Part shown: piece by piece, positions 1-64,000 of the stretch
Position numbering within the stretch: the stretch's first letter is position 1
Layout: each line of letters starts with the position of its first letter
DNA from: Candidatus Omnitrophota bacterium
Lineage (GTDB): Bacteria > Omnitrophota > Gorgyraeia > 2-01-FULL-45-10
DNA length: 64,000 bases
Assembly (NCBI GenBank): GCA_028699255.1
Contig: JAQVUX010000004.1
Location: forward strand, 24,668-88,667
Direction: 5' to 3'
Program-made: the position numbers and the translations under genes
The notes under the pieces: generated by a model
Database searches by the model: none
What the model saw: only the letters and a program-made list of their open reading frames with translations
What the model was told of the DNA's origin: nothing

Positions 1-1098
1 GAATTTGAAAAGATTTACAGGGCCGGTCATCCGGAAATGATAAAAGTAAAAGAAGAGATGTCCGATATACTTGATCGCATTGAGCGCGAGAAGAAGTCGG
101 TATATGACTACAACGATATAGAGGCATACTTGCGCCGCGGATCTCAGCATGAGCTATCCGGATTCAAGGCCAATAATATCAGCATTCAAGATGCGGCGGA
201 AAAACCGATTACACCGGTAAGGCCAAGGAAGATGCTGAATATAGTTATATCAATTATTATTGGTCTGTTCGGAGGAGTGGGATTAGCATTTTTTCTTGAA
301 TACCTGGATGATAATGCTAAGACTATCGACGATGTCGAGAAGGTGATGAAGTGGCCTTTTCTGGTAAACATACCGGATATTGGGATCGGCGGAGAATACC
401 CTAAGGATTTTGAAAAAGATCTTATGGTAAACTCAAAACCAAAAGATCCTATAGCGGAAATATACCGGTCTTTAAGGACTAAAATATTTTTTTCTTCGAC
501 GGAAGATCATCCACTGCGCAGTATGATGATAACCAGCCCAGGCCCGCAGGAGGGAAAGACGATTACACTATGCAATCTTGGCATTGCCATTTCTCAAAAC
601 AAAAAGAAGGTGCTTTTAGTTGACGCGGATATGCGTAAACCCCGTCTGCATAATGTTTTTAAAAAAGGAAACAATATTGGCCTTAGTAATTATTTATCAG
701 GACAATGCTCATTTGATGATGTTATACAGAAGACAGCCGTTGAGAATTTATATATGGTCAGCGGCGGTATAATCCCGCCCAATCCATCCGAACTGCTTAA
801 TAGTCACAAAGCAAAAGAATTTATCGCGAAAGCTAAAGAAAATTATGACATTGTTCTTTTGGATACTCCGCCGGTGGGCATAGTTACGGATGCTGTTATA
901 ATTTCAATGATTGTAGACGGTACGGTCATGGTTGTGCAGGGCGGAAGATCCTCCAAAAGATTTCTTGCGCATATATATGACCTTTTGATTGCCGCCAAGA
1001 CAAGAGTAGTGGGAACGGTTATTAACAGGGTCGCGGTAGCAGACGGGAATCCGTATTATTCTTATTATTATCAAGATGCTGTTGACAGGCAAAAATAA
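1..1098 (+). CDS. C-terminal part of a polysaccharide co-polymerase / BY-type tyrosine kinase (Wzc/EpsB-like). The 5' end lies upstream of the window.
   Basis: The frame is open from base 1. It has a TM helix (IVISIIIGLFGGVGLAFFL), a Walker A motif (TSPGPQEGKT), a Walker A'/DxD (LLVDADMRKP), a Walker B (IVLLDTPP) and a C-terminal tyrosine cluster (NPYYSYYYQD) typical of BY-kinases. Confidence 0.8.
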   Translation, partial: EFEKIYRAGHPEMIKVKEEMSDILDRIEREKKSVYDYNDIEAYLRRGSQHELSGFKANNISIQDAAEKPITPVRPRKMLNIVISIIIGLFGGVGLAFFLEYLDDNAKTIDDVEKVMKWPFLVNIPDIGIGGEYPKDFEKDLMVNSKPKDPIAEIYRSLRTKIFFSSTEDHPLRSMMITSPGPQEGKTITLCNLGIAISQNKKKVLLVDADMRKPRLHNVFKKGNNIGLSNYLSGQCSFDDVIQKTAVENLYMVSGGIIPPNPSELLNSHKAKEFIAKAKENYDIVLLDTPPVGIVTDAVIISMIVDGTVMVVQGGRSSKRFLAHIYDLLIAAKTRVVGTVINRVAVADGNPYYSYYYQDAVDRQK

Positions 1099-1179
1099 CA
1101 TACCCGCCGTAGTTTAATTTGATTTAACGCTTTCCATCGGGGAATTTTACCGGCAGTATAAAACAATAGGAGGAATGAA

Positions 1180-1359
1180 ATGGGGCTTTACAGCGAGAAG
1201 TGCGGTTTTGGAAAAAGGAAAAAGGGTGTAACACAGCAGAAGCTTATTAAAAGGAAGATGGTGCAGTTGATGGTTAAAAAGGCAAAAGCGGCCGGCAAGC
1301 CGGTTGACCGGCAGGCCATCAATAAAGAGGTATTTGACGCGGTTCGCAGGAAGAGATAA
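1180..1359 (+). CDS. Small lysine/arginine-rich hypothetical protein (59 aa). It is absent from the ORF track because it is under 60 aa.
   Basis: ATG at 1180 lies 7 nt after an AGGAGG RBS (1168-1173). It translates to MGLYSEKCGFGKRKKGVTQQKLIKRKMVQLMVKKAKAAGKPVDRQAINKEVFDAVRRKR and stops at 1357-1359. It overlaps the implausible minus-strand ORF 1147..1374. Confidence 0.35.
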   Translation: MGLYSEKCGFGKRKKGVTQQKLIKRKMVQLMVKKAKAAGKPVDRQAINKEVFDAVRRKR

Positions 1360-1388
1360 GAGCGAAAAGCTCACTATAAAGGAGTAAG

Positions 1389-1853
1389 ATGAAAAAGGTT
1401 TCGGATTTAGCTGAGCTCATGGTTCAGATACAACAACAGCTTGCATCATTAGAAAAGAAGATAGACATTGTAATAAACCGCCCCCAGGAGAGGCCTTTCG
1501 AGGGAAAGCGCAATTTTACTCCGCCGCAGAGATTCGATCCGGCTCAGCGCATCCTGCATAAAGCGGTCTGCGCGGATTGCAAGAAAGAGTGCGAAGTACC
1601 TTTCAGGCCCACCGGCGATCGTCCCGTATACTGCAAAGAATGTTTCTCAAAGCGCAAAGCGAGTGAGCCGTTCAAACAAGGCGGCGATCATAGGCACGCG
1701 GAACCGAGGCACGCAGATTCGAGACACACGGAATCAGGACGCGCGGAATCGAGACATTCGCCGAAAGCGCCTTATTACAAGCGTTACACCGGTGACCGTA
1801 AGGCCGGCACAGGCAAGAGGAAGTCTGCGGGTAAGCGTAAGAAGCGCGAGTAA
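1389..1853 (+). CDS. Hypothetical protein with an N-terminal coiled-coil, a CxxC...CxxC zinc ribbon and a basic C-terminal tail carrying in-frame pentapeptide repeats.
   Basis: RBS AAGGAG precedes the ATG. The zinc ribbon is CADCKKECEVPFRPTGDRPVYCKECF. It is followed by HAEPR-HADSR-HTESG-RAESR-HSPKA, encoded by 15-bp tandem repeats, and by a K/R-rich C-terminus. Confidence 0.6.
   Translation: MKKVSDLAELMVQIQQQLASLEKKIDIVINRPQERPFEGKRNFTPPQRFDPAQRILHKAVCADCKKECEVPFRPTGDRPVYCKECFSKRKASEPFKQGGDHRHAEPRHADSRHTESGRAESRHSPKAPYYKRYTGDRKAGTGKRKSAGKRKKRE
1695..1769 (+). repeat. Five tandem 15-bp repeats (consensus CACGCGGAATCGAGA), in frame inside the CDS 1389..1853.
   Basis: The units are cacgcggaaccgagg, cacgcagattcgaga, cacacggaatcagga, cgcgcggaatcgaga and cattcgccgaaagcg. 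They also generate the artefactual ORFs 1663..1863(+) and 1672..1890(-). Confidence 0.7.
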
Positions 1854-1884
1854 ATGGCGATAGCAGAAAAGGGGAGCTTCCGAC

Positions 1885-2595
1885 ATGCATAATTTTATCG
1901 GGGAATTTTTCGGTACGATGGTGCTGGTATTGCTCGGTAACGGCGTTGTCGCGAATGCGCTATTAAAAAAGAGTAAGGGTGAGAATAGCGGATGGATGGT
2001 GATAGCAAGCGGGTGGGGATTCGGTGTCGGCGTTGCGGTTTACATTGCCGGCTGGATCAGCGGCGCGCATCTTAATCCCGCTATTACACTCGGATTCTTT
2101 GTTATCGGCAAGATAGCTCCGAAAGAGATCCCTCATTATCTGGCCGGGCAGATACTCGGCGCTTTCATCGGAGCCGTTATCGTGTGGCTGGCATATCTTC
2201 CGCACTGGAAGGTTACAGAAGATTCCGACAAAAAACTTTCATGTTTCTGCACTATGCCGGCAATTCGTAACTACGGCGCGAACCTCTTATGTGAGATAAT
2301 CGGTACGGCGATGCTTCTGATGGGAGTGCTCGGAATATTCAATGTCCATAATTCCATTGGTAGCGGTATCGGACCCTATCTTGTAGGTATACTCGTTTTC
2401 AGTATAGGGCTTTCTCTCGGCGGGCCGACCGGCTACGCCATAAATCCGGCGCGGGATCTTATGCCGCGTATAGCGCATGCAGTTCTTCCTATCCCCGGCA
2501 AGCGCGACCCCGATTGGGCTTACGCGTGGGTACCTGTTGTCGGGCCGCTCATCGGCAGTATTATCGGCGCGGGGTTGTATCATATAATTTTTTAA
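1885..2595 (+). CDS. glpF: Aquaglyceroporin / glycerol uptake facilitator (MIP family)
   Basis: Two NPA motifs (SGAHLNPAITLG and YAINPARDL) and six predicted TM helices. The length is typical of GlpF/AqpZ. Confidence 0.85.
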   Translation: MHNFIGEFFGTMVLVLLGNGVVANALLKKSKGENSGWMVIASGWGFGVGVAVYIAGWISGAHLNPAITLGFFVIGKIAPKEIPHYLAGQILGAFIGAVIVWLAYLPHWKVTEDSDKKLSCFCTMPAIRNYGANLLCEIIGTAMLLMGVLGIFNVHNSIGSGIGPYLVGILVFSIGLSLGGPTGYAINPARDLMPRIAHAVLPIPGKRDPDWAYAWVPVVGPLIGSIIGAGLYHIIF

Positions 2596-2643
2596 GACAT
2601 CCCAAAGATTGACAGAAGAATACTTATAAGGTAATCTATACGT

Positions 2644-3618
2644 ATGTACGACGCATTTTTATACCACCCAGACAAAGGTATCAAGACCGGAGTTTCTACT
2701 CAGGAGATCGTCGATGCCCTTAAAGATGAGCGCTCGCTCATATGGCTCGATATGCTTGATATGGATGATTCCGACATCGATTTTCTCACGTCGGTATTTA
2801 ATCTGCATCCGCTTACCATAGAAGATTTTATAATGCCGAATGCCCGCCCCAAGATCGAAAAATTCAAAGACTATTTTTTCCTAATCATGTTCTCGCTGGA
2901 ATCGATAGGCGTGAACGGCGCGGAAAAAGTAAAGACCGCGGAACTGGATTGCTGTCTCGGGAAAAACTTCCTGATCACTTTCCATAATTGCCCTTTAAGC
3001 TCCGTAGAGGTTTGTAAAGAGAGGAGCAAAAAGGATTCGCCCATGATGATGCATGGGGCGGATATGTTACTTTATTCCATACTCGATTCATGCGTTGAGA
3101 GTTATTTTCCTATAATACAGAAGTTCGATAACTTCGTGGACGAGATGAGTGATGAATTATTTAAGGAGCCGAACCAGGAAACTTTAAGAAAGATATACCA
3201 TCTTAAAAACGAGATAATGTACTTACGGCGCACTATAGGCCCACAGGCCGATATTATATCGTCAGTCGCGCGAGGTGATTTCGAGCTCATATCCCCGGCG
3301 AATATTATCTATTTCAGGAATATATACGACAATCTTGTGAGGCTCAATGATATCATCGGTACTTCCCGCGACGTTATCACAGGCGCCATGGAAGCTTATA
3401 CATCGATCGTATCGAACCGCCTGAATGAAGTAATGAAGACTCTTACGATAATAGCCACTATAATGATGCCGCTCACTCTCGTAGCCAGTATTTACGGAAT
3501 GAATTTTAAACATATGCCGGAATTGAACAGCAAATTCGGATATCCGGCCGTGCTCGCCATAATGATAACCATAACTACCATGATGCTATTCTTTTTCAAG
3601 CGTAAGAAATGGATCTAA
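2644..3618 (+). CDS. corA: Magnesium/cobalt transporter CorA
   Basis: A C-terminal two-TM region carries the GMN signature (IYGMNFKHMPEL). The length and the acidic N-terminal domain are typical of CorA. Confidence 0.85.
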   Translation: MYDAFLYHPDKGIKTGVSTQEIVDALKDERSLIWLDMLDMDDSDIDFLTSVFNLHPLTIEDFIMPNARPKIEKFKDYFFLIMFSLESIGVNGAEKVKTAELDCCLGKNFLITFHNCPLSSVEVCKERSKKDSPMMMHGADMLLYSILDSCVESYFPIIQKFDNFVDEMSDELFKEPNQETLRKIYHLKNEIMYLRRTIGPQADIISSVARGDFELISPANIIYFRNIYDNLVRLNDIIGTSRDVITGAMEAYTSIVSNRLNEVMKTLTIIATIMMPLTLVASIYGMNFKHMPELNSKFGYPAVLAIMITITTMMLFFFKRKKWI

Positions 3619-3640
3619 TATCGGGGAAGGGTAGAGCGTA

Positions 3641-3994
3641 ATGTTATTATACATAACATTGGGGCTTATAGCCGGTACGCTTTCCGGGATGTTCGGGATA
3701 GGCGGCGGGACGATACTCATCCCCGGACTCATATTCTTAGCCGGTCTTTCACAGCATGAAGCGCAGGGCACGACGCTTGCGATCATGCTACTGCCGATAG
3801 GGCTTCTTGCCGTCATGCGATATTACCATAGCGGCCACGTCCGACTGAATATTGCCGCGTTTATCTGCCTGGGGTTTCTTGTGGGCGGGCTGATCGGCGC
3901 CAATGTAGCCGAATGCGTGCCCAATCTTATCCTGCGGAAAGCATTCGGGGTCTTCCTTATGATAGTTGCCACTTATACCATCTTCGCGAAATGA
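3641..3994 (+). CDS. TSUP (TauE/SafE, DUF81) family membrane protein, half-size (4 TM)
   Basis: GMFGIGGGTILIPGL motif. It is only 117 aa, whereas full-length TSUP proteins are about 250 aa. Confidence 0.6.
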   Translation: MLLYITLGLIAGTLSGMFGIGGGTILIPGLIFLAGLSQHEAQGTTLAIMLLPIGLLAVMRYYHSGHVRLNIAAFICLGFLVGGLIGANVAECVPNLILRKAFGVFLMIVATYTIFAK

Positions 3995-3998
3995 AATC

Positions 3999-4409
3999 AT
4001 GAGATTTGGAACCAGTAGAGAGAAAGAAGAGGCCCTGAAGGCCAGGATGTCAGCGCTCGGCGTAGCGGAATCCGACATCGATGAGAAGTTCATACTCGCC
4101 GGAAAGAAGGGCGGGCAAAAAGTAAACAAAACCTCCGCGTGCGTATATTTAAAATATATTCCGATGGGTATAGAGGTAAAATGCCAGGAGGAGCGCTCCC
4201 AGAGCCTGAACCGGTTTTTGGCCAGGAGGATACTACTGCGAAAGATCGAAGCGGTGATCTTAGGCAAAGAGGCCGCTGAGGAGAAAAGGATAGAGAAACT
4301 GCGTCGCCAGAAGCGGAAGCGCTCCCGCAGGGCGAAGGAGAAGATGCTGGAATTCAAGCGCATGCGTTCCGAGAAGAAGGACATGAGAAATACTAAAAAA
4401 TACACTTGA
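3999..4409 (+). CDS. arfB: ArfB/YaeJ-like peptidyl-tRNA hydrolase (class I release-factor domain, GGQ motif) with a lysine/arginine-rich C-terminal tail
   Basis: GGQKVNKTSACVYLKY aligns with the ArfB GGQHVNKTSTAIHLRF motif. VKCQEERSQSLNRFLARRILLRKIE aligns with the ArfB [26 protein letters not shown]. The basic tail is consistent with the ArfB mRNA-channel probe. The start is chosen at ATG 3999, just after the TSUP stop. Confidence 0.7.
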   Translation: MRFGTSREKEEALKARMSALGVAESDIDEKFILAGKKGGQKVNKTSACVYLKYIPMGIEVKCQEERSQSLNRFLARRILLRKIEAVILGKEAAEEKRIEKLRRQKRKRSRRAKEKMLEFKRMRSEKKDMRNTKKYT

Positions 4410-4448
4410 CGTGATAACGAATAAGCGATATAATTTTCCATATATGGT

Positions 4449-4462
4449 GTAAACGTTTACAT
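4449..4462. promoter_or_regulatory. Perfect palindrome TGTAAACGTTTACA, a LacI/GalR-type operator upstream of the LacI-family regulator gene
   Basis: It is a 14-bp perfect inverted repeat matching the GalR/CcpA-like half-site TGTAAACG, located 16 bp upstream of the start at 4478. Confidence 0.55.
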
Positions 4463-4477
4463 TTTGGAGCAAACAAG

Positions 4478-5497
4478 ATGAAGCGAAGCAAGCTCTACCA
4501 GATAGTGAAATCCACCGGATATTCTGTCGCTACGGTTTCCAGGGCGCTCAATGAAGAGACTGCGGGCGTTGTGAGGGAAGCTACCCGGAAAAAGATATAT
4601 ACCGCCGCCGAAAAAATCGATTATATACCCAACAGGATGGCGAAATCGCTCAGGCGCCAGCGGACGGATACCTTCGGATTTCTCATTAATTTTGAGACGG
4701 ACACGATCAGTGGTTACGTTCACGAGATACTGAACGGTGTGATCGATGGCTTAAAAGGAAGTTCTCTAGACCTTAAGATCGTTTCATCCGCCCGTCATCA
4801 TACGCTTCAGGGAATAATAAAGATACATGGCCTCGACGGGCTTATATTGCCGTACGGATACGGGCATGAATTCCCGGACTTGGCGCGGGAGAGTGAACAA
4901 TATAAGAATAAGGCCTGGCCCGTCGTGATGATAAATGACTACCATCGTAAATTTTACATGAGCCAGTTATATAGCGATAACTATTCGGCTTCGCGGCATC
5001 TGGCCGAATATCTTATCGATAAAGGATATAGGCGTTTTTTCTTTATAGGGTGTGGATCGGATTCTCCGGATTCGAGCGCCAGGAAGAAGGGTTTTTTAGA
5101 TGCCATGAAAGAGCGGAAGCTACGTTTCGACGTCGAGAACGATATCGCAAACGGTTATTTTACGGAGCAGGGCGGATATGAGGCGGCTAATCGATTTTTG
5201 AGCCGTAAATCGTTAAAACACAGTGTGATATTTTGCCTGAATGACAGCATGGCGCTCGGCGCGATAAGAGCGATCGGCCAGGCGGGATTTAAATGCCCGG
5301 ACGAGATCGCTGTAACCGGTTTCGACGGTATAGCGGCCGGCGAATTTTCGAATCCGCCGCTTACAACGGTAAAGCTGGATCTGCATGAAATGGGCAGGTC
5401 CGCGGTCATTATGCTTAAAGACATACTGGCCGGCAGGCAGAAGCGGTTTGTGAAGAAAAAATTTCCTTTTAAACTGATAGAGCGGCAGTCGGCATAA
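4478..5497 (+). CDS. LacI-family transcriptional regulator
   Basis: N-terminal HTH (YQIVKSTGYSVATVSRALN) followed by a periplasmic-binding-protein-like sugar-binding domain. Confidence 0.85.
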   Translation: MKRSKLYQIVKSTGYSVATVSRALNEETAGVVREATRKKIYTAAEKIDYIPNRMAKSLRRQRTDTFGFLINFETDTISGYVHEILNGVIDGLKGSSLDLKIVSSARHHTLQGIIKIHGLDGLILPYGYGHEFPDLARESEQYKNKAWPVVMINDYHRKFYMSQLYSDNYSASRHLAEYLIDKGYRRFFFIGCGSDSPDSSARKKGFLDAMKERKLRFDVENDIANGYFTEQGGYEAANRFLSRKSLKHSVIFCLNDSMALGAIRAIGQAGFKCPDEIAVTGFDGIAAGEFSNPPLTTVKLDLHEMGRSAVIMLKDILAGRQKRFVKKKFPFKLIERQSA

Positions 5498-5528
5498 CTA
5501 CGGCGCCGGTTTCTTTTTTACATATTTA

Positions 5529-5542
5529 TGTAAACGATTACA
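5529..5542. promoter_or_regulatory. Second LacI-type operator, TGTAAACGATTACA, in the promoter of the giant secreted protein gene
   Basis: It differs from the palindrome at 4449 by 1 nt and closely matches the E. coli gal operator core GTGTAAACGATTCCAC. Confidence 0.5.
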
Positions 5543-5571
5543 CAAATGCTTGGCATAAAATGGAGGTTGTC

Positions 5572-8500
5572 ATGAATAGCAGAATAGGGATTTTTAGAGT
5601 ATGGATTTTTGTATCGGCAGTATTTGCCGGAGCGTTATTCACCGCACCTGCCTATGCCGCCAACCAGGTGCCCGGGATTGTTGCGATAACTCCGTCGTCC
5701 GGCTCGTCGTCCGCCGGCACGGCCGTTACGTTCCAGGTGAAATGCTCCGACGGTAACGGCGCGCAGGACATACGGTATGTTTATTTTTTGGTGAATATGA
5801 ATATCGCATATCCAAAATGTCTTTACGCATACTATGACCGCGTTACCAATAAGTTGTATATGATGAATGACGCCGGTACCGCATGGGTGGGTGGTGAGTT
5901 TTCCGGCTCTTCAAGCGTGATAGAAAATTCGTATGCCCGGCTTAACTGCGCGAAGACGGTTTCACTATCCTCCGGAACGATACTCACCATGCAATGGAAT
6001 GTTACATTCAAAAACGCGTTTGCGGGCCTGCGGAACACATATCTTTACGCAAAGGATAAGCAGGGCGCTGCCTGCGCCTGGATCAGAGCGGGCGCGTGGA
6101 TAATAAAGCCTGAGGCCGGCGCTCCTTATGGCAGTATCGTTATTAACAATGGGAATATGTATTCCAAATCGGCGTCGGTTACTCTCCAGCTTTCGGCAAG
6201 CGATAATCCGGGGGGCTCCGGTCTTTACCAGATGAAGTTTTCCAATGATAATGTGAACTGGACCGCACCGGAACCATATGCTGTTAAAAAGGGCTGGGAT
6301 CTTTCTTCAGGCGACGGCGTCAAGAAGGTGTATGTAAAATTTTCGGATAAGGCGGGTAACTGGTCGGCCGCGCGCACCGCCAGCATAACTCTCGATACGG
6401 TTCCTCCTAAAATCGTGATAACAGACCCTAACGGCGGAGCGGTGGTCAGCGTGCCGGCGCTTACGGCAAGTTACACGTCTGACGGCGCCGCGAAAACCAA
6501 AAGTCTTAATCTATCCGAGGGTCTGAATACGGTAACAGTGTCCGATGCGGACCAGGCCGGAAACGTTGCTGTGGCCTCCGTGCAGGTGACCCTGGCTTTG
6601 ACGCCTCCGGTTGCCGCTTTTACCGCGACGCCCGTAAAGGGGGAGGCGCCGCTTACGGTACAGTTTACGGATAGCTCTACCGGCAGTGTTACGGGATGGT
6701 TGTGGAGCTTCGGCGACAGCGCGACAAGCACAGAGCAAAGCCCGGCGCATACGTATTTAAGTAAGTATTTATGGGAAACAGAATATACGGGCGATGACCT
6801 CCCGGATAATTCTTCTCCGGCATGGACGAGGTATTCTACCTCTAATCCGGCGATAGAGGAGATCTCGGAAGGCGCTCTGCATATTAAGTCCAATCTTTAT
6901 CCGGATGGAGATTATGTATCGTATCAGCGGCCTGCGTCATTCAAAGCATCCAGGGCATATATAGTTGAAGCCAGATTTAGGATGGGGCATGATGACGGTT
7001 TCGGACACGGGACTACATGCCTATCCGTAACGGATGATAAATACTCATGGCGTCTTGATTTTTCGGAATACGATATTGGCATAGAATATTGCATCGATCG
7101 CAAGGCAACTTACCGGATGGATACGGTATCGGACTACCATACATATCGCGTGTATGTGAATAACGGTATTGTAGAAGTATTTGTTGACGGTGTGAAGAGG
7201 ATGCGGGCGGACATGACCTATACGGAGAAAGATGGCCCTTATGTGCCATCGATAAGATTTGGACAATTGTGGGGACAAGTGCAGTCAAGCCTCCAGGATT
7301 ACAGGTCTAATCCACTCATACCGAATATAGAGACGTATTGGGATTATGTCAGGTGCCACAGTTTTCCAAGCTCGATGGGGTATGAAAGTTACTACAATGT
7401 ATCGCTGGCGGCGTCAGGGCCGGGAGGGGTGAATACAAAAACAGTTTCGAGTTGTGTAGATGTATTGCCGCCTTATCCGGAAATATTTACAACGGGCCTG
7501 CCGGATGGTGTGGTGCATGATGTTTATTCCGAAAATATCCATCAGAATTATGCCGTACAGCCATTTACATGGTCGATCGTGAGCGGTTCCCTGCCGCCCG
7601 GCCTATCTTTTACCAACGGTTATTCTCCGCTTATAGAGGGGCGGCCGACACAGGCGGGGACGTACGGTTTTACATTGGGCCTGACAGATTACAAGGGGCG
7701 CTCGACAACTAAATATATAGAAATGAAAGTCGAACCATACCCTCAATGGACGGACAGGGAGCTCTTGACTGAGACCATGACACATGCGGCTCAGTACTTC
7801 TACTACAAGGCGCTTTCAAACGGTTTTGTGCAGGATGTCAATTATTCCGGCTCCTGCTCGAGTGTCGCGGCTACAGGTTTCGGGCTTGCGGCAATGTGTA
7901 TCCTGGACGAGTTTGCCGGATGTCCCGATAATCCGTATTGCAATATCCCGGCCGCCAATATACGCGCCAGAGTGAATCAGATACTCGATAACTGTATAAC
8001 ATACCAGGGAATGCAGACGGAATCCGGGAACAGCTACGGGATTGGCGGGTTTCTTTACCATCTTATCAATGCGGATGGTACGCGCGTCAGTGGAGAAGTC
8101 TCGACGGTGGATATGGCGATATTTATGGCCGGTGCGGTTACCGCGGGTGAGTATTTCGGCGGAGAAATCAAAGAGAAGGTTGAAACGATATATAATAATC
8201 TCAACTGGCGGTTTTTTCTCCTGACGAATCTTAAACGGTTCTCTCACGGGTGGTCTCCCAATAGCGGCATTATCATATACAACTGGGACAGGCCGGGCGA
8301 TGAAGCGCTTTTAGTATCGATAATGGCGCTTGGTAAAGAGCCGGACGCGCTCGATTTCTTAGAGACGATGTATAGCTGGCCGCGCGTTGAGCGCGAATAT
8401 GCCGGATATAAGGTTTACAATTCTTATTTCGGATCGTTATTCACATATTATCTCGCTCATTGTTTTGTGGATTTTCAAAAACTCGGGGCTGATAATCCTT

Positions 8501-9054
8501 CGACTGCCGGTTTTAATAGCGTCCCCGCGATCGACTGGTGGCAGAACTCTGTGAATGCCGCTTACGCGGCCAGACAATTCTGCATCGATCAGTCGGTAAA
8601 ATATCCGAACTCTTACGGCGCGGACAGCTGGGGATTGACACCGTGCTATAACCCTAATAACTACGCGGACTATTTCGGTACGCTTGGCGCTTCGCCCTGC
8701 GAGGCGAATAGCGGTGTGCCGGATTCCAGAGGGGTTATCGCGCCTTGCGGGGCTATAAGCTGTCTGCCGTTCATGAGGAATGCTTCCGATGAAGAATCTT
8801 CAGACGAGAATAATAACCTCGCTTTGAGCGCGCTTAAAAATTATTTCAGGACGTATTATGCGAAAGGCATTTGGGGTGATTATGGCCCGACGGACTCGTT
8901 CGGCAATAACGGCGCTGTTTTGCAGAATTATGTGGGCATAAATGTCGGGCCGGAGGCGCTTATGATATCTAATTATACCTCCGGGCTTATATGGAATAAT
9001 TTCATGAAAAGCTCACGCATGACGGCGGCATTGAATAAAATATTCGCAAAGTAA
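5572..9054 (+). CDS. Very large secreted multidomain protein: signal peptide, Ig-like/PKD domain(s), a concanavalin-like lectin/jelly-roll domain, and a C-terminal putative (alpha/alpha)6 glycoside-hydrolase-like domain
   Basis: Signal peptide MNSRIGIFRVWIFVSAVFAGALFTAPAYA. The PKD-like segment is PLTVQFTDSSTGSVTGWLWSFGDSATSTEQSPAHTY. The C-terminal 500 aa are Trp/Tyr/Gly-rich and resemble glucoamylase/DUF3131-like folds, but this is tentative. GGAGG RBS at 5561. The context is LacI-regulated. Confidence 0.6.
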   Translation: MNSRIGIFRVWIFVSAVFAGALFTAPAYAANQVPGIVAITPSSGSSSAGTAVTFQVKCSDGNGAQDIRYVYFLVNMNIAYPKCLYAYYDRVTNKLYMMNDAGTAWVGGEFSGSSSVIENSYARLNCAKTVSLSSGTILTMQWNVTFKNAFAGLRNTYLYAKDKQGAACAWIRAGAWIIKPEAGAPYGSIVINNGNMYSKSASVTLQLSASDNPGGSGLYQMKFSNDNVNWTAPEPYAVKKGWDLSSGDGVKKVYVKFSDKAGNWSAARTASITLDTVPPKIVITDPNGGAVVSVPALTASYTSDGAAKTKSLNLSEGLNTVTVSDADQAGNVAVASVQVTLALTPPVAAFTATPVKGEAPLTVQFTDSSTGSVTGWLWSFGDSATSTEQSPAHTYLSKYLWETEYTGDDLPDNSSPAWTRYSTSNPAIEEISEGALHIKSNLYPDGDYVSYQRPASFKASRAYIVEARFRMGHDDGFGHGTTCLSVTDDKYSWRLDFSEYDIGIEYCIDRKATYRMDTVSDYHTYRVYVNNGIVEVFVDGVKRMRADMTYTEKDGPYVPSIRFGQLWGQVQSSLQDYRSNPLIPNIETYWDYVRCHSFPSSMGYESYYNVSLAASGPGGVNTKTVSSCVDVLPPYPEIFTTGLPDGVVHDVYSENIHQNYAVQPFTWSIVSGSLPPGLSFTNGYSPLIEGRPTQAGTYGFTLGLTDYKGRSTTKYIEMKVEPYPQWTDRELLTETMTHAAQYFYYKALSNGFVQDVNYSGSCSSVAATGFGLAAMCILDEFAGCPDNPYCNIPAANIRARVNQILDNCITYQGMQTESGNSYGIGGFLYHLINADGTRVSGEVSTVDMAIFMAGAVTAGEYFGGEIKEKVETIYNNLNWRFFLLTNLKRFSHGWSPNSGIIIYNWDRPGDEALLVSIMALGKEPDALDFLETMYSWPRVEREYAGYKVYNSYFGSLFTYYLAHCFVDFQKLGADNPSTAGFNSVPAIDWWQNSVNAAYAARQFCIDQSVKYPNSYGADSWGLTPCYNPNNYADYFGTLGASPCEANSGVPDSRGVIAPCGAISCLPFMRNASDEESSDENNNLALSALKNYFRTYYAKGIWGDYGPTDSFGNNGAVLQNYVGINVGPEALMISNYTSGLIWNNFMKSSRMTAALNKIFAK

Positions 9055-9101
9055 TAATTAGTCGGACGCGGCGGAGGCTTTTTATGATATAATTATATTC
9101 A

Positions 9102-9611
9102 ATGATCCGGAAAACGGTCGTTGTAAACGACAAGATGCAGAAAAATTACCGGTATGTCAGAATCTGCGCGCCGGGGAAGAGGTTCGATCCCGGGTTCAAG
9201 CCGGAACTGACGCCGAAACAGATGCTCGCCCTCGGAATATTCGGGGGGCGGTATATGACCGATTGCCGCAAAGAATTTCCCGCCGACTGGTTCAAAAACG
9301 CGAAGCTTTGTCCTGCTCGCCATAACCCGGAATTAAATTATTTCAAAATTAACGCAAGTAAACCGCTCTCATACTGGCGCGCGAAGGGCTGGATATATCC
9401 CGAAGACCCGCGCGGGTGGTTCCAGTGGTATTGCCGCTACTATATGGGCCGCCGCCTTGAGGAAGAAGACGCATTCCAGATAAAAAGATGGAAGGCAATG
9501 AAGCGCCATATCGCCCAGGTAGAGAAACATTGCCCGAAGGGCGAAAAACTGTGCAGGCCCAGGCAGAGACAGGCCGTCTTGCATTGGGCGTACGACAGTC
9601 GGAGGATATGA
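9102..9611 (+). CDS. Conserved hypothetical protein (169 aa, basic, Trp/Cys-rich). It may be a partner of the downstream DUF523 protein.
   Basis: Clean ORF translationally coupled to the next gene (stop and start 1 nt apart). No motif that I can name with confidence. Confidence 0.5.
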   Translation: MIRKTVVVNDKMQKNYRYVRICAPGKRFDPGFKPELTPKQMLALGIFGGRYMTDCRKEFPADWFKNAKLCPARHNPELNYFKINASKPLSYWRAKGWIYPEDPRGWFQWYCRYYMGRRLEEEDAFQIKRWKAMKRHIAQVEKHCPKGEKLCRPRQRQAVLHWAYDSRRI

Positions 9612-9612
9612 C

Positions 9613-10185
9613 ATGAGTAAAAAAGATAAGAGGGTCATACTCATAGCGCAGTGCTTAGTAAACCCGTATTGCAGAGTGCATATTTTAGGGCAGAACTTCG
9701 CGCTATCGAGGGAGCTTGTAGATTATCTTATGGAAAAGAAGGTTGGTGTTATACAATATCCGTGCCCGGAGACGACCGCTATGGGATTAAAACGCAATCC
9801 GCAGGGCAGGGAACAGTACGACAGTATATTTTTCAGGAACCATTGCAAAGAATTATTGGAAGTTCCGATGTTGATGGTGCGGGAATTTGTAAAGAACGGT
9901 TATCGTCTCGTGTGTTTTATCGGACTCGAGAATAGCCCGACCTGCGGGGTGCGCTGGGGAAAGCATAAAATTAACAAATACCAGACGGAGTCTCCCAATC
10001 CGGTGGACAATCCGGCGCCGGACGAGCCGGTTTTGAAAGGTATAATGGCGGAGATACTGGCTGAGGAGCTGGAAAAGAGCGGGATAAAAGTGCCGCTTCT
10101 TGAATTTCCATCGCAGTCGGAATTAGGTTCCGAAAAACGCAAAAAATTCTGGGAAGAACTTACAAAGACGATAGAGAAGGAGTAA
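9613..10185 (+). CDS. DUF523 family protein (TudS-like putative [4Fe-4S] thiouracil desulfidase family)
   Basis: The N-terminal RVILIAQCLVNPYCRVHILGQN matches the DUF523 signature ILVSACLLGxxCRYDG. Additional conserved Cys residues (YPCPE and NSPTCG). Confidence 0.55.
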   Translation: MSKKDKRVILIAQCLVNPYCRVHILGQNFALSRELVDYLMEKKVGVIQYPCPETTAMGLKRNPQGREQYDSIFFRNHCKELLEVPMLMVREFVKNGYRLVCFIGLENSPTCGVRWGKHKINKYQTESPNPVDNPAPDEPVLKGIMAEILAEELEKSGIKVPLLEFPSQSELGSEKRKKFWEELTKTIEKE

Positions 10186-10187
10186 AG

Positions 10188-10808
10188 ATGCCCGATTCCT
10201 GGATGTATTTGTCAAGAAACGACACCCTCCGATCTATAAAAGACAGGCGCAGTACAAGGATGTTCAGTAATGAGCCGGTCGACGACGATGATCTTCAGAC
10301 TATACTGCACGCGGCGAACCATGCCCCGTCCGCTCATAATCAGCAGTCGTGGAAATTTATCGTGCTTAAAGGCGGGAAGAAGAGCGGCCTCGTAGACCTC
10401 GTCGGAACTAAATCGGCCGAATTTACCAGGCCTTCCTCGGTATTATTGCGTATGGCCGCGCGTAGTATAGCTTCCGCGCCGCTGGTTATCGCCGTGGCGA
10501 ATACCGGGGAGCTGATAAAAAGAGGCGGCGAGTTATTTAAAATAGAGAGCGGATCCAGCAGGGATTTTTTCCGGATTATGGAAATACAGAGTTCAGCGGC
10601 CGCTGTAGAGAACCTGCTTGTCGCCGCTACATCTCTTGATCTTGCGGCGGTATGGCTGGGCGTGCTGGTTTTAATAAAGAATGATGTTTTGCGCTTTCTG
10701 GGCGAGCCGGAAGGCGAATTTATGGCTATAATACCCGTGGGGCATGCCATGAAACAGAACGTAGCCCCAAAGAAACGGCCCTTAGGAATGGTCGTAAAGC
10801 ACCTTTAA
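10188..10808 (+). CDS. Nitroreductase family protein
   Basis: RRSTRMF and HAPSAHNQQSWKFIVL motifs typical of NfsB/FMN nitroreductases. Confidence 0.75.
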   Translation: MPDSWMYLSRNDTLRSIKDRRSTRMFSNEPVDDDDLQTILHAANHAPSAHNQQSWKFIVLKGGKKSGLVDLVGTKSAEFTRPSSVLLRMAARSIASAPLVIAVANTGELIKRGGELFKIESGSSRDFFRIMEIQSSAAAVENLLVAATSLDLAAVWLGVLVLIKNDVLRFLGEPEGEFMAIIPVGHAMKQNVAPKKRPLGMVVKHL

Positions 10809-10812
10809 CTAT

Positions 10813-11625
10813 ATGCAAAATATCTGGAACGCGGAAAAAGAAAAGGGTTACAAACGGTGGTTTTCTCCGGAACCAAAGGCCGCGTTTTTGCTTGTCCATG
10901 GCCTGGGCGCGCACGCCGGCAGATGGGAAGCGCTTGCCGATTTTTTCCGGAAGCGCGGGATAGCCTCTTACGCTGTAGAGCTTAAAGATTTTGCTTCCGC
11001 CGGAACCGGCCAAAGCGACAGTTTCGGAAGTTATTACCGCAAGATAATGCGTCTTCGTGAAATTATCGCGAAAGAAAATCCATCAAAAAAAATATTCGCC
11101 ATCGGTGAAAGCATGGGAGCGTTACTTATCTTTACTTTGGCCGCCGCGCGGCCGGGGATATTCGACGGCCTTATATGCATCTCGCCGGCATTTGCCAACA
11201 GGTACAGGCCACGTTTTTTATGGGCTATAAAAATGTTCGGCACGCTATTCTATAATCCCGCGAAAAAGATGAAATTACCGTTCGATTCGTCCTGTTGCAC
11301 GCGTGATCCGCTTTATATAAAGAAACTGGAGAGCGATCCGCGCGAATATCGCGCGGCTTCGGCGAAAGTCATATTTGGGTTGGTGATGGCTCAGCTCCGT
11401 GCCCGGCTTGCGGCACGCAGGGTAAAGGCGCCTGTGCTGTTTTTGACGGCCGGGGAAGACAGGATAGTCGATCCGGCGCCGACGCGGGCGATATTCCGCT
11501 TGGTCGCGGCGCAGGACAAGAAGCTCGTGGATTTTCCGGAAATGTATCATTCATTATCGATAGATCTCGGGCGGGAAAAAGTTTTTGAGGAGATAGCGAA
11601 ATGGGCCGAGGAGAGGATAAAATGA
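10813..11625 (+). CDS. Alpha/beta hydrolase, lysophospholipase / monoacylglycerol lipase-like
   Basis: LLVHGLGAHAGRW (HG oxyanion motif), nucleophile elbow GESMGALL (GxSxG) and a C-terminal His. It overlaps the glpK start by 4 nt. Confidence 0.75.
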   Translation: MQNIWNAEKEKGYKRWFSPEPKAAFLLVHGLGAHAGRWEALADFFRKRGIASYAVELKDFASAGTGQSDSFGSYYRKIMRLREIIAKENPSKKIFAIGESMGALLIFTLAAARPGIFDGLICISPAFANRYRPRFLWAIKMFGTLFYNPAKKMKLPFDSSCCTRDPLYIKKLESDPREYRAASAKVIFGLVMAQLRARLAARRVKAPVLFLTAGEDRIVDPAPTRAIFRLVAAQDKKLVDFPEMYHSLSIDLGREKVFEEIAKWAEERIK

Positions 11626-13103
11626 AATATATTCTGGCGATCGATCAGGGTACGACGGGAAGCCGCGCCGTGGTTTATGACAGAATGGGCAGGAAGATCG
11701 CTTCCGCGTATCAGGAGTTTCCCCAGCATTTTCCCCGTCCGGGGTGGGTCGAGCACGACCCGCACGATCTGTGGAATAGCGTGAATGCGTCGATTCAGCG
11801 GGTCTTGCGCAAAGTTCCGCCCGGCGCGATAGATGCTATCGGCATTACAAACCAGCGCGAGACGACCGTCATGTGGGACGCCCGCACAGGCCGGCCGGTG
11901 CATAACGCGATAGTCTGGCAGTGCAGGAGGACCGCGTCCAGATGCGATGAGATGAACGCAAGGCGCGGCGAGAGCGCGTTTTTTAAATTGCGCACGGGGC
12001 TACCTGTAGACGCGTATTTTTCCGCGACGAAGATCGAGTGGATACTGAAGAACGTGCCGGGTGTCATGGCCAGGGCGCGGCGCGGTCAGATACTTTTTGG
12101 AACGCCGGATACCTGGATACTTTGGAAACTTACAGGCGGAAGAACCCACGCGACCGATTATACCAACGCCTCGCGGACGATGTGTTTTAATATAGCGAAG
12201 CGCGAATGGGATAAAGATATATTGAAAAGATTCGGCATTCCTTTTGAAATACTGCCCGAAGTAAAAAGATCGTCGGGTGTATTTGGCCACACAGTCGCGA
12301 CGCTCCGGCTCCCGGCGGGTATTCCTATATCCGGGGTAGCGGGCGACCAACAGGCCGCGTTATTCGGCCAGGCGTGTTTCGAGCCGGGTACAATAAAGAA
12401 TACGTATGGCACGGGATGTTTTGTTCTCATGAATACGGGCACTAAGCGGCCGGTCTCGAAGCACGGGCTTATAACCACGCTCGCTTGCGGCGCGCGCGGC
12501 GAACCGGTATATGCCCTGGAAGGCTCGGTATTCGTCGCCGGGGCGGCGATACAGTGGTTGCGCGATGGACTCAAACTCGTAAAGCACGCCGCGCAGTCAG
12601 AAGCGCTCGCCGCGTCTATCGCGGATAACGGCGGAGTTTATTTCGTGCCGGCGCTCGTGGGGTTGGGCGCGCCGTACTGGGACCAGGACGCGCGGGGTGC
12701 GATATACGGCATTACGAGGGGGACGCACGCTTCCCATATAGTACGCGCGGCGCTCGAGGCGATGTGTTATCAGACAAAAGACGTCATCGACGCGATGCGT
12801 AAAGACTCGCGTCTTTCGATAAAGAGTTTAAAGGTCGACGGCGGCGCTTCCGCGAATAATTTTTTGTGCGGTTTTCAGGCGGGCGTACTCGGCATAAATG
12901 TGATAAGGCCCAAGATTGTGGAGACGACCTCGCTCGGCGCGGCATATCTGGCGGGGCTTGCGACCGGCTACTGGAAAGATACGCAACAGATAAAAAAGTG
13001 CTGGGAGGTCGACCGGGTATTCCGGCCGGAGATGCCGCATAGAGAATCAGCCGCTTTATATGCCGGTTGGCGCCGGGCGATCGCGAGGACGGTGACTAAA
13101 TGA
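11622..13103 (+). CDS. glpK: Glycerol kinase
   Basis: The N-terminus MKYILAIDQGTTGSRAVVYD is the canonical FGGY kinase start. Full-length conservation across about 495 aa. Confidence 0.92.
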   Translation: MKYILAIDQGTTGSRAVVYDRMGRKIASAYQEFPQHFPRPGWVEHDPHDLWNSVNASIQRVLRKVPPGAIDAIGITNQRETTVMWDARTGRPVHNAIVWQCRRTASRCDEMNARRGESAFFKLRTGLPVDAYFSATKIEWILKNVPGVMARARRGQILFGTPDTWILWKLTGGRTHATDYTNASRTMCFNIAKREWDKDILKRFGIPFEILPEVKRSSGVFGHTVATLRLPAGIPISGVAGDQQAALFGQACFEPGTIKNTYGTGCFVLMNTGTKRPVSKHGLITTLACGARGEPVYALEGSVFVAGAAIQWLRDGLKLVKHAAQSEALAASIADNGGVYFVPALVGLGAPYWDQDARGAIYGITRGTHASHIVRAALEAMCYQTKDVIDAMRKDSRLSIKSLKVDGGASANNFLCGFQAGVLGINVIRPKIVETTSLGAAYLAGLATGYWKDTQQIKKCWEVDRVFRPEMPHRESAALYAGWRRAIARTVTK

Positions 13104-14545
13104 ATAACTATGACGTCATAATAATAGGCGGTGGCGTTGCGGGTACGGCGATAGCGCGCGAACTTTCGCGGTATCGCCTGAAGGTTAGCTTACTGGAAAA
13201 AGAGGTAGAGCTTGCCTTCGGTGTTTCCAAATCGAATAGCGGCATAATCCATCCCGGCACACAGCATAAGCCGGGTTCGCTTAAAGGACGGCTTTGCGTC
13301 GAGGGTAACGCGCTCACTAAACGGCTTGCCAAAGAGCTTTCGGTGGATTTTAAAGAAGTGGGGGAGCTCATCGTCGCTTTCAACGAAGAAGAACGCCTGC
13401 GGCTTCTGCAATTGAAGAAAGATGGCGACGAGCTCGGCGTGCCGCGCCTTACGATGGTCGATAGGGAATGGCTAAGAGCCAACGAGCCTAATCTATCTGA
13501 AAATGTCGTAGCCGCGCTTTACGCGCCGACGGCAGGGATCATAAGTCCATATCGCTGGGTTTACGATTTCGCAGAGAATGCCGCCGCGAACGGCGTTGAG
13601 ATACGCACCAGCGCGAAAGTCGAAAATATCCGTCAGGTAAATCCTGGATTCGAGATAGACACAACAAAAGGAATATTCAAAGGCCGGTATGTGGTTAATA
13701 CTGCGGGACTCTATGCCGATAGCATATCTGCGATGGTCGGAGTGAGCGATTTTAAAATACAACCGCGTAAAGGCGAGGAGTTTCTTCTCGATAAGAAGCG
13801 GGAAAACATAACCAAACATCTTCTTTTCCCGCTACCGTCGAAGATATCCAAAGGCATATTGGTTACAAGGACTTCCGACGGCAATCCGATGATAGGCCCG
13901 ACGTCTGAAGATGTCGGTGACAAAGAGGATCTGGCGACGACCGAAGCGGGGCTTAGTAAAGTCCTCGAAGGCGCCAGGAAGATGGTTCCTTCTATAAACC
14001 CAAACGATATTATCGCGTATTTCGCGGGTTTAAGGCCTGTCGCCGGGGAAGATTTTATAATAAGGCATGAGGGTAGCGCGCCGGGATTTATCAATGTCGC
14101 CGGAATACAGTCGCCCGGGCTTACCGCCGCGCCGGCCATAGCGCTTATGGTCGCGGGCCTTCTTAAGAGTAACGGCCTTAAAATGAGGAGAAAATTTTTC
14201 TTCCGCGCTCATCGCAGGGAAGAGGCGCATCTTTTCGCCGTTGGGTTGGATAAGGCGAAAAGTCTTATAGAAAAAGACCCGTCGTACGGCGATGTCGTTT
14301 GCAGATGCGAGACGGTATCGGCGAAAGAAGTGCGCGAGGCTATTGCGCGCGGAGCCGTAACGATGGACGGGATAAAATTCAGGACGCGCGCGCAGGCCGG
14401 GCGCTGTCACGGCAGTTTCTGTACGCCGCGACTTATGAAGATACTGGCGGAAGAGACGGGAAAGCCGCTTACGGGAGTTACGAAACGCGGTGAGGGGTCG
14501 GAATTGGTCAAGGAGCAAAGGGGTGAGGAAAAGACCGATGGTTAA
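13100..14545 (+). CDS. glpA: FAD-dependent glycerol-3-phosphate dehydrogenase/oxidase (anaerobic GlpA-like) with a C-terminal BFD-like [2Fe-2S] domain
   Basis: Dinucleotide-binding motif VIIIGGGVAGTAIARELS. The C-terminal segment CRCETVSAKEV...AGRCHGSFC is BFD-like. ATGA overlap with glpK. Confidence 0.8.
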   Translation: MNNYDVIIIGGGVAGTAIARELSRYRLKVSLLEKEVELAFGVSKSNSGIIHPGTQHKPGSLKGRLCVEGNALTKRLAKELSVDFKEVGELIVAFNEEERLRLLQLKKDGDELGVPRLTMVDREWLRANEPNLSENVVAALYAPTAGIISPYRWVYDFAENAAANGVEIRTSAKVENIRQVNPGFEIDTTKGIFKGRYVVNTAGLYADSISAMVGVSDFKIQPRKGEEFLLDKKRENITKHLLFPLPSKISKGILVTRTSDGNPMIGPTSEDVGDKEDLATTEAGLSKVLEGARKMVPSINPNDIIAYFAGLRPVAGEDFIIRHEGSAPGFINVAGIQSPGLTAAPAIALMVAGLLKSNGLKMRRKFFFRAHRREEAHLFAVGLDKAKSLIEKDPSYGDVVCRCETVSAKEVREAIARGAVTMDGIKFRTRAQAGRCHGSFCTPRLMKILAEETGKPLTGVTKRGEGSELVKEQRGEEKTDG

Positions 14546-15482
14546 AAGAGATATTGTGGTTATAGGCGGAGGCCCGGCTGGTATGGCGGCCGCGGCGGCG
14601 GCTTACGCGGCCGGGATAAAGGATATTCTTCTCATAGAGCGCGACCAGTATCTGGGCGGGCTTCTCAACCAATGCGTCCATACGGGATTCGGGATAGGTT
14701 ATTTTAAACAATTACTTACGGGCCCGGAATACGCCGACAGATTTATAAAGAAGATAAACGCGATATCGGACATAGAGGTAAGCCTGCGATCGTTCGTCGT
14801 GCGCCTGGCGCCCGATAAGACGGTTACATATCTTGTGCCGGGTAAACTTTGCGAAGTACAGCCGCGCGCGCTTATAATGGCGACCGGTTGCCGCGAGAGG
14901 ACACGCGAGATGATACACATCCCCGGCACGAGGCCTGCGGGCGTATTTTCCGCCGGGCTCGCCCAGCGGCTTATAAATATCGAGGGGTTGTTGCCGGGCA
15001 GGGAAGTGGTGATAATCGGTTCCGGTGACATAGGGCTTATCATGGCGCGGCGTTTTACGTTCGGCGGCGCGAAGGTCAAAGCGATAGTCGAGATACAGCC
15101 GAAGACCAGGGGGCTGGCGCGCAACGTCGTCCAGTGCGTTGATGATTTCGATATACCGGTATATTTTAATCACAAAGTCAGGAAGATCCGCGGCCAGGAA
15201 AGGGTTGAAGGTGTCGATATCGTTCGCATCGATGAGAATATGAATGAAATAGCCGGCACGGAGCTTAAAATAGACTGTGATACCGTGCTCGTATCGGTCG
15301 GGCTTATTCCGGAGAACGAACTTATCGAGATGGCGGGTTTTACCATCGATGAGGAGAAGAACCCGGGAGTATTCGTCTGCGGAAACGCGCGCAAAGTTTA
15401 TGACTATGTCGACTCTGTAACCGCCGATAGCGAGCTTGCCGGTAAGCGCGCCGCGGAGTTTATAATAAGAGGTAGCCGATGA
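14538..15482 (+). CDS. NAD(P)/FAD-dependent oxidoreductase (pyridine nucleotide-disulfide oxidoreductase family), second subunit of the clostridial/Thermotoga-type G3P dehydrogenase complex
   Basis: VVIGGGPAGMAAA and VVIIGSGDIGL Rossmann motifs. The start is chosen at ATG 14538, overlapping the glpA-like stop (ATGGTTAA). Confidence 0.75.
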   Translation: MVKRDIVVIGGGPAGMAAAAAAYAAGIKDILLIERDQYLGGLLNQCVHTGFGIGYFKQLLTGPEYADRFIKKINAISDIEVSLRSFVVRLAPDKTVTYLVPGKLCEVQPRALIMATGCRERTREMIHIPGTRPAGVFSAGLAQRLINIEGLLPGREVVIIGSGDIGLIMARRFTFGGAKVKAIVEIQPKTRGLARNVVQCVDDFDIPVYFNHKVRKIRGQERVEGVDIVRIDENMNEIAGTELKIDCDTVLVSVGLIPENELIEMAGFTIDEEKNPGVFVCGNARKVYDYVDSVTADSELAGKRAAEFIIRGSR

Positions 15483-15874
15483 CGACGAAAAAGTTCACCT
15501 GTATAGAATGCCCGAGGGGCTGTACGCTTTCGGTGGATATTGAAAACTGCAAGGCCGTAAAAGTTACAGGCAACGGTTGTCCTAAGGGGGTCGCGTATGC
15601 CCTGACCGAAGTGGAAGCCCCGGTAAGGATATTGACCGCCACCGTTATTGCCGATGGCCTTGCGTTGAAGCTGGTTCCCGTGCGGACGGACAAACCCATT
15701 CCAAAGACGGATCTTTTTAAGGCGATGGAGGAGATAAGGAAGATACGGATACTTCGGCCGGTGAAATGCGGCGATGTGATAGAGGAAAATTTCCTCGGGT
15801 TGGGCGTGAAGCTGATAGCCACCAGAGAGGCAACCGAGGATAGAATAACCGCGCATAGAATAACCGCGTATTGA
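15479..15874 (+). CDS. DUF1667 domain protein (small Cys-rich subunit commonly encoded after glpA-like oxidoreductase pairs)
   Basis: CIECPRGCTLSVD...GNGCPKG motifs. Its last 12 codons (EDRITAHRITAY) are encoded by the tandem repeat array that starts at 15843. Confidence 0.7.
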   Translation: MTTKKFTCIECPRGCTLSVDIENCKAVKVTGNGCPKGVAYALTEVEAPVRILTATVIADGLALKLVPVRTDKPIPKTDLFKAMEEIRKIRILRPVKCGDVIEENFLGLGVKLIATREATEDRITAHRITAY

Positions 15875-16083
15875 GAATAACCGCGTATAGAATAACCGCG
15901 TAGGTTATTCTGTGGTAAGCCGGTAGTAAACCTACGCGGTTAACAGGTTGAGAATAACCGTGCGTAGAATAACCGCGTATAGAATAACCGCGTAGGTTAT
16001 TCTGTGGTAAACCGGTAGCAAACCTACGCGGTTAACAGGTTGATATTCTGTGGTAAGCCGGTAGCAAACCTACGCGGTTAGCA
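15843..16083. repeat. Intergenic repeat array of 2.5 copies of an approximately 110-bp unit. Each unit has 2-3 tandem 15-mers (AGAATAACCGCGTAT) followed by a strong hairpin with a 15-bp perfect stem (TAACCGCGTAGGTTA / TAACCTACGCGGTTA).
   Basis: Left arms at 15893-15907 and 15985-15999. Right arms at 15929-15942, 16021-16034 and 16067-16080. Loops are about 21 nt. There are no regularly spaced unique spacers, so it is not CRISPR. A related solo copy lies at 59519-59572. Confidence 0.85.
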
Positions 16084-16100
16084 TGTGAGGAGAAGATAGA

Positions 16101-17231
16101 GTGGAAGCATTAAACGCGATATGGACTTTTCCGGCGATAATACTTGCCGCTATGCTTATAGCCTGGTCGGCGGAATGCGGCCAATTCTTCATCTCGCAGG
16201 GGCTTGCCCTCGCGGTGCTCGCGTGGGTGCAGACACTTCCCGAGTTTGCGGTCGAAGCGGTTATCGCTTTTAGCGCCGCGAAGGATTCGGCAAAATTACA
16301 TCTCATCACGGCCAACTTCACCGGTTCTTTGAGGTTATTCGTGGGTCTCGGCTGGCCGATGGTCTATTTCGTCTCGATGTTCTTCGGTAAAATAAAGGGA
16401 CGTGACAGATATTCCTGGTCCATAAAATTACATGATGAACATGCCGTCGCCATATTGGCGCTTCTTCCGGCGCTTATCTATTTTATGGTGATATATTTCA
16501 AAGGGACGCTAAATGTTTTTGACGGCGTCATTCTTGGAGCGATCTACTTCGCGTACCTGTACGCTCTGTCAAAATTTCCCGCCCGCGACAAGGAGGGTGT
16601 GAATGATCTCGGTCGCGTTCCGAAATATGTCATGAAGTTAAAATATCCCGCCGATATCATATGGATTATAGGTTTATTTTTAGCCGGCGCGGTGATCATA
16701 TTTTTCTCGGCGCACCCTTTTCTTAATTCGATGCTTGCCATAGCCGTATCTATGGGTATATCTCAATTCGTTTTTGTCCAGTGGGTGTCGCCGTTTTTAA
16801 GCGAATTTCCGGAGAAACTCTCTGCGTTTTACTGGGCGCGAAAGGTCACGAAGGCTCCGATGGCGCTGGTCAATTTTGTGTCCTCCTCTATAAACCAGTG
16901 GACGATACTTGTGGCGATGATACCGTTTATTTATTCGTTCGGCCTCGGTCATTTCGCGCCGGTCGTATTCGACGGCCACCAGAAGGCCGAAATACTATTG
17001 ACGATAGTCCAGTCCTACCTGGGGTTTTTATTCCTGGCGAGCATGGACTTCGGCTTCTTCGAAGCGGCGGCGCTTTTTATCCTATGGCTTACCCAGTTCA
17101 TCTTTCCAGACATCCGCCGCGAAATAACGTGGGTTTACGGCGCATGGGCGATCATCGAGACATTCCGTCTCGTGAAGAATTTCGATAAACGTAATGCTTT
17201 CCATGTACTGTTTAAGAGGGCATCTAAATGA
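16101..17231 (+). CDS. Polytopic membrane protein, tentatively sodium/calcium exchanger (CaCA)-like
   Basis: GTG start with a GAGGAG RBS (16087-16092). About 10 TM helices. Two alpha-repeat-like segments (QTLPEFAVEAV and LSEFPEKLSAF) resemble the CaCA GTSLPEL motifs. The family assignment is weak. Confidence 0.45.
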   Translation: MEALNAIWTFPAIILAAMLIAWSAECGQFFISQGLALAVLAWVQTLPEFAVEAVIAFSAAKDSAKLHLITANFTGSLRLFVGLGWPMVYFVSMFFGKIKGRDRYSWSIKLHDEHAVAILALLPALIYFMVIYFKGTLNVFDGVILGAIYFAYLYALSKFPARDKEGVNDLGRVPKYVMKLKYPADIIWIIGLFLAGAVIIFFSAHPFLNSMLAIAVSMGISQFVFVQWVSPFLSEFPEKLSAFYWARKVTKAPMALVNFVSSSINQWTILVAMIPFIYSFGLGHFAPVVFDGHQKAEILLTIVQSYLGFLFLASMDFGFFEAAALFILWLTQFIFPDIRREITWVYGAWAIIETFRLVKNFDKRNAFHVLFKRASK

Positions 17232-17938
17232 CGAAAGAGAAGATACTCATAATCGAAGATGAAAAAGATATTATCAGGATGCTCGAATATAACCTTAAGA
17301 AGGAAGGGTATGATACGGCTTCCACGCGTAACGGCCAAGACGCAGTTGATGCGGCCAGCAAAGAGCGCCCCGATCTAATACTTCTCGACCTGATGCTGCC
17401 AGGTATGAATGGCTTCGAAGTGTGCAAGGCATTAAAAGATAAAGACTCGCGCCAGACGATTTCAATCCCGATAATTATGCTTACCGCTAAGTCTCAGGAG
17501 TCCGATAAGATCGTAGGATTGGAACTTGGGGCGGATGATTACGTGACTAAGCCGTTTAGCCCGAAGGAACTCATCGCCCGGATAAGAGCGGTGTTGCGGC
17601 GAGCTAAAGAAAAAGGCCGGCCCCTGGAGGTGTTGAAGGCGGGGGATCTCGTTATCGATTTTTTAAAGATAACGGTAATGGTAAAAAATAAACCGGTAAT
17701 GCTTACCGCGAAAGAGTTCGAGCTTTTAAAGACGCTGGTAAAGGCCAACGGCAGGATGTTGTCGCGCGACTACCTGCTTAATACGATATGGGGACTCGAC
17801 CAGTCGCTCGAGATACAGACGCGCACAGTCGACGTGCACATAAGAACTTTGCGTAAAAAACTGAAGAGCGCCTCTAAATATATCGTAACGGTTAAAAACT
17901 ACGGATACAGGTTCGAAGACGAGAATGAAGATTACTAG
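17228..17938 (+). CDS. OmpR/PhoB-family response regulator (PhoB-like by context)
   Basis: Receiver domain (ILIIEDE, DLILLDLMLPGMNG, K in MLTAKS) plus a winged-helix domain (RTVDVHIRTLRKKL). It lies adjacent to a PhoR-like kinase and the pst operon. Confidence 0.85.
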   Translation: MTKEKILIIEDEKDIIRMLEYNLKKEGYDTASTRNGQDAVDAASKERPDLILLDLMLPGMNGFEVCKALKDKDSRQTISIPIIMLTAKSQESDKIVGLELGADDYVTKPFSPKELIARIRAVLRRAKEKGRPLEVLKAGDLVIDFLKITVMVKNKPVMLTAKEFELLKTLVKANGRMLSRDYLLNTIWGLDQSLEIQTRTVDVHIRTLRKKLKSASKYIVTVKNYGYRFEDENEDY

Positions 17939-19718
17939 TTTCGGCTCAAAACTTATATTATCCTACCTGCTGGTTATCCTGATACCTTTTACGCTTATAG
18001 CTTTTTTTCTCGACAAAAAGCTCGAAAAAAACTCCCTGCATAATATTCAATCGTCTCTTATTACAAGGGCCCGTCTTATCGAGGATCGCCTGTTTTCCGA
18101 CAAGCTTGCCGGGGAAGATACGGCTTATCTGGAAAGTGTCGTTAAAAAATTGAGCCTGATGGCGGAATGCCGGATTACCGTTATTTCTGTCAGCGGTAAA
18201 GTTCTCGCTGATTCCGAAAAACCGCTGGAAGATATTGCGCGTATGGAAAATCATAGCGACAGGCCGGAGGTAAAGACGGCCCTTGCCGGCCGCGTCGGAG
18301 TGGATATCCGCTATTCGCCTACGCTAAAAATAGATATGCTCTACGCCGCGCTTCCTTTACAGAATAAGAACGTAATCGCGGGGGCTCTGCGGCTCGCGCT
18401 TCCGCTTACGAGTGTCCAGAACACCCTTTTTGTCATTAGAAAAATCGTATTTCTTGGATTATTTTTCGCCGTTATTTTTGCTTTTATACTTGGGTCTGTC
18501 CTGGCGCTTAAGACGGTCGGGCCTATAAATAAAATGATCCAGGTATCGCGCAGGTTTTCGGAAGGGGATTTCAGCCGCAGGATATTTCATGGTTCCAGGG
18601 ACGAGATAGGCGAGTTGGCGTCTACACTGAACCACATGGCGCAGGATATTGAAAATAAGGTAAAAGAGATCGAATCCCAAAATCAAAAACTCGCGGCAAT
18701 TTTTAACAGTATGGTAGAAGGTATTATGGTGATAGACGGCCTTGCCCGCATAGTCTCAATCAATCCGGCCGCCGAGCGGATATTCGCCGTATCAGGTTCT
18801 GCGGTAAAGGGCCGGCTTTTTCTCGAGGCGATCCGCAATAATGACTTATTCGGGATAATCGATATTACGCTGAGAAGCGGAGAATCGTCGCGCGCCGAAA
18901 TAACGCTTTTATATCCGGTGAAGCGTATATTTGAAATAAATGCCGCACCCATATTCGATGTTCCTGTTTCGTCCGGGGGTAATGCTGATATCGTTGTCGG
19001 ATGCCTGGCGGTAATACATGATATAACGGAGATAAGGCGGCTCGAGACGATGCGTCGCGATTTCGTGGCGAACGTTTCACATGAATTGAAGACGCCGCTT
19101 ACCTCTATAAAGGGTTTTGTGGAGACGCTCCTGGAAGGCGCCCTGGATGACAAGGAAAACGGCCGGAATTTTCTGAAAATAGTCCAGGAACATACTGAAA
19201 GGCTGGATTCGCTGGTGAGTGATTTGCTTGTTTTGTCCAGTCTTGAATCGAAAGAAACGCCGCTTAATAAGGAGAATGTCGATCTAAGGCAGCAATCGGA
19301 CAAGGTCATCCTCGGCTTCTCGTCACAACTGAAGGATAAAAATATAAAAGTAGAAAATAATATTCGGCCGGGCCTTGTAGTTAATGTCGATAAAAAGAAG
19401 ATCGAGCAGGTGTTTACCAATCTTATTGATAACGCCATAAAATTTAATAAGGGCAACGGCTTTATTAAAATCTACAATAATGATATGTCCGGTTTTACGA
19501 AGATAACGGTTGAAGATTCCGGCCTTGGGATTCCCGAAAAAGATATTTCACGCATATTCGAACGATTTTACCGTGTGGACAAGGCGCGCTCCCGCGAATT
19601 GGGCGGCACCGGCCTGGGCCTTTCGATAGTCAAACACATAATAGAGTTGCACGACGGTACCGTCGGTGTAGAGAGCGCGGAAGGCGTTGGATCGAAATTC
19701 TGGTTCACGATGCCGTAA
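17925..19718 (+). CDS. Sensor histidine kinase (PhoR-like: 2 TM, HAMP, PAS, HisKA, HATPase_c)
   Basis: H-box VSHELKTPLTSI, N-box FTNLIDNAIKF, G-boxes DSGLGIP and GGTGLGLSIV. It overlaps the response-regulator gene by 14 nt. Confidence 0.85.
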   Translation: MKITSFGSKLILSYLLVILIPFTLIAFFLDKKLEKNSLHNIQSSLITRARLIEDRLFSDKLAGEDTAYLESVVKKLSLMAECRITVISVSGKVLADSEKPLEDIARMENHSDRPEVKTALAGRVGVDIRYSPTLKIDMLYAALPLQNKNVIAGALRLALPLTSVQNTLFVIRKIVFLGLFFAVIFAFILGSVLALKTVGPINKMIQVSRRFSEGDFSRRIFHGSRDEIGELASTLNHMAQDIENKVKEIESQNQKLAAIFNSMVEGIMVIDGLARIVSINPAAERIFAVSGSAVKGRLFLEAIRNNDLFGIIDITLRSGESSRAEITLLYPVKRIFEINAAPIFDVPVSSGGNADIVVGCLAVIHDITEIRRLETMRRDFVANVSHELKTPLTSIKGFVETLLEGALDDKENGRNFLKIVQEHTERLDSLVSDLLVLSSLESKETPLNKENVDLRQQSDKVILGFSSQLKDKNIKVENNIRPGLVVNVDKKKIEQVFTNLIDNAIKFNKGNGFIKIYNNDMSGFTKITVEDSGLGIPEKDISRIFERFYRVDKARSRELGGTGLGLSIVKHIIELHDGTVGVESAEGVGSKFWFTMP

Positions 19719-19906
19719 AAGGCGGCGAAGAGCTCTTAAAAATGCGGCCTGTTACACAACAATAAATTTTAACCCTGCCAGTAATTTTTAAAACCCTGTA
19801 AAAACTTTACATGTATTTTACTTCCCCTTGAAGCGGATTTAATATCCATATTCTATACTCCTGTTAGAAAACAAACGGCCCCCACATATACGGAAGGAGG
19901 TGAAGT

Positions 19907-20098
19907 ATGTTCGGTGACGAACTGATAATAGGGAGCGTTAGGGCTCAGGTGGAACATCTTAAACAGATCCTCGCGCAGATAGAAGATGATCAGCGGTGGA
20001 AAGAGCATAGTGTCTATTATGCTAAGGAGATGTATGATGTCGAGAAGAACTTGAGGAAAATACGAAAATTCGATTTTGAGCCCATAAATAAAAGATAA
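19907..20098 (+). CDS. Small hypothetical protein (63 aa) upstream of the porin-pst cluster
   Basis: Strong RBS GGAAGGAGG 6 nt upstream. No recognisable domain. Confidence 0.4.
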   Translation: MFGDELIIGSVRAQVEHLKQILAQIEDDQRWKEHSVYYAKEMYDVEKNLRKIRKFDFEPINKR

Positions 20099-20145
20099 AA
20101 TGTTGGATTGAAAAAAGAAAAAAACACAAACGGGAGAGTGATAAA

Positions 20146-21534
20146 ATGAAGAAGCTACTGCTCGTATTATGTCTGGTGGCTTTATTTGCGTCGGCTCACG
20201 GCAGGCAGGCGCAGGCAAGTGAAGTGGATGTGTTGGTGCAAAAGTTAGTGGAAAAGAGTGTCCTGTCGCCTGCCGAGGCGCAGATCATTATGGATGAGAC
20301 GAAACTGCAGGTGTCGAAAGACTTGGCGCAGGCGAAGTCGCTTTCTGTGCCGGACTGGACCCAGCGGGTAAAGTGGGGCGGTGACGTCAGGTTCAGGACT
20401 CAAGGGGACTGGGGGAAGCCTACCACATCCGACAGCGCTTCTACTATAAAGCACCAGCGTATTAGAGAAAGAGTTCGAGGCAGATTCTACATGGAAGGGA
20501 AGATAAACGATTTTATGTACGGCGGAGTAAGGTTTGCCGGAGGGGCTACGAGCGCCAGATCGACGAACGATACCCTTGACGATTATTTTGCGAAAGACTA
20601 TGCGATGTTCGATCAATACTACATCAGGGTGGATGCTCCGAGCGAAATGATCAGGGATTACGGCCAATATTTCAGCGATGCCAGGCTCTGGCTGGGCAGG
20701 TTTACTAATCCTTACGAATCCTCCGAACTTGTATGGGACACGGACATAAATCTGAATGGTATCGCATTTCAGTATGTGTCGCCCGATCTGAAAATCGGCA
20801 CTCTACCGGATGTTAATATTTTTTCCAACCTTGGTTTTCACTGGCTGAACGAGAGCGCTAACATAAGCGCCGATCCTCTGCTTTTCGGCGGCCAGGCAGG
20901 TATAAAGACCGCGCGATTCGGCCCGCTTGATACGATAATGCAGATCGCGACCAGCATGTGGGATTTTACGCACCTGAAGGGCAAAAATCCTACCGGATCG
21001 TCTGGGACGAACTCGCGTTGGTGGAACGGCGCCGGCGGGGATAATACGGCCGGGACGTATAGATACGACTACTACCTCCTCGATCTTTTACTAAGCGTGG
21101 ATAACGAAAAGATATTCGATATCCCACTGCCCAATGGATTGTATACAGATTTTGTCCACAACATGGGTTGCTCTGAACAGAACAACGGATTCCTGCTCGG
21201 ATGCTATATAGGTAAGAAGAAGTTGAAGGCTCAGGGGGATTGGAAAGTCAGGACGGAGTGGCGCTATATAGAGCGCGATGCAGTCGCGGACTTCACACCG
21301 GATTCGGACTTCTACGGATTCGGAACCTATACCGCATCCTCGACCAGCGCGAATACCAATGGTGTGCCTGCCGAAGGCGGCACGAACGGTAAAGGTATTA
21401 ATATAGCGTTTGAATATCAACTGCTTAAAAACACAGGCCTTAACATAGAGTATTACTGGATGGAACCAATTAAATCCTGGGGTAAATTAGATCCATGGAA
21501 TGAAGTTCAGTTTGATATTGTCACCAAATTCTAA
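20146..21534 (+). CDS. Outer-membrane beta-barrel porin. It is probably phosphate-selective (OprO/OprP-like), judged by its position immediately upstream of pstS.
   Basis: Signal peptide MKKLLLVLCLVALFASAHG. Alternating amphipathic composition. C-terminal aromatic residue (VTKF). The phosphate specificity is inferred from context only. Confidence 0.6.
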   Translation: MKKLLLVLCLVALFASAHGRQAQASEVDVLVQKLVEKSVLSPAEAQIIMDETKLQVSKDLAQAKSLSVPDWTQRVKWGGDVRFRTQGDWGKPTTSDSASTIKHQRIRERVRGRFYMEGKINDFMYGGVRFAGGATSARSTNDTLDDYFAKDYAMFDQYYIRVDAPSEMIRDYGQYFSDARLWLGRFTNPYESSELVWDTDINLNGIAFQYVSPDLKIGTLPDVNIFSNLGFHWLNESANISADPLLFGGQAGIKTARFGPLDTIMQIATSMWDFTHLKGKNPTGSSGTNSRWWNGAGGDNTAGTYRYDYYLLDLLLSVDNEKIFDIPLPNGLYTDFVHNMGCSEQNNGFLLGCYIGKKKLKAQGDWKVRTEWRYIERDAVADFTPDSDFYGFGTYTASSTSANTNGVPAEGGTNGKGINIAFEYQLLKNTGLNIEYYWMEPIKSWGKLDPWNEVQFDIVTKF

Positions 21535-21578
21535 CATCGCAAGTTTACGAATAATTCATAAAAAAAGAAGGGGGTAAC

Positions 21579-22523
21579 ATGAATAGATTTCTAACGGTGT
21601 TTCTAATAATTTCGCTCGGGCTCTTCAGCCATAGCTTCTGTTTTGGGGGTGAGAATATGGTGCAGGTCAAAGGATCCGACACTCTTATTAATGTGGTGCA
21701 GAAGCTGGCCGAGTTGTACATGGAGAAAGCTCCCGGCATAAGTATCGCGGTTACGGGTGGTGGATCCGGAACCGGCATAGCGGCCCTTATAAACAAAAAC
21801 TGCGCGATAGCAAATTCGTCCCGCCAGATAAAGTCCAGTGAAGTCGAGCAGGCGGTCAAGAAAGGGGTTGACGCGAAAAGAATGGTTGTGGCTATAGATG
21901 CTCTCAGTATTATAGTGAACGCCCAAAATCCGGTCGATGCTCTTACGGTAGAGCAGATCGGAAAAATATATAAAGGCGAAATAAAAAACTGGAGTGAGGT
22001 TGGAGGCAATAACCTTGCCATTACTCTCTACGGAAGGCAATCTAATTCCGGAACTTATGATTTTATGAAGGAAAACGTTATGTTCGGAGAATATTCTCCG
22101 AACCTTAAGAGCATGAACGGCAACGCCCAGATATCCGAGGCTCTAAAGCAGGATGCTTCGGGCATAGGTTATGTAGGCGTAGGTTACGCGAAAGAAGCTG
22201 TTGGAGTGAAGGCGCTTAAAGTCGCGGTTAAGAGCGGCGGCGCATATTATGATCCTTTCAATATAATGGATGTCAAAAGCGGGAGATATCCGATAACCAG
22301 GCCTCTGAATCAGTATATTAACGGCATGCCTAAAGGATTGGTAAAAGATTTCCTCGAGTTCGAATTAAGCTCCGAAGGCCAGGCGATAGTCGAGACGGAA
22401 GGTTTCTTCGCCATACCGGAAGAATACCAAACGTATAATGATCAGGTTCTGGGCCGATCCGGTAAGATAAGGGAAAGTCCTATGCGGCCCGAAGACCTGG
22501 AAGCAAATCTTGGCGCCGGATGA
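21579..22523 (+). CDS. pstS: Phosphate ABC transporter substrate-binding protein PstS
   Basis: Signal peptide, then GSDTL...GGGSGTG, characteristic of PstS/PBP. It is followed by pstCAB. Confidence 0.85.
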   Translation: MNRFLTVFLIISLGLFSHSFCFGGENMVQVKGSDTLINVVQKLAELYMEKAPGISIAVTGGGSGTGIAALINKNCAIANSSRQIKSSEVEQAVKKGVDAKRMVVAIDALSIIVNAQNPVDALTVEQIGKIYKGEIKNWSEVGGNNLAITLYGRQSNSGTYDFMKENVMFGEYSPNLKSMNGNAQISEALKQDASGIGYVGVGYAKEAVGVKALKVAVKSGGAYYDPFNIMDVKSGRYPITRPLNQYINGMPKGLVKDFLEFELSSEGQAIVETEGFFAIPEEYQTYNDQVLGRSGKIRESPMRPEDLEANLGAG

Positions 22524-22544
22524 AATACACAAAGAGGATGGGTT

Positions 22545-23435
22545 ATGTCCAGACATAATAATTTTAAAGAGAAGCTTATCCATGGCCTGTTCTTTTTTAA
22601 CGGGCTGTTGGTAATATTGGTGTTGGCGGGCATATTTGCGCTCTTGGTTGCAAACGCTCTCCCGGCTTTTAAAGAAATACGCGTAGGGCAATTCCTGTTC
22701 AGCGCGGCATGGAACCCGACGGCAACTTTTACGGCGCCCTCCTATGGGATACTATCCATGCTTGTCAGTACACTTATGGTATCCGCCGGGGCGCTTATTA
22801 TTGCGGTGCCGCTGGGTATAGCGGCGGCGGCTTATCTCTCCGATGTAGCAAGTAAGCGCGTCAGAGAGATCGCGAAGCCCATAGTGGAGATATTGGCGGG
22901 TGTACCTTCTGTAATTATCGGTTTTCTGGGAATAGTATTGGTAGGGCCGATCATTGCCAGGATATTTCATCTTTCGAACGGCCTGAATGCCCTTAACGGA
23001 TCAATATTGCTCGCGATCATGGCTTTACCGACCATCATAAGCTTATCGGAAGACGCGCTTAACGGTGTTCCCAAGTCATTCCAGGAGGCGTCGCTGGCAC
23101 TGGGAGCCACGCATTGGCAAACTCTCGTGAGGGTAAAGATACCGGCGGCGTTGTCCGGCATAATCGCGGCGAGCATGCTGGGAATGGGCAGGGCCATAGG
23201 CGAGACGATGACTGTTTTGATGGCGACTGGATGCGCCATCGCCATGCCGAAAAGTTTTTTGCAGTCGGTGCAGACGATGACCGCGACTATAGCCATCGAG
23301 CTGGGCGAGGTACCATATAACACCACTCACTATTATGCCCTTTTCGGCATAGGCCTAGTATTATTTATAATCACTTTCATCGTTAATATGATATCGGATA
23401 TCGTACTGCACAGGTACCAGAGGGTTTATAAATGA
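22545..23435 (+). CDS. pstC: Phosphate ABC transporter permease PstC
   Basis: Six TM helices and the EAA-like loop EASLALGATHWQT. It lies directly after pstS. Confidence 0.85.
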   Translation: MSRHNNFKEKLIHGLFFFNGLLVILVLAGIFALLVANALPAFKEIRVGQFLFSAAWNPTATFTAPSYGILSMLVSTLMVSAGALIIAVPLGIAAAAYLSDVASKRVREIAKPIVEILAGVPSVIIGFLGIVLVGPIIARIFHLSNGLNALNGSILLAIMALPTIISLSEDALNGVPKSFQEASLALGATHWQTLVRVKIPAALSGIIAASMLGMGRAIGETMTVLMATGCAIAMPKSFLQSVQTMTATIAIELGEVPYNTTHYYALFGIGLVLFIITFIVNMISDIVLHRYQRVYK

Positions 23436-24286
23436 AGGCAAAACAGATTCAGGAAAATTTGGGTTTTAATTTTCTCAGGTTGTCCATATGCGTCGTCATA
23501 TGCGCGTTGATAATCATCCTGTACGATATCGTAAGCAAAGGGATTGGCGTAATAAACTGGAAGTTTCTGACTTCCATGCCGAAGAACGGTATGACCGAAG
23601 GAGGCATACTTCCTGCCATAGTCGGCACTATTTTGGTTACGCTCATTACGGCGTTACTGGCAATTCCTTTAGGGATGGGGTGCGCAGTTTATTTGAATGA
23701 GTATGCCGCCGACAGCAAACTTACGCGGCTGATCCGTATGGCTATCCGTAATTTATCCGGCGTGCCGTCGATAGTGTACGGATTATTCGGCGTAATTTTA
23801 TTCGTCCAGATGATGAGGCTGGGTACATGTGTCTTATCCTCCGGGCTAACCCTCGGGCTCATGACTTTGCCATGGACCATTACTGCGAGCGAAGAGGCGC
23901 TGAAGAATGTGCCGAATTCGTACAGGCAGGGGGCTTTAGCGCTGGGCGCAACCAAGTGGCAGTCGATAAAAACGAATGTATTGCCGTACGCAGTCCCCGG
24001 TATGCTTACAGGCACGATACTCGGCCTCTCCCGCGCCGCCGGGGAGACGGCGCCGATCCTTTTCACGGGCGCCGCGTTCTTTTTACCGCGCCTTCCGGGA
24101 TCGCTTTTTGACCAATTTATGGCCCTGCCATATCATCTATATGTCATGTCCACACAACACCATGCCATATCAAAGGTAAGGCCCATCGCGTATGGGACGG
24201 CGCTGGTATTGATCGCGCTCGTATTTGCCATGAACCTGTGTGCTGTGATCATAAGATATCGTTTAAGAAAAGCCAGGACGGAGTGA
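23432..24286 (+). CDS. pstA: Phosphate ABC transporter permease PstA
   Basis: EAA loop [23 protein letters not shown]. It overlaps the pstC stop. Confidence 0.85.
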
Positions 24287-24290
24287 TGCT

Positions 24291-25049
24291 ATGGAAAATG
24301 TAAAAATAAGAGTCGGGCAGTTCAATTTTTATTACGGCCAGGCGCGTGTATTGAAAAACGTGTCGATGGATATCGCCGCGAATAAAGTGACGGGGATTAT
24401 CGGCCCGTCCGGTTGCGGCAAGTCGACGTTTTTGCGAAGCATAAACCGTATGAATGAAACTATACTCGGAACAAGGGCGGAAGGCCTGATAGCTCTTGAC
24501 GGCAAGAGCATTTATGATGAAGATGTCGATGTCGTGGATATAAGACGAAGGGTGGGGATGGTGTTTCAAAAATCCAACCCATTCCCTAAAACTATTTTTG
24601 ATAATGTTGCGTACGGGCTTAAGATAAACGGCATAAAGGACAAATATTTTATACAGGATAGGGTGGAGAGAAGCTTAAAAGATGCGGCGATATGGAGTGA
24701 GGTCAAAGATAGGTTGAATAGGAACGCGTTTGAATTGTCCGGCGGCCAACAGCAGAGGCTTTGCATTGCCAGGGCTTTGGCGGTCGAGCCGGAGGTTATC
24801 CTTATGGACGAGCCGGCATCGGCGCTGGATCCTACGGCGACATTAAAGATAGAAGAGCTCATCCAGGAGTTGAAGAAGAAATATACGATAGTCATAGTTA
24901 CGCACAACATGCAACAGGCCGCCAGGATATCCGATTTTACCGCTTTCTTTATGCTGGGCGAGCTCGTAGAATATAATCTGACCAGCATAATGTTTACCAA
25001 GCCGTCTAAAAAAATAACCGAGGATTATATAACGGGGAGATTCGGGTGA
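24291..25049 (+). CDS. pstB: Phosphate ABC transporter ATP-binding protein PstB
   Basis: Walker [10 protein letters not shown], signature LSGGQQQRL, Walker B ILMDEP. PstB-typical N-terminus. Confidence 0.9.
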
Positions 25050-25447
25050 AATATAAAAAGATAATTTTATACGGTGTCTTATGTTTTTTATTGTCATCCT
25101 GTGAAACAATAAAAGAGATAAGGCAAAGTGATGTGTTTAATAAAGCGGGACAATTTCGTCTAAACCCCGTCCATCCCAACACCTACTGGTTTAATGGTAA
25201 GACGTATGAGTATAACGATTACAAGATCGAGATCGTCTCCTGGCCCTGCAAAGTTCATGTAAAATGGGATGGTAAATATATAGGCGATACGCCGATGATA
25301 TATAGCTTTACCGGAACGCTGGATAAAGACGATGTCGTGAGGATGGTGGTTATACCTTTTGATGAAAGTTTTGGGCCGCAGGAAGCGGTTTTGAGGATAA
25401 GGGATGAACTTCCGAGAAAGATGGATTTTAAGCTCAACAAGAAATAG
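25046..25447 (+). CDS. Small lipoprotein of unknown function inserted between pstB and phoU
   Basis: Lipobox LLSSC after a hydrophobic signal peptide. No known domain. It overlaps the pstB stop (GTGA). Confidence 0.6.
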
Positions 25448-25461
25448 GAGGTACGGATAAT

Positions 25462-26130
25462 ATGGAACGACATTTTGACCAGGAGTTGAAAGAGCTTAAC
25501 AAAGATATTCTGAGAATGGGTTGTTATGCGGAAGAGGCGATATTCAAATCGATAGAGTCTCTCAAAAACCGCGACGCTTCGCTCGCCAAAAATGTGATCA
25601 AAGGCGATGCCGACGTTGATAAGCTGGAATTGGATATAGATGAGAAATGCATAGACCTGATCGCCCGTTATCAGCCGATGGCCAAGGACCTGCGTTTTAT
25701 CACGACAGGCATGAAGCTGAATACAGAGCTGGAGCGGATAGCCGATATAGCCGTCGATATCGCTCAGCGTTCGCTGGAACTCTCGAACAAGCCGCTTTTA
25801 AAGCCGCTTGTGGATATACCAAGGTTGACGGCTGTCGCGCAGGGTATGGTGAAGCTTTCAGTCGATTCATTCGTAAAACAGGACGTGGGATTAGCCAGAA
25901 AGGTAATACTATCCGACAGCGAAGCTGACCTTTTAAGAGATACTATCTCGAAAGAGCTCGTGGACGACTACATGATGAAAGACCCGTCTTCCGCCCCGAG
26001 AGCCGTTCAACTTCTCCTGATAACGCGCTTTCTGGAACGTATTTGCGACCACACCACCAATATAGCCGAAGACGTCATATATATGGTCCAGGCCGAAGTC
26101 GTAAAACATCATCCGGAAAAATTGGGATGA
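25462..26130 (+). CDS. phoU: Phosphate signalling complex protein PhoU
   Basis: Two PhoU repeats (the E...D...R..ERI.D motif occurs twice). The N-terminus MERHFDQELKELNKDILRMG is typical of PhoU. Confidence 0.85.
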   Translation: MERHFDQELKELNKDILRMGCYAEEAIFKSIESLKNRDASLAKNVIKGDADVDKLELDIDEKCIDLIARYQPMAKDLRFITTGMKLNTELERIADIAVDIAQRSLELSNKPLLKPLVDIPRLTAVAQGMVKLSVDSFVKQDVGLARKVILSDSEADLLRDTISKELVDDYMMKDPSSAPRAVQLLLITRFLERICDHTTNIAEDVIYMVQAEVVKHHPEKLG

Positions 26131-26146
26131 AGTTTTTAGGAATGCC

Positions 26147-26190
26147 TTGTCAAAAAATAATTGACAAACATAATCATGAATGGTATATAT
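26147..26190 (+). promoter_or_regulatory. Strong sigma70-type promoter(s) with an embedded inverted repeat TTGTCAAaaaaataaTTGACAA. It drives the riboswitch-thyX-nrdDG transcript.
   Basis: TTGTCA(26147-26152)-N17-ATAATC(26170-26175), and overlapping it TTGACA(26161-26166)-N17-TATATA(26184-26189). It is preceded by the conserved motif GAAGTTTTTAGGAATGCCTTG, shared with the promoter at 47078. Confidence 0.55.
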
Positions 26191-26199
26191 AACACATAA

Positions 26200-26335
26200 C
26201 TTTGGCAGGGAATTCGGCGAGAATCCGAAACTGTACCCGCAACTGTATACAGGCATATAATGTGACCTGTGAGTCAGAACGCGAAGTCCTCCGGGGATAG
26301 AGGTGCTAAAATAGTCTTAACAAGGAAGATTATTT
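26200..26335 (+). ncRNA. Leader element resembling the 5' half of a cobalamin riboswitch (GGGAA...CCCGCAACTGTA) but lacking a clear GCCACTG/B12 box. It ends in an intrinsic terminator.
   Basis: GGGAAttcGGcGaGAATCCgaaaCTGtaCCCGCAACTGTA at 26208-26247 matches the conserved J3/4-P4 region of RF00174. The 3' half does not match. Confidence 0.3.
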
Positions 26336-26373
26336 GACCCAACCTCTATGAAAAAGGTTGGGTTTTTTGTTTT
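26336..26373 (+). terminator. Rho-independent terminator (CCCAACC-loop-GGTTGGG + TTTTTTGTTTT)
   Basis: Stem 26338-26344 / 26356-26362, followed by a T-run 26363-26373. Confidence 0.7.
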
Positions 26374-26394
26374 ACAATACAAATATATACAGGT

Positions 26395-26631
26395 CCTGCT
26401 TAAAGCAGGATAAAAGGGAAGCTTGTAAAGTCAAGCGCGGTCCCGCCGCTGTAACCGGGGACGAAAGTCACAACTAGCCACTGTCTAGTATTCATTAGGC
26501 GGGAAGGCGTGATGAGTAGACTGATCCGGCAGCCAGAAGACCTGCCTGTATGTGTAGCCTCGCGGAAGGATTAAGTAAGCAGGGTGCAATCCTTAAGCTT
26601 TTTATAATTAGCTTAAGGATTTTTTTATTTT
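26395..26631 (+). ncRNA. Cobalamin (AdoCbl) riboswitch with a transcriptional expression platform, upstream of thyX-nrdD-nrdG
   Basis: In order: GGGAA (26416-26420), CCCGCCGCTGTAA (26442-26454), GCCACTG (26477-26483), GGGAAGGC (26501-26508) and the B12 box AGCCAGAAGACCTGCC (26531-26546). Then an antiterminator hairpin AAGGATT...AATCCTT (26566-26594) that is mutually exclusive with a terminator CCTTAAGC...GCTTAAGG + T-run (26591-26631). Confidence 0.75.
26591..26631 (+). terminator. Riboswitch-controlled intrinsic terminator
   Basis: CCTTAAGC (26591-26598), loop tttttataatta, GCTTAAGG (26611-26618), followed by ATTTTTTTATTTT. Confidence 0.65.
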
Positions 26632-26877
26632 ATGCGAATCAACGTATTAACCGATAAACCTACAGATAGTATTTTGAAAAGTTTATTTCAAGAGGATTTT
26701 TCGCTTGTCAGGGAGCAAATACTGGAAGCACTTACTTGCGAACCGGACAAAAATAAACTCTTTGGAGTTATTCTATGTGAGCATTTTAAGAAAGTCAAAG
26801 AATGTGAGAATCTTAGTCTAAAAATAATCGCATTAAAAAACGTATTAATGGCGTTGGATTATCTGGGAGAGCAGTGA
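26632..26877 (+). CDS. Hypothetical small protein (81 aa) in the AT-rich leader between the riboswitch and thyX. It may be non-coding.
   Basis: The ORF starts immediately after the terminator T-run with no RBS. AT-rich. No known motif. Confidence 0.25.
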   Translation: MRINVLTDKPTDSILKSLFQEDFSLVREQILEALTCEPDKNKLFGVILCEHFKKVKECENLSLKIIALKNVLMALDYLGEQ

Positions 26878-26880
26878 TAT

Positions 26881-27036
26881 ATGCCTAATAGAACAATTTT
26901 GTTAGATGAAAAAGAATTAATTGAGCTTCAGAGGATTTTGCTGGATAAAGACGAAAAGGGCGCATTAGAGTTTTTAAGAAAAATCGAAGAGAGATCAAAG
27001 CCATCAAAGAGCGTATGCAGGCCTTGGGGCAAATAA
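26881..27036 (+). CDS. Hypothetical small protein (51 aa)
   Basis: Weak GGAGAG RBS. Translates to MPNRTILLDEKELIELQRILLDKDEKGALEFLRKIEERSKPSKSVCRPWGK. Not in the ORF track because it is under 60 aa. Confidence 0.2.
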   Translation: MPNRTILLDEKELIELQRILLDKDEKGALEFLRKIEERSKPSKSVCRPWGK

Positions 27037-27051
27037 AAAGGAGGCGGGTAA

Positions 27052-27804
27052 ATGACACAGGTGAAATTACATGTAGAATTATTGGATTTTTCACAGAATG
27101 CCTTGTCTATAATCTATGCGTCATGTCGGCAGTGTTATTCGGCGGATTTTGCCGGGAAGATATTTGCCGATGGCCTTAAGGACGCATCGAAACAGGAAGA
27201 ATTTGTACGGCAGGTCGTCTCTTCGGGGCATGAGAGCCCCCTTGAGCATGTGAAGTTTACCTTTGCCATTGAAGGCGTATCAAGGGCGTTAACTCATCAG
27301 CTTGTAAGGCACAGGATAGCTTCATATTCCCAGCAGAGCCAAAGATATGTAAAAGAAACCTCTTTTGACTACATTATCCCGCCTTCAATAGAATCCGATG
27401 AAGAGATGAAGAGGGAATACATCGGCGTTATGCATAAGATCCAGGATAGTTATAACAATCTGTTAAAGCTGTTTGAGAAAAAAGGCAAGAAGGGCGAAGC
27501 GGCAAATCAGGATACGCGTTTTGTACTACCTCAAGCGGCAGAGACAAAGATAGTCGTGACTATGAATTGCAGGGAACTGAAACATTTCTTCGAAGAGCGG
27601 TGCTGCACCCGGGCGCAGTGGGAAGTTAGGAAACTGGCTGAAGAAATGCTAAAGATATGCAAACAGGAGTTGCCCGCTGTTTTTAATAATTCTGGGGCAA
27701 AATGTATAAAACTTGGATATTGTCCGGAAGGCACGAAATTTACATGTAAGAAGTACCCGTTAAAAGAAGAAGCCCTTGGAGGTAAGTATGCCGATGCTCG
27801 TTGA
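27052..27804 (+). CDS. thyX: Flavin-dependent thymidylate synthase ThyX
   Basis: ThyX signature RHRIASYSQQSQRY (RHRx7-8S). RBS AAAGGAGG upstream. Confidence 0.9.
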   Translation: MTQVKLHVELLDFSQNALSIIYASCRQCYSADFAGKIFADGLKDASKQEEFVRQVVSSGHESPLEHVKFTFAIEGVSRALTHQLVRHRIASYSQQSQRYVKETSFDYIIPPSIESDEEMKREYIGVMHKIQDSYNNLLKLFEKKGKKGEAANQDTRFVLPQAAETKIVVTMNCRELKHFFEERCCTRAQWEVRKLAEEMLKICKQELPAVFNNSGAKCIKLGYCPEGTKFTCKKYPLKEEALGGKYADAR

Positions 27805-29896
27805 AAATATGTTTAAAAAAATAGTAAAAAGGGATGGCTCCGAAGAAGAGTTTGATTCCAGGAAGATTGTAAATGCTATAAATAAAGCAGGAGTTGCGGC
27901 GGGGGAGTTCGGTATTGATGCTGCCGAAAAGTTGGCTGACAAGGTTTTGAATACAGCCTTTCAGTTTACCGTTAACGACAATCCGTCAGTCGAAATGATG
28001 CAGGATATCGTGGAAGAGGTGCTTATAGCCTCTCCCTATAAAAAAGCCGCCAAGGCGTTCATTTTATATAGAGATGAACATGCCAGGATACGGGAAATTA
28101 CATCGAAGTTTAACGTTAATCTTGTGGATCAATACATCAATAACATGGATTGGCAGGTAAAAGAGAACAGTAATATGGGTTTTTCTTTGCAGGGGCTTAA
28201 TAATTATCTTTCTTCGGAAGTGAGCAAGATATACTGGCTCAATAAAATTTACACCAATAATATTAAGGAAGCTCATTTGGGCGGAGATTTTCATATCCAC
28301 GACCTTGGCATTTTAAGCGCATATTGCGTCGGATGGGATCTTCAGGATCTGCTTCTCACGGGATTTAAAGGTGTCAGAGGCAAGGCGGAGGCGAAGCCGG
28401 CAAAACATCTTCGAACAGCATTAGGACAGATAGTGAATTTCTTTTATACGCTTCAAGGGGAGGCGGCAGGCGCTCAGGCCTTTTCGAATTTCGATACATT
28501 ATTGGCCCCGTTCATACATTACGATAATTTAGATTATAAGGCCGTAAAACAGGCGCTGCAGGAGTTCCTCTTTAACGTGAATGTTCCCACGCGCGTAGGT
28601 TTTCAAACGCCTTTTACTAATATAACGCTCGACTTGACGATTCCGTCGTATTTTAAGGATCAGCCGGTAATAATAGGAGGTGAGCAGCAGTCAAAAACGT
28701 ATAAGGAATTTACAAAAGAAATGGATATGTTCAACAGGGCGTTCCTGGAAGTGATGTTGGAAGGTGACGCCAAGGGTAGGGTATTTACTTTTCCGATCCC
28801 GACCTATAACATATCGAAAGATTTTGATTGGGATAATTCAAACTTGTCTTTATTGTGGGAGGTAACCGCCAAATATGGGATACCTTATTTCGCGAACTTC
28901 GTTAACTCCGATATGAATCCGGAAGATGCCCGTAGCATGTGCTGCCGTCTGCGTATCGATAATCGCGAGCTTCGCAAGCGTGGGGGAGGGCTGTTCGGCT
29001 CGTCACCGCTAACCGGCTCCATAGGTGTGGTGACCATAAATATGCCGCGGCTTGGGTACTTGTCCAAAAGCGAAGATGAGTTTTTTGCCAGGCTGGATAA
29101 ACTCATGCGCATGGCAAAAGCAAGCCTCAGGATTAAGAGAAAAATGCTGGAGCAATTAACCGCAAATGATCTTTATCCTTATGTTAAGTTTTATCTTAGG
29201 AATGTTCATCAGCGTTTTGGGGAATATTGGAAGAATCATTTTTCTACGATAGGACTTACAGGCATGAACGAGGCCTGTCTTAATTTTTTGGGGGAAGATA
29301 TCGGCTCAAAACGTGGAAGGGAATTTGCTTTGAAAGTTATGGATTTTATGAGGGATAAGCTCCTGGAGTTTCAAAAAGAAACAGGTGATAACTACAATCT
29401 TGAGGCTACCCCCGCCGAAGGGACGTCTTACAGGCTTGCTAAACTTGATAAAGAAAAATATCCGGGGATCATAGATGCTAATAATATTAAAACGGATGGC
29501 AAAAAACCGTCATTCTACACGAACTCAACCCAGCTTCCAGTAAACTATACCGACGATCTTTTTAAATTGCTGGATCTTCAGGATGCGCTTCAGGCAAAAT
29601 ACACAGGTGGAACGGTCCAGCATCTTTTTATCGGTGAAAGGATAAGCAATACGGACGCGCTTAAAAGCCTGATTAAAAAAATATGTACAAGATTTCACCT
29701 GCCGTATTTTTCGATTACGCCGACCTTCAGCGTTTGCCCATCGTGTGGTTACATGGCCGGTGAAGTACAAGTATGTCCTACCTGTAAAAGTGTGTGTGAA
29801 GTGTATTCGAGGATCGTGGGATATTTACGTCCGGTAGTCCAATGGAACGACGGCAAGCAGGCCGAATTTAGCATGAGGAAGACATTAAAAATATGA
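27788..29896 (+). CDS. nrdD: Anaerobic ribonucleoside-triphosphate reductase (class III RNR) NrdD
   Basis: N-terminal ATP-cone. C-terminal zinc ribbon CPSCGY...CPTCKS. Glycyl-radical motif RIVGYLRPV. The start is taken at ATG 27788 (RBS GGAGG 27778-27782), overlapping the thyX end. Confidence 0.9.
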   Translation: MPMLVENMFKKIVKRDGSEEEFDSRKIVNAINKAGVAAGEFGIDAAEKLADKVLNTAFQFTVNDNPSVEMMQDIVEEVLIASPYKKAAKAFILYRDEHARIREITSKFNVNLVDQYINNMDWQVKENSNMGFSLQGLNNYLSSEVSKIYWLNKIYTNNIKEAHLGGDFHIHDLGILSAYCVGWDLQDLLLTGFKGVRGKAEAKPAKHLRTALGQIVNFFYTLQGEAAGAQAFSNFDTLLAPFIHYDNLDYKAVKQALQEFLFNVNVPTRVGFQTPFTNITLDLTIPSYFKDQPVIIGGEQQSKTYKEFTKEMDMFNRAFLEVMLEGDAKGRVFTFPIPTYNISKDFDWDNSNLSLLWEVTAKYGIPYFANFVNSDMNPEDARSMCCRLRIDNRELRKRGGGLFGSSPLTGSIGVVTINMPRLGYLSKSEDEFFARLDKLMRMAKASLRIKRKMLEQLTANDLYPYVKFYLRNVHQRFGEYWKNHFSTIGLTGMNEACLNFLGEDIGSKRGREFALKVMDFMRDKLLEFQKETGDNYNLEATPAEGTSYRLAKLDKEKYPGIIDANNIKTDGKKPSFYTNSTQLPVNYTDDLFKLLDLQDALQAKYTGGTVQHLFIGERISNTDALKSLIKKICTRFHLPYFSITPTFSVCPSCGYMAGEVQVCPTCKSVCEVYSRIVGYLRPVVQWNDGKQAEFSMRKTLKI

Positions 29897-30483
29897 AAGT
29901 AGGGGGCTTGCAGAAACTTTCGCTTATAGACTATCCTGGAAAGACGTGCGCGGTAATATTCACACAAGGATGTAATTTCCGATGTGGCTATTGTCATAAT
30001 TTGGAGCTTGTCTATACGGAGTTTTTTACCGAGCCGATTCCTTTCGAACGTGTACATGAATTTCTTAAAGAGAAGGCGGGGTTATTAGACGGTGTGGTTT
30101 TTTCCGGAGGAGAGCCGACTCTGCAGGAAGATCTTATTGACAGGATCCAAGATGTTCGTTCTTTAGGATATGCCGTAAAACTTGATACGAACGGAAGCAA
30201 CCCCTATATTTTATCGGAGATTTTGCCATATCTTGATTATGTTGCCATGGACATCAAGGCTCCTATCGGGGATAAATATGCGCGTGTATGCGGCACGCCG
30301 GTTGATGATTACAATATACGCGTGAGTATATTTTTAATAAAGGCATCGGGAATTCGGCATGAGTTCAGAACGACGTTTGATAAAAAATTGCTGATAAATC
30401 CAGATATCATAAAGATTAAGAATTTAATTGGTAAATCAAGGTTTAATCTGCAGGAATGCGCGGATAGAAAAACTTCCTTATAA
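29893..30483 (+). CDS. nrdG: Anaerobic RNR-activating radical SAM protein NrdG
   Basis: CNFRCGYCHN (CxxxCxxC) radical-SAM motif. ATGA overlap with nrdD. Confidence 0.88.
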   Translation: MKVGGLQKLSLIDYPGKTCAVIFTQGCNFRCGYCHNLELVYTEFFTEPIPFERVHEFLKEKAGLLDGVVFSGGEPTLQEDLIDRIQDVRSLGYAVKLDTNGSNPYILSEILPYLDYVAMDIKAPIGDKYARVCGTPVDDYNIRVSIFLIKASGIRHEFRTTFDKKLLINPDIIKIKNLIGKSRFNLQECADRKTSL

Positions 30484-30557
30484 AAACATCTTGACAAGAA
30501 TAGATGAATAGTGTATTCTTGATATTGAAAACCATTATCATTAAGGAGTGTATTGAT

Positions 30558-31031
30558 ATGCCAAGAGGAAACGGACAAGGCCCAGCATGGTGGCACGGAA
30601 GGTTTAAAGGTTGCGGTTACAGGATAACTGTCGGTCGTGAAGCTATTCTGGATGTGCTTACCAAAGCCGATAGGCATTTAAGCGCCGAAGATATATATAT
30701 GAAGGTGCATGCGGCGTATCCAGCGATAGGGCTTACCACTATATATAGGACGCTTGAGATCCTTGTTAATATGGGACTAGTATTCAAGTTCGACTTTGGT
30801 GATGGCAGGGCACGGTATGAACTGGCCGAAGGATCGAATAGAAGCACTCACCACCATCACTTGATATGCACTAATTGTAAAAGAGTGGTCGATTATACCG
30901 ACTTCATAGATGATGAGATAGAGTTGCTCCATAAGACGGAAAAAGGACTTTCCGAAAAGTACGATTTCGCAATTACAAACCATTTAATCCAATTTTATGG
31001 CTTATGTGATAAATGCAAGAAAAAGAAGTAG
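30558..31031 (+). CDS. fur: Fur-family transcriptional regulator (ferric uptake regulator-like)
   Basis: HHHHLICTNCKRV...CDKC metal-binding motifs. Winged-helix N-terminus. The start is taken at ATG 30558 after the RBS TTAAGGAG. The ORF track gives an earlier start at 30504. Confidence 0.8.
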   Translation: MPRGNGQGPAWWHGRFKGCGYRITVGREAILDVLTKADRHLSAEDIYMKVHAAYPAIGLTTIYRTLEILVNMGLVFKFDFGDGRARYELAEGSNRSTHHHHLICTNCKRVVDYTDFIDDEIELLHKTEKGLSEKYDFAITNHLIQFYGLCDKCKKKK

Positions 31032-31055
31032 GGGGAGATATATTTTTTTCGATAT

Positions 31056-31078
31056 AAATGGAAATGATTTTCATTAAC
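31056..31078. promoter_or_regulatory. Candidate Fur box (AAATGGAAATGATTTTCATTAAC) upstream of the DUF5320/NifX-like Fe-S gene cluster
   Basis: It contains the inverted repeat AATGAtttTCATT, resembling the Fur-box core AATGATAATCATT. A second Fur-box-like CCATTATCATTAA lies at 30536-30548, overlapping the fur RBS. Confidence 0.3.
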
Positions 31079-31106
31079 AGAAACTTAAGAAAAGGAGGTG
31101 ATTAAG

Positions 31107-31391
31107 ATGCCAGGAGGAGATGGAACAGGTCCAATGGGTATGGGCCCGATGACCGGTGGCGGGAGAGGGTTTTGCGTTGCTCCTGTATCCAGCATAAGGC
31201 CGAGATCGTTTGGAAGAGGCTACGGCAGGGGTTGGGGAAACCAGCTCTATGCCACAGGTCTTCCTCGTTGGGCAAGAGGTGCCAACGAAGCTGAAGTGTT
31301 GAAGGAAGAGGCTGGTTTTCTCAAAGAAGAGCTCAAGGCGGTCGAAGATCGTATTGAGACGCTGGAGAAGGCCCAAACATCCGCAGGATAA
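31107..31391 (+). CDS. DUF5320-family protein (Gly/Pro/Met-rich N-terminus, coiled-coil C-terminus)
   Basis: MPGGDGTGPMGMGPMTGGGRGFC is typical of DUF5320. RBS AAGGAGG at 31092-31098. Confidence 0.6.
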   Translation: MPGGDGTGPMGMGPMTGGGRGFCVAPVSSIRPRSFGRGYGRGWGNQLYATGLPRWARGANEAEVLKEEAGFLKEELKAVEDRIETLEKAQTSAG

Positions 31392-31481
31392 ATGGCGGAT
31401 AGGAGTGGAGCGCCAAGCGCGCAGTGCTCCATTCCTTGGGCATTGTGTTTATCGACATCAATATAACAAAAGAGGTGTGCT

Positions 31482-31844
31482 ATGAGATTAGGTATAACGC
31501 TTGAAGACCAGAGCGGTCTTCAGGGTAATGTTGCCGAGCATTTTGGGCAGTGTAAATATTTTTTTCTGCTGGACATTGAGAATAATAAAGTGAAGAGCAG
31601 TAGAATAGTTGAGAATACGGCAGTGCATGGCGGCGGAGGATGTATAGCCGTAGATGAATTGCTGAAATACAACGTTACCCATGTTATTGCAGGCGGGATG
31701 GGTGGCGGCGCTCAACAAAAATTCGCTCAAGCAGGCGTGAAAGTTTTCGGTTATTCAGGTAAAACAAAAGATGCGATAGATGATTTTTTGACAAATAAGA
31801 TTGGCGGGTTGGGCGCGTGTAAGGAACATGGCACATGCCACTAA
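31482..31844 (+). CDS. NifX/NifB-like dinitrogenase FeMo-cofactor-binding domain protein (COG1433 family)
   Basis: HFGQCKYFFLLDIEN...GGGG...VIAGGMGGGAQQKFAQAGVKV is the PF02579 pattern. Confidence 0.75.
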   Translation: MRLGITLEDQSGLQGNVAEHFGQCKYFFLLDIENNKVKSSRIVENTAVHGGGGCIAVDELLKYNVTHVIAGGMGGGAQQKFAQAGVKVFGYSGKTKDAIDDFLTNKIGGLGACKEHGTCH

Positions 31845-31857
31845 AGGAGAGTCGATT

Positions 31858-32235
31858 ATGAAGATCTGCGTGACATCGGAAGGTAAAACGCTCGATTCTA
31901 AAATAGATCCCCGTTTTGGAAGGTGCCAATATTTCGTATTTGTTGACACGGATACTTTAGATTTAGAAGCGGTTGAAAACCCGAATATGCAATTTCAGGG
32001 CGGCGCCGGAATTCAATCAGGGCAACTTATGATATCCAGGGGCGTAAAAGCCGTTCTGACCGGGAATGTCGGCCCTAACGCTTTTCAGACGCTGCAGGCA
32101 GGCGGTATAAAGATATATACCGGCCTTTCGGGGAAGGTCCGGAATGCTGTCGAAAATTATAAGAGCGGGGAATTAAAAACTACGGAAAACCCGAGCGTAG
32201 GGTCTAAATTCGGGATGCCGGGTAAAAATAAATAA
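31858..32235 (+). CDS. Second NifX/NifB-like domain protein
   Basis: RFGRCQYFVFVDTD...GGAG...AVLTGNVGPNAFQTLQAGGIKIY. RBS AAGGAGAG upstream. Confidence 0.75.
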   Translation: MKICVTSEGKTLDSKIDPRFGRCQYFVFVDTDTLDLEAVENPNMQFQGGAGIQSGQLMISRGVKAVLTGNVGPNAFQTLQAGGIKIYTGLSGKVRNAVENYKSGELKTTENPSVGSKFGMPGKNK

Positions 32236-32252
32236 AACCAGGGAGGTTAAAT

Positions 32253-32504
32253 ATGCCGTTTTTTGAGCCGTTAGAAAAGATGGATCCTAAACATGTTGAC
32301 TTGGAACGCGATAGGAAATCGTTAAGGGAAGAACTCGAAGCTATCGATTTCTATCAGGAGAGGATAGACGCCACAAGTGATGATTCCTTAAAGAAACTTC
32401 TCGCGCATAATATGAATGAGGAAAAAGAACACGCGGCCATGATTATAGAGTGGCTAAGGAAGAATGACGCGACACAAAACAAGATGTTTGATGAGCATGA
32501 TTAA
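32253..32504 (+). CDS. Small ferritin-like di-iron protein (encapsulated-ferritin EncFtn-like / rubrerythrin-like four-helix motif)
   Basis: EELEAIDFYQERIDAT...HNMNEEKEHAAMIIEWL shows the ExxH / E..AI..Y pattern of EncFtn-type ferritin-like proteins. RBS GGGAGG upstream. Confidence 0.5.
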   Translation: MPFFEPLEKMDPKHVDLERDRKSLREELEAIDFYQERIDATSDDSLKKLLAHNMNEEKEHAAMIIEWLRKNDATQNKMFDEHD

Positions 32505-33117
32505 TAAAGTTTCAATAGATAAAGAAGTCCGTGAGAATCATAAAGCATATCTTGAAAGAAAGAAGTTATATAAAAGTTTCGGCTACGATGTAGATAAAGA
32601 AAGGGATTTTATCTTAAGAGAGGCGATGCCACTTTCAGGTAAGATTCTTGAGGCCGGAACAGGCAAGGGCCATTTTGCGCTTGCGCTCGCGAAACGGGGG
32701 TATTCATTTGTAACCTTTGATATCTCAGAGGAAGAGCAGCGTTTTGCAAGGCTTAATATAGCGTATAACGGGCTTGAAAAACAGGTCGATTTCAGGATCG
32801 AAGACGGTGAACGCACAAGTTTTGCTGATGCAAGTTTCGATGTGGTTTTCTCTGTCAACGTCCTTCATCACCTCGCCAATCCATATCGAGTGATAAACGA
32901 CTTGATTCGAGTCCTTGCTCCGCACGGAAAATTAATCATCAGCGATTTCTCAAAGAAGGGTTTTGATGTTATGAATAAAATCCATGCGCTTGAAGGCAAA
33001 ACGCATGAATCAGGCAAGGTGAGCCTATCAGACGCCGAAAAGTATCTGTCAAATAAAGGTTTTTCGATCAAGAAAGCAAAGAGCATATACCAACATATTG
33101 TTGTGGCTACAAGGTAA
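32491..33117 (+). CDS. Class I SAM-dependent methyltransferase
   Basis: Motif I ILEAGTGKGHFALALA, motif II FDVVFS. Confidence 0.75.
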   Translation: MSMINKVSIDKEVRENHKAYLERKKLYKSFGYDVDKERDFILREAMPLSGKILEAGTGKGHFALALAKRGYSFVTFDISEEEQRFARLNIAYNGLEKQVDFRIEDGERTSFADASFDVVFSVNVLHHLANPYRVINDLIRVLAPHGKLIISDFSKKGFDVMNKIHALEGKTHESGKVSLSDAEKYLSNKGFSIKKAKSIYQHIVVATR

Positions 33118-33126
33118 ACAAGAATT

Positions 33127-33978
33127 ATGATTATTTCAGTCGCGAGTGGTAAGGGCGGAACAGGTAAGACTACAATTGCCGTTAATATGGCTTTGTCTTT
33201 AAGCAATGTGCAATTTCTTGATTGCGATGTCGAAGAGCCCAATGCCCATATTTTTCTAAAACCGGAAATAGAAGGAAGATCTTCGGCTTTTATTCCTATC
33301 CCGGAAGTAGATGAGGCAAGATGTAACGCGTGCGGCAAGTGCCGCGAAGTATGCGCTTATCATGCGATAGCCGTTATTCCTCCGAGCAATGATGCAAAGG
33401 GAAGCGTTCTCGTTTTTCCGCACTTATGTCATGGGTGCGGCGCCTGCAGTTTGCTTTGTCCTCAAAAAGCCATTAGAGAAGTAAATAAAGAGATAGGCGT
33501 TGTCGAAATAGGAATGTCGCAGGATATACAATTTGTTCATGGAAGACTCAATGTCGGTGAAATAATGTCTCCGCCTTTGATTAGGCAGGTCGAAGATTAT
33601 ATTAATCCCGCCAAAACCGTTATTATCGACGCGCCGCCCGGAACGTCCTGCCCTGTTATAGCCGCGGTTAAAAAAAGCGATTACTGCATACTTGTAACCG
33701 AGCCGACGCCATTCGGGCTTAATGACTTAGTGTTAGCAGTCGAGGTCTTAAGGAAGCTTGAGATTCGTTTCGGAGTCGTCATTAACCGCTCTGATATAGG
33801 CGATGATAAAGTTGACAAATATTGTCAGGATAACAATATATCAGTGCTTCTACGGATACCGTTCGATAGAGAGATAGCTCTTCTTTATTCACGCGGTATT
33901 TCGTTAGTTCAGGAGAAGCCGGAATATAAAGAAAAATTCCAGAAGATGTTTGCAATCATAACAAAAGAGATGCCATGA
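33127..33978 (+). CDS. MinD/ParA-superfamily P-loop ATPase with an inserted 2x[4Fe-4S] ferredoxin domain (COG1149 family)
   Basis: Deviant Walker A SGKGGTGKTT. Ferredoxin cysteine clusters CNACGKCREVC and CHGCGACSLLC. Confidence 0.8.
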   Translation: MIISVASGKGGTGKTTIAVNMALSLSNVQFLDCDVEEPNAHIFLKPEIEGRSSAFIPIPEVDEARCNACGKCREVCAYHAIAVIPPSNDAKGSVLVFPHLCHGCGACSLLCPQKAIREVNKEIGVVEIGMSQDIQFVHGRLNVGEIMSPPLIRQVEDYINPAKTVIIDAPPGTSCPVIAAVKKSDYCILVTEPTPFGLNDLVLAVEVLRKLEIRFGVVINRSDIGDDKVDKYCQDNNISVLLRIPFDREIALLYSRGISLVQEKPEYKEKFQKMFAIITKEMP

Positions 33979-34856
33979 GGCAGATAGTAGTTATAAGCGG
34001 TAAAGGCGGAACGGGTAAGACGATTCTTACAGCGTCATTTGCCGCCTTAGCTAAGAATAAGATAATGGTAGACTGCGATGTGGACGCTGCGGATCTGCAT
34101 CTTTTATTACATCCGAACGTAAAAGAACGTCAGGAATTCAAAAGCGGTAGGACCGCGAAGCTTGATAAGAAGATATGTAATAAATGCGGAAAGTGTATCA
34201 CTCTATGCAGATTCGGCGCAATTAGCGATGATCTGACTATAGATTCAGTGTCTTGTGAAGGTTGCGGGTTATGCAGCCTTATATGCCCTGCCGGTGCAAT
34301 AACTATGGAGGAGAACATAGCCGGTGAGTGGTTTATATCGGATACAAAATATGGTCCTTTTGTCCATGCCAAATTAGGTATTGCGGAAGAAAACTCTGGG
34401 AAACTTGTCGCGAAAATACGACAAGTAGCCAAGGAAATCGCTGAAAAAGACCGGCTCGACTATATTATCGTTGACGGGCCTCCGGGGATAGGATGCCCCG
34501 TTATTGCCTCACTTTCAGGCGTAGATTGCGCTATAGTAGTTACCGAGCCGACTCTTTCGGGGCTTCATGATGTGAAAAGAGTTATTGAAGTATGCGCTCA
34601 TTTTAAGGTGCCGGTTAAGATGGTTATCAATAAATATGATCTTAACATTGACATGACCGAGGAGATAGAAACATATTGTCGATCCGGGGATATTGAGGTT
34701 GTAGGTAAAATATTATTTGATAGCTCTATCCCCAAGACATTAGTAAGGGGTATAACGGCGATCGAAGGTGCTAGTGAAGAAGTAATAGAAGAGATAAAAG
34801 ATATATGGAGAAAAGTTATAAGCCATGATAATAACGAAGCAGAAACCGCTGGATGA
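33975..34856 (+). CDS. Second MinD-type ATPase with a ferredoxin insert (paralogue of the previous gene)
   Basis: SGKGGTGKT, CNKCGKCITLC and CEGCGLCSLIC. ATGA overlap with the upstream gene. Confidence 0.8.
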   Translation: MRQIVVISGKGGTGKTILTASFAALAKNKIMVDCDVDAADLHLLLHPNVKERQEFKSGRTAKLDKKICNKCGKCITLCRFGAISDDLTIDSVSCEGCGLCSLICPAGAITMEENIAGEWFISDTKYGPFVHAKLGIAEENSGKLVAKIRQVAKEIAEKDRLDYIIVDGPPGIGCPVIASLSGVDCAIVVTEPTLSGLHDVKRVIEVCAHFKVPVKMVINKYDLNIDMTEEIETYCRSGDIEVVGKILFDSSIPKTLVRGITAIEGASEEVIEEIKDIWRKVISHDNNEAETAG

Positions 34857-35481
34857 AATACTAAAATATATTAAGAATGATACAACCGTTTTCCTGATCG
34901 GATGCGCTGTCTGCGCGACTACCTGTAAGACCGGCGGCGAAAATGAGATAAAAAGTTTGTCAGAAGCACTTGAAAGGAAAGGTAAGACCGTAGCCGGGTG
35001 GGATATTCTTAATCCGGCTTGTTATGTTTTCGAGTCAAAGAAGCTTCTTAGGCGCAAAGAAAAAGAGCTTGCCGCTTCTCAATCGATTATAAGTCTTGCC
35101 TGTGGCGGTGGAACACAAGCCATAGCGGAAGTCGTGCAGAAACCGGTTTATCCGGCCAATGACACGTTATTTCAAGGGGAAATTGTCAGGCTTTCACCAA
35201 AAGAGGATCGTTTTGAGAAGAAGTGTCTGATGTGCGGGAAATGTATAGTGGGCATGACCGGTGGCATCTGCCCAATTACCAGATGTCCTAAAGGCCTGCG
35301 AAACGGCCCTTGCGGCGGGCAGAATAAAGGGAAGTGCGAAATCGATCCTGACCGTGATTGCGCGTGGATACTCATCTACAAAAGACTTAAAGAGTTGGGT
35401 CAGCTTGAAAATATGCGGTTAATGAACGGCGTAAGAGATCATAGAAAAGCAATTGATTGGTTGCTGGTTAATAAACATTAA
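34825..35481 (+). CDS. Cys-rich MTHFR_C-like domain protein (methylenetetrahydrofolate reductase C-terminal-like zinc/Fe-S module)
   Basis: CAVCATTC and CLMCGKC, followed by CPITRCPKGLRNGPCGG. The conserved NGPCGG motif is the hallmark of the MTHFR_C domain. Confidence 0.55.
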   Translation: MIITKQKPLDEILKYIKNDTTVFLIGCAVCATTCKTGGENEIKSLSEALERKGKTVAGWDILNPACYVFESKKLLRRKEKELAASQSIISLACGGGTQAIAEVVQKPVYPANDTLFQGEIVRLSPKEDRFEKKCLMCGKCIVGMTGGICPITRCPKGLRNGPCGGQNKGKCEIDPDRDCAWILIYKRLKELGQLENMRLMNGVRDHRKAIDWLLVNKH

Positions 35482-35484
35482 AAT

Positions 35485-36330
35485 ATGGCTGATAGAAAAA
35501 AAGATATTCATATTGTCAGATATTTTTCGTCATTGATTACGATATCAAATGGTAAAGTAATCAAAGTAACTAAGCCGACCATCTCGCATTGTCCGCTTGC
35601 CGGTTTTTTTTACAAAGGGCTCAAAAGATCCGGCGATTTGCCGCTTCCGCGGCTAAAGGACGAAATTAAAAAAGTCATTGAAGTCAAAATAGAACAGTTT
35701 GGTTTTTGCTCGAAAAAGCGTATCCTTTGGGATGACGATGAATCCGTGCCTTACGGCGCTTCGGAGATGATAACCCACGGTTTAAAGAATAAGATTATCG
35801 ATAGTTCCGTCATAGTCTGTGACGGCGCGGGTACGGTGGTAGTGTCAATTCCCCAGGTTGTGCAGGGTATAGGCGCCAGGATGCATAGCGTCCTTCGCAC
35901 ATCTGCAATTCCTGAGGTCATTGACAGGCTGCATCAATATGGCTGTCACACGATAAATAACGGTGGGATAATTGATCAAAAAAGAGGCGTTATTGAGGCC
36001 GCGAAAGAAGGTTATAAAAATATAGCCGTTACAGTCAGTGCCTATCAAGGAGAGGATTTAAAGAGTATCCGGGCATTGGAAAAGCAATACGGCATATCGC
36101 TGATCATTCTGGCGATATGCGCGACAGGCATCAACAAAGAGCGAATAACTGAAATAGAGAAATATGCAGATTTAGTCTGGGCATGCCGTTCTAGAGAAGT
36201 AAGGAATGTCCTGTGCATAAAAGCAGTTGAAATATTGTCAAATGCCTCGCCTGTATATATCCTTACACAGAAAGGGAAGATGTTTGTCTCCGGTTATTCG
36301 CCCAACATATTCAAAATGCGGAAGAAATGA
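35485..36330 (+). CDS. Conserved hypothetical protein, possibly DUF2099-like. I cannot verify this.
   Basis: 281-aa soluble protein with no motif I can name confidently. It is tightly coupled to its neighbours (4-nt overlap with the next gene). Confidence 0.5.
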   Translation: MADRKKDIHIVRYFSSLITISNGKVIKVTKPTISHCPLAGFFYKGLKRSGDLPLPRLKDEIKKVIEVKIEQFGFCSKKRILWDDDESVPYGASEMITHGLKNKIIDSSVIVCDGAGTVVVSIPQVVQGIGARMHSVLRTSAIPEVIDRLHQYGCHTINNGGIIDQKRGVIEAAKEGYKNIAVTVSAYQGEDLKSIRALEKQYGISLIILAICATGINKERITEIEKYADLVWACRSREVRNVLCIKAVEILSNASPVYILTQKGKMFVSGYSPNIFKMRKK

Positions 36331-36662
36331 AAGATAATAAATATTTCGGCCAGATGAATGACCCGAGCGGCTCAGCCTATATTAAAGGTATATGCGGTGA
36401 CCAGATGGAATTTTATATAGTAGTGGAGAATAACAAAATAATCGATGTTAAGTTTCATACTGACGGGTGTGTTTATACATTGGCCTGCGGAGCTATGGCG
36501 TGTAAGCTTGCGGTAGGAAAAACTATTCAGGATGCATTGGGTGTATCAGCAGGACAGATAATTACAGAATTGAAGGTTTTACCCAAAAGCCATGTTCATT
36601 GCGCGATACTTGCAGTGAGTACGTTATATAAAGCTATAGCTGATTATTTACTTAAACCATGA
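36327..36662 (+). CDS. IscU/NifU-N-like Fe-S cluster scaffold-domain protein
   Basis: ICGDQMEF, GC...LACGA and HCAILA correspond to the three conserved Cys plus His of the IscU/SufU fold. Confidence 0.6.
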   Translation: MKDNKYFGQMNDPSGSAYIKGICGDQMEFYIVVENNKIIDVKFHTDGCVYTLACGAMACKLAVGKTIQDALGVSAGQIITELKVLPKSHVHCAILAVSTLYKAIADYLLKP

Positions 36663-36669
36663 GGGGAAC

Positions 36670-37380
36670 GTGAAACTAAAGATTCTTGCTGAGGGTTCGA
36701 CAAAGTGGCGGCGTTTTATAAAACATTGGGGGTTGTCTATCCTGATAGACGACGATATTCTTTTTGATACATTCGGCAAACCGGATTATGTCCTAAGACA
36801 GTTGAAAAGATTTAAAATAGACATTAATAAAATAAAACATATTGTCATTTCTCACGATGACTGGGATCACGTTACCGGTTTGGATAAAATATTGGAGCGC
36901 AACAAGAATGTCACTGTCTATATATGCCCGCATTTTAAACCGGATATTAAAGCCAAAATACGACATTGTGGAGCGCGAATTGTAGAGGTAGATGGAGTGA
37001 CAAATATACGTGATAATATTTATTTAAGCGGTGAACTCACAGGAAAACGTCGCGATTCCAATATACCGGAACAATATTTGGCGGTAAAGACAGCTAAAGG
37101 GATTATTGTCCTTACAGGATGCGCCCATCCAGGCATAATAGAAATTGTGCAGCATGCCAAAGCTGCTTTTAATATGAATGCGTATCTTATTATGGGTGGT
37201 TTTCACCTTAAAGATCATACGGTCGAAGAAATCCATAAGATTGTATTAAAATTAAAAGAACTTGGAGTTTGTCAGGTAATTCCTTTTCATTGCACAGGCC
37301 GGAACGCGCAACAGATATGTTTCAAAGAATACAGTGCAAATTGTTTTGCGGTAAACGAGGGACAATCAATAGAAGTATAA
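36670..37380 (+). CDS. Metallo-beta-lactamase-fold hydrolase
   Basis: SHDDWDHVTG (HxHxDH variant) plus downstream His/Asp ligands (GCAHPG, GGFH). Confidence 0.7.
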   Translation: MKLKILAEGSTKWRRFIKHWGLSILIDDDILFDTFGKPDYVLRQLKRFKIDINKIKHIVISHDDWDHVTGLDKILERNKNVTVYICPHFKPDIKAKIRHCGARIVEVDGVTNIRDNIYLSGELTGKRRDSNIPEQYLAVKTAKGIIVLTGCAHPGIIEIVQHAKAAFNMNAYLIMGGFHLKDHTVEEIHKIVLKLKELGVCQVIPFHCTGRNAQQICFKEYSANCFAVNEGQSIEV

Positions 37381-37411
37381 AATAAATATTTTTATGATAG
37401 AATGACAAACT

Positions 37412-37645
37412 ATGAAGAAAATATCTTTAGTGCATCTTAAACCTGACCAAAATGTTAAGGTTTCAGAAATTTTAGGAGGCGGCGGTTTACAGCATAGATT
37501 GACTAGTATGGGTCTGCATATAGGTATGAAAATCACCAAGCTTAGCCATATTGGATTAAGAGGGCCTGTAGTGATAAAGGTAGGCAGAAGTGTTCTTGCT
37601 CTGGGGCATGGTATGGCGGCAAAAGTTATCGTAGAGACGGAATGA
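37412..37645 (+). CDS. feoA: Ferrous iron transport protein FeoA
   Basis: 77-aa SH3-like protein. It lies directly upstream of feoB and overlaps it by 4 nt. Confidence 0.8.
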   Translation: MKKISLVHLKPDQNVKVSEILGGGGLQHRLTSMGLHIGMKITKLSHIGLRGPVVIKVGRSVLALGHGMAAKVIVETE

Positions 37646-39372
37646 TAAAGAAGATATATTTAATAGGCAATCCTAATGTCGGCAAAAGTGTGGTATTCTC
37701 CCGCCTTACAGATGTCCACGTAATCTCATCTAACTATCCCGGCACAACCGTAGAGTTTATTAAGGGCTATTTGAGCTTGGGAAATGAGAAGATCGAGGTT
37801 GTAGATTTACCCGGCACATATTCGCTGGAGCCGTCTTCAAGCGCCGAAGAAGTAGCTGTTTCCTTATTGAGAGAATGCTCTAAGAACGAAATCGCGGTGG
37901 TCAATATACTTGACTCGACCAATTTAGAGAGAAATTTGCTTTTAACCCTGCAGCTCATCGAAGAAGGATTTCCGACAATCGCATGCCTAAACATGTGCGA
38001 TGATGCTTTTCATAGGGGAGTTCATATTGATATTAAGAAACTGGAAGAAATAATACATATTCCGGTGATATCGACCTGTGCCGTAATCGGTGTAGGTATA
38101 AAATTATTGATCGACAGGATAAAAGAAGCGGCACCCGTCGTGAAAGATAAGGTTTCGCATGAAGAGCGTTGGAAAGAAATAGGACGTATTATCGAGCAGG
38201 TGCAGCGTCTTGAGCATCGTCATCATTACTTAAGAGAGATGCTGGAGGACGCGTCCGTGCGGCCAGTTTCAGGACTGATAATGGCGGCAGGGGTCATATA
38301 TGTATCGTTCAAGATAGTCCGGTTCATAGGCGAATTCATAATCGGTAGAATAACCGACCCTTTCTTTTACGGGACGATCCAGCCTTTGTTGGAAAAACTG
38401 GCCGCTCATTGGCAGGAAAAGAGTTTTATATTCCACTTACTTATAGGCGATCTAATCAATGGAAAGATCGATTTTAAGCAATCACTTGGTGTATTGACCA
38501 CAGCCCCTTACATTGAATTCGGTATGGTATTGCCGTATGTCATATCATTCTATCTTGTCCTAAGTCTTTTAGAAGATATAGGGTACTTGCCCCGTTTGGC
38601 GATATTACTGGATAATCTATTGCACCGTCTTGGCCTGCACGGCTACGCCATCATACCGGTGCTTTTAGGATTCGGTTGTAACGTTCCCGGTATATTGTCA
38701 ACGCGCGTTTTGGAGTCAAAACGCGAGAGATTTATCGCGTCGACTATTATTTCCATAGGTGTGCCATGTGTTCCACTGCAAGCAATGATTGTCGGGCTGT
38801 TGGGTGTATTTGGCGGTTTTTATGTGGGCGGGGTATATCTGGTGTTATTCATTATAATTTTGATATTAGGGATTATTTTAAACCGGGTATTGCCCGGATA
38901 CAGTCCCGAGTTTTTAATAGAAATCCCACCTTACAGATTTCCACCTTTAACAATGCTGGCAAGAAAATTATACTTTCGCGTTAAAGGATTTTTGTTCGAG
39001 GCGGTACCGATCGTTTTGATAGGCGTACTGGCTATTAATATCCTGCTGTATTTTAGGTTATTCGATATTATCACGGGAATATTCGCGCCGATTATCCATG
39101 GCTTATTCGGCTTGCCCAAAGAAGCGATAGTCGCCCTGATTATAGGTTTTTTAAGAAAAGATGTCGCAGTAGGGATGCTCGCGCCACTCGCGCTTTCAGC
39201 CAAGCAGTTATTCATAGCGGCAACATTGCTAGCGATATCATTCCCATGTATCGCTACGTTCATAGTTTTATGGAAAGAGTTGGGTGTGAAAGATCTGATT
39301 AAATCAACTGTCATTATGATAACGATTAGTATTATTGTGGGTACAGCGCTTAATTTTGTAGTATTGCGTTGA
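37642..39372 (+). CDS. feoB: Ferrous iron transporter FeoB (short form)
   Basis: N-terminal G-domain: G1 GNPNVGKS, G3 DLPG, G4 NMCD. A polytopic membrane domain follows. Confidence 0.88.
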   Translation: MIKKIYLIGNPNVGKSVVFSRLTDVHVISSNYPGTTVEFIKGYLSLGNEKIEVVDLPGTYSLEPSSSAEEVAVSLLRECSKNEIAVVNILDSTNLERNLLLTLQLIEEGFPTIACLNMCDDAFHRGVHIDIKKLEEIIHIPVISTCAVIGVGIKLLIDRIKEAAPVVKDKVSHEERWKEIGRIIEQVQRLEHRHHYLREMLEDASVRPVSGLIMAAGVIYVSFKIVRFIGEFIIGRITDPFFYGTIQPLLEKLAAHWQEKSFIFHLLIGDLINGKIDFKQSLGVLTTAPYIEFGMVLPYVISFYLVLSLLEDIGYLPRLAILLDNLLHRLGLHGYAIIPVLLGFGCNVPGILSTRVLESKRERFIASTIISIGVPCVPLQAMIVGLLGVFGGFYVGGVYLVLFIIILILGIILNRVLPGYSPEFLIEIPPYRFPPLTMLARKLYFRVKGFLFEAVPIVLIGVLAINILLYFRLFDIITGIFAPIIHGLFGLPKEAIVALIIGFLRKDVAVGMLAPLALSAKQLFIAATLLAISFPCIATFIVLWKELGVKDLIKSTVIMITISIIVGTALNFVVLR

Positions 39373-39395
39373 ACTATCTAATAGGAAGGTAATAT

Positions 39396-40391
39396 ATGAA
39401 GTTAAAGAAAATTTTAGCCATTCTCATAATAATCGTTTTGGTATATTCATTCCTGCCGCTTATCTCGTTTCAGTTCACCCGGTTAGCAGAAAAATCATCC
39501 AATAATCAGGCAACTGTCGAGCAGCTTAAGGAAAACAAGGGTGGCTACTTTTCCTTTATCGCCTTCGGCGATAGCCACAACGGATTATTTACTAATGACG
39601 CGTCCACTCTAAAATTAATTTGGCATATGAATAGGGAAGATAGATTCAGGAAAGTGCCGATAGATTTTGTGCTACATACTGGGGATGTCAGCCTAAACGG
39701 TTCCGAACACGATTTCAAAGCATGGAAGAAAATGCAAGCCCTTATTAAATACCCCATTATCGCGGCTATAGGAAACCATGACGATAGGAAACTTTTTGAA
39801 GAATATTGCGGCGATAAGCAGTTTGCCTTTGTGAACAGAAACTCTTATTTTATCGTTGTTGATAATGCCGATGGTGAGCCCGATCTTATGTGGCTTGAAG
39901 AAAGGCTAAAAGAAGGGAAAAAATACGAACATACCTTCGTTATAATGCACAAGCCACCATGCGACCCATACCAGCAAGAATGGTACAATATCGATAACGC
40001 GCCGTGGGCATACAGCTTAAGGAAACTTTTGGCTAAATATCATGTAGATATGGTATTCGCCGGACACAAACATATGTTTAAACACCAACGGTTCGATAAT
40101 ATCGATTATATCACTACCGGCGGAGGTGGGATGCTTATGGAGATCCCGGAATCTGAAGGAGGTTATTTACATTACATCCGGGTAATGGTCAATCATGACT
40201 ATGTGACTTATGAGGTAAGGAAGATATCACCGCCTCTATGGTTACACATAACATACTACCTTGGTAAGGAAGCGTTATATTGGGCGCGTAACTGGTATGG
40301 GTCGGGATATATTTTTGGCAGGAATGCGAAGATAATAGAACCCAAAGTCGAGAGTCTTAATGACCGTGAATATTGGTTCGGGGGAAAATAA
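39396..40391 (+). CDS. Calcineurin-like metallophosphoesterase with an N-terminal signal/anchor
   Basis: GDSHNG, GDVSLNG, GNHD and GHKH motifs. Confidence 0.75.
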   Translation: MKLKKILAILIIIVLVYSFLPLISFQFTRLAEKSSNNQATVEQLKENKGGYFSFIAFGDSHNGLFTNDASTLKLIWHMNREDRFRKVPIDFVLHTGDVSLNGSEHDFKAWKKMQALIKYPIIAAIGNHDDRKLFEEYCGDKQFAFVNRNSYFIVVDNADGEPDLMWLEERLKEGKKYEHTFVIMHKPPCDPYQQEWYNIDNAPWAYSLRKLLAKYHVDMVFAGHKHMFKHQRFDNIDYITTGGGGMLMEIPESEGGYLHYIRVMVNHDYVTYEVRKISPPLWLHITYYLGKEALYWARNWYGSGYIFGRNAKIIEPKVESLNDREYWFGGK

Positions 40392-40404
40392 TAAAAAATA
40401 GTCG

Positions 40405-40878
40405 ATGGTTGATAGTAATCGGTTTTTGTTTTATAATAAAAAGAAACAATTTCTATCTATAGGTGTTCCCTTGGAAATATTACTAACAAGATTAAAATCG
40501 AATAAACTGAAGCAAACCCCAAAAAGAAAAGCTATTCTAAAACTGTTTTTAGATAAAAAACGCTTTTTAAGTCCCGAAAAAATTTTCGCCGTTATAAAAA
40601 AAGAATTTAAAAGGGCAAGCTTTCCATCGATCTATCGGAATTTGGATGAGCTATACAGGATAGGCATTCTTATCAAAGTACAAAAACCTGATAGAAGATT
40701 ATATTATGCTCTGTGCATGGCGAAGAACGATACTCATCATCACCACATAATCTGCGTAAAGTGCGGCAAGATAGGCGAATTTAAAGGATGCGATATAATA
40801 AATAAAAAGAAGATAGGCGGATTTAAGATTTTAGACCATTCACTGCAATTAGAAGGCCTTTGCAGTAAATGTTCATAG
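40405..40878 (+). CDS. Fur-family metalloregulator. By context it is probably Zur (zinc uptake regulator).
   Basis: HHHHIICVKCGKIGEF...CSKCS. It lies adjacent to DUF3299-znuACB. The exact start is uncertain because the N-terminus is AT-rich and has no RBS. Confidence 0.7.
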   Translation: MVDSNRFLFYNKKKQFLSIGVPLEILLTRLKSNKLKQTPKRKAILKLFLDKKRFLSPEKIFAVIKKEFKRASFPSIYRNLDELYRIGILIKVQKPDRRLYYALCMAKNDTHHHHIICVKCGKIGEFKGCDIINKKKIGGFKILDHSLQLEGLCSKCS

Positions 40879-40885
40879 GGGTAAC

Positions 40886-41581
40886 ATGCTTTCATTTGTC
40901 GAAAAAGCGTTAACAAATACACCGATTTTGGCCATATTTATAGTATTCTGGGCCGGCGCTATCGCGTCTATGAGTTCCTGCACTCTTGTGCGGATTCCGG
41001 TTGTTTCCGGATATATCGCGGGCGCTGCAGGCTCTAAGAAGAAAGCCATCCTCCTTGCCCTGTCTTTTACGATGGGACTTATTATAAGCTACACGATATT
41101 AGGAATCCTACTAGGAATAGTCACTAACTTCTCCGGGACGCTCATAAAGTTCAGTAAGATCATTTACTGGTTCCTTGGAACACTGTTAGTGTTTAGCGGA
41201 TTGTTTTTGTCCGGCCTTATTAAATGGAAAGGCATGGAACATAGGCATGCCATTCAGGATAAATTCAAAAACGCCGGTTATTTGGGAGGATTTATTTTTG
41301 GGATGATATTTGCCTTTCTTGAAATGCCGGCCTGCCCATGTTGCAGTTCTGTTTTGATAATAATAGCGAGTATAGTAATGCTTAAGGGGTCATTTCTTTA
41401 TTCATTGATTATATTTATAAGTTTTGCGGTTGGCCAGAGCTTTCCAATACTGCTTATAGGAACCTCAACAGGACTGATTAAATATTTACTGCCCAAGATG
41501 GAACGTTCGGAAGAATGGATAAAGCTTGTGGCCGGGAATGTGCTGATAGTTCTGGGCATATGTTTTATTATTATTGCATAG
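40886..41581 (+). CDS. Membrane protein, tentatively DsbD_2/CcdA-like (cytochrome c biogenesis-type thiol-disulfide transporter) or a metal-handling permease
   Basis: Six TM helices. SSCTLVRIPVV resembles the CcdA SPCVLPLLP motif. A second Cys cluster is MPACPCCSSV. Confidence 0.4.
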   Translation: MLSFVEKALTNTPILAIFIVFWAGAIASMSSCTLVRIPVVSGYIAGAAGSKKKAILLALSFTMGLIISYTILGILLGIVTNFSGTLIKFSKIIYWFLGTLLVFSGLFLSGLIKWKGMEHRHAIQDKFKNAGYLGGFIFGMIFAFLEMPACPCCSSVLIIIASIVMLKGSFLYSLIIFISFAVGQSFPILLIGTSTGLIKYLLPKMERSEEWIKLVAGNVLIVLGICFIIIA

Positions 41582-41594
41582 GGGATTTTTTATT

Positions 41595-42206
41595 ATGGAA
41601 ACACAGGAGCCGAAATGTAGTTGCTGTCATGATCACGAATATAGGGTTTTAATCAATCCTGTAAAAAGACGCCTGTTCAGTATAATTTTTATTTTACTGG
41701 CATTAACTGCTTTGAAACCATTTTTATTTAGTCAGATATTTAAACGAGGCTGTGCTTATGTTGCCTATCCTTTATACGATGATGCTATAAGGCAATATAA
41801 AAAGTGCGTATTCTTAAACAAAAAGAGCGACGACGCCTGGGATTGGCTTGGTTATGCATATAAAGGTAAGGGGGATATCCAAAAGGCGATCGAGATTTAT
41901 GAATACGCAATCAAAATAAACCCCGATAATAAAAAAGCCCGTTTCAACTTAGGCATGATTTACGCTGTGAAAAAAAACTTTAATGAAGCGGCGGGACATT
42001 TTAAATACATTGCGGCTATGGGTAAAGAAAATGAGGTAACGCTCGACCTTATCTCATGTCATCGATCTTCCTGCGAAATGCTCATTACGTGTTTTGAAAG
42101 GATGGGAGATGTTATCGAATTGAAGCGCGCAATTGATATGACATTGAGATTTTATCCAGATAACAAGAAGGCAAAGGATAGGCTTTCGAAAATTGAAAGT
42201 ATCTAA
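41595..42206 (+). CDS. TPR-repeat protein with an N-terminal Cys/His cluster (CSCCHDHE) and a TM anchor
   Basis: TPR motifs (WDWLGYAYKGKGDIQKAIEIYEYAIKINPDNKKARFNLGMIY). The N-terminus is METQEPKCSCCHDHEY followed by a hydrophobic helix. The ORF track gives an alternative start at 41574. Confidence 0.6.
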   Translation: METQEPKCSCCHDHEYRVLINPVKRRLFSIIFILLALTALKPFLFSQIFKRGCAYVAYPLYDDAIRQYKKCVFLNKKSDDAWDWLGYAYKGKGDIQKAIEIYEYAIKINPDNKKARFNLGMIYAVKKNFNEAAGHFKYIAAMGKENEVTLDLISCHRSSCEMLITCFERMGDVIELKRAIDMTLRFYPDNKKAKDRLSKIESI

Positions 42207-42786
42207 AATGAAAAACACAATAAAGATTTGTTTTTTGTTGTTTATCGTAGTCATTGCCGTAAGTGCAGGCGTAGTCCCAAAGTCGCGCCATATTGATTTT
42301 GTGAGCATGCCGAATACCGCCGAAGCGAGCATAGAAAAAACAGGTGAGATTTACACCGTAACCTTTGAGCAGTTGGAACAAGCAAGAAAATATATCGACA
42401 AGGCAAGGAAAGGGGAAGATATAACGGATTTCCCGGAAGACTTATTGAAACTTAGCGGCAAAATGGTGAAAGTCACTGGAAATCTTCTTATCCCGAGAGA
42501 ACAATATTATATGAACGAACCGTTAAAGAATTTCGCGGTATCCAAGAACGCTTTCGGTTGCCCATGCTGCACATGGGGACCTCCGCCTACTGTATTTGAC
42601 AGCATCTTCGTGACTTTAAAAGAAGGAATTCGCGTAGACCCGCCTTATTCTCAATATGTCACCGTAACAGGTATCTTTAAGGCAGAGAAGCGCTCCTGCG
42701 AAGACGGAAGGCTTGCCGGTTTATTCTATATAACTAACGCTACGGCCGAAAAAGTGAAAAAATCATTTTTGAGCAGTATCTTTTAA
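42193..42786 (+). CDS. DUF3299-family lipoprotein/periplasmic protein (commonly Zur-regulated, zinc-acquisition associated)
   Basis: Signal/anchor sequence, then the CPCCTWGPPP motif characteristic of DUF3299. It lies directly upstream of znuA. Confidence 0.55.
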   Translation: MKVSKMKNTIKICFLLFIVVIAVSAGVVPKSRHIDFVSMPNTAEASIEKTGEIYTVTFEQLEQARKYIDKARKGEDITDFPEDLLKLSGKMVKVTGNLLIPREQYYMNEPLKNFAVSKNAFGCPCCTWGPPPTVFDSIFVTLKEGIRVDPPYSQYVTVTGIFKAEKRSCEDGRLAGLFYITNATAEKVKKSFLSSIF

Positions 42787-42798
42787 TTACCAAAAGCC

Positions 42799-42848
42799 CT
42801 TGACAATCCATCTTTGCGTGTTACTATAAATAGAAATGATTTCTATTT
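42799..42848 (+). promoter_or_regulatory. znuA promoter (TTGACA-N16-TACTAT) overlapped by a perfect 11-1-11 palindrome TAAATAGAAATgATTTCTATTTA (candidate Zur operator)
   Basis: The -35 is at 42799-42804. The palindrome is at 42826-42848. Its architecture is like the B. subtilis Zur box TAAATCGTAATnATTACGATTTA. Confidence 0.55.
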
Positions 42849-42860
42849 ATAAAAAGGAGG

Positions 42861-43853
42861 ATGAAAATGTTTAGAATAATTAAAGTCGTAGCTACTGTGC
42901 TTTTTGTCTGTGCATCATGTGCTTTTGCGCAGGAGGGCAAGGGAAAGATCGAGGTAATTACGACTCTATTCCCGACATATGATTTTGCTAAAGAAGTTGG
43001 TAAGGATAAAGTGAGCGTTTCGCTTTTACTGCCACCTGGAGTTGAGTCACATACATTTGAGCCAAAGCCGCAGGATGTTGTCAGGATCAACAAAGCCGAT
43101 ATATTTATATATACCGGTAAATATATGGAGCCGTGGGCAGAGAATATTCTCAAGGGTATTTCCAATAAAAATCTTTTAGTTGTTGACGCGAGCAAAGGTA
43201 TCGAGCTTATGGTTGAAGATGACCATGATGAAGAGGGTGAACACCATGAAGGAGAGGCTGAGCATAATGAAGAAGATCATCATGATGGTGAACATGGTCA
43301 CCATCATCACGGAGGGAAAGATCCTCATATCTGGTTAGATTTAGCCAATGATCAGATTATGGTTGATACGATTGCGCGGGCGCTATCGGAGAAAGATCCG
43401 GCTAACGGGAGTTTTTATTTAAAGAACGCGGAAGAGTATAAAACAAAGCTGGCTGATCTCGACAGGCGTTTTAAAGAAACGCTTTCCACGGCCAAATATA
43501 AGACGATCATCTACGGCGGGCATTTTGCATTTGGTTATTTCGTGAAGCGCTATAGGCTGGAGCATGATTCGCCGTATGACGGTTTTTCACCGAATGCCGA
43601 ACCAAGTCCCAAAGCCATAGCGGAGCTTGTCAATAAACTTAAAGCATCCGGCAGTAAATATATTTATTATGAAGAGTTGCTTGATCCAAAAGTCGCACGA
43701 GTGATCGCGCAGGAATCCGGAGCTAAGTTGGAATTACTTCACGGGGCGCATAATGTCAGCAAAGACGAATTGAATAAAGGCGTTACATTTATAGATATAA
43801 TGGAAGAGAACCTGAAAAAGCTGAAAGTCGGCCTTGAATGCAGTCAAAAATAA
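42861..43853 (+). CDS. znuA: Zinc ABC transporter substrate-binding protein ZnuA with a His/Asp/Glu-rich loop
   Basis: Signal peptide. Cluster-9 SBP fold. Loop DDHDEEGEHHEGEAEHNEEDHHDGEHGHHHHGG. Confidence 0.85.
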   Translation: MKMFRIIKVVATVLFVCASCAFAQEGKGKIEVITTLFPTYDFAKEVGKDKVSVSLLLPPGVESHTFEPKPQDVVRINKADIFIYTGKYMEPWAENILKGISNKNLLVVDASKGIELMVEDDHDEEGEHHEGEAEHNEEDHHDGEHGHHHHGGKDPHIWLDLANDQIMVDTIARALSEKDPANGSFYLKNAEEYKTKLADLDRRFKETLSTAKYKTIIYGGHFAFGYFVKRYRLEHDSPYDGFSPNAEPSPKAIAELVNKLKASGSKYIYYEELLDPKVARVIAQESGAKLELLHGAHNVSKDELNKGVTFIDIMEENLKKLKVGLECSQK

Positions 43854-44584
43854 TCGAAGTAAAAAATCTACGGGTTAAGTATCAGAACGTAGAAGCGCTC
43901 AGCGGAGTAAGCTTTGACCTGGATGCCGGTGACTATGTCGGCATTGTAGGTCCTAACGGTTCCGGGAAGACGACGTTAGTAAAAGCTCTTCTGGGGCTAT
44001 TACCTTTTGAGGGCAAAGTCAGCTTCCAGGGTAAGAGTTTTTCAGAATTCACCGCGCGTAAGCATGTAGGGTACCTTCCTCAAAAGATGTCGTTTCTCGA
44101 CCAGCGCTTTCCGGCGACAGCCAAAGAGATCGTTGTTTCCGGCGTGTATTGCTGCAAAAGATTTCCGATAACGCTAAATAATGAGGACTACATAGCGGCG
44201 GAACAATCGATGAAAATACTCGGGATCACGAATCTCAAAAATCGCCCTATTGGCAGATTATCAGGCGGCCAGCAACAGAGGGTGCTATTGGCTCGGGCGC
44301 TTGTTCATTCTCCGGAGGTCTTGATCCTTGATGAACCTACCGTGGCCTTGGATCCTCAATCCCGCGAAGCTTTCTATTCTACGGTGCAGAAACTGAATAA
44401 GGAAAAGAAGGTAACGGTAATTTTGATATCACACGATGCCGCTTCTGTCGGAAAATACGCATCGAAATTACTTTATATAGATAGAAAAGTAATATTCTAT
44501 GGGACATTCGAGGAATTCTGTAAATCTGCTCAAATGTCCGATTATTTCGGGCCGGGCCAACACATCATCTGTCACAGGCACTAG
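43838..44584 (+). CDS. znuC: Zinc ABC transporter ATP-binding protein ZnuC
   Basis: Walker A GPNGSGKTT, signature LSGGQQQRV, Walker B ILDEPT. Confidence 0.85.
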   Translation: MQSKIIEVKNLRVKYQNVEALSGVSFDLDAGDYVGIVGPNGSGKTTLVKALLGLLPFEGKVSFQGKSFSEFTARKHVGYLPQKMSFLDQRFPATAKEIVVSGVYCCKRFPITLNNEDYIAAEQSMKILGITNLKNRPIGRLSGGQQQRVLLARALVHSPEVLILDEPTVALDPQSREAFYSTVQKLNKEKKVTVILISHDAASVGKYASKLLYIDRKVIFYGTFEEFCKSAQMSDYFGPGQHIICHRH

Positions 44585-44587
44585 ACT

Positions 44588-45412
44588 ATGGATATATTAG
44601 GACAAATACACGAAGCTCTTCAATATGCTTTTATTCAGCGCGCGATTATTGCCGGTTGTTTTATGGCGCTTGGCTGTTCGTTTCTCGGGGTATTTCTTGT
44701 ACTACGCCGTTTTTCTCTGATAGGTGATGGCCTCGCTCATGTAAGTTTTGCTACTGTTGCCCTTGCTCTTCTTTTGCAGGCCCAACCAATGATAGTTTCG
44801 ATACCTCTGGTGGGTCTTGCCTCACTCCTTATCCTTAAGCTTAACGAAAAAGCTCATGTTTACGGTGACGCGGCGATAGGGCTCGTCTCGTCTTTTGGTA
44901 TTGCCATAGGAGTTATTATCGCCAGTACGGCAGGCGGATTTAATGTAGATCTATTCAGTTATCTTTTTGGAAATATACTATCGGTGAGTGGTCTTGAAGT
45001 TTGGATAACGATAATAATATCTTCTTTGGTGGCGTTCGTCACAGGCCTGTTTTACCATGACCTTTTTGCCATAACATTCGATGAAGAATATGCGCAGGTT
45101 TCCGGAATAAAAGTGCGCTTGGTAAACAGGATTCTAATATTACTTACCTCATTTATAGTGGTATTGGGCATAAAGATTGTGGGCACAATGCTTGTATCGA
45201 GCCTCATAATATTGCCGGCAATATCAGCGTTACAGATAACAAAGAGCTTTCGTGCCACCATTGCGCTTGCCGGAGTATTCGCGATTATCTCGGTAATAAT
45301 AGGTGTCTTTGCTTCTTATGTAATGAATTTACCTTCGGGGGCTACTATCGTTATGGTCAATTTTGTATTTTTCATAGGTGCATTTTTATTTCATAAGATG
45401 CAGAGACGATAA
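44588..45412 (+). CDS. znuB: Zinc ABC transporter permease ZnuB
   Basis: ABC-3 family 8-TM permease, directly after znuC. Confidence 0.85.
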   Translation: MDILGQIHEALQYAFIQRAIIAGCFMALGCSFLGVFLVLRRFSLIGDGLAHVSFATVALALLLQAQPMIVSIPLVGLASLLILKLNEKAHVYGDAAIGLVSSFGIAIGVIIASTAGGFNVDLFSYLFGNILSVSGLEVWITIIISSLVAFVTGLFYHDLFAITFDEEYAQVSGIKVRLVNRILILLTSFIVVLGIKIVGTMLVSSLIILPAISALQITKSFRATIALAGVFAIISVIIGVFASYVMNLPSGATIVMVNFVFFIGAFLFHKMQRR

Positions 45413-45525
45413 ATGACAAATAACGTACTTCATGCCTAAAAAGTTCATATTTAAAATACTTTAAAAAATGGATTATGTAGAATATAATCGTTAAATATGA
45501 TTAATACTAAATCCATTCATAAATA

Positions 45526-46947
45526 ATGAGCCCCATTTTAAAGTTAAAACAGCATCTGAGAGAAGCAGGGATGGCTGAAATCGTTGCCATCTCCATGCCT
45601 ATGATCGCATCCTACGCCTGCGATACGATAATGGTGTTTACCGACAGGCTGTTCCTATCGCGACTTGATCCCGAGCTGATGAACGCCTCTCTCGGCGGTG
45701 GTGTAAGCGCCATGGCCTTTACTTCGTTTTTCGTCGGCTTGGTCGGATTCACAACAGCGCTCGTTGCCCAGCACCTCGGTGCCAGGCGGAAAAAAGACTG
45801 CAGCGTTGTGGTAACGCAAGCCTTGCTTTTTTCCTGCCTTGCTTATCCGCTTATATTACTGATGCAGCCTCTCGCTCATAGGCTATTCGTATTTGCGGGA
45901 GTGGATGCGCGGCAGCTGGAACCTCAGGAACTTTACCTCAAGATATTATTATACGGCTCCATTATAAGCTTAGCGCGCATATCTTTGAGCGGTTTCTTTT
46001 CCGGAATTGCCCGAACCCGGATTGTTATGTTCGCCTCGTTTGCGGCCATGATTACCAATGTAGTCATGGATTATGTTTTGATATTTGGTAAATGCGGTTT
46101 CCCGCCGCTCGGGATACGGGGTGCGGCATACGCTACTATCCTTGGAGGCGTTGTCGGTTTATCGATCCTCGCGGCGGACTATTTCAGCGAGCGCAATCGT
46201 AGGGAATACGGTATAGGCGCTTCATTTCATTTTGACCGGGCGCTGGCCGGGAAATTATTAAAGTTCGGGACACCTACTGGGCTCGAGATGTGCCTCAATA
46301 TATTTGCGTTCAACGCCATCATAATGTTATTCCATTCTCTTGGGCCGGTGACGGCAACGGCCGCTACGGTTGTATTTAATTGGGATCTGGTATCGTTCGT
46401 GCCGCTTATAGGTATAGAGATAGGCGTGACGAGCCTTGTGGGAAAATATATGGGCGCGGGTGACCCCGGCAAGGCACACCACTCGGTGATGTCCGGACTG
46501 AAATTGGGCATGCTCTATTCCGCGGTAATACTGGTATTTTTCATCCTTTATCCCGGCATGCTTGTAGACACCTTCCGTCCAACTGCCGCCAGTGAGGTAT
46601 TTGCCAGTGCCGTGCCGCTTGCGGTATTTATGGTGCGCCTGGCTGCCGTATATGTGATGGTCGAAGCGATGCTATGCGTCTTTATTGGAGCCCTGCGCGG
46701 GGCAGGGGACACGTTTTGGGCGATGCGTACATCGGTAATTATACACTGGTTAATGGTTGCAGTTTTGGCGCTTGTGTTGCGTGTATTCGGCCTATCACCA
46801 TGGATAGGCTGGACTGTAGTGGTATTTTTTTTCCTAATATTTTCAATGGTAGTCTTTGTCAGGTACAAAAAAGGCGGCTGGAAGAAACTACGCATGGTGG
46901 AGCAGGCCGCTCCCCCAGAGCTGATCCCGGAGATCGGAGAAGTTTAG
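45526..46947 (+). CDS. MATE-family multidrug/sodium efflux transporter
   Basis: 12 TM helices. N-terminus typical of NorM/MATE (AISMPMIASYACDTIMVFTDRLFLSRL). Confidence 0.8.
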   Translation: MSPILKLKQHLREAGMAEIVAISMPMIASYACDTIMVFTDRLFLSRLDPELMNASLGGGVSAMAFTSFFVGLVGFTTALVAQHLGARRKKDCSVVVTQALLFSCLAYPLILLMQPLAHRLFVFAGVDARQLEPQELYLKILLYGSIISLARISLSGFFSGIARTRIVMFASFAAMITNVVMDYVLIFGKCGFPPLGIRGAAYATILGGVVGLSILAADYFSERNRREYGIGASFHFDRALAGKLLKFGTPTGLEMCLNIFAFNAIIMLFHSLGPVTATAATVVFNWDLVSFVPLIGIEIGVTSLVGKYMGAGDPGKAHHSVMSGLKLGMLYSAVILVFFILYPGMLVDTFRPTAASEVFASAVPLAVFMVRLAAVYVMVEAMLCVFIGALRGAGDTFWAMRTSVIIHWLMVAVLALVLRVFGLSPWIGWTVVVFFFLIFSMVVFVRYKKGGWKKLRMVEQAAPPELIPEIGEV

Positions 46948-47095
46948 CTACCGCGAATTTAGGCTTGCCCTCGTTGAATTTGACTGCCCGTCCTGAGGGG
47001 ATTGGAAAAGTTTCTCAAATTTTCTTCGAACTGAATAGGAATATCATATTTACAGAGTATTGATTTTTAAAAGAAAAGAAGTTTTTAGGAATGCC

Positions 47096-47125
47096 TTGAC
47101 ACCTTAAAGCCTCTCCGTTTATAAT
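47096..47125 (+). promoter_or_regulatory. Sigma70-type promoter TTGACA-N18-TATAAT for the DUF47-pit operon, preceded by the shared motif GAAGTTTTTAGGAATGCCTTG
   Basis: -35 at 47096-47101, -10 at 47120-47125. The upstream 21 nt are identical to 26128-26148. Confidence 0.5.
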
Positions 47126-47163
47126 AAACGTGTAATTATACTTATTTAACCGGAGGGGTTTCT

Positions 47164-47790
47164 ATGTTGCGCCGTTTTCTTCCTAAAGAGTTCAATTTCT
47201 TCGATCTGTTCGAGAAACAGGCCCGCTACGCGGCTGACGCGGCGGAGTGTTTTAAAGAGCTTGTGGCTAAGAGCGTTATCGACGACGCCGCGATCGACAG
47301 GATGCATGAAATCGAGCACCAGGGCGACGATGTCGCGCACACCATACTTGATAATCTTAACAAAACTTTCATAACGCCTTTTGACAGGGAGGATATCCAC
47401 TCCTTAGCCAAGGAGATCGACGACATAACCGATATGCTATACGCTATAGTAAACCGGATGAAAGTTTATAAGGTTGCCGGAGCGAATAAAAACCTGATAG
47501 AATTTGCTTCAGTGATAAGCGACTCGGTCAATGCCGTAACCCGCGCTGTCCGCGGGCTTCGCGATATGAACAGGGCCAAAGAGGTTTCCGAGGTCTGTGT
47601 CGAGATAAATCGCCTGGAAAATCTGGGCGATGCCATGAGGGATTCGGTGCTTGCCGAACTATTCGATACGGAAAAAGACCCGATCACTATTATGAAGTTG
47701 AAAGAGATATATCAGGATGCCGAGACCGTACTCGATATCTGCGAAGACGTAGCTCACGTGGTTCAGTCTATCCTCGTAAAGCAGGCTTAA
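47164..47790 (+). CDS. DUF47 (PhoU-like, TIGR00153) Pit accessory protein
   Basis: N-terminus MLRRFLPKEFNFFDLFEKQA typical of the family. It is paired with the downstream PiT transporter. Confidence 0.8.
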   Translation: MLRRFLPKEFNFFDLFEKQARYAADAAECFKELVAKSVIDDAAIDRMHEIEHQGDDVAHTILDNLNKTFITPFDREDIHSLAKEIDDITDMLYAIVNRMKVYKVAGANKNLIEFASVISDSVNAVTRAVRGLRDMNRAKEVSEVCVEINRLENLGDAMRDSVLAELFDTEKDPITIMKLKEIYQDAETVLDICEDVAHVVQSILVKQA

Positions 47791-47793
47791 CAG

Positions 47794-48789
47794 ATGACGT
47801 TAGCCATACTGCTTCTTATAATACTCGCGTTGGCGTTTGATTTTCTAAACGGGTTCCATGATTCCGCTAATTCTATCGCGACGATAGTTTCCACTCGCGT
47901 ATTATCTCCCAGGATTGCGATAATATGGGCGGCATTCTTTAATTTTGTCGCCTTCCTATTTTTCGGGCTTCATGTTGCCACCACCATAGGTAAAGGGATC
48001 GTGGATATAACCACGATCGACCAGATGACGATATTTGGCGCTCTTACCGGTGCGTGCGGCTGGAATCTGATCACATGGTATCTGGGTCTTCCGACCAGTT
48101 CATCTCATGCGCTCATCGGAGGGATGATAGGCGCCGCTCTCATGAAAGCAGGTGTGCAGTCATTGTTGTGGAAGGGCATACTAATGACTGTAGCGTTTAT
48201 TTTTATATCTCCGGTGCTGGGGCTTATCCTTGGTTTGGGCCTGGGAATAGGCGTGTACTGGTTATTCAGGAAGAGCGCTCCCTCGCAGGTTGATCACATT
48301 TTTCGTAAGGGGCAATTAGTGTCGGCGGCTTTTTACAGCATAGGCCACGGCGGGAATGATGCGCAGAAGACGATGGGTATCATTGCGAGCTTGCTCTTCA
48401 GCGCGGGACTGCTCGGCAATAAGTTTTACATTCCGTGGTGGGTGATCCTGTCGTGTTATACGGCGATAGCGCTCGGTACGATGTTCGGAGGCTGGCGCAT
48501 AGTCAAGACGATGGGTCAGAAGGTCGCGAAACTTAAGCCCGTTGACGGTTTCTGCGCGGAATTCGGCGCCGCTATAACGCTATTCATTTCGTCGGGTTTC
48601 GGTATACCGGTAAGTACGACACACACTATTACCGGCGGCATAATGGGAGTGGGGTCTTTGCGCGGATTGAGCGCGGTGAAGTGGGGGGTTGCGGGCAGGA
48701 TCGTGTGGGCATGGGTTTTAACCATACCGTGTTCGGCTATTATATCGGCGCTGGCTTATTCGCTGGCTCGTTCAGTATTTCACAAATAA
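47794..48789 (+). CDS. pit: Inorganic phosphate transporter, PiT family
   Basis: N-terminal PHO4 signature FDFLNGFHDSANSIAT. About 10 TM helices. Confidence 0.85.
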   Translation: MTLAILLLIILALAFDFLNGFHDSANSIATIVSTRVLSPRIAIIWAAFFNFVAFLFFGLHVATTIGKGIVDITTIDQMTIFGALTGACGWNLITWYLGLPTSSSHALIGGMIGAALMKAGVQSLLWKGILMTVAFIFISPVLGLILGLGLGIGVYWLFRKSAPSQVDHIFRKGQLVSAAFYSIGHGGNDAQKTMGIIASLLFSAGLLGNKFYIPWWVILSCYTAIALGTMFGGWRIVKTMGQKVAKLKPVDGFCAEFGAAITLFISSGFGIPVSTTHTITGGIMGVGSLRGLSAVKWGVAGRIVWAWVLTIPCSAIISALAYSLARSVFHK

Positions 48790-48802
48790 CAGGGGGTTTT
48801 GT

Positions 48803-50122
48803 ATGACAAATCAGACCGGCAGTTCTTTTTACGGAATGGGCATAGCGCCCAAAGTGCTCGACATACTCGAGCGTATGCGCTTTACGGTTCCTACGCCTAT
48901 TCAACATAAAGCGATACCCATTGCTATCGAAGGCAAAGACATAGTAGGCGTGGCCCAGACGGGAACGGGCAAGACGCTTGCCTTTGCTATTCCTCTCGTC
49001 CAGCGTCTCTCCCAGATGAAGGGACGTTGCCTTATCCTTGTGCCGACAAGAGAGCTCGCGCTCCAGGTCGATGAGACGCTCCAAAAGATAGCTCCGTCAT
49101 TCGGATTAAAGACGATTGTTTTAATAGGCGGCGCTTCGATGTCGATGCAGTTACAGGGCTTAAGACGAAATCCGCGTATCCTTATCGCTACACCCGGGCG
49201 GCTTGTCGATCACATGACTCAGCGCACCGTTATGCTGGCCGATGTAAATATACTGGTTCTGGATGAGGCCGACCGCATGCTTGATATGGGTTTCCTGCCC
49301 CAGATAGAACGCATCCTGCGGTTTATACCCAAAGACAGGCAGACGATGCTATTCTCTGCGACGATACCTCAAGATATCATGAAGATAGCCGCTTCGTATA
49401 TGAAGCTTCCGGTCAGCGTCGAGGTAGCGCCATCCGGTACAACCGCCGAAGGCATAGCTCAGGAGCTTTTTATCGTAAAAAGAGATTACAAGAAACAACT
49501 CCTCGAGAAGATATTGAAACAATATCAGGGATCGGTACTCCTGTTCTCCAGGACGAAGATAGGCGCATCGAAAATTACCCGGATGATAAGGCACATCGGC
49601 CAGACCGTTGCTGAGATACATTCGGACCGTTCGTTGAACCAGAGAAGAGAGGCGCTCGAAGGCTTTAAGGTAGGCAAGTACAGGATACTCGTAGCAACCG
49701 ATATAGCGGCGCGGGGTATAGATGTTACAGGCATAGAGCTTGTTATAAATTACGATCTACCCGAAGATGCCGAGAACTACGTCCATCGTATCGGACGGAC
49801 GGCCCGTGCCGGAAGAGAGGGGAGAGCAATCTCTTTCGCGACACCCGAGCAGGGCGACGAAGTTCGCAATATCGAAAAACTTATAAAGAGTCCTCTGCCG
49901 ATATCCGAGCATCCCGAATTCCCAAAAGAAAAATTTGTTCCCGCTTCGAGTCAGGGTGGGTCCCGTGGCGCTCACAGGGGTTACCGCGGTTCTCGACAGG
50001 GCGGCGGTCACAGCGGAGGCTATGGCGGCAGTCACGGAAGTAGTTATGGCGGCGGCGCCCGGCGGAGCAGTGGGAGCAATTCGTCCTGGAAATCTTCATC
50101 CGGCAGTAAGAAGTACAGATAA
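48803..50122 (+). CDS. DEAD-box ATP-dependent RNA helicase with a Gly/Ser/Arg-rich C-terminal tail
   Basis: Q-motif. Walker A AQTGTGKT. DEAD box (VLDEADRMLDMGF). SAT motif. HRIGRTARAG. Confidence 0.88.
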   Translation: MTNQTGSSFYGMGIAPKVLDILERMRFTVPTPIQHKAIPIAIEGKDIVGVAQTGTGKTLAFAIPLVQRLSQMKGRCLILVPTRELALQVDETLQKIAPSFGLKTIVLIGGASMSMQLQGLRRNPRILIATPGRLVDHMTQRTVMLADVNILVLDEADRMLDMGFLPQIERILRFIPKDRQTMLFSATIPQDIMKIAASYMKLPVSVEVAPSGTTAEGIAQELFIVKRDYKKQLLEKILKQYQGSVLLFSRTKIGASKITRMIRHIGQTVAEIHSDRSLNQRREALEGFKVGKYRILVATDIAARGIDVTGIELVINYDLPEDAENYVHRIGRTARAGREGRAISFATPEQGDEVRNIEKLIKSPLPISEHPEFPKEKFVPASSQGGSRGAHRGYRGSRQGGGHSGGYGGSHGSSYGGGARRSSGSNSSWKSSSGSKKYR

Positions 50123-50136
50123 ATACAGGAGGATTT

Positions 50137-50433
50137 ATGAAAAGAATAGCAACTGTTTTTATCGCTATAGCGCTCCTGGCCGGCTTGGCGCCGGCATTTG
50201 CGGCGGTTGTTAAAAAAGCGGCGGCTACGGCCGTCAAGCCGGCGGCGACTGCTAAAGTAGAGAACCCGGTCGTTGTTGTTCCTGTCGAGAAGAGTATAGG
50301 GCCGGCGAAGACACCTTTTAACATGGTCGCGTCATACCTTTCCGGATTCGACAGGGCATATGCCCGGCGCGGCAATAAGCAGAGCTATTGCAATGCCGCC
50401 GCGGATTGGCTAAAGAATATAAATAAGCAGTAG
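50137..50433 (+). CDS. Small secreted Ala/Lys/Val-rich hypothetical protein
   Basis: Signal peptide MKRIATVFIAIALLAGLAPAFA. RBS AGGAGG upstream. Confidence 0.5.
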   Translation: MKRIATVFIAIALLAGLAPAFAAVVKKAAATAVKPAATAKVENPVVVVPVEKSIGPAKTPFNMVASYLSGFDRAYARRGNKQSYCNAAADWLKNINKQ

Positions 50434-50450
50434 CCGCGAAATACAAAAAT

Positions 50451-51116
50451 ATGGGTCAGATACGGATATTGTCGGATAGTGTCGAATTATTCCGCGACCG
50501 TAAAGAGGCGGGGCGGATCCTGGCCGGGGCTCTGGAGGATTTTAAAGGCCAGGGTACGGTTATTCTCGGTATACCACGCGGCGGAGTAGTGGTAGCGGAA
50601 GAGGCCTCGGAACTTTTAAATACAGAGTTTGATATAATATTTTCGCGTAAGATAAGCGCTCCGGATAATCCAGAACTGGCCATTGGCGCGATAAACGAAG
50701 GCGGAAAGGTTTTTCTCGACGCGTATTTTGTTTCGCGTATTGCCGTGAGTGAAGATTATATCAAGGCGGAGGTAAAGCGCCAGGCTGAAGAGATCGCGCG
50801 CCGATCCATTTTATTCCGCAGGATAATCCCAAAGGTGTCGCTCGAAGCGAAGACGGTAATAATAGTCGATGACGGTTTGGCGACCGGCTCGACGATGCAG
50901 GCATCACTTTATGCCGTGCGGCAGGAAAAGCCGGCAAGGCTTATCGCCGCCTGTCCGGTAGCGTCAAGCGATGCAGTTGAGAAGGTAAGGAATTATTGCG
51001 ACGAAGTTATATGTTTAAAGGTTCCCGAATTTTTCAGCGCGGTAGGCCAATTCTACAAAAATTTCAATCAGACGACGGATGAAGATGTCGTCGCCATATT
51101 AAAAGGACGCAGGTGA
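50451..51116 (+). CDS. Type I phosphoribosyltransferase-domain protein
   Basis: PRPP-binding motif VIIVDDGLATGSTM. Confidence 0.7.
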   Translation: MGQIRILSDSVELFRDRKEAGRILAGALEDFKGQGTVILGIPRGGVVVAEEASELLNTEFDIIFSRKISAPDNPELAIGAINEGGKVFLDAYFVSRIAVSEDYIKAEVKRQAEEIARRSILFRRIIPKVSLEAKTVIIVDDGLATGSTMQASLYAVRQEKPARLIAACPVASSDAVEKVRNYCDEVICLKVPEFFSAVGQFYKNFNQTTDEDVVAILKGRR

Positions 51117-51523
51117 AGCAAAATCATCTTACGCTTAAGGTTTTTGCTCTTCTGGTAGTGAATGATGTTTTAGACAGCGTAGCCCAGCTATGCATGAAGA
51201 AGGGCCTGGCGCAAACCGGGATAAGTTCCGTAGGTCTGAATAACATCTTTCAATTCGGATTCCTAAGCCTGTCGTCATGGCTCATCTGGGCGGGCATCCT
51301 CGTATATATAATAAGTTTTGTGCTGTGGCTCGTGATACTTTACAGGATAGATATCAGTATCGCCATGCCTGTCGGTTCCACCGCCTATGTATTCATACCT
51401 CTCCTGGCAATATTTTTCCTGCATGAACAGGTCAGCCCATTAAGATGGCTCGGTATAGTCCTTGTGGTACTCGGCATACATTTTACGGCACAAAGCTCCA
51501 GCGCTAAGAAAGGCGCGGTGTAA
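51113..51523 (+). CDS. Small 4-TM DMT/EamA-like membrane protein (first of a pair, ArnE/ArnF-like arrangement)
   Basis: 136 aa with four hydrophobic helices. ATGA overlap with the upstream gene. Confidence 0.55.
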   Translation: MKQNHLTLKVFALLVVNDVLDSVAQLCMKKGLAQTGISSVGLNNIFQFGFLSLSSWLIWAGILVYIISFVLWLVILYRIDISIAMPVGSTAYVFIPLLAIFFLHEQVSPLRWLGIVLVVLGIHFTAQSSSAKKGAV

Positions 51524-51524
51524 T

Positions 51525-51905
51525 ATGCCGACAGCGCTTAAGGTCATCCTGCTTATATTGTTATCGGAGATATGGAACACCGCCGGCCAGATACTCTTCA
51601 AAAAGAGCACCAATTCCGTAGATGTCGGTAAGATCCACGGCTTATCGGGGCACGTCAGTTATATCAAAGGACTGCTTACCAAGAAAGCGATATGGGTCGG
51701 ATTTTTCTTCCAGATCCTGTGTGTAGCTACATGGATCGTGGCGCTGGCCCAGGCGGATTTGAGTTTCGTATTCCCGATCGGCAGTATCCAATATATATTT
51801 ATATTATTCGGCGCGCATTATTTTCTGGGTGAGAAGATCGACAAGATGAAATTTATCGGGACGCTTCTCGTAGTCGCGGGGATAGTTCTAATCGCAGTGA
51901 GTTAA
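51525..51905 (+). CDS. Small 4-TM DMT/EamA-like membrane protein (second of the pair)
   Basis: Start taken at ATG 51525 (MPTALKVILLILLSEIWNTAGQILFKKS). Four helices. Paralogous to the previous gene. Confidence 0.55.
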   Translation: MPTALKVILLILLSEIWNTAGQILFKKSTNSVDVGKIHGLSGHVSYIKGLLTKKAIWVGFFFQILCVATWIVALAQADLSFVFPIGSIQYIFILFGAHYFLGEKIDKMKFIGTLLVVAGIVLIAVS

Positions 51906-51926
51906 TTTGCAGTCAAGGGAGAAAAG

Positions 51927-53372
51927 ATGTTCTTCAAATCCATAAGATTCAAAATATTACTATGGTATATGCTATTATTGACGGTAACTCTCCTCCTGTT
52001 CTCCGTCGCGCTTTATGGCGCTTTTAATAAAATACTCATAGGGCACCTCGAAGATCTTTTGAGTTCCAGGGTAGAGGGCGTATCGTCCGCTTTGCATACT
52101 TATATGCATACCAGAGAACCCGGCTCCAACATTCCGTCTTTAACTGATATAGGCCGTGACTGGGTGGAAGAGAAACGCAAAGACCCTGAGCTCATGAAGG
52201 TGTATGTGCAGATAATGGACGCGGATGGCGAAAGGATTGTTGCCGCTAAGGCGATGCCGTTCATTGCTCCGCTCGACAAGGAGTGCATTAATGATATCCG
52301 CGCCGGCGAAGACAGTTTTGACAAGCTGAGCGGTGTCGTTGCCAACGGACGGAAGGCAAGGTTCCTGGCTTACACGCGGCCGGTTATCGAAGACGGTAAG
52401 GTTATATACATGGTGCAGGCGGCGGCTCCGGTAGACCTTGTATCACTGGCGATGAACAACCTGATACTTACACTTTTACTTCTTTTGCCGCTCACGGTAT
52501 TTTTGGCCGGCATCCCGGGGGTTCTCCTCGCGGGGTTGACGCTTCGCCCTGTCAATAAGATGATAGATACGCTGAGACAGATAACCGCGGAAAATCTCAA
52601 ACTCAAGATACATATCCCTGATACCAAAGATGAAGTTAAAAGGCTCGCCGATACATTTAATGACATGATAGAGCGCCTCGACAGGTCTTTCTCGTCCCAG
52701 CAGAGTTTTATTCAGGATATATCCTATGAACTTAAAGAACCTTTGAAATCCATGAAGGAAGAGTTTGAGGGGGCTTTAAACAGCGCGCATTCAAAAGAGG
52801 CCCAGGAGGCCGTAATGCGTAAATCTCTCGCGGAGCTTGGTAAATTTTCCATGATAATCGATGATTTGCTCGCCCTGGCGAAATTCGACAACAGCAGGAT
52901 GCCTCTCGAAATAAAGAAGATAAATCTGACGAGGCTTCTCGAAGAGGTTACGCGAGGCATGAAACCGCTTGCCGAAGGTAAAGACATCGCGTTGTCGTCA
53001 TTCCTGAATGAGCAAATAGCGATCGATGGTGATGAGTTTCAGCTTAAAAGATTATTCGACAATATTATCGATAATGCCGTGAAATATACTTTGCGAAAAG
53101 GCAGTATAACCGTGTCGGCGCACAGGGACGGGAAGTTCGCCAGAGTCGTCGTGAGCGATACCGGCATAGGTATGCCGGACGACGAGTTAGGATATATATT
53201 TGACAGATTCTACCAGATAAACAAGTCGCGTAGCGGCAAGAACGGTTTCGGCCTGGGCTTGAGCATAGCTAAATCGATCATAGAGTCGCATAAAGGGAGG
53301 ATATCGGCGGAGAGCCAAATTGGCAAAGGATCCATCCTTACCGTATGGCTACCCATATCTTATCCCGGATAA
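51927..53372 (+). CDS. Orphan sensor histidine kinase (2 TM, HAMP, HisKA, HATPase_c)
   Basis: H-box ISYELKEPLKSM, N-box FDNIIDNAVKY, G-boxes DTGIGMP and GFGLGLSIA. There is no adjacent response regulator. Confidence 0.8.
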   Translation: MFFKSIRFKILLWYMLLLTVTLLLFSVALYGAFNKILIGHLEDLLSSRVEGVSSALHTYMHTREPGSNIPSLTDIGRDWVEEKRKDPELMKVYVQIMDADGERIVAAKAMPFIAPLDKECINDIRAGEDSFDKLSGVVANGRKARFLAYTRPVIEDGKVIYMVQAAAPVDLVSLAMNNLILTLLLLLPLTVFLAGIPGVLLAGLTLRPVNKMIDTLRQITAENLKLKIHIPDTKDEVKRLADTFNDMIERLDRSFSSQQSFIQDISYELKEPLKSMKEEFEGALNSAHSKEAQEAVMRKSLAELGKFSMIIDDLLALAKFDNSRMPLEIKKINLTRLLEEVTRGMKPLAEGKDIALSSFLNEQIAIDGDEFQLKRLFDNIIDNAVKYTLRKGSITVSAHRDGKFARVVVSDTGIGMPDDELGYIFDRFYQINKSRSGKNGFGLGLSIAKSIIESHKGRISAESQIGKGSILTVWLPISYPG

Positions 53373-53384
53373 GAACGTAAAAAT

Positions 53385-54278
53385 ATGTCAGTACTTTTTT
53401 CCCTCGATCCAAGGAATTTTAAAAAGCATAAGCCTGTCGGCGCTTTATCTAAAGACAAAGGTTTATATTTCCCCGGCGACAATGGTAGTGCCGTTATCCT
53501 GATACACGGCCTTACAGGCACACCAAACGAAATGAAGTATCTCGCCACCTACCTGAATAAACGCGGCTATACCGTCATATGCCCGAAGCTCGCCAATCAT
53601 GGTGAGTCGATGTGGGTACTCAAGAATACGAGCTGGCAGGATATTTACGAATCTTTGCGTGAGGTGCTCACGACCGGTGAGGCCGCAAGGTTCAACGGGC
53701 CGATATTTACATCCGGTCTTTCGATGGGCGCTCTGTATGCGCTTTTACTCGCGGATGAGTTTAAAGACAGGGTGCGTGGCGCGAGCTGTCTGGCGCCCAC
53801 GCTTTTTTATGATGGATGGAATACGCCGCTATCCAATCTGTTTTTTCCGCTTGCGTACACTCCGGTACGCTATATCGCGTATTTCAAAGAATCGCCGCCA
53901 TACGGCATAAAGAACGAAATAATACAACAGCGCATACATAAATACTATGCCACGGCGCGGCTTGACGACCTGGAGGGCGCCGAACAGTACGGCTATCCGT
54001 TTTTCCCGGTAACGCTACTTCATCAGCTACAGCTTATGGTTCGGCACGTCAAAAAGAGGTTACCTGAAATGGAGTTTCCCGTACAGTTAATACAGGCCAA
54101 AGATGACGATGTGGCGAGTGTCAAGAATTCAAAGTTTATTTACGACCGGGTGCGCTCGGAAATGAAAGAGATGATTCTTCTTTATAATTCCTACCACGTT
54201 ATCACCGCCGACCAGGAGAGGGAGACGGTTGCCGAGAAAGTGGCCGAATTTTTCTACCGCGTCAGGATGTCCGCTTAA
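53385..54278 (+). CDS. Alpha/beta hydrolase (esterase/lipase family)
   Basis: HGLTGTPNEM and nucleophile elbow GLSMGALYAL. Confidence 0.7.
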   Translation: MSVLFSLDPRNFKKHKPVGALSKDKGLYFPGDNGSAVILIHGLTGTPNEMKYLATYLNKRGYTVICPKLANHGESMWVLKNTSWQDIYESLREVLTTGEAARFNGPIFTSGLSMGALYALLLADEFKDRVRGASCLAPTLFYDGWNTPLSNLFFPLAYTPVRYIAYFKESPPYGIKNEIIQQRIHKYYATARLDDLEGAEQYGYPFFPVTLLHQLQLMVRHVKKRLPEMEFPVQLIQAKDDDVASVKNSKFIYDRVRSEMKEMILLYNSYHVITADQERETVAEKVAEFFYRVRMSA

Positions 54279-54279
54279 A

Positions 54280-55581
54280 ATGTTCAAAGAGATATTTCAC
54301 ACTATGCGTTACAGGAACTTCCGGCTGTTTTTTATCGGCCAGGGCATATCGCTCGTCGGTACATGGATGGAGGCGATCGCGATGAGCTGGCTCGTCTACA
54401 GGCTGACGAACTCGCCGTTCCTCCTCGGCGTGGTCGGATTCTCGAGTCAGATACCGACATTTGTATTAACCCCGTTCGCGGGGTTCATTGCCGACAGGGT
54501 CGATAAACACAAGATACTTATCGTGACTCAAGCTTTATCCATGATACAGGCTTTCGTCCTGGCGTTGCTTACGCTGACCGGCACGATAGCCATATGGCAC
54601 ATAATAGCGCTCGGCGTATGCTTAGGACTGATAAACTCGTTCGACATCCCTACGCGGCAGGCATTCTTGGTGGAGATGGTCGAGAAGAAAGAGAATCTGG
54701 CCAACGCGATAGCTCTCAACTCGCTCATGTTCAACGCGGCGCGTCTTATCGGCCCGGTGGTGGCGGGCGTCCTTATCGCGGCCGCCGGCGAAGGTACATG
54801 CTTTCTCCTGAACGCCGTCAGCTTTATAGCGGTTCTCGCGTCTCTATTAGCGATGAGGCTGAAAAAGCGGACGCATGAACACGAAAAGAAAGATCTCTTC
54901 AAGGGTATTAAAGAAGGTTTTATGTATACATTTGGTTTTCCGCCGATCAGATTTATTATATTGCTTCTCGGCGTAATAAGCATGATGGGCACATCCTATG
55001 TCGTATTGATGCCCGTATTCGCGAAAGATATTTTAAAAGGCGGGCCGGGAACCTTCGGCATGCTCATGGCGGCCGTGGGTGTCGGCGCGCTTTTCGCGAC
55101 GGCTTATCTCGCGTCGCGTAAAAGCATCGTAGGATTGGGAAAACTGATACCGATAGCCGCATCCATCTTTGCCGTCAGTCTTATAGCGTTGTCGTTCTCG
55201 CGGACGTTGTGGCTTTCATGTATCTTTATGGCCATATCGGGTTTCGGATTTATGACCCACATGGCCGCGAGCAACACCATATTGCAGACGGTGTCAGACG
55301 ACGATAAACGCGGCCGCGTGATGAGTTTCTACGCTATGGCGTTCATGGGCATGACGCCGATAGGCAGTCTTTTGTCCGGGGCGCTTGCGAATAAGATAGG
55401 TGTTGGCGCCACACTCATTATAGGCGGCACCTGCTGTATCATCGCCTCCGGCGTATTCGCGTCGAAACTGCCGATTATAAGGAAGATGATACATCCTATA
55501 TACAGGAAGATAGGCATAATCCCCGAGGTCGCCTCCGGCATGGGCGCCGCAACCCGCCTGACCGTCCCGCCGGAAGATTAG
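54280..55581 (+). CDS. MFS transporter
   Basis: 12 TM helices. The start is taken at ATG 54280, right after the upstream stop (MFKEIFHTMRYRNFRLFFIGQGISLVGTWM). Confidence 0.75.
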   Translation: MFKEIFHTMRYRNFRLFFIGQGISLVGTWMEAIAMSWLVYRLTNSPFLLGVVGFSSQIPTFVLTPFAGFIADRVDKHKILIVTQALSMIQAFVLALLTLTGTIAIWHIIALGVCLGLINSFDIPTRQAFLVEMVEKKENLANAIALNSLMFNAARLIGPVVAGVLIAAAGEGTCFLLNAVSFIAVLASLLAMRLKKRTHEHEKKDLFKGIKEGFMYTFGFPPIRFIILLLGVISMMGTSYVVLMPVFAKDILKGGPGTFGMLMAAVGVGALFATAYLASRKSIVGLGKLIPIAASIFAVSLIALSFSRTLWLSCIFMAISGFGFMTHMAASNTILQTVSDDDKRGRVMSFYAMAFMGMTPIGSLLSGALANKIGVGATLIIGGTCCIIASGVFASKLPIIRKMIHPIYRKIGIIPEVASGMGAATRLTVPPED

Positions 55582-55636
55582 TTTGAAAAATTCGCGCTTG
55601 AAATGGCCGTGGGAGTATGCTATTTTATAAAGTGTT

Positions 55637-57409
55637 ATGACTTACATCGCATTCGCAAGGAAATACCGACCGCAGGTCTTCGACGATATAATCGGACAAT
55701 CGCACGTAACGACCACACTTAAGAACGCCATATCCCAGGATAGAGTCGCGCACGCGTACCTTTTCGCGGGCCCGCGCGGCGTCGGCAAAACTACCGCGGC
55801 GAGGATACTCGCCAAGGCCTTAAACTGCGAGAAGGGGCCTTCGCCTAAGCCGTGCAACGCCTGCTCCTCCTGTAAAGACATTACCCAGGGTTCATCGCTC
55901 GATATACTCGAGATCGACGGCGCTTCCAACAGAGGCATCGACGAGATACGGAACCTGCGCGACAACGTTAAATTCGCGCCTACTCGCGGAAGATTTAAGG
56001 TCTATATAATAGATGAAGTCCACATGCTCACGCCCGAAGCGTTCAACGCTTTATTGAAGACGCTCGAAGAGCCGCCGAAGCACGTAAAGTTCATATTTGC
56101 CACCACCCAGGCGCACAAAGTCCCGGCCACGATACTCTCCAGATGTCAGAGGTTCGATTTCCGCCGTCTTGCCGCGAAGGACATAGCGGAGAGTTTAAAA
56201 GCTATAGTCAAAGAGGAAGGTGTGCGCATCGACGACGAAGCTTTGGCTCTGATAGCCAAATATTCCGACGGCGGGATGAGGGATGCCCAGGTAATGCTCG
56301 ACCAGATGTCTTCGTTTACAAAAGGAAAAGTCGGCATAAAAGACGTAACGAAAATACTGGGCGTGGTAGAGGACGAGGCTCTTTTTTCTCTCTCGGAGGC
56401 TTTGAAGGATAAAGATGCGGCCAAGGCACTGGGAATACTCGACACCCTGGTCAATGAAGGTAAAGATGTCATACAAGTTTCGCTCGGGCTCATCGAGCAC
56501 TTCCGTAATATGGCGATAACCAGGATAGCGCCGCAGGCGGATAATCTCATAGAAGCCGGCCCGGATAAGATAGAGCGTTACCGCGCCGCCGCCCAAGCTT
56601 TTACAATCGAAGACATCCTTTATATTGTGTATACTTTATCCAATGCCATAGATCTTATAAAAAAATCGACACTCGCCAGGGCGCCGCTCGAAGCGGCGCT
56701 CATAAAGCTTACGTTAAATCATTCCATGGTACCGATCAGCGATATAATAAAGAGGGTGGAGGATTTGGAAAAAAACACCCCTCCGGCGCTTAAGACTCCG
56801 TCGCAAACTTCAGCTACGGTAGAAAATAGCGGCGGCGCGCCCCTAAAGATGCGCTCAGATGCGGCCAAGACAGGTGTGAATAATCCATCGGATAAGCCGT
56901 CGGCTAAGTTATCGGATAAATCAATAAATAAGTCACCGGTTGCTACGTTGCAAGCGGATGAGCCGGACAATCTGCCGCGCTCTCCCGGGCTTGAGGAAGT
57001 TCTCTCTTCCTGGGCGGCGATCATTAATTACATCACCCCAAAAAAGATATCGGTCGCGTCGTATCTGCAGGAAGGTTCTCCATCCGCTATAGAAGGCAAA
57101 AAGCTTTCGATAGAGTTTCCTAAAGAACTGCAATTCCACAAAGAGATGCTTGAAACTCAGGAGAACAAGGCGATTATTGAAGCCGCGATAAAGTCGGTTC
57201 TCGGCAAAGAGCTAAGCGTCGTGTTAGCGCTCTCGGAGGCGGCAAAGCCGCCGCGGCGCCGGTCGGCGCCATCGGGGATGGGCGGGGAAGACGGGTTCGA
57301 TGACAGTGGTGCGGCGGAGAAGGAAGTCGACCCGATATTCAAGACGGCGATGGAGATATTCGGCGGCGACGTATCCGGTGAATCTTCGGACGGGAAAAAG
57401 GTAAAATGA
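55637..57409 (+). CDS. dnaX: DNA polymerase III subunits gamma/tau
   Basis: AAA+ clamp-loader motifs GPRGVGKTT and DEVHML. Zinc module CNACSSCKDI. SRC motif (SRCQRF). Confidence 0.9.
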   Translation: MTYIAFARKYRPQVFDDIIGQSHVTTTLKNAISQDRVAHAYLFAGPRGVGKTTAARILAKALNCEKGPSPKPCNACSSCKDITQGSSLDILEIDGASNRGIDEIRNLRDNVKFAPTRGRFKVYIIDEVHMLTPEAFNALLKTLEEPPKHVKFIFATTQAHKVPATILSRCQRFDFRRLAAKDIAESLKAIVKEEGVRIDDEALALIAKYSDGGMRDAQVMLDQMSSFTKGKVGIKDVTKILGVVEDEALFSLSEALKDKDAAKALGILDTLVNEGKDVIQVSLGLIEHFRNMAITRIAPQADNLIEAGPDKIERYRAAAQAFTIEDILYIVYTLSNAIDLIKKSTLARAPLEAALIKLTLNHSMVPISDIIKRVEDLEKNTPPALKTPSQTSATVENSGGAPLKMRSDAAKTGVNNPSDKPSAKLSDKSINKSPVATLQADEPDNLPRSPGLEEVLSSWAAIINYITPKKISVASYLQEGSPSAIEGKKLSIEFPKELQFHKEMLETQENKAIIEAAIKSVLGKELSVVLALSEAAKPPRRRSAPSGMGGEDGFDDSGAAEKEVDPIFKTAMEIFGGDVSGESSDGKKVK

Positions 57410-58005
57410 CAGATTTCCCCGCGTCGATGAAGTTTCTGATCGAAGAGTTCGCGAAGATGCCGGGCATAGGGTCGAAGACCGCGCAAAGACTCGCTTTTTA
57501 CATCCTCAGATGCACAAAAGACGAAGCCGAATCACTCTCGGGCGCAATCCGCAAGGTTAAAGAATCGATCCGCTTCTGCAGGATCTGTAATAACTTAAGC
57601 GATGAAGATACCTGTGAAATATGCAAAAGCCCTTCCAGAAACAAGACGCTCTTATGCGTAGTGGAAGAGCCAAAAGATATAATGACGATCGAGAAGGCCG
57701 GGAATTTTAACGGGCTCTATCATGTGCTCTTAGGATCATTGTCACCTTTAGACGGGATAGGCCCGGCCGAACTTAAGATAAAAGAATTGACGGACAGGGT
57801 AAGGAAAGAGAAGCTTAAAGAGATAATAATAGCTACCGATTTTAACACCGAGGGCGAGGCGACAGCGTTATACCTTTTGCGTGTGCTTAAAGGCTCCGGG
57901 GTAAAACTCACGAGAGTAGCTTACGGCATACCTGTGGGCGGCGGGCTCGAGTACGCGGACCAGGCGACGATAGCGAAGGCGTTCGAGGGCCGGCGGGAAC
58001 TTTGA
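57406..58005 (+). CDS. recR: Recombination protein RecR
   Basis: HhH N-terminus. C4 zinc finger CRICNNLSDEDTCEIC. Toprim domain. ATGA overlap with dnaX. Confidence 0.9.
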   Translation: MTDFPASMKFLIEEFAKMPGIGSKTAQRLAFYILRCTKDEAESLSGAIRKVKESIRFCRICNNLSDEDTCEICKSPSRNKTLLCVVEEPKDIMTIEKAGNFNGLYHVLLGSLSPLDGIGPAELKIKELTDRVRKEKLKEIIIATDFNTEGEATALYLLRVLKGSGVKLTRVAYGIPVGGGLEYADQATIAKAFEGRREL

Positions 58006-58020
58006 GTTTTTTTCGATATG

Positions 58021-58055
58021 CTTGACAACTTTTCGTTTATCTGATATATTCATAT
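58021..58055 (+). promoter_or_regulatory. Putative promoter TTGACA-N17-TATATT for the membrane protein gene at 58105
   Basis: cTTGACAacttttcgtttatctgaTATATTcat. Confidence 0.4.
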
Positions 58056-58104
58056 GCGCTTATTCTTATGTTTAGTGAAGGAACAATAAATCGGAGGATA
58101 TCAT

Positions 58105-58902
58105 ATGGCAGGAGTATTTGAGGCGATTAAGAAAGGTTTTGGTATTGCCACAAAAGGCCTCGGCCTTGTATCGATTCTGATAGTGTTCAATATTATAGGA
58201 AACTTGTTAAGCATACCATTCGCGATAGACCCGGCTCAGACGCCTACTGCCGAGCAGACGACGGCGGCTATAATATTCGCGGTGATATTCATATTAATAA
58301 GCATATTTGTACAGGGTGGAGCGTTAGCCCTTGTCAGGGATTATATAAAGGAAGGCAAGATGAAACTTGCCTCTTTTGCTTCTTATGGAGCGAAGTATTA
58401 TCTGAAGCTTCTGGGGTTGGGCGTATTGATAGTGCTGATAATCGCTGTAGTCGCGATCATCGCGGCGCTTTTAATAGCGGTAACGGCTCCTCTTAATAAT
58501 ATTATTATCTCTTCCATAGCTATAGCGATTGCCATAGCTATAGGCGTAGTCGCGGCCCTGCTTTATTTTATACCTTTGGCCTTATCGCCTTACGCACTTA
58601 TGTGTGAAGATTTAGGAATAATAGCCTCGATGAAGAGGGGCCTGGCGGTGGCCAGGAAACCATTCGTCAGAGTATTCATGCTGGTAATTCTATTCTTAGC
58701 GATGTTTCTCATATCTCTGGGCATAGGATTGGTGTTTGGTTTTATTGTAGGCATGATCAGCGCTCTGATACCGGCGATGGCCGCGAAGATATTGATGGCC
58801 GTTGTTACGAGCATCATCAACGGTTACTTAGGCGTTGTAATGATGGGCGGTTTTATGGTGTACTATCTCGGTTTAGTAGCTAAGACGGAAAAAACTATTT
58901 AA
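58105..58902 (+). CDS. Hypothetical polytopic membrane protein (Ala/Ile-rich)
   Basis: Six to seven hydrophobic helices. RBS GGAGGA upstream. No assignable family. Confidence 0.55.
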   Translation: MAGVFEAIKKGFGIATKGLGLVSILIVFNIIGNLLSIPFAIDPAQTPTAEQTTAAIIFAVIFILISIFVQGGALALVRDYIKEGKMKLASFASYGAKYYLKLLGLGVLIVLIIAVVAIIAALLIAVTAPLNNIIISSIAIAIAIAIGVVAALLYFIPLALSPYALMCEDLGIIASMKRGLAVARKPFVRVFMLVILFLAMFLISLGIGLVFGFIVGMISALIPAMAAKILMAVVTSIINGYLGVVMMGGFMVYYLGLVAKTEKTI

Positions 58903-58930
58903 CAAGCAACATTAGGTATCGACGGAAAAA

Positions 58931-59509
58931 ATGAAAGATCTTACAGAAATTCGCTGGCATGGAAGGGGCGGCCAGGGGGCAAAGACGGCCGCTCTTTTAT
59001 TTGCGGACGCCGCTCTCGCGCAAGGGATGTACATACAGGCATTTCCGGAGTATGGCCCGGAACGCATGGGTGCCCCGGTTACCGCTTTTAACCGCCTTTC
59101 ATCCAAGCCTATACTACTTCATTCCGGTGTTACTGAACCTGCAATAGTTATCGTGCTCGATCCCACTCTTATAGAAACGGTCGATGTAGCCGAAGGCATC
59201 CCCGAAAACGGCGTACTTCTTATAAATACCGAAAAAGCGCCATCAGATATCAGGAAACTCTTTAAAATGCCGGCATCCATAAAGGTGTTTACGGTCGATG
59301 CGTCGACGATATCAAAAGAGACGATAGGCAGGGAGATACCGAATACTCCGATGTTGGGCGCTCTTATAAAGGCGACCGGGATACTCGATTTCAAAGAGAT
59401 GTTCGAAGATACGAAGAAAAAACTCGAGAAGAAGTTTAAATCGAAGCCGGAGGTTATCGAAGGTAATCTTAAGGCGATCGAGCGTGCATACAACGAAGTA
59501 AAAAGTTAA
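58931..59509 (+). CDS. porG: Pyruvate:ferredoxin oxidoreductase gamma subunit
   Basis: IRWHGRGGQGAKTAALLFADAAL is typical of PorG/VorG. Confidence 0.85.
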   Translation: MKDLTEIRWHGRGGQGAKTAALLFADAALAQGMYIQAFPEYGPERMGAPVTAFNRLSSKPILLHSGVTEPAIVIVLDPTLIETVDVAEGIPENGVLLINTEKAPSDIRKLFKMPASIKVFTVDASTISKETIGREIPNTPMLGALIKATGILDFKEMFEDTKKKLEKKFKSKPEVIEGNLKAIERAYNEVKS

Positions 59510-59518
59510 TTGGAGCGG

Positions 59519-59572
59519 AGATAACCGCGTAGGTTATCTCCGAGACAACACATGCTAACCTACGCGGTTAGT
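59519..59572. repeat. Solo copy of the palindromic element (ATAACCGCGTAGGTTAT...TAACCTACGCGGTTA) between porG and porD
   Basis: The stem arms are identical to those of the array at 15843-16083. The loop differs. The 3' flank CGCGGTTAG(T/C)CATG is also shared with 16073-16086. Confidence 0.8.
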
Positions 59573-59594
59573 CATGATACGGGGTAGGATTCAA

Positions 59595-59906
59595 ATGAAA
59601 GAGAAAGAGACAAAACCGGGTTGGAAAGAGTTGCCGGCAGGTGGCCTTATAATAGGCGGTGGCACCGCGCGAGATTTCAAGACGGGTGACTGGCGTTCGA
59701 ATCGCCCGGTACTTATACCTGAAAAATGCATCAGCTGTCTTACCTGCTGGATGTATTGTCCGGATTCCGCCGTTATAGTTAAAGACGGCAAGGTGGTCGG
59801 GTTCGATTATGACCATTGCAAGGGGTGCGGCATATGCGAACATGAGTGTCCGGTAAAAGGTAAGGCGATAAAGATGATTTCCGAAAAAGAAGCGAAGAAT
59901 AAATAA
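59595..59906 (+). CDS. porD: Pyruvate:ferredoxin oxidoreductase delta subunit (2x[4Fe-4S] ferredoxin)
   Basis: CISCLTCWMYCP and CKGCGICEHECP. The start is taken at ATG 59595. The ORF-track start at 59574 lies inside the repeat element. Confidence 0.8.
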   Translation: MKEKETKPGWKELPAGGLIIGGGTARDFKTGDWRSNRPVLIPEKCISCLTCWMYCPDSAVIVKDGKVVGFDYDHCKGCGICEHECPVKGKAIKMISEKEAKNK

Positions 59907-59907
59907 T

Positions 59908-61086
59908 ATGGCAAAGACAAATATAGTTGCAAAAACCGGAAATGAGGCGATGGCGGATGCTATGCGCCAGATAAACCCCGACGTAGTCGCGGCTTACCCG
60001 ATAACCCCGGCCACCGAAATAGTCCAGATATTCTCCGGATACGTCGCGGACGGTTTGGTGAAGACTGAGTTTGTGCCGGTCGAGAGCGAACACTCGGCGA
60101 TGTCGGCCTGCATAGGCGCCAGCGCCGCAGGCGGCAGGGCAATGACGGGTACTTCGAGCCAGGGACTCGCTCTCATGGCCGAGATGTTGTACGTAGCCTC
60201 GGGCTTAAGGCTTCCTATAGTGCTGGCGGACGTCAACCGAGCGCTTTCGAGCCCGATAAATATACACTGCGATCATTCCGACACCATGATGCTCAAAGAG
60301 TCCGGCTGGATACAGATATTTTCAGAGAATGCCCAGGAAGGTTATGACAACATGATCCAGGCTGTCAGGATAGCCGAAAAGGCGCGCCTGCCGGTGATAG
60401 TTACGACCGACGGGTTTATCATAAGCCACGGCATGGAGCGCATCGAAATACTTTCCGACGAGGATGTGAAGAATTTCGTAGGCGAATACAAACCGGAACA
60501 ATACCTTCTGAATAGCGCCGCCCCGATTACTATCGGCGCGCTGGATCTGCCGGATTATTATTTTGAACACAGGCGGCAGGCGGCTGAGGCGATGAAGGAA
60601 GCGAAATCTATAATACTGGATATAAGCAAAGAGTACGGCCAGAAGTTCGGCCGTTCCTACGGTTTATTCGAAGAATATAAGCTTAGCGACGCGGAGCTCG
60701 TCATCGTAGCTATGGGCTCGACTGCGGGTACGACGAAAGTTGTCGTCGATGAGTTGAGGGCGTCCGGTGTGAAGGCCGGGCTTCTGAAGCCGCGGGTATT
60801 CAGGCCGTTCCCCAAAGATGAGATAGCCTCTGCTTTAAAAGGCGCTAAAGCGATAGCCGTGCTGGACAGGTCGGATTCGATGAATGGCAACGAAGGCCCG
60901 GTCTGCCTTGAAGTGAAAGCGGCTTTATATGACAAAGGGCTTGCTAAGCCGGTTGTGGATTACATCTTTGGCCTCGGCGGCAGGGAAATCAGGCTTCAGG
61001 ACGTAGAGATGGTATATAATGATCTTGCCTCGATGTTAAAAGGTAAAACGTTCGATAAAGTTAACTATATGGGTGTCAGAGAATAA
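59908..61086 (+). CDS. porA: Pyruvate:ferredoxin oxidoreductase alpha subunit
   Basis: The N-terminus MAKTNIVAKTGNEAMADAMRQINPDVVAAYPITPATEIVQ is canonical PorA. Confidence 0.88.
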   Translation: MAKTNIVAKTGNEAMADAMRQINPDVVAAYPITPATEIVQIFSGYVADGLVKTEFVPVESEHSAMSACIGASAAGGRAMTGTSSQGLALMAEMLYVASGLRLPIVLADVNRALSSPINIHCDHSDTMMLKESGWIQIFSENAQEGYDNMIQAVRIAEKARLPVIVTTDGFIISHGMERIEILSDEDVKNFVGEYKPEQYLLNSAAPITIGALDLPDYYFEHRRQAAEAMKEAKSIILDISKEYGQKFGRSYGLFEEYKLSDAELVIVAMGSTAGTTKVVVDELRASGVKAGLLKPRVFRPFPKDEIASALKGAKAIAVLDRSDSMNGNEGPVCLEVKAALYDKGLAKPVVDYIFGLGGREIRLQDVEMVYNDLASMLKGKTFDKVNYMGVRE

Positions 61087-62009
61087 TGGCTAATTTAAAA
61101 GAACTCGCGAAGCAGAAAGAATTATTTACAGGCGGCCACCGCGCATGCGCGGGTTGCGGCACCGTTATGATAGCAAGACAGGTACTGATGGCGTCGGGCC
61201 CCGACACCGTAGTTGTAAGCGCGACCGGCTGTCTGGAAGTAGTATCGACGATATTTCCTTTTACGGCGTGGAACGTTCCATTTCTTCACAGCGCTTTTGA
61301 AAACTCCGGCGCTACGGTAAGCGGCGTTGAGGCGTTGTATAAATCATGGGTACGGCAGGGCAAAATAAATAAGAAGATTAATTTCATAGCGTTTGGCGGC
61401 GACGGCGGCACATACGACATAGGATTGCAATCATTATCCGGAGCCATGGAACGCGGGCACAACATCCTTTATGTTTGCTACAATAACGAAGCCTACATGA
61501 ATACCGGTGTTCAGCGTTCAGGCGCGACTCCGAAAGGGGCCGATACGTCTACGGCGCCGGTAGGTAAAGTGAAGAAGGGGAAGGAACAATACAGAAAAGA
61601 TCTCACGGCGATAATGGTCGCCCACGGTATTCCGTACGCCGCCCAGTCAATAGCGGGTAACTGGCGCGATCTTACCTCAAAGGTGGAGAAAGCTCTCGCG
61701 ATCGAAGGGCCAAAGTTTATCAATGTCTTCCAGCCGTGCAGGCTTGGATGGGCGTATCCTCCGGAGCTTACATGCGAAATGGGCCGTCTTGCCGCGGATA
61801 CATGCACATGGCCTTTATACGAAGTTGTAAATGGCCAGTACAAGATTACATACAAACCCAAAGAGAAGAAACCTATTGCAGAGTGGATGAAGTTACAGGG
61901 ACGTTTCAGACATCTTTTGAAGCCGGAGAATAAAGCTTTACTCGACGAATTGCAGAATAAGACCGACAAGAACTGGGAAGCGCTTCTTAAAAAAGAAGCC
62001 GCAATTTAG
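61086..62009 (+). CDS. porB: Pyruvate:ferredoxin oxidoreductase beta subunit (TPP-binding)
   Basis: GHRACAGCG cysteine motif and the TPP-binding GDGG motif. Confidence 0.88.
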   Translation: MANLKELAKQKELFTGGHRACAGCGTVMIARQVLMASGPDTVVVSATGCLEVVSTIFPFTAWNVPFLHSAFENSGATVSGVEALYKSWVRQGKINKKINFIAFGGDGGTYDIGLQSLSGAMERGHNILYVCYNNEAYMNTGVQRSGATPKGADTSTAPVGKVKKGKEQYRKDLTAIMVAHGIPYAAQSIAGNWRDLTSKVEKALAIEGPKFINVFQPCRLGWAYPPELTCEMGRLAADTCTWPLYEVVNGQYKITYKPKEKKPIAEWMKLQGRFRHLLKPENKALLDELQNKTDKNWEALLKKEAAI

Positions 62010-62719
62010 CTCTTCCTGCGGTAATCGCAAGTCCTCATACTACACACCTCACACGGTGATTTTACCTTCGAGAATAATTCCTTCGGGCCCGCGCCGACTA
62101 CCGCGGATATCGATTTCTTCGGGGTCATCATACAACTTTCGGTGAGCGTAATGCCTATTGCGGAGAAATCTATAATTTTAGAGAGTTTAAACTGTTCCTC
62201 GATCGGCCAGTCGCAATAGCCTGGGCTGAATCGCATAGAAACGCTTAAGCCCTCAGAGGCCAGCTTATTTCTTAGGTTATCTTCCATGTTTTTTGCCATC
62301 GATTCGACCGCGAAAGATCCTATCCTGTCCAAAAAATACCCCAGCAGATGATCATCCTTAGTCATGTATCGGCTGGCGGTGTCTTCGACGCTTTTTCCGA
62401 TAGTTACCGCGAACGCATATATGCAGGAAGACCCCTTTAGATGGGCGGAGAGCTCTTTGCTCGATAGCATTATGCCGCCATCTATGGTGAGTGAGGAAGC
62501 GCAGGATGTTAAAATCGGTTTTTTTATAAAAGTTACCGCAGGCACAGCCTTTAACCTGGCTATCGCGAGCGCTTCTTTCAGGTGTTTCAATACCGATTCG
62601 CGCGTATCGCCCGCGTTAATTTTTCCGAGGCGCTCTCGCTCCGATACGTGTTTTTCGACCCACTCCCAGTCGATGGTTATATTTTCAGCCTTAATTTTCA
62701 TGCCTGCATTATACCACAA
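62006..62719 (-). CDS. Standalone vitamin-B12-dependent methionine synthase activation (AdoMet-binding reactivation) domain protein
   Basis: RFSPGYCDWPIEEQ...GITLTESCMMTPKKSISAVVG aligns with the MetH RPAPGYPACPEHTEK...GMKLTESFAMWPGASVSG. It is the only clear minus-strand gene and is convergent with porB. Confidence 0.6.
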   Translation of the reverse strand: MWYNAGMKIKAENITIDWEWVEKHVSERERLGKINAGDTRESVLKHLKEALAIARLKAVPAVTFIKKPILTSCASSLTIDGGIMLSSKELSAHLKGSSCIYAFAVTIGKSVEDTASRYMTKDDHLLGYFLDRIGSFAVESMAKNMEDNLRNKLASEGLSVSMRFSPGYCDWPIEEQFKLSKIIDFSAIGITLTESCMMTPKKSISAVVGAGPKELFSKVKSPCEVCSMRTCDYRRKS

Positions 62720-62756
62720 ACTTGTAAAAGAGTTCCTTTATGATATACTTGTAAAT

Positions 62757-64000
62757 ATGTTTACCGCAAAATACAACTACAGTATTAGATGGGTGATGGC
62801 GCTTGCCGTTTCTGCGACGGTAATTCTTCTTTATCAGTTCGATATTTTCGAGCGCCTGGAACTTCTTACTCTGGATTATCGTTTCAAACTTAAAGCTCCG
62901 TCGGCACAAGCTTCCGACATAGTATTTATCGACATGGCCGAGGATAGCATCCATTCGATAGGCAGGTGGCCGTGGCCCAGGAGCTGGCACGCCACGCTTA
63001 TAACAGCGCTCAGTGAATATAAGCCCAGGGCCATAGTCTTTGACGTGCTTTTTTCCGAGCCGCAGGATGCTTTGGACGATTCCGCTATGGCAGAAGCGAT
63101 GCGGCAGGCGCAGTGCGTTTATCTACCCGTACTTTTCGACTTTAATATAAAAAACGCGCCGCATTTTTACGATGACGGTGGCGTAGGCGCGTCCTCGGCC
63201 ATCGAACCGATTCCGCAGTTGAAAAAATACGCTAAAGGCGAAGGGCACATAAATGCCATGCCGGACATAGACGGTGTTTTAAGAAGAGTGCCGCCGGTTA
63301 TAATGTCCGACGGGAAACCGGTATATCAGCTGGGGCTTAAGGCCGGGCTCGACCTTCTGGGCGTGAACGAACGCGGCGGCGTATCGTTCGATCCCGTACG
63401 GCACAAGATGTCGGTGTGGCTGGCGGATAACACTTCGATGAAGATACCGCTCGACGACAAAAATCAGTTTATTATAAACTGGAAGGCGAAATGGGGCAGA
63501 GAGTTTAAGCATTTTTCATATATAGATGTCATAAAGGCGTATGCTATCGTGAAAAAAGGCGGAACAAAGCCTGCAATCGATCTTAATGAGTTTAGAGGGA
63601 AGATATGCGTAATAGGATTGACGGCCGCCGGCCTTACCGATATAAAACCTGTGCCGATGGAGAACGCGTATCCTGCCGTAGGCGTGAACGCGACCATGAT
63701 AAGTAATGTGTTGAATAAAAACTTTATTCACGGCCTCCCTAAGCCTTACAACATGCTCATTATACTGCTCGTATCCGTGCTCGTAACGATGTATCTTTTC
63801 AGCCTCCGTCTTATGGGAGGCATAGCCCTGGCGGCCCTGGGCATTGTCTGCTATATGGCGCTTTCGGTACTGCTATTTAATTTTTTCAATATCCTGATAA
63901 CGGTATTTTATCCTGTTCTGGCCATAGCGTTATCTTATGCCGTCATATCGCTGTATGCCCAGATCGTTCAGGCCGCGGAGCGCGCGAATCTGTTCCGGCA
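62757..64000 (+). CDS. CHASE2-domain sensor protein, 5' part. It runs off the window end. It is not in the ORF track because no stop lies within the window.
   Basis: ATG at 62757. The frame is open to base 64000. N-terminal TM helix. CHASE2 hallmark IGRWPWPRSWHATLI. Three C-terminal TM helices, as in CHASE2-cyclase/kinase sensors. Confidence 0.7.
   Translation, partial: MFTAKYNYSIRWVMALAVSATVILLYQFDIFERLELLTLDYRFKLKAPSAQASDIVFIDMAEDSIHSIGRWPWPRSWHATLITALSEYKPRAIVFDVLFSEPQDALDDSAMAEAMRQAQCVYLPVLFDFNIKNAPHFYDDGGVGASSAIEPIPQLKKYAKGEGHINAMPDIDGVLRRVPPVIMSDGKPVYQLGLKAGLDLLGVNERGGVSFDPVRHKMSVWLADNTSMKIPLDDKNQFIINWKAKWGREFKHFSYIDVIKAYAIVKKGGTKPAIDLNEFRGKICVIGLTAAGLTDIKPVPMENAYPAVGVNATMISNVLNKNFIHGLPKPYNMLIILLVSVLVTMYLFSLRLMGGIALAALGIVCYMALSVLLFNFFNILITVFYPVLAIALSYAVISLYAQIVQAAERANLFR

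Follow-up and report, generated by a model that had tools for sequence, protein, structure and literature searches.

The 64-kb stretch of DNA analysed here (the window) carries, between fur and feoAB, a cluster of 11 tightly packed genes that all lie on the + strand (Table 1). The genes for the two MinD-ferredoxin proteins overlap by 4 nt, as do DUF2099/IscU-like and feoA/feoB. The widest spacers are those between DUF5320 and NifX-like a (90 nt) and between fur and DUF5320 (75 nt); the remaining spacers are no longer than 31 nt. An initial annotation of this DNA had described the same packed, co-directional arrangement, which the gene map bears out, and all of its domain calls agree with the assignments made here from Pfam matches above the gathering score. 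The one gene that it left as hypothetical is a DUF2099 gene (241.9 bits).

Table 1. Coordinates of genes and predicted elements from the fur promoter to feoB
Feature	Position	Strand	Description
Sigma-70-like promoter (predicted)	30491..30519	+	TTGACA, 17-nt spacer, TATTCT
Operator 1	30520..30540	.	21-bp Fur-box-like palindrome TGATATTGAAAACCATTATCA; PWM score 24.5
fur	30558-31031	+	
Operator 2	31053..31079	.	Overlapping pair of 21-bp Fur-box-like sites between fur and DUF5320; PWM scores 20.9 and 26.2
DUF5320	31107-31391	+	
Stem-loop	31401..31436	+	13-bp, in the DUF5320-NifX-like a spacer, without U-tract
NifX-like a	31482-31844	+	
NifX-like b	31858-32235	+	
EncFtn-like	32253-32504	+	
SAM methyltransferase	32497 (or 32464)-33117	+	
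MinD-ferredoxin 1	33127-33978	+	
MinD-ferredoxin 2	33975-34856	+	
DUF5981/MTHFR_C	34825-35481	+	
DUF2099	35485-36330	+	
IscU-like	36327-36662	+	
MBL	36670-37380	+	
feoA	37412-37645	+	
feoB	37642-39372	+	

The DUF5320 protein (PF17253, 78 bits) starts at the ATG that gives MPGGDG, as in its orthologs, where the motif MPGxDGTGP...GRGYC is conserved. Gly, Arg and aromatic residues abound in its N-terminal half, which contains one Cys and is followed by an acidic coiled-coil tail; counted from the GTG at 31098 that opens the listed ORF, residues 1–62 have a pI of 11.6 and include 17 Gly, 7 Arg, 1 Cys and 6 aromatic residues. The stem-loop in the spacer downstream (MFE −30.8 kcal/mol over a 101-nt stretch, z-score −1.86) may serve in the processing or the stability of the mRNA. 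Both NifX-like proteins consist of a single Nitro_FeMo-Co domain (PF02579; 66.5 bits for a and 84.2 bits for b). NifX-like a is of a Cys-rich type, with HFGQC, GGGGC and a C-terminal CKEHGTCH, and matches the Di-Nase part of the MrpORP model (positions 273–364, E = 1.9e-14); HFGxC is found in 49/51 of its orthologs and at least three Cys in 50/51. NifX-like b has few Cys and belongs to the orange-protein/MTH1175 type, with 2WFB (orange protein, E = 1.1e-22) and 1EO1 (MTH1175, E = 3.5e-20) as its top PDB matches.

The two ATPases each match the CbiA/ParA and Fer4 families of Pfam and are MinD-type P-loop proteins into which a 2x[4Fe-4S] ferredoxin domain is inserted. Both combine a deviant Walker A motif and a Cys in switch II (DAPPGTSC in ATPase 1 and DGPPGIGC in ATPase 2) with two CxxCxxCxxxC motifs. 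They are paralogs, with 35% identity over 274 residues, and both match parts of the MrpORP model; the nearest solved relatives of ATPase 1 are MinD and Mrp. The deviant Walker A motif is present in 148 of 150 MinD-like ORFs, and the switch II Cys is invariant in every such ORF that bears a ferredoxin domain.

Among the remaining proteins, the EncFtn-like protein (PF22277, 101.7 bits) is a mini-ferritin without a targeting tail that covers only positions 1–79 of the 114 in TIGR04535 (91 bits vs a cutoff of 125). The class I SAM-dependent methyltransferase (Methyltransf_11, 81.4 bits) matches no NCBIfam model at or above cutoff. The DUF5981/MTHFR_C protein (PF12225, 111.5 bits) is MetV-like, has 12 invariant Cys (C27, C30, C66, C93, C134, C137, C140, C149, C154, C163, C171 and C179) and no MetF gene nearby, and is a probable Fe-S/Zn electron-transfer subunit. 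The DUF2099 protein resembles methanogenesis marker 8; its fold is remotely FrhB-like, and Cys36, Cys112 and Cys234 are conserved. The IscU-like protein (NifU_N, PF01592, 82.7 bits; 87 bits against TIGR03419, under the cutoff of 187.9) retains the three Cys ligands together with the Asp and His (GICGD, DGC and HVHC), and CGD and HC motifs occur in 45/50 orthologs. The MBL protein (Lactamase_B, PF00753, 35.2 bits) is COG1237-type, with PDB matches to 7DCK (E = 6e-31), 3H3E (TM1679) and 2P4Z. FeoA (59 bits) and FeoB (FeoB_N, 163 bits) constitute a ferrous iron importer. A PWM scan of the 64-kb window found no operator upstream of feoAB; given this and the gap of 31 nt between the MBL gene and feoA, feoAB is probably co-transcribed with the cluster.

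The Fur-box-like site reported in the initial annotation is real: AATGATTTTCATT lies at 31063–31075, inside operator 2, and by chance the window would hold 0.08 exact matches to the pattern AATGRWWWYCATT. The conserved operator palindrome, TGnwAATGrwwwyCATTwnCA, occupies two fixed positions, one in the fur promoter and one 5′ of DUF5320. Operator 1 directly follows the −10 hexamer of a predicted promoter that agrees with the sigma-70 consensus at 10 of 12 positions, a consensus match only, and that lies directly 5′ of the operator and fur. The operator is ~37 nt from the fur start codon, and in almost all of 40 regions (39 orthologous loci and the window) the motif lies 30–56 nt 5′ of fur. Operator 2 is likewise kept in the fur–DUF5320 spacer across orthologous loci. 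Above-threshold PWM positions in the whole window are limited to 30520, 31053 and 31059, and in 1.23 Mb of related loci 62/64 sites are directly 5′ of fur or DUF5320 orthologs, a specificity test with some circularity, since the PWM recovers the very orthologous sites from which it was built. The fur gene is the first of the array and is presumably autoregulated.

The effector of the encoded protein, Fur1 (FUR family PF01475, 108.6 bits), is ambiguous. The Fur-type operator and overall similarity (130 bits against a Bacillus-type Fur model vs 97 bits against a PerR model, each under its own cutoff) favor Fur, whereas an Asp at the position equivalent to PerR Asp104, present in 33/40 operon-leading Fur orthologs, argues for peroxide sensitivity (PMC4866751).

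The operon is real and widely conserved in uncultured anaerobes. In the genomes of dozens of other species, the genes again lie on one strand in the order Fur-DUF5320-NifX-NifX-MTase-MinDFd-MinDFd-DUF2099-IscU-MBL, a co-conserved, operon-like arrangement. Other species provided 36 well-flanked loci, with labels that include Omnitrophota, Planctomycetia, Actinomycetota and Clostridia. In these, the orange-protein (ORP)-like core is accompanied by DUF2099, on the same strand, in 32, by MBL in 30, by the methyltransferase, at the same position, in 29, by DUF5320 in 26, and by Fur and IscU in 24 each. The initial annotation had seen a distinct variant in the co-occurrence of EncFtn-like, MTHFR_C-like and IscU-like genes. 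The IscU-like gene is indeed a conserved partner of the core, along with DUF2099, MBL and the methyltransferase, but EncFtn (6/36 well-flanked loci and 11/80 loci) and DUF5981 (7/36) are sporadic accessories. On a related contig, independent gene calls with Pfam labels reproduce this series, with FUR first and FeoA-FeoB-Metallophos last. The feoAB genes also lie downstream in the same array in relatives L004, L005 and L082, and the L082 array, like the window, ends in feoAB-Metallophos. The version in the window is a reduced form of a ~30-gene array that likewise ends in feoAB. Most long forms also carry radical SAM and DUF89 genes, which the whole 64-kb window lacks; its version of the array may for this reason be incomplete or need genes located elsewhere.

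Two questions are (i) which known system the core resembles and (ii) what the operon handles. For the first question, the COG1149/COG1433/DUF5320 neighborhood, for which the initial annotation knew of no assigned function, corresponds to a cluster already described in Desulfovibrio vulgaris, that of the ORP (orange protein) complex. There, Orp3 and Orp4, P-loop proteins that carry two [4Fe-4S] motifs, co-purify as Fe-S proteins with the orange protein Orp8 and can be loaded with clusters in vitro by MrpORP (PMC6345978). What the ORP complex does physiologically has been called unclear, with links to cell morphology and division (PMC8359166). The ATPase pair parallels Orp3/Orp4 in domains and motifs, rather than by direct sequence comparison with Orp3, Orp4, Orp5 or Orp7. 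The window cluster has neither a cysteine desulfurase nor an Mrp/NBP35-type carrier equivalent to Orp9, and whereas the Desulfovibrio orp genes are under sigma-54 and OrpR control and are on under reducing conditions, the window cluster has Fur-type operators. The two NifX-like proteins and the DUF5320 protein would together resemble a split IssA, the tail of which is described as having the chemical character seen in DUF5320 (PMC5524996). The combination of a Fur-led array and conserved operators with an ORP-like core, DUF2099, IscU-like, MBL and methyltransferase genes appears to be new.

For the second question, of the metallocluster machine proposed initially, a place in iron and Fe-S metabolism holds, and the ATPases could drive cluster handling. 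The cluster contains nothing specific to nitrogenase-type cofactor assembly: NifB, NifEN and NifH are absent, scores against Fer4_NifH reach only 17–19 bits (cutoff 25), and no client enzyme is identifiable. If the system is an iron store, classical Fur repression would turn it off when iron is replete, which is the wrong direction. As a Fur-type sensor apparently controls relatives of the ORP complex, an IscU-like protein, a marker-8-like protein and an iron importer, iron and Fe-S clusters are probably what the complex handles. The operon most likely does so in a metal-responsive and possibly also peroxide-responsive manner. We consider it somewhat probable that this is a single metal-responsive operon in which ORP-type Fe-S machinery, extended by a redox module and an IscU-type scaffold, is coupled to ferrous iron import.

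In our model, metal-loaded Fur1 would repress through the two 21-bp palindromic operators, the first at the place where transcription from the sigma-70-like promoter would start and the second just 5′ of DUF5320. Loss of Fe2+ from Fur1, through iron scarcity or possibly, since Fur1 carries the PerR-type Asp, through peroxide oxidation, would allow transcription from fur through feoB. FeoAB would then import Fe2+, which the mini-ferritin could buffer, and the IscU-like protein would build clusters, probably using sulfide directly because no desulfurase is encoded. The NifX-like proteins and the Gly/Arg/aromatic-rich DUF5320 protein may hold Fe-S species. The MinD-ferredoxin pair could act as an ATP-driven dimer, as Orp3/Orp4 with Orp8, that receives clusters and hands clusters or electrons onward, with the FrhB-like DUF2099 and MetV-like proteins giving or taking reducing equivalents. 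An iron and redox context is also seen in relatives, where variable slots of the array are occupied by ZIP, CDF, ferritin, peroxiredoxin, thioredoxin and CoA-disulfide-reductase-like genes.

The best-supported reading of the array running from fur to feoB is an operon for iron and Fe-S handling under metal-sensor control. An orange protein (ORP)-like core, homologous at the level of architecture, would work with an IscU-type scaffold and redox proteins and would be coupled to Fe2+ import; its members may form a complex, and DUF2099, the MBL protein and the methyltransferase would presumably have roles in the same handling. ORF listing and Pfam scans place all of the genes in a co-directional, gap-poor array on the + strand (see table), and every domain call of the initial annotation scores above the Pfam gathering score. 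The gene that it had left as hypothetical belongs to the family DUF2099 (Pfam 241.9 bits). Upstream, the array is flanked by unrelated housekeeping genes (glycerol kinase and dehydrogenase, pst-phoU, thyX and nrdDG) and downstream, on the same strand, by genes for a metallophosphoesterase, a second Fur-family protein and a DsbD-like protein, followed by znuABC. In the 31 nt between the MBL gene and feoA we find neither an operator (PWM scan) nor a convincing terminator, and co-transcription through feoB is predicted. The 90-nt spacer between the DUF5320 and NifX-like a genes contains a perfect 13-bp stem-loop without a U-tract (z-score -1.86 relative to shuffles), which may give DUF5320 and the later genes different expression levels.

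Features of the fur-feoB array and of the znuA upstream region (window positions)
Feature	Position	Strand	Remark
Sigma-70-like promoter	30491-30519		TTGACA, 17-nt spacer, TATTCT; consensus match
Operator 1	30520-30540		TGATATTGAAAACCATTATCA; directly after the -10 hexamer of the promoter
fur (Fur1)	30558-31031	+	
N-terminal extension of Fur1	30558-30640		MPRGNGQGPAWWHGRFKGCGYRIT
Operator 2	31053-31079		two overlapping related sites in the fur-DUF5320 spacer
DUF5320	31107-31391	+	
Stem-loop	31401-31436		
NifX-like a	31482-31844	+	
NifX-like b	31858-32235	+	
EncFtn-like	32253-32504	+	
SAM methyltransferase	32497-33117	+	
M1	33127-33978	+	MinD-type ATPase with ferredoxin insert
M2	33975-34856	+	MinD-type ATPase with ferredoxin insert
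DUF5981/MTHFR_C	34825-35481	+	
DUF2099	35485-36330	+	
NifU_N/IscU-like	36327-36662	+	
MBL-fold protein	36670-37380	+	
feoA	37412-37645	+	
feoB	37642-39372	+	
Second Fur-family gene (Fur2)	40405-40878		
Promoter-like sequence	42800-42827		TTGACA, 16-nt spacer, TACTAT
Fur-family box	42835-42847		AATGATTTCTATT; one mismatch
znuA	42861		

A scan of one genome per GTDB species with a DUF2099 alignment yielded 80 loci, and the window proteins were then searched against the ORFs of these loci. By label, 36 belong to Omnitrophota, 13 to Planctomycetia/Planctomycetales, 8 to unclassified bacteria, 6 to Actinomycetota, 5 to Spirochaetota, 4 to Elusimicrobia/Endomicrobiales, 3 to Clostridia, 2 to named candidate taxa, 2 to archaeal-labelled MAGs and 1 to Nitrospiraceae. 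The order Fur-DUF5320-NifXa-NifXb-(EncFtn)-MTase-M1-M2-DUF2099-IscU-MBL recurs on one strand in these relatives, and the proposed co-conservation of the cluster genes is borne out by the retention of order and strand in dozens of species labelled as several phyla. We counted components in the 36 loci having at least 8 kb of upstream and at least 6 kb of downstream sequence. The ORP-like core, for which we required two or more MinD-like ATPases together with a NifX-like gene, is present in 32/36, followed by MBL (30/36), the methyltransferase (29/36), DUF5320 (26/36), radical SAM (25/36), Fur and the IscU-like gene (24/36 each) and DUF89 (20/36); DUF5981 and EncFtn are found in 7/36 and 6/36, respectively. 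Five Spirochaetota loci (L045, L047, L062, L064 and L080) and a Nanoarchaeota-labelled one (L070) encode DUF2099 without ORP-like partners within 10 kb, and the linkage between DUF2099 and the ORP-like genes is therefore strong but not universal. A MAG labelled Methanosarcinales (L039) contains a bacterial-style cluster that includes a peptide deformylase gene, for which mis-binning or horizontal transfer seems possible.

Clustering of unassigned ORFs identifies additional recurrent members of the related loci that are absent from the window: a radical SAM protein of ~265 aa, a DUF89/ARMT1 protein, a CoA-binding protein with a CoA-disulfide-reductase-like flavoprotein, a small Cys-rich and Gly/Arg-rich protein, thioredoxin, a J-domain protein, ZIP, peptide deformylase, Rrf2 and DsrE-like proteins. 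None of the radical SAM, DUF89, PNDR, thioredoxin, J-domain and small-Cys genes of the related loci was found in the window, where the sole trace of these accessories is a weak PNDR-like match in an unrelated gene at 14439-15479. The slot 3′ of NifXb varies among relatives and is occupied by EncFtn, another ferritin, a peroxiredoxin or MetK. A long form of the arrangement is seen on a 112-kb Omnitrophota contig (L082, 1-20444), where independent gene calls with precomputed Pfam hits give ~30 co-directional genes from FUR to FeoB-Metallophos. This array begins with FUR-DUF5320-NifX-NifX-EncFtn-MTase-MinDFd-DsrE-MinDFd-CDF-DUF5981-Mrp-DUF2099-NifU_N-ZIP-MBL and continues directly with CoA_binding-PNDR-rSAM-?-?-HypA-Trx-OsmC-DnaJ-PvlArgDC-FeoA-FeoB-Metallophos. 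With its CDF efflux protein and pyruvoyl-dependent arginine decarboxylase, this long form looks like a metal and redox 'super-operon'. Because the two ends of the L082 array correspond to those in the window, we regard the window array as a reduced form and feoAB as part of the unit in this lineage. Six other clusters (L012, L033, L055, L056, L068 and L072) encode a full HydG equivalog (432 bits with TIGR03955, whose cutoff is 312), located either between the two MinD-ferredoxin genes or after IscU. The product of HydG is the Fe(CO)2CN synthon of [FeFe]-hydrogenase.

The closest characterized counterpart of the core is the ORP cluster of Desulfovibrio vulgaris Hildenborough (orp3-orp4-orp5/orpR/orp7-orp8-orp9, DVU2103-DVU2109). 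In D. vulgaris, Orp3 and Orp4 are similar to one another and have two [4Fe-4S] ferredoxin motifs each, Orp8 is a homolog of orange protein and Orp5 of a small [2Fe-2S] protein, and Orp9 (MrpORP) is an Mrp/NBP35 ATPase fused to a NifX-type 'Di-Nase' domain; MrpORP passes Fe-S clusters to Orp3-Orp4-Orp8 in vitro, and the characterized ORP proteins carry ordinary Fe-S clusters (PMC6345978). The view in the initial annotation that no function had been assigned to this neighbourhood is thus outdated for the biochemistry, since ORP proteins have been characterized (PMC6345978), but it remains fair for the physiology: the role of the complex has been called 'still unclear', with a link to cell division as one hypothesis (PMC3897727, PMC8359166).

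The window proteins appear to be homologous to the ORP proteins in architecture, as judged from the published domain organization (PMC6345978), the structural match of NifX-like b and partial matches to the NCBIfam 'MrpORP' model. That model (NF041136) is matched in pieces by both NifX-like proteins and both ATPases, the separate proteins scoring 32-65 bits against a cutoff of 450. The best PDB match of NifX-like b is orange protein 2WFB (E = 1.1e-22, residues 2-112), followed by MTH1175. Shared with the ORP cluster are the two paralogous P-loop ATPases with ferredoxin motifs, the single-domain NifX/MTH1175-type protein and a restriction to anaerobes; small accompanying proteins in the manner of Orp5 and Orp7 may be a further common trait, with DUF5320 as the candidate in the window. 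The differences lie in regulation and in gene content. The Desulfovibrio genes form two divergent operons that are switched on by sigma-54, OrpR and IHF under reducing conditions (PMC3897727, PMC8359166), whereas the genes in the window form one co-directional array, preceded by a sigma-70-like promoter and equipped with a Fur-family repressor and two operators, and no enhancer-binding-protein gene is found between fur and feoB or immediately upstream of the array. DUF2099, the IscU-like gene, MBL and the methyltransferase are conserved here but are not among the orp genes in the cited papers, the long forms add radical SAM and DUF89, and feoAB is attached. An Mrp-type ATPase or Mrp-NifX fusion corresponding to Orp9 is absent from the window cluster. 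However, 38 MinD-like ORFs of the related loci lack the ferredoxin insert and have the Mrp/NBP35-type motif DSPPGTGD, so that the long forms also encode an unfused Orp9-like carrier. In 27 loci a protein of 70-100 aa, which we call smallCys, is encoded between NifX-like b and the methyltransferase (e.g. L075, 5678-5911); it is not in the window. It starts with MPRxDGTGP, contains a stretch rich in Gly and Arg as well as the motif CxCxxC...CxxxxCxxC, shows no Pfam match and is a candidate counterpart of the [2Fe-2S] protein Orp5.

M1 and M2, which combine the CbiA/ParA and Fer4 families, are paralogs with 35% identity, and each contains a deviant Walker A motif and two CxxCxxCxxxC motifs. The deviant Walker A (GKGGxGKT) and a dimer-type P-loop fold are shared with Mrp/NBP35/ApbC, NifH, CooC and HypB. 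In contrast to those proteins, M1 and M2 have an inserted ferredoxin domain (2x[4Fe-4S]) behind the Walker A region, lack the Mrp CxxC motif and score below threshold for the NifH family. Both have a switch II cysteine seven residues after the Asp (DAPPGTSC in M1 and DGPPGIGC in M2), as do all of the ferredoxin-bearing MinD-like ORFs of the related loci (112/112). Asp125 and Cys132 of NifH have the same spacing.

The IscU-like protein (PF01592, 82.7 bits) retains the three Cys, Asp and His ligands (GICGD, DGC and HVHC), motifs that are kept in 45/50 orthologs, although it falls below the equivalog cutoffs (TIGR03419, 87 bits against 187.9; TIGR01999, 58.7 against 192.4). No cysteine desulfurase (aminotransferase class V gene) is present in the window or L082 arrays. 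The two NifX-like proteins differ in cysteine content. NifX-like a is Cys-rich, with HFGxC in 49/51 orthologs and at least three Cys in 50/51, and the motif recalls the CxHFGHCE reported for the MrpORP Di-Nase domain; NifX-like b is Cys-poor, as is orange protein. The MBL protein groups with TM1679, 2P4Z (COG1237-type) and 7DCK. The EncFtn-like protein (PF22277, 101.7 bits) has an ExxH metal motif (EEKEH) and matches only positions 1-79 of 114 of TIGR04535 (91 bits against a cutoff of 125), and therefore lacks the C-terminal part, presumably the place of the encapsulin targeting sequence. Its lack of a shell partner, also proposed from the initial reading, holds among the window ORFs scanned: there is no encapsulin shell gene, and the neighbours are NifX-like b and the methyltransferase. 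DUF5981 (PF12225, 111.5 bits) has 12 invariant Cys and shares its domain and dense invariant cysteines with MetV of the acetogen MetVF. Unlike MetV, it is encoded without MetF (no MTHFR gene occurs in the window cluster), abuts DUF2099 and is found in about one-fifth of the related clusters.

The first 62 residues of DUF5320, counted from the GTG at 31098, include 17 Gly, 7 Arg, 6 aromatic residues and 1 Cys (pI 11.6) and are followed by an acidic coiled coil. Across 46 orthologs the N-terminal half has a mean pI of 10.6, with 30% Gly and 11% Arg. A similar combination is found in P. furiosus IssA, which stores Fe and S as thioferrate and in which a NifX-family domain is joined to a tail (pI 10.7) that is cationic, aromatic and rich in Gly and has a single Cys (PMC5524996). 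The two systems share the NifX-family domain (IPR003731/PF02579) and a cationic Gly/Arg/aromatic single-Cys segment, a likeness of chemical composition. Here, however, the segment belongs to a separate protein with an acidic coiled coil rather than to a C-terminal tail, and thioferrate particles of the IssA kind are hypothetical for the present system.

DUF2099 scores 213.9 bits against the NCBIfam model for methanogenesis marker 8 (TIGR03275), just under the cutoff of 232.7. Its nearest relatives are bacterial by label, chiefly Candidatus Omnitrophota/Omnitrophica MAGs, and the family is small, amounting to 365 clusters (50% identity) in a set of 1.84 billion representatives. The AlphaFold2 model (mean pLDDT 87.9) places FdhB, HCAR and Fsr at the top of the Foldseek ranking, with TM-scores of 0.30-0.36. 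About 140 of 281 residues align to the FrhB family (F420 hydrogenase/dehydrogenase beta, HCAR and the N-terminal half of Fsr) at 12-19% identity, and there is no sequence-level match to this family. The model thus suggests a remote, domain-level likeness to FrhB-type Fe-S flavoproteins. PDB sequence searches with DUF2099 and DUF5981 returned no matches, and the domain fusions of DUF2099 consist of N-terminal extensions without an informative Pfam domain. Four cysteines are invariant among close relatives, but over 75 representatives of the family conservation is 80-93% for Cys36, Cys112 and Cys234 and drops to 48% for Cys212, so that a four-Cys cluster site is not assured.

Operator 1 matches GATAATGATAATCATTATC at 16/19 positions (30521-30539), and its 21-bp palindrome resolves into a pair of overlapping 7-1-7 units that end in TG...CA. 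Such units are the form of the B. subtilis Fur box, not of the PerR or Zur box. Over 39 orthologous loci and the window, the best classical Fur-box match keeps a fixed distance, mostly 30-56 nt, upstream of the fur start, and a Fur-box-like match recurs in the fur-DUF5320 spacer of the orthologous loci. The mean match is 13.9 of 19 before fur and 13.5 in the spacer, compared with 10.9 +/- 1.1 for random 160-nt windows. A PWM built from 67 sites has the consensus TGnwAATGrwwwyCATTwnCA. Its only above-threshold hits in the 64-kb window are the operator 1 position and two operator 2 positions, and in 1.23 Mb of loci it finds 64 sites, 62 of which are directly upstream of fur or DUF5320 orthologs; this recovery is partly circular for sensitivity but informative for specificity, because almost nothing else scores. 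A global iron regulon marked by the Fur box was also considered. Throughout the window and within 10 kb of the loci, however, the motif is almost confined to the two 5′ positions of the operon, and Fur1 may instead be dedicated to this operon.

Fur1, the product of the leading fur gene, matches PF01475 (108.6 bits) and has the structural Zn-site motifs CTNC and CDKC. Among curated models it scores best with NF051892 (Bacillus Fur), at 130 bits for a cutoff of 220, and lower with the PerR models (97 and 74 bits), whose cutoffs it does not reach either. Fur1 shares with Fur a Glu (RYEL) at the Asp85 equivalent. Where PerR has Asp104, however, it has Asp (HHHHLICTNCKRVVDY), as do 33/40 operon-leading orthologs; this residue is reported to be Asp in PerR and Glu in Fur proteins, and it may govern access of H2O2 (PMC4866751). 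Since operator and overall similarity are Fur-like yet the Asp is of the PerR type, the effector would be either iron alone or iron together with peroxide. Fur1 also has an N-terminal extension of ~20 residues, with the FUR domain match beginning at residue 20, and the start of the extension echoes the MPGxDGTGP start of DUF5320.

Several of the alternative readings are compatible with an operon for iron and Fe-S handling. One that we hold to be possible, if somewhat doubtful, is a PerR-type oxidative-stress operon that senses peroxide or oxygen and whose products protect, repair or rebuild oxidized Fe-S proteins in strict anaerobes. The Asp at the PerR Asp104 position would fit this role, as would a regulator gene with its own operator, as in classical perR, and the accessories found in relatives, namely peroxiredoxin, OsmC, thioredoxin, a CoA-disulfide-reductase/NADH-oxidase-like flavoprotein, ferritins and a J-domain protein. 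However, the operator half-sites end TG...CA in Fur-box fashion, and B. subtilis PerR boxes are TTATAAT...ATTATAA. Fur1 is nearer to Fur in its model scores and at the Asp85 equivalent, the feoAB, ZIP and CDF transporters of the array suit metal control, and iron and peroxide signals are mutually compatible. Storage of iron and Fe-S in the manner of IssA is unlikely in our estimate. In such a system the NifX-like proteins would nucleate thioferrate-like material, the cationic DUF5320 would wrap it and the ATPases would mobilize it, consistent with the shared composition of the DUF5320 N-terminal half and the IssA tail (PMC5524996), with the DUF5320 gene lying directly upstream of the two NifX-like genes and with the ferritin-like gene that often adjoins them. 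Beyond the compositional nature of the likeness, regulation would probably be opposite, as IssA is made at abundant iron and sulfide and a classical Fur would turn the operon on at iron scarcity. The presence of feoAB in the same predicted transcript favours acquisition, and DUF2099, the MBL protein and the methyltransferase are left unexplained by storage.

The initial annotation had favoured an ATP-driven maturase that makes one complex metallocofactor and inserts it into a client enzyme, in the manner of NifH/NifEN/NifX or CooC/HypB. NifX-family carriers, SIMIBI ATPases with Fe-S domains, a scaffold and a methyltransferase do occur together, and DUF2099 belongs to a small family named for its presence in methanogens, users of unusual metallocofactors. 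This reading is kept alive by the radical SAM and DUF89 proteins of the long forms and their occasional bona fide HydG equivalog, but we consider it distinctly unlikely. There is no conserved candidate client enzyme in or beside the cluster, and the radical SAM, DUF89 and HydG genes of the related clusters are all missing from the window. The variable slots hold general metal and redox genes (ferritins, Prx, Trx, ZIP, CDF and Feo) rather than a pathway-specific set, and the ORP proteins characterized so far bind ordinary Fe-S clusters (PMC6345978). Nitrogenase-like cofactor maturation is rejected because NifB, NifEN and NifH are absent; just the NifX-family domain is present, and the Fer4_NifH scores (18.7 and 17.4 bits) stay below the cutoff of 25. 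A function in the cytoskeleton or in positioning, with the MinD-like ATPases acting in septum placement or protein localization as first proposed for the ORP complex, appears very improbable. Both ATPases are of the MinD/ParA class, with archaeal MinD structures among their best PDB matches, and in D. vulgaris loss of orp expression leads to morphological defects and MrpORP is polar (PMC6345978, PMC8359166). Against this, the genes conserved alongside encode proteins of metal and redox metabolism and transporters for metals, with a metal-sensor repressor over them, division genes are absent from the array, the two [4Fe-4S] motifs and switch II Cys of the ATPases resemble those of cluster-handling SIMIBI proteins, and on informal inspection a MinD-type C-terminal membrane-targeting helix is not obvious. 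Chance juxtaposition of unrelated small genes might account for the sporadic EncFtn and DUF5981 and for housekeeping-looking genes such as those for peptide deformylase and MetK in the long forms, but it is effectively refuted by the conserved order, strand and partners in dozens of species of several labelled phyla, by the 4-nt gene overlaps and by the dedicated operator conserved at the 5′ end.

An operon for iron and Fe-S handling invites comparison with the E. coli suf operon, which functions in Fe-S assembly and is Fur-repressed and induced by oxidative stress. The proposed system would be similar in being a Fur-box-controlled, stress-time Fe-S system expressed beside iron acquisition. 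The protein families are unrelated, however: SufBCD, SufS and SufE do not occur here, the scaffold is of the IscU type and the ATPases are of the MinD/Mrp class rather than the ABC type. More speculatively, and in our view improbably, the conserved array, with or without Mrp, together with the radical SAM and DUF89 proteins of the long forms could constitute a self-contained, unrecognized anaerobe pathway, alongside ISC, SUF and NIF, that builds, stores and delivers Fe-S clusters, or a more complex cluster derived from them, directly from Fe2+ and sulfide, with the ORP complex as its ATP-driven core and DUF2099 as an essential redox component. If true, this would explain the retention of marker 8 by methanogens.

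The ORP kinship of the system is partly described already. As far as the searched literature shows, the new elements are (i) the conserved association of DUF2099, an IscU-like scaffold, MBL and a methyltransferase with the ORP-like core, (ii) the leading Fur-family gene with two dedicated operators and (iii) the attachment to Feo, ZIP and CDF transporters. The same literature yielded no functional work on DUF5320 (PF17253), COG1149, COG1433 or DUF2099 (TIGR03275, PF09872) and nothing relevant that links a Fur regulon to the NifX family. The ORP complex has reportedly been studied for more than 10 years in one organism. Its homologs in many uncultured lineages sit in a Fur-family-led operon with an IscU-type scaffold and metal transporters, a context that shifts the working hypothesis for the complex from cell division towards iron and Fe-S homeostasis and gives the question of its purpose a testable direction. 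We know of no earlier genomic context for DUF2099 (methanogenesis marker 8) outside methanogens, and the operon ties this 'marker' protein to Fe-S handling. The finding is solid and conserved, and it is hypothesis-generating with respect to function, which we infer from the gene context.

The second Fur-family protein, Fur2 (PF01475, 85 bits), is encoded downstream of feoAB and the metallophosphoesterase gene and has Glu at the equivalent of PerR Asp104. Some 2 kb past its gene, a promoter-like sequence is followed by a one-mismatch Fur-family box just upstream of znuA. Judging from these sequences, Fur2 is probably Zur and the site upstream of znuA its box.
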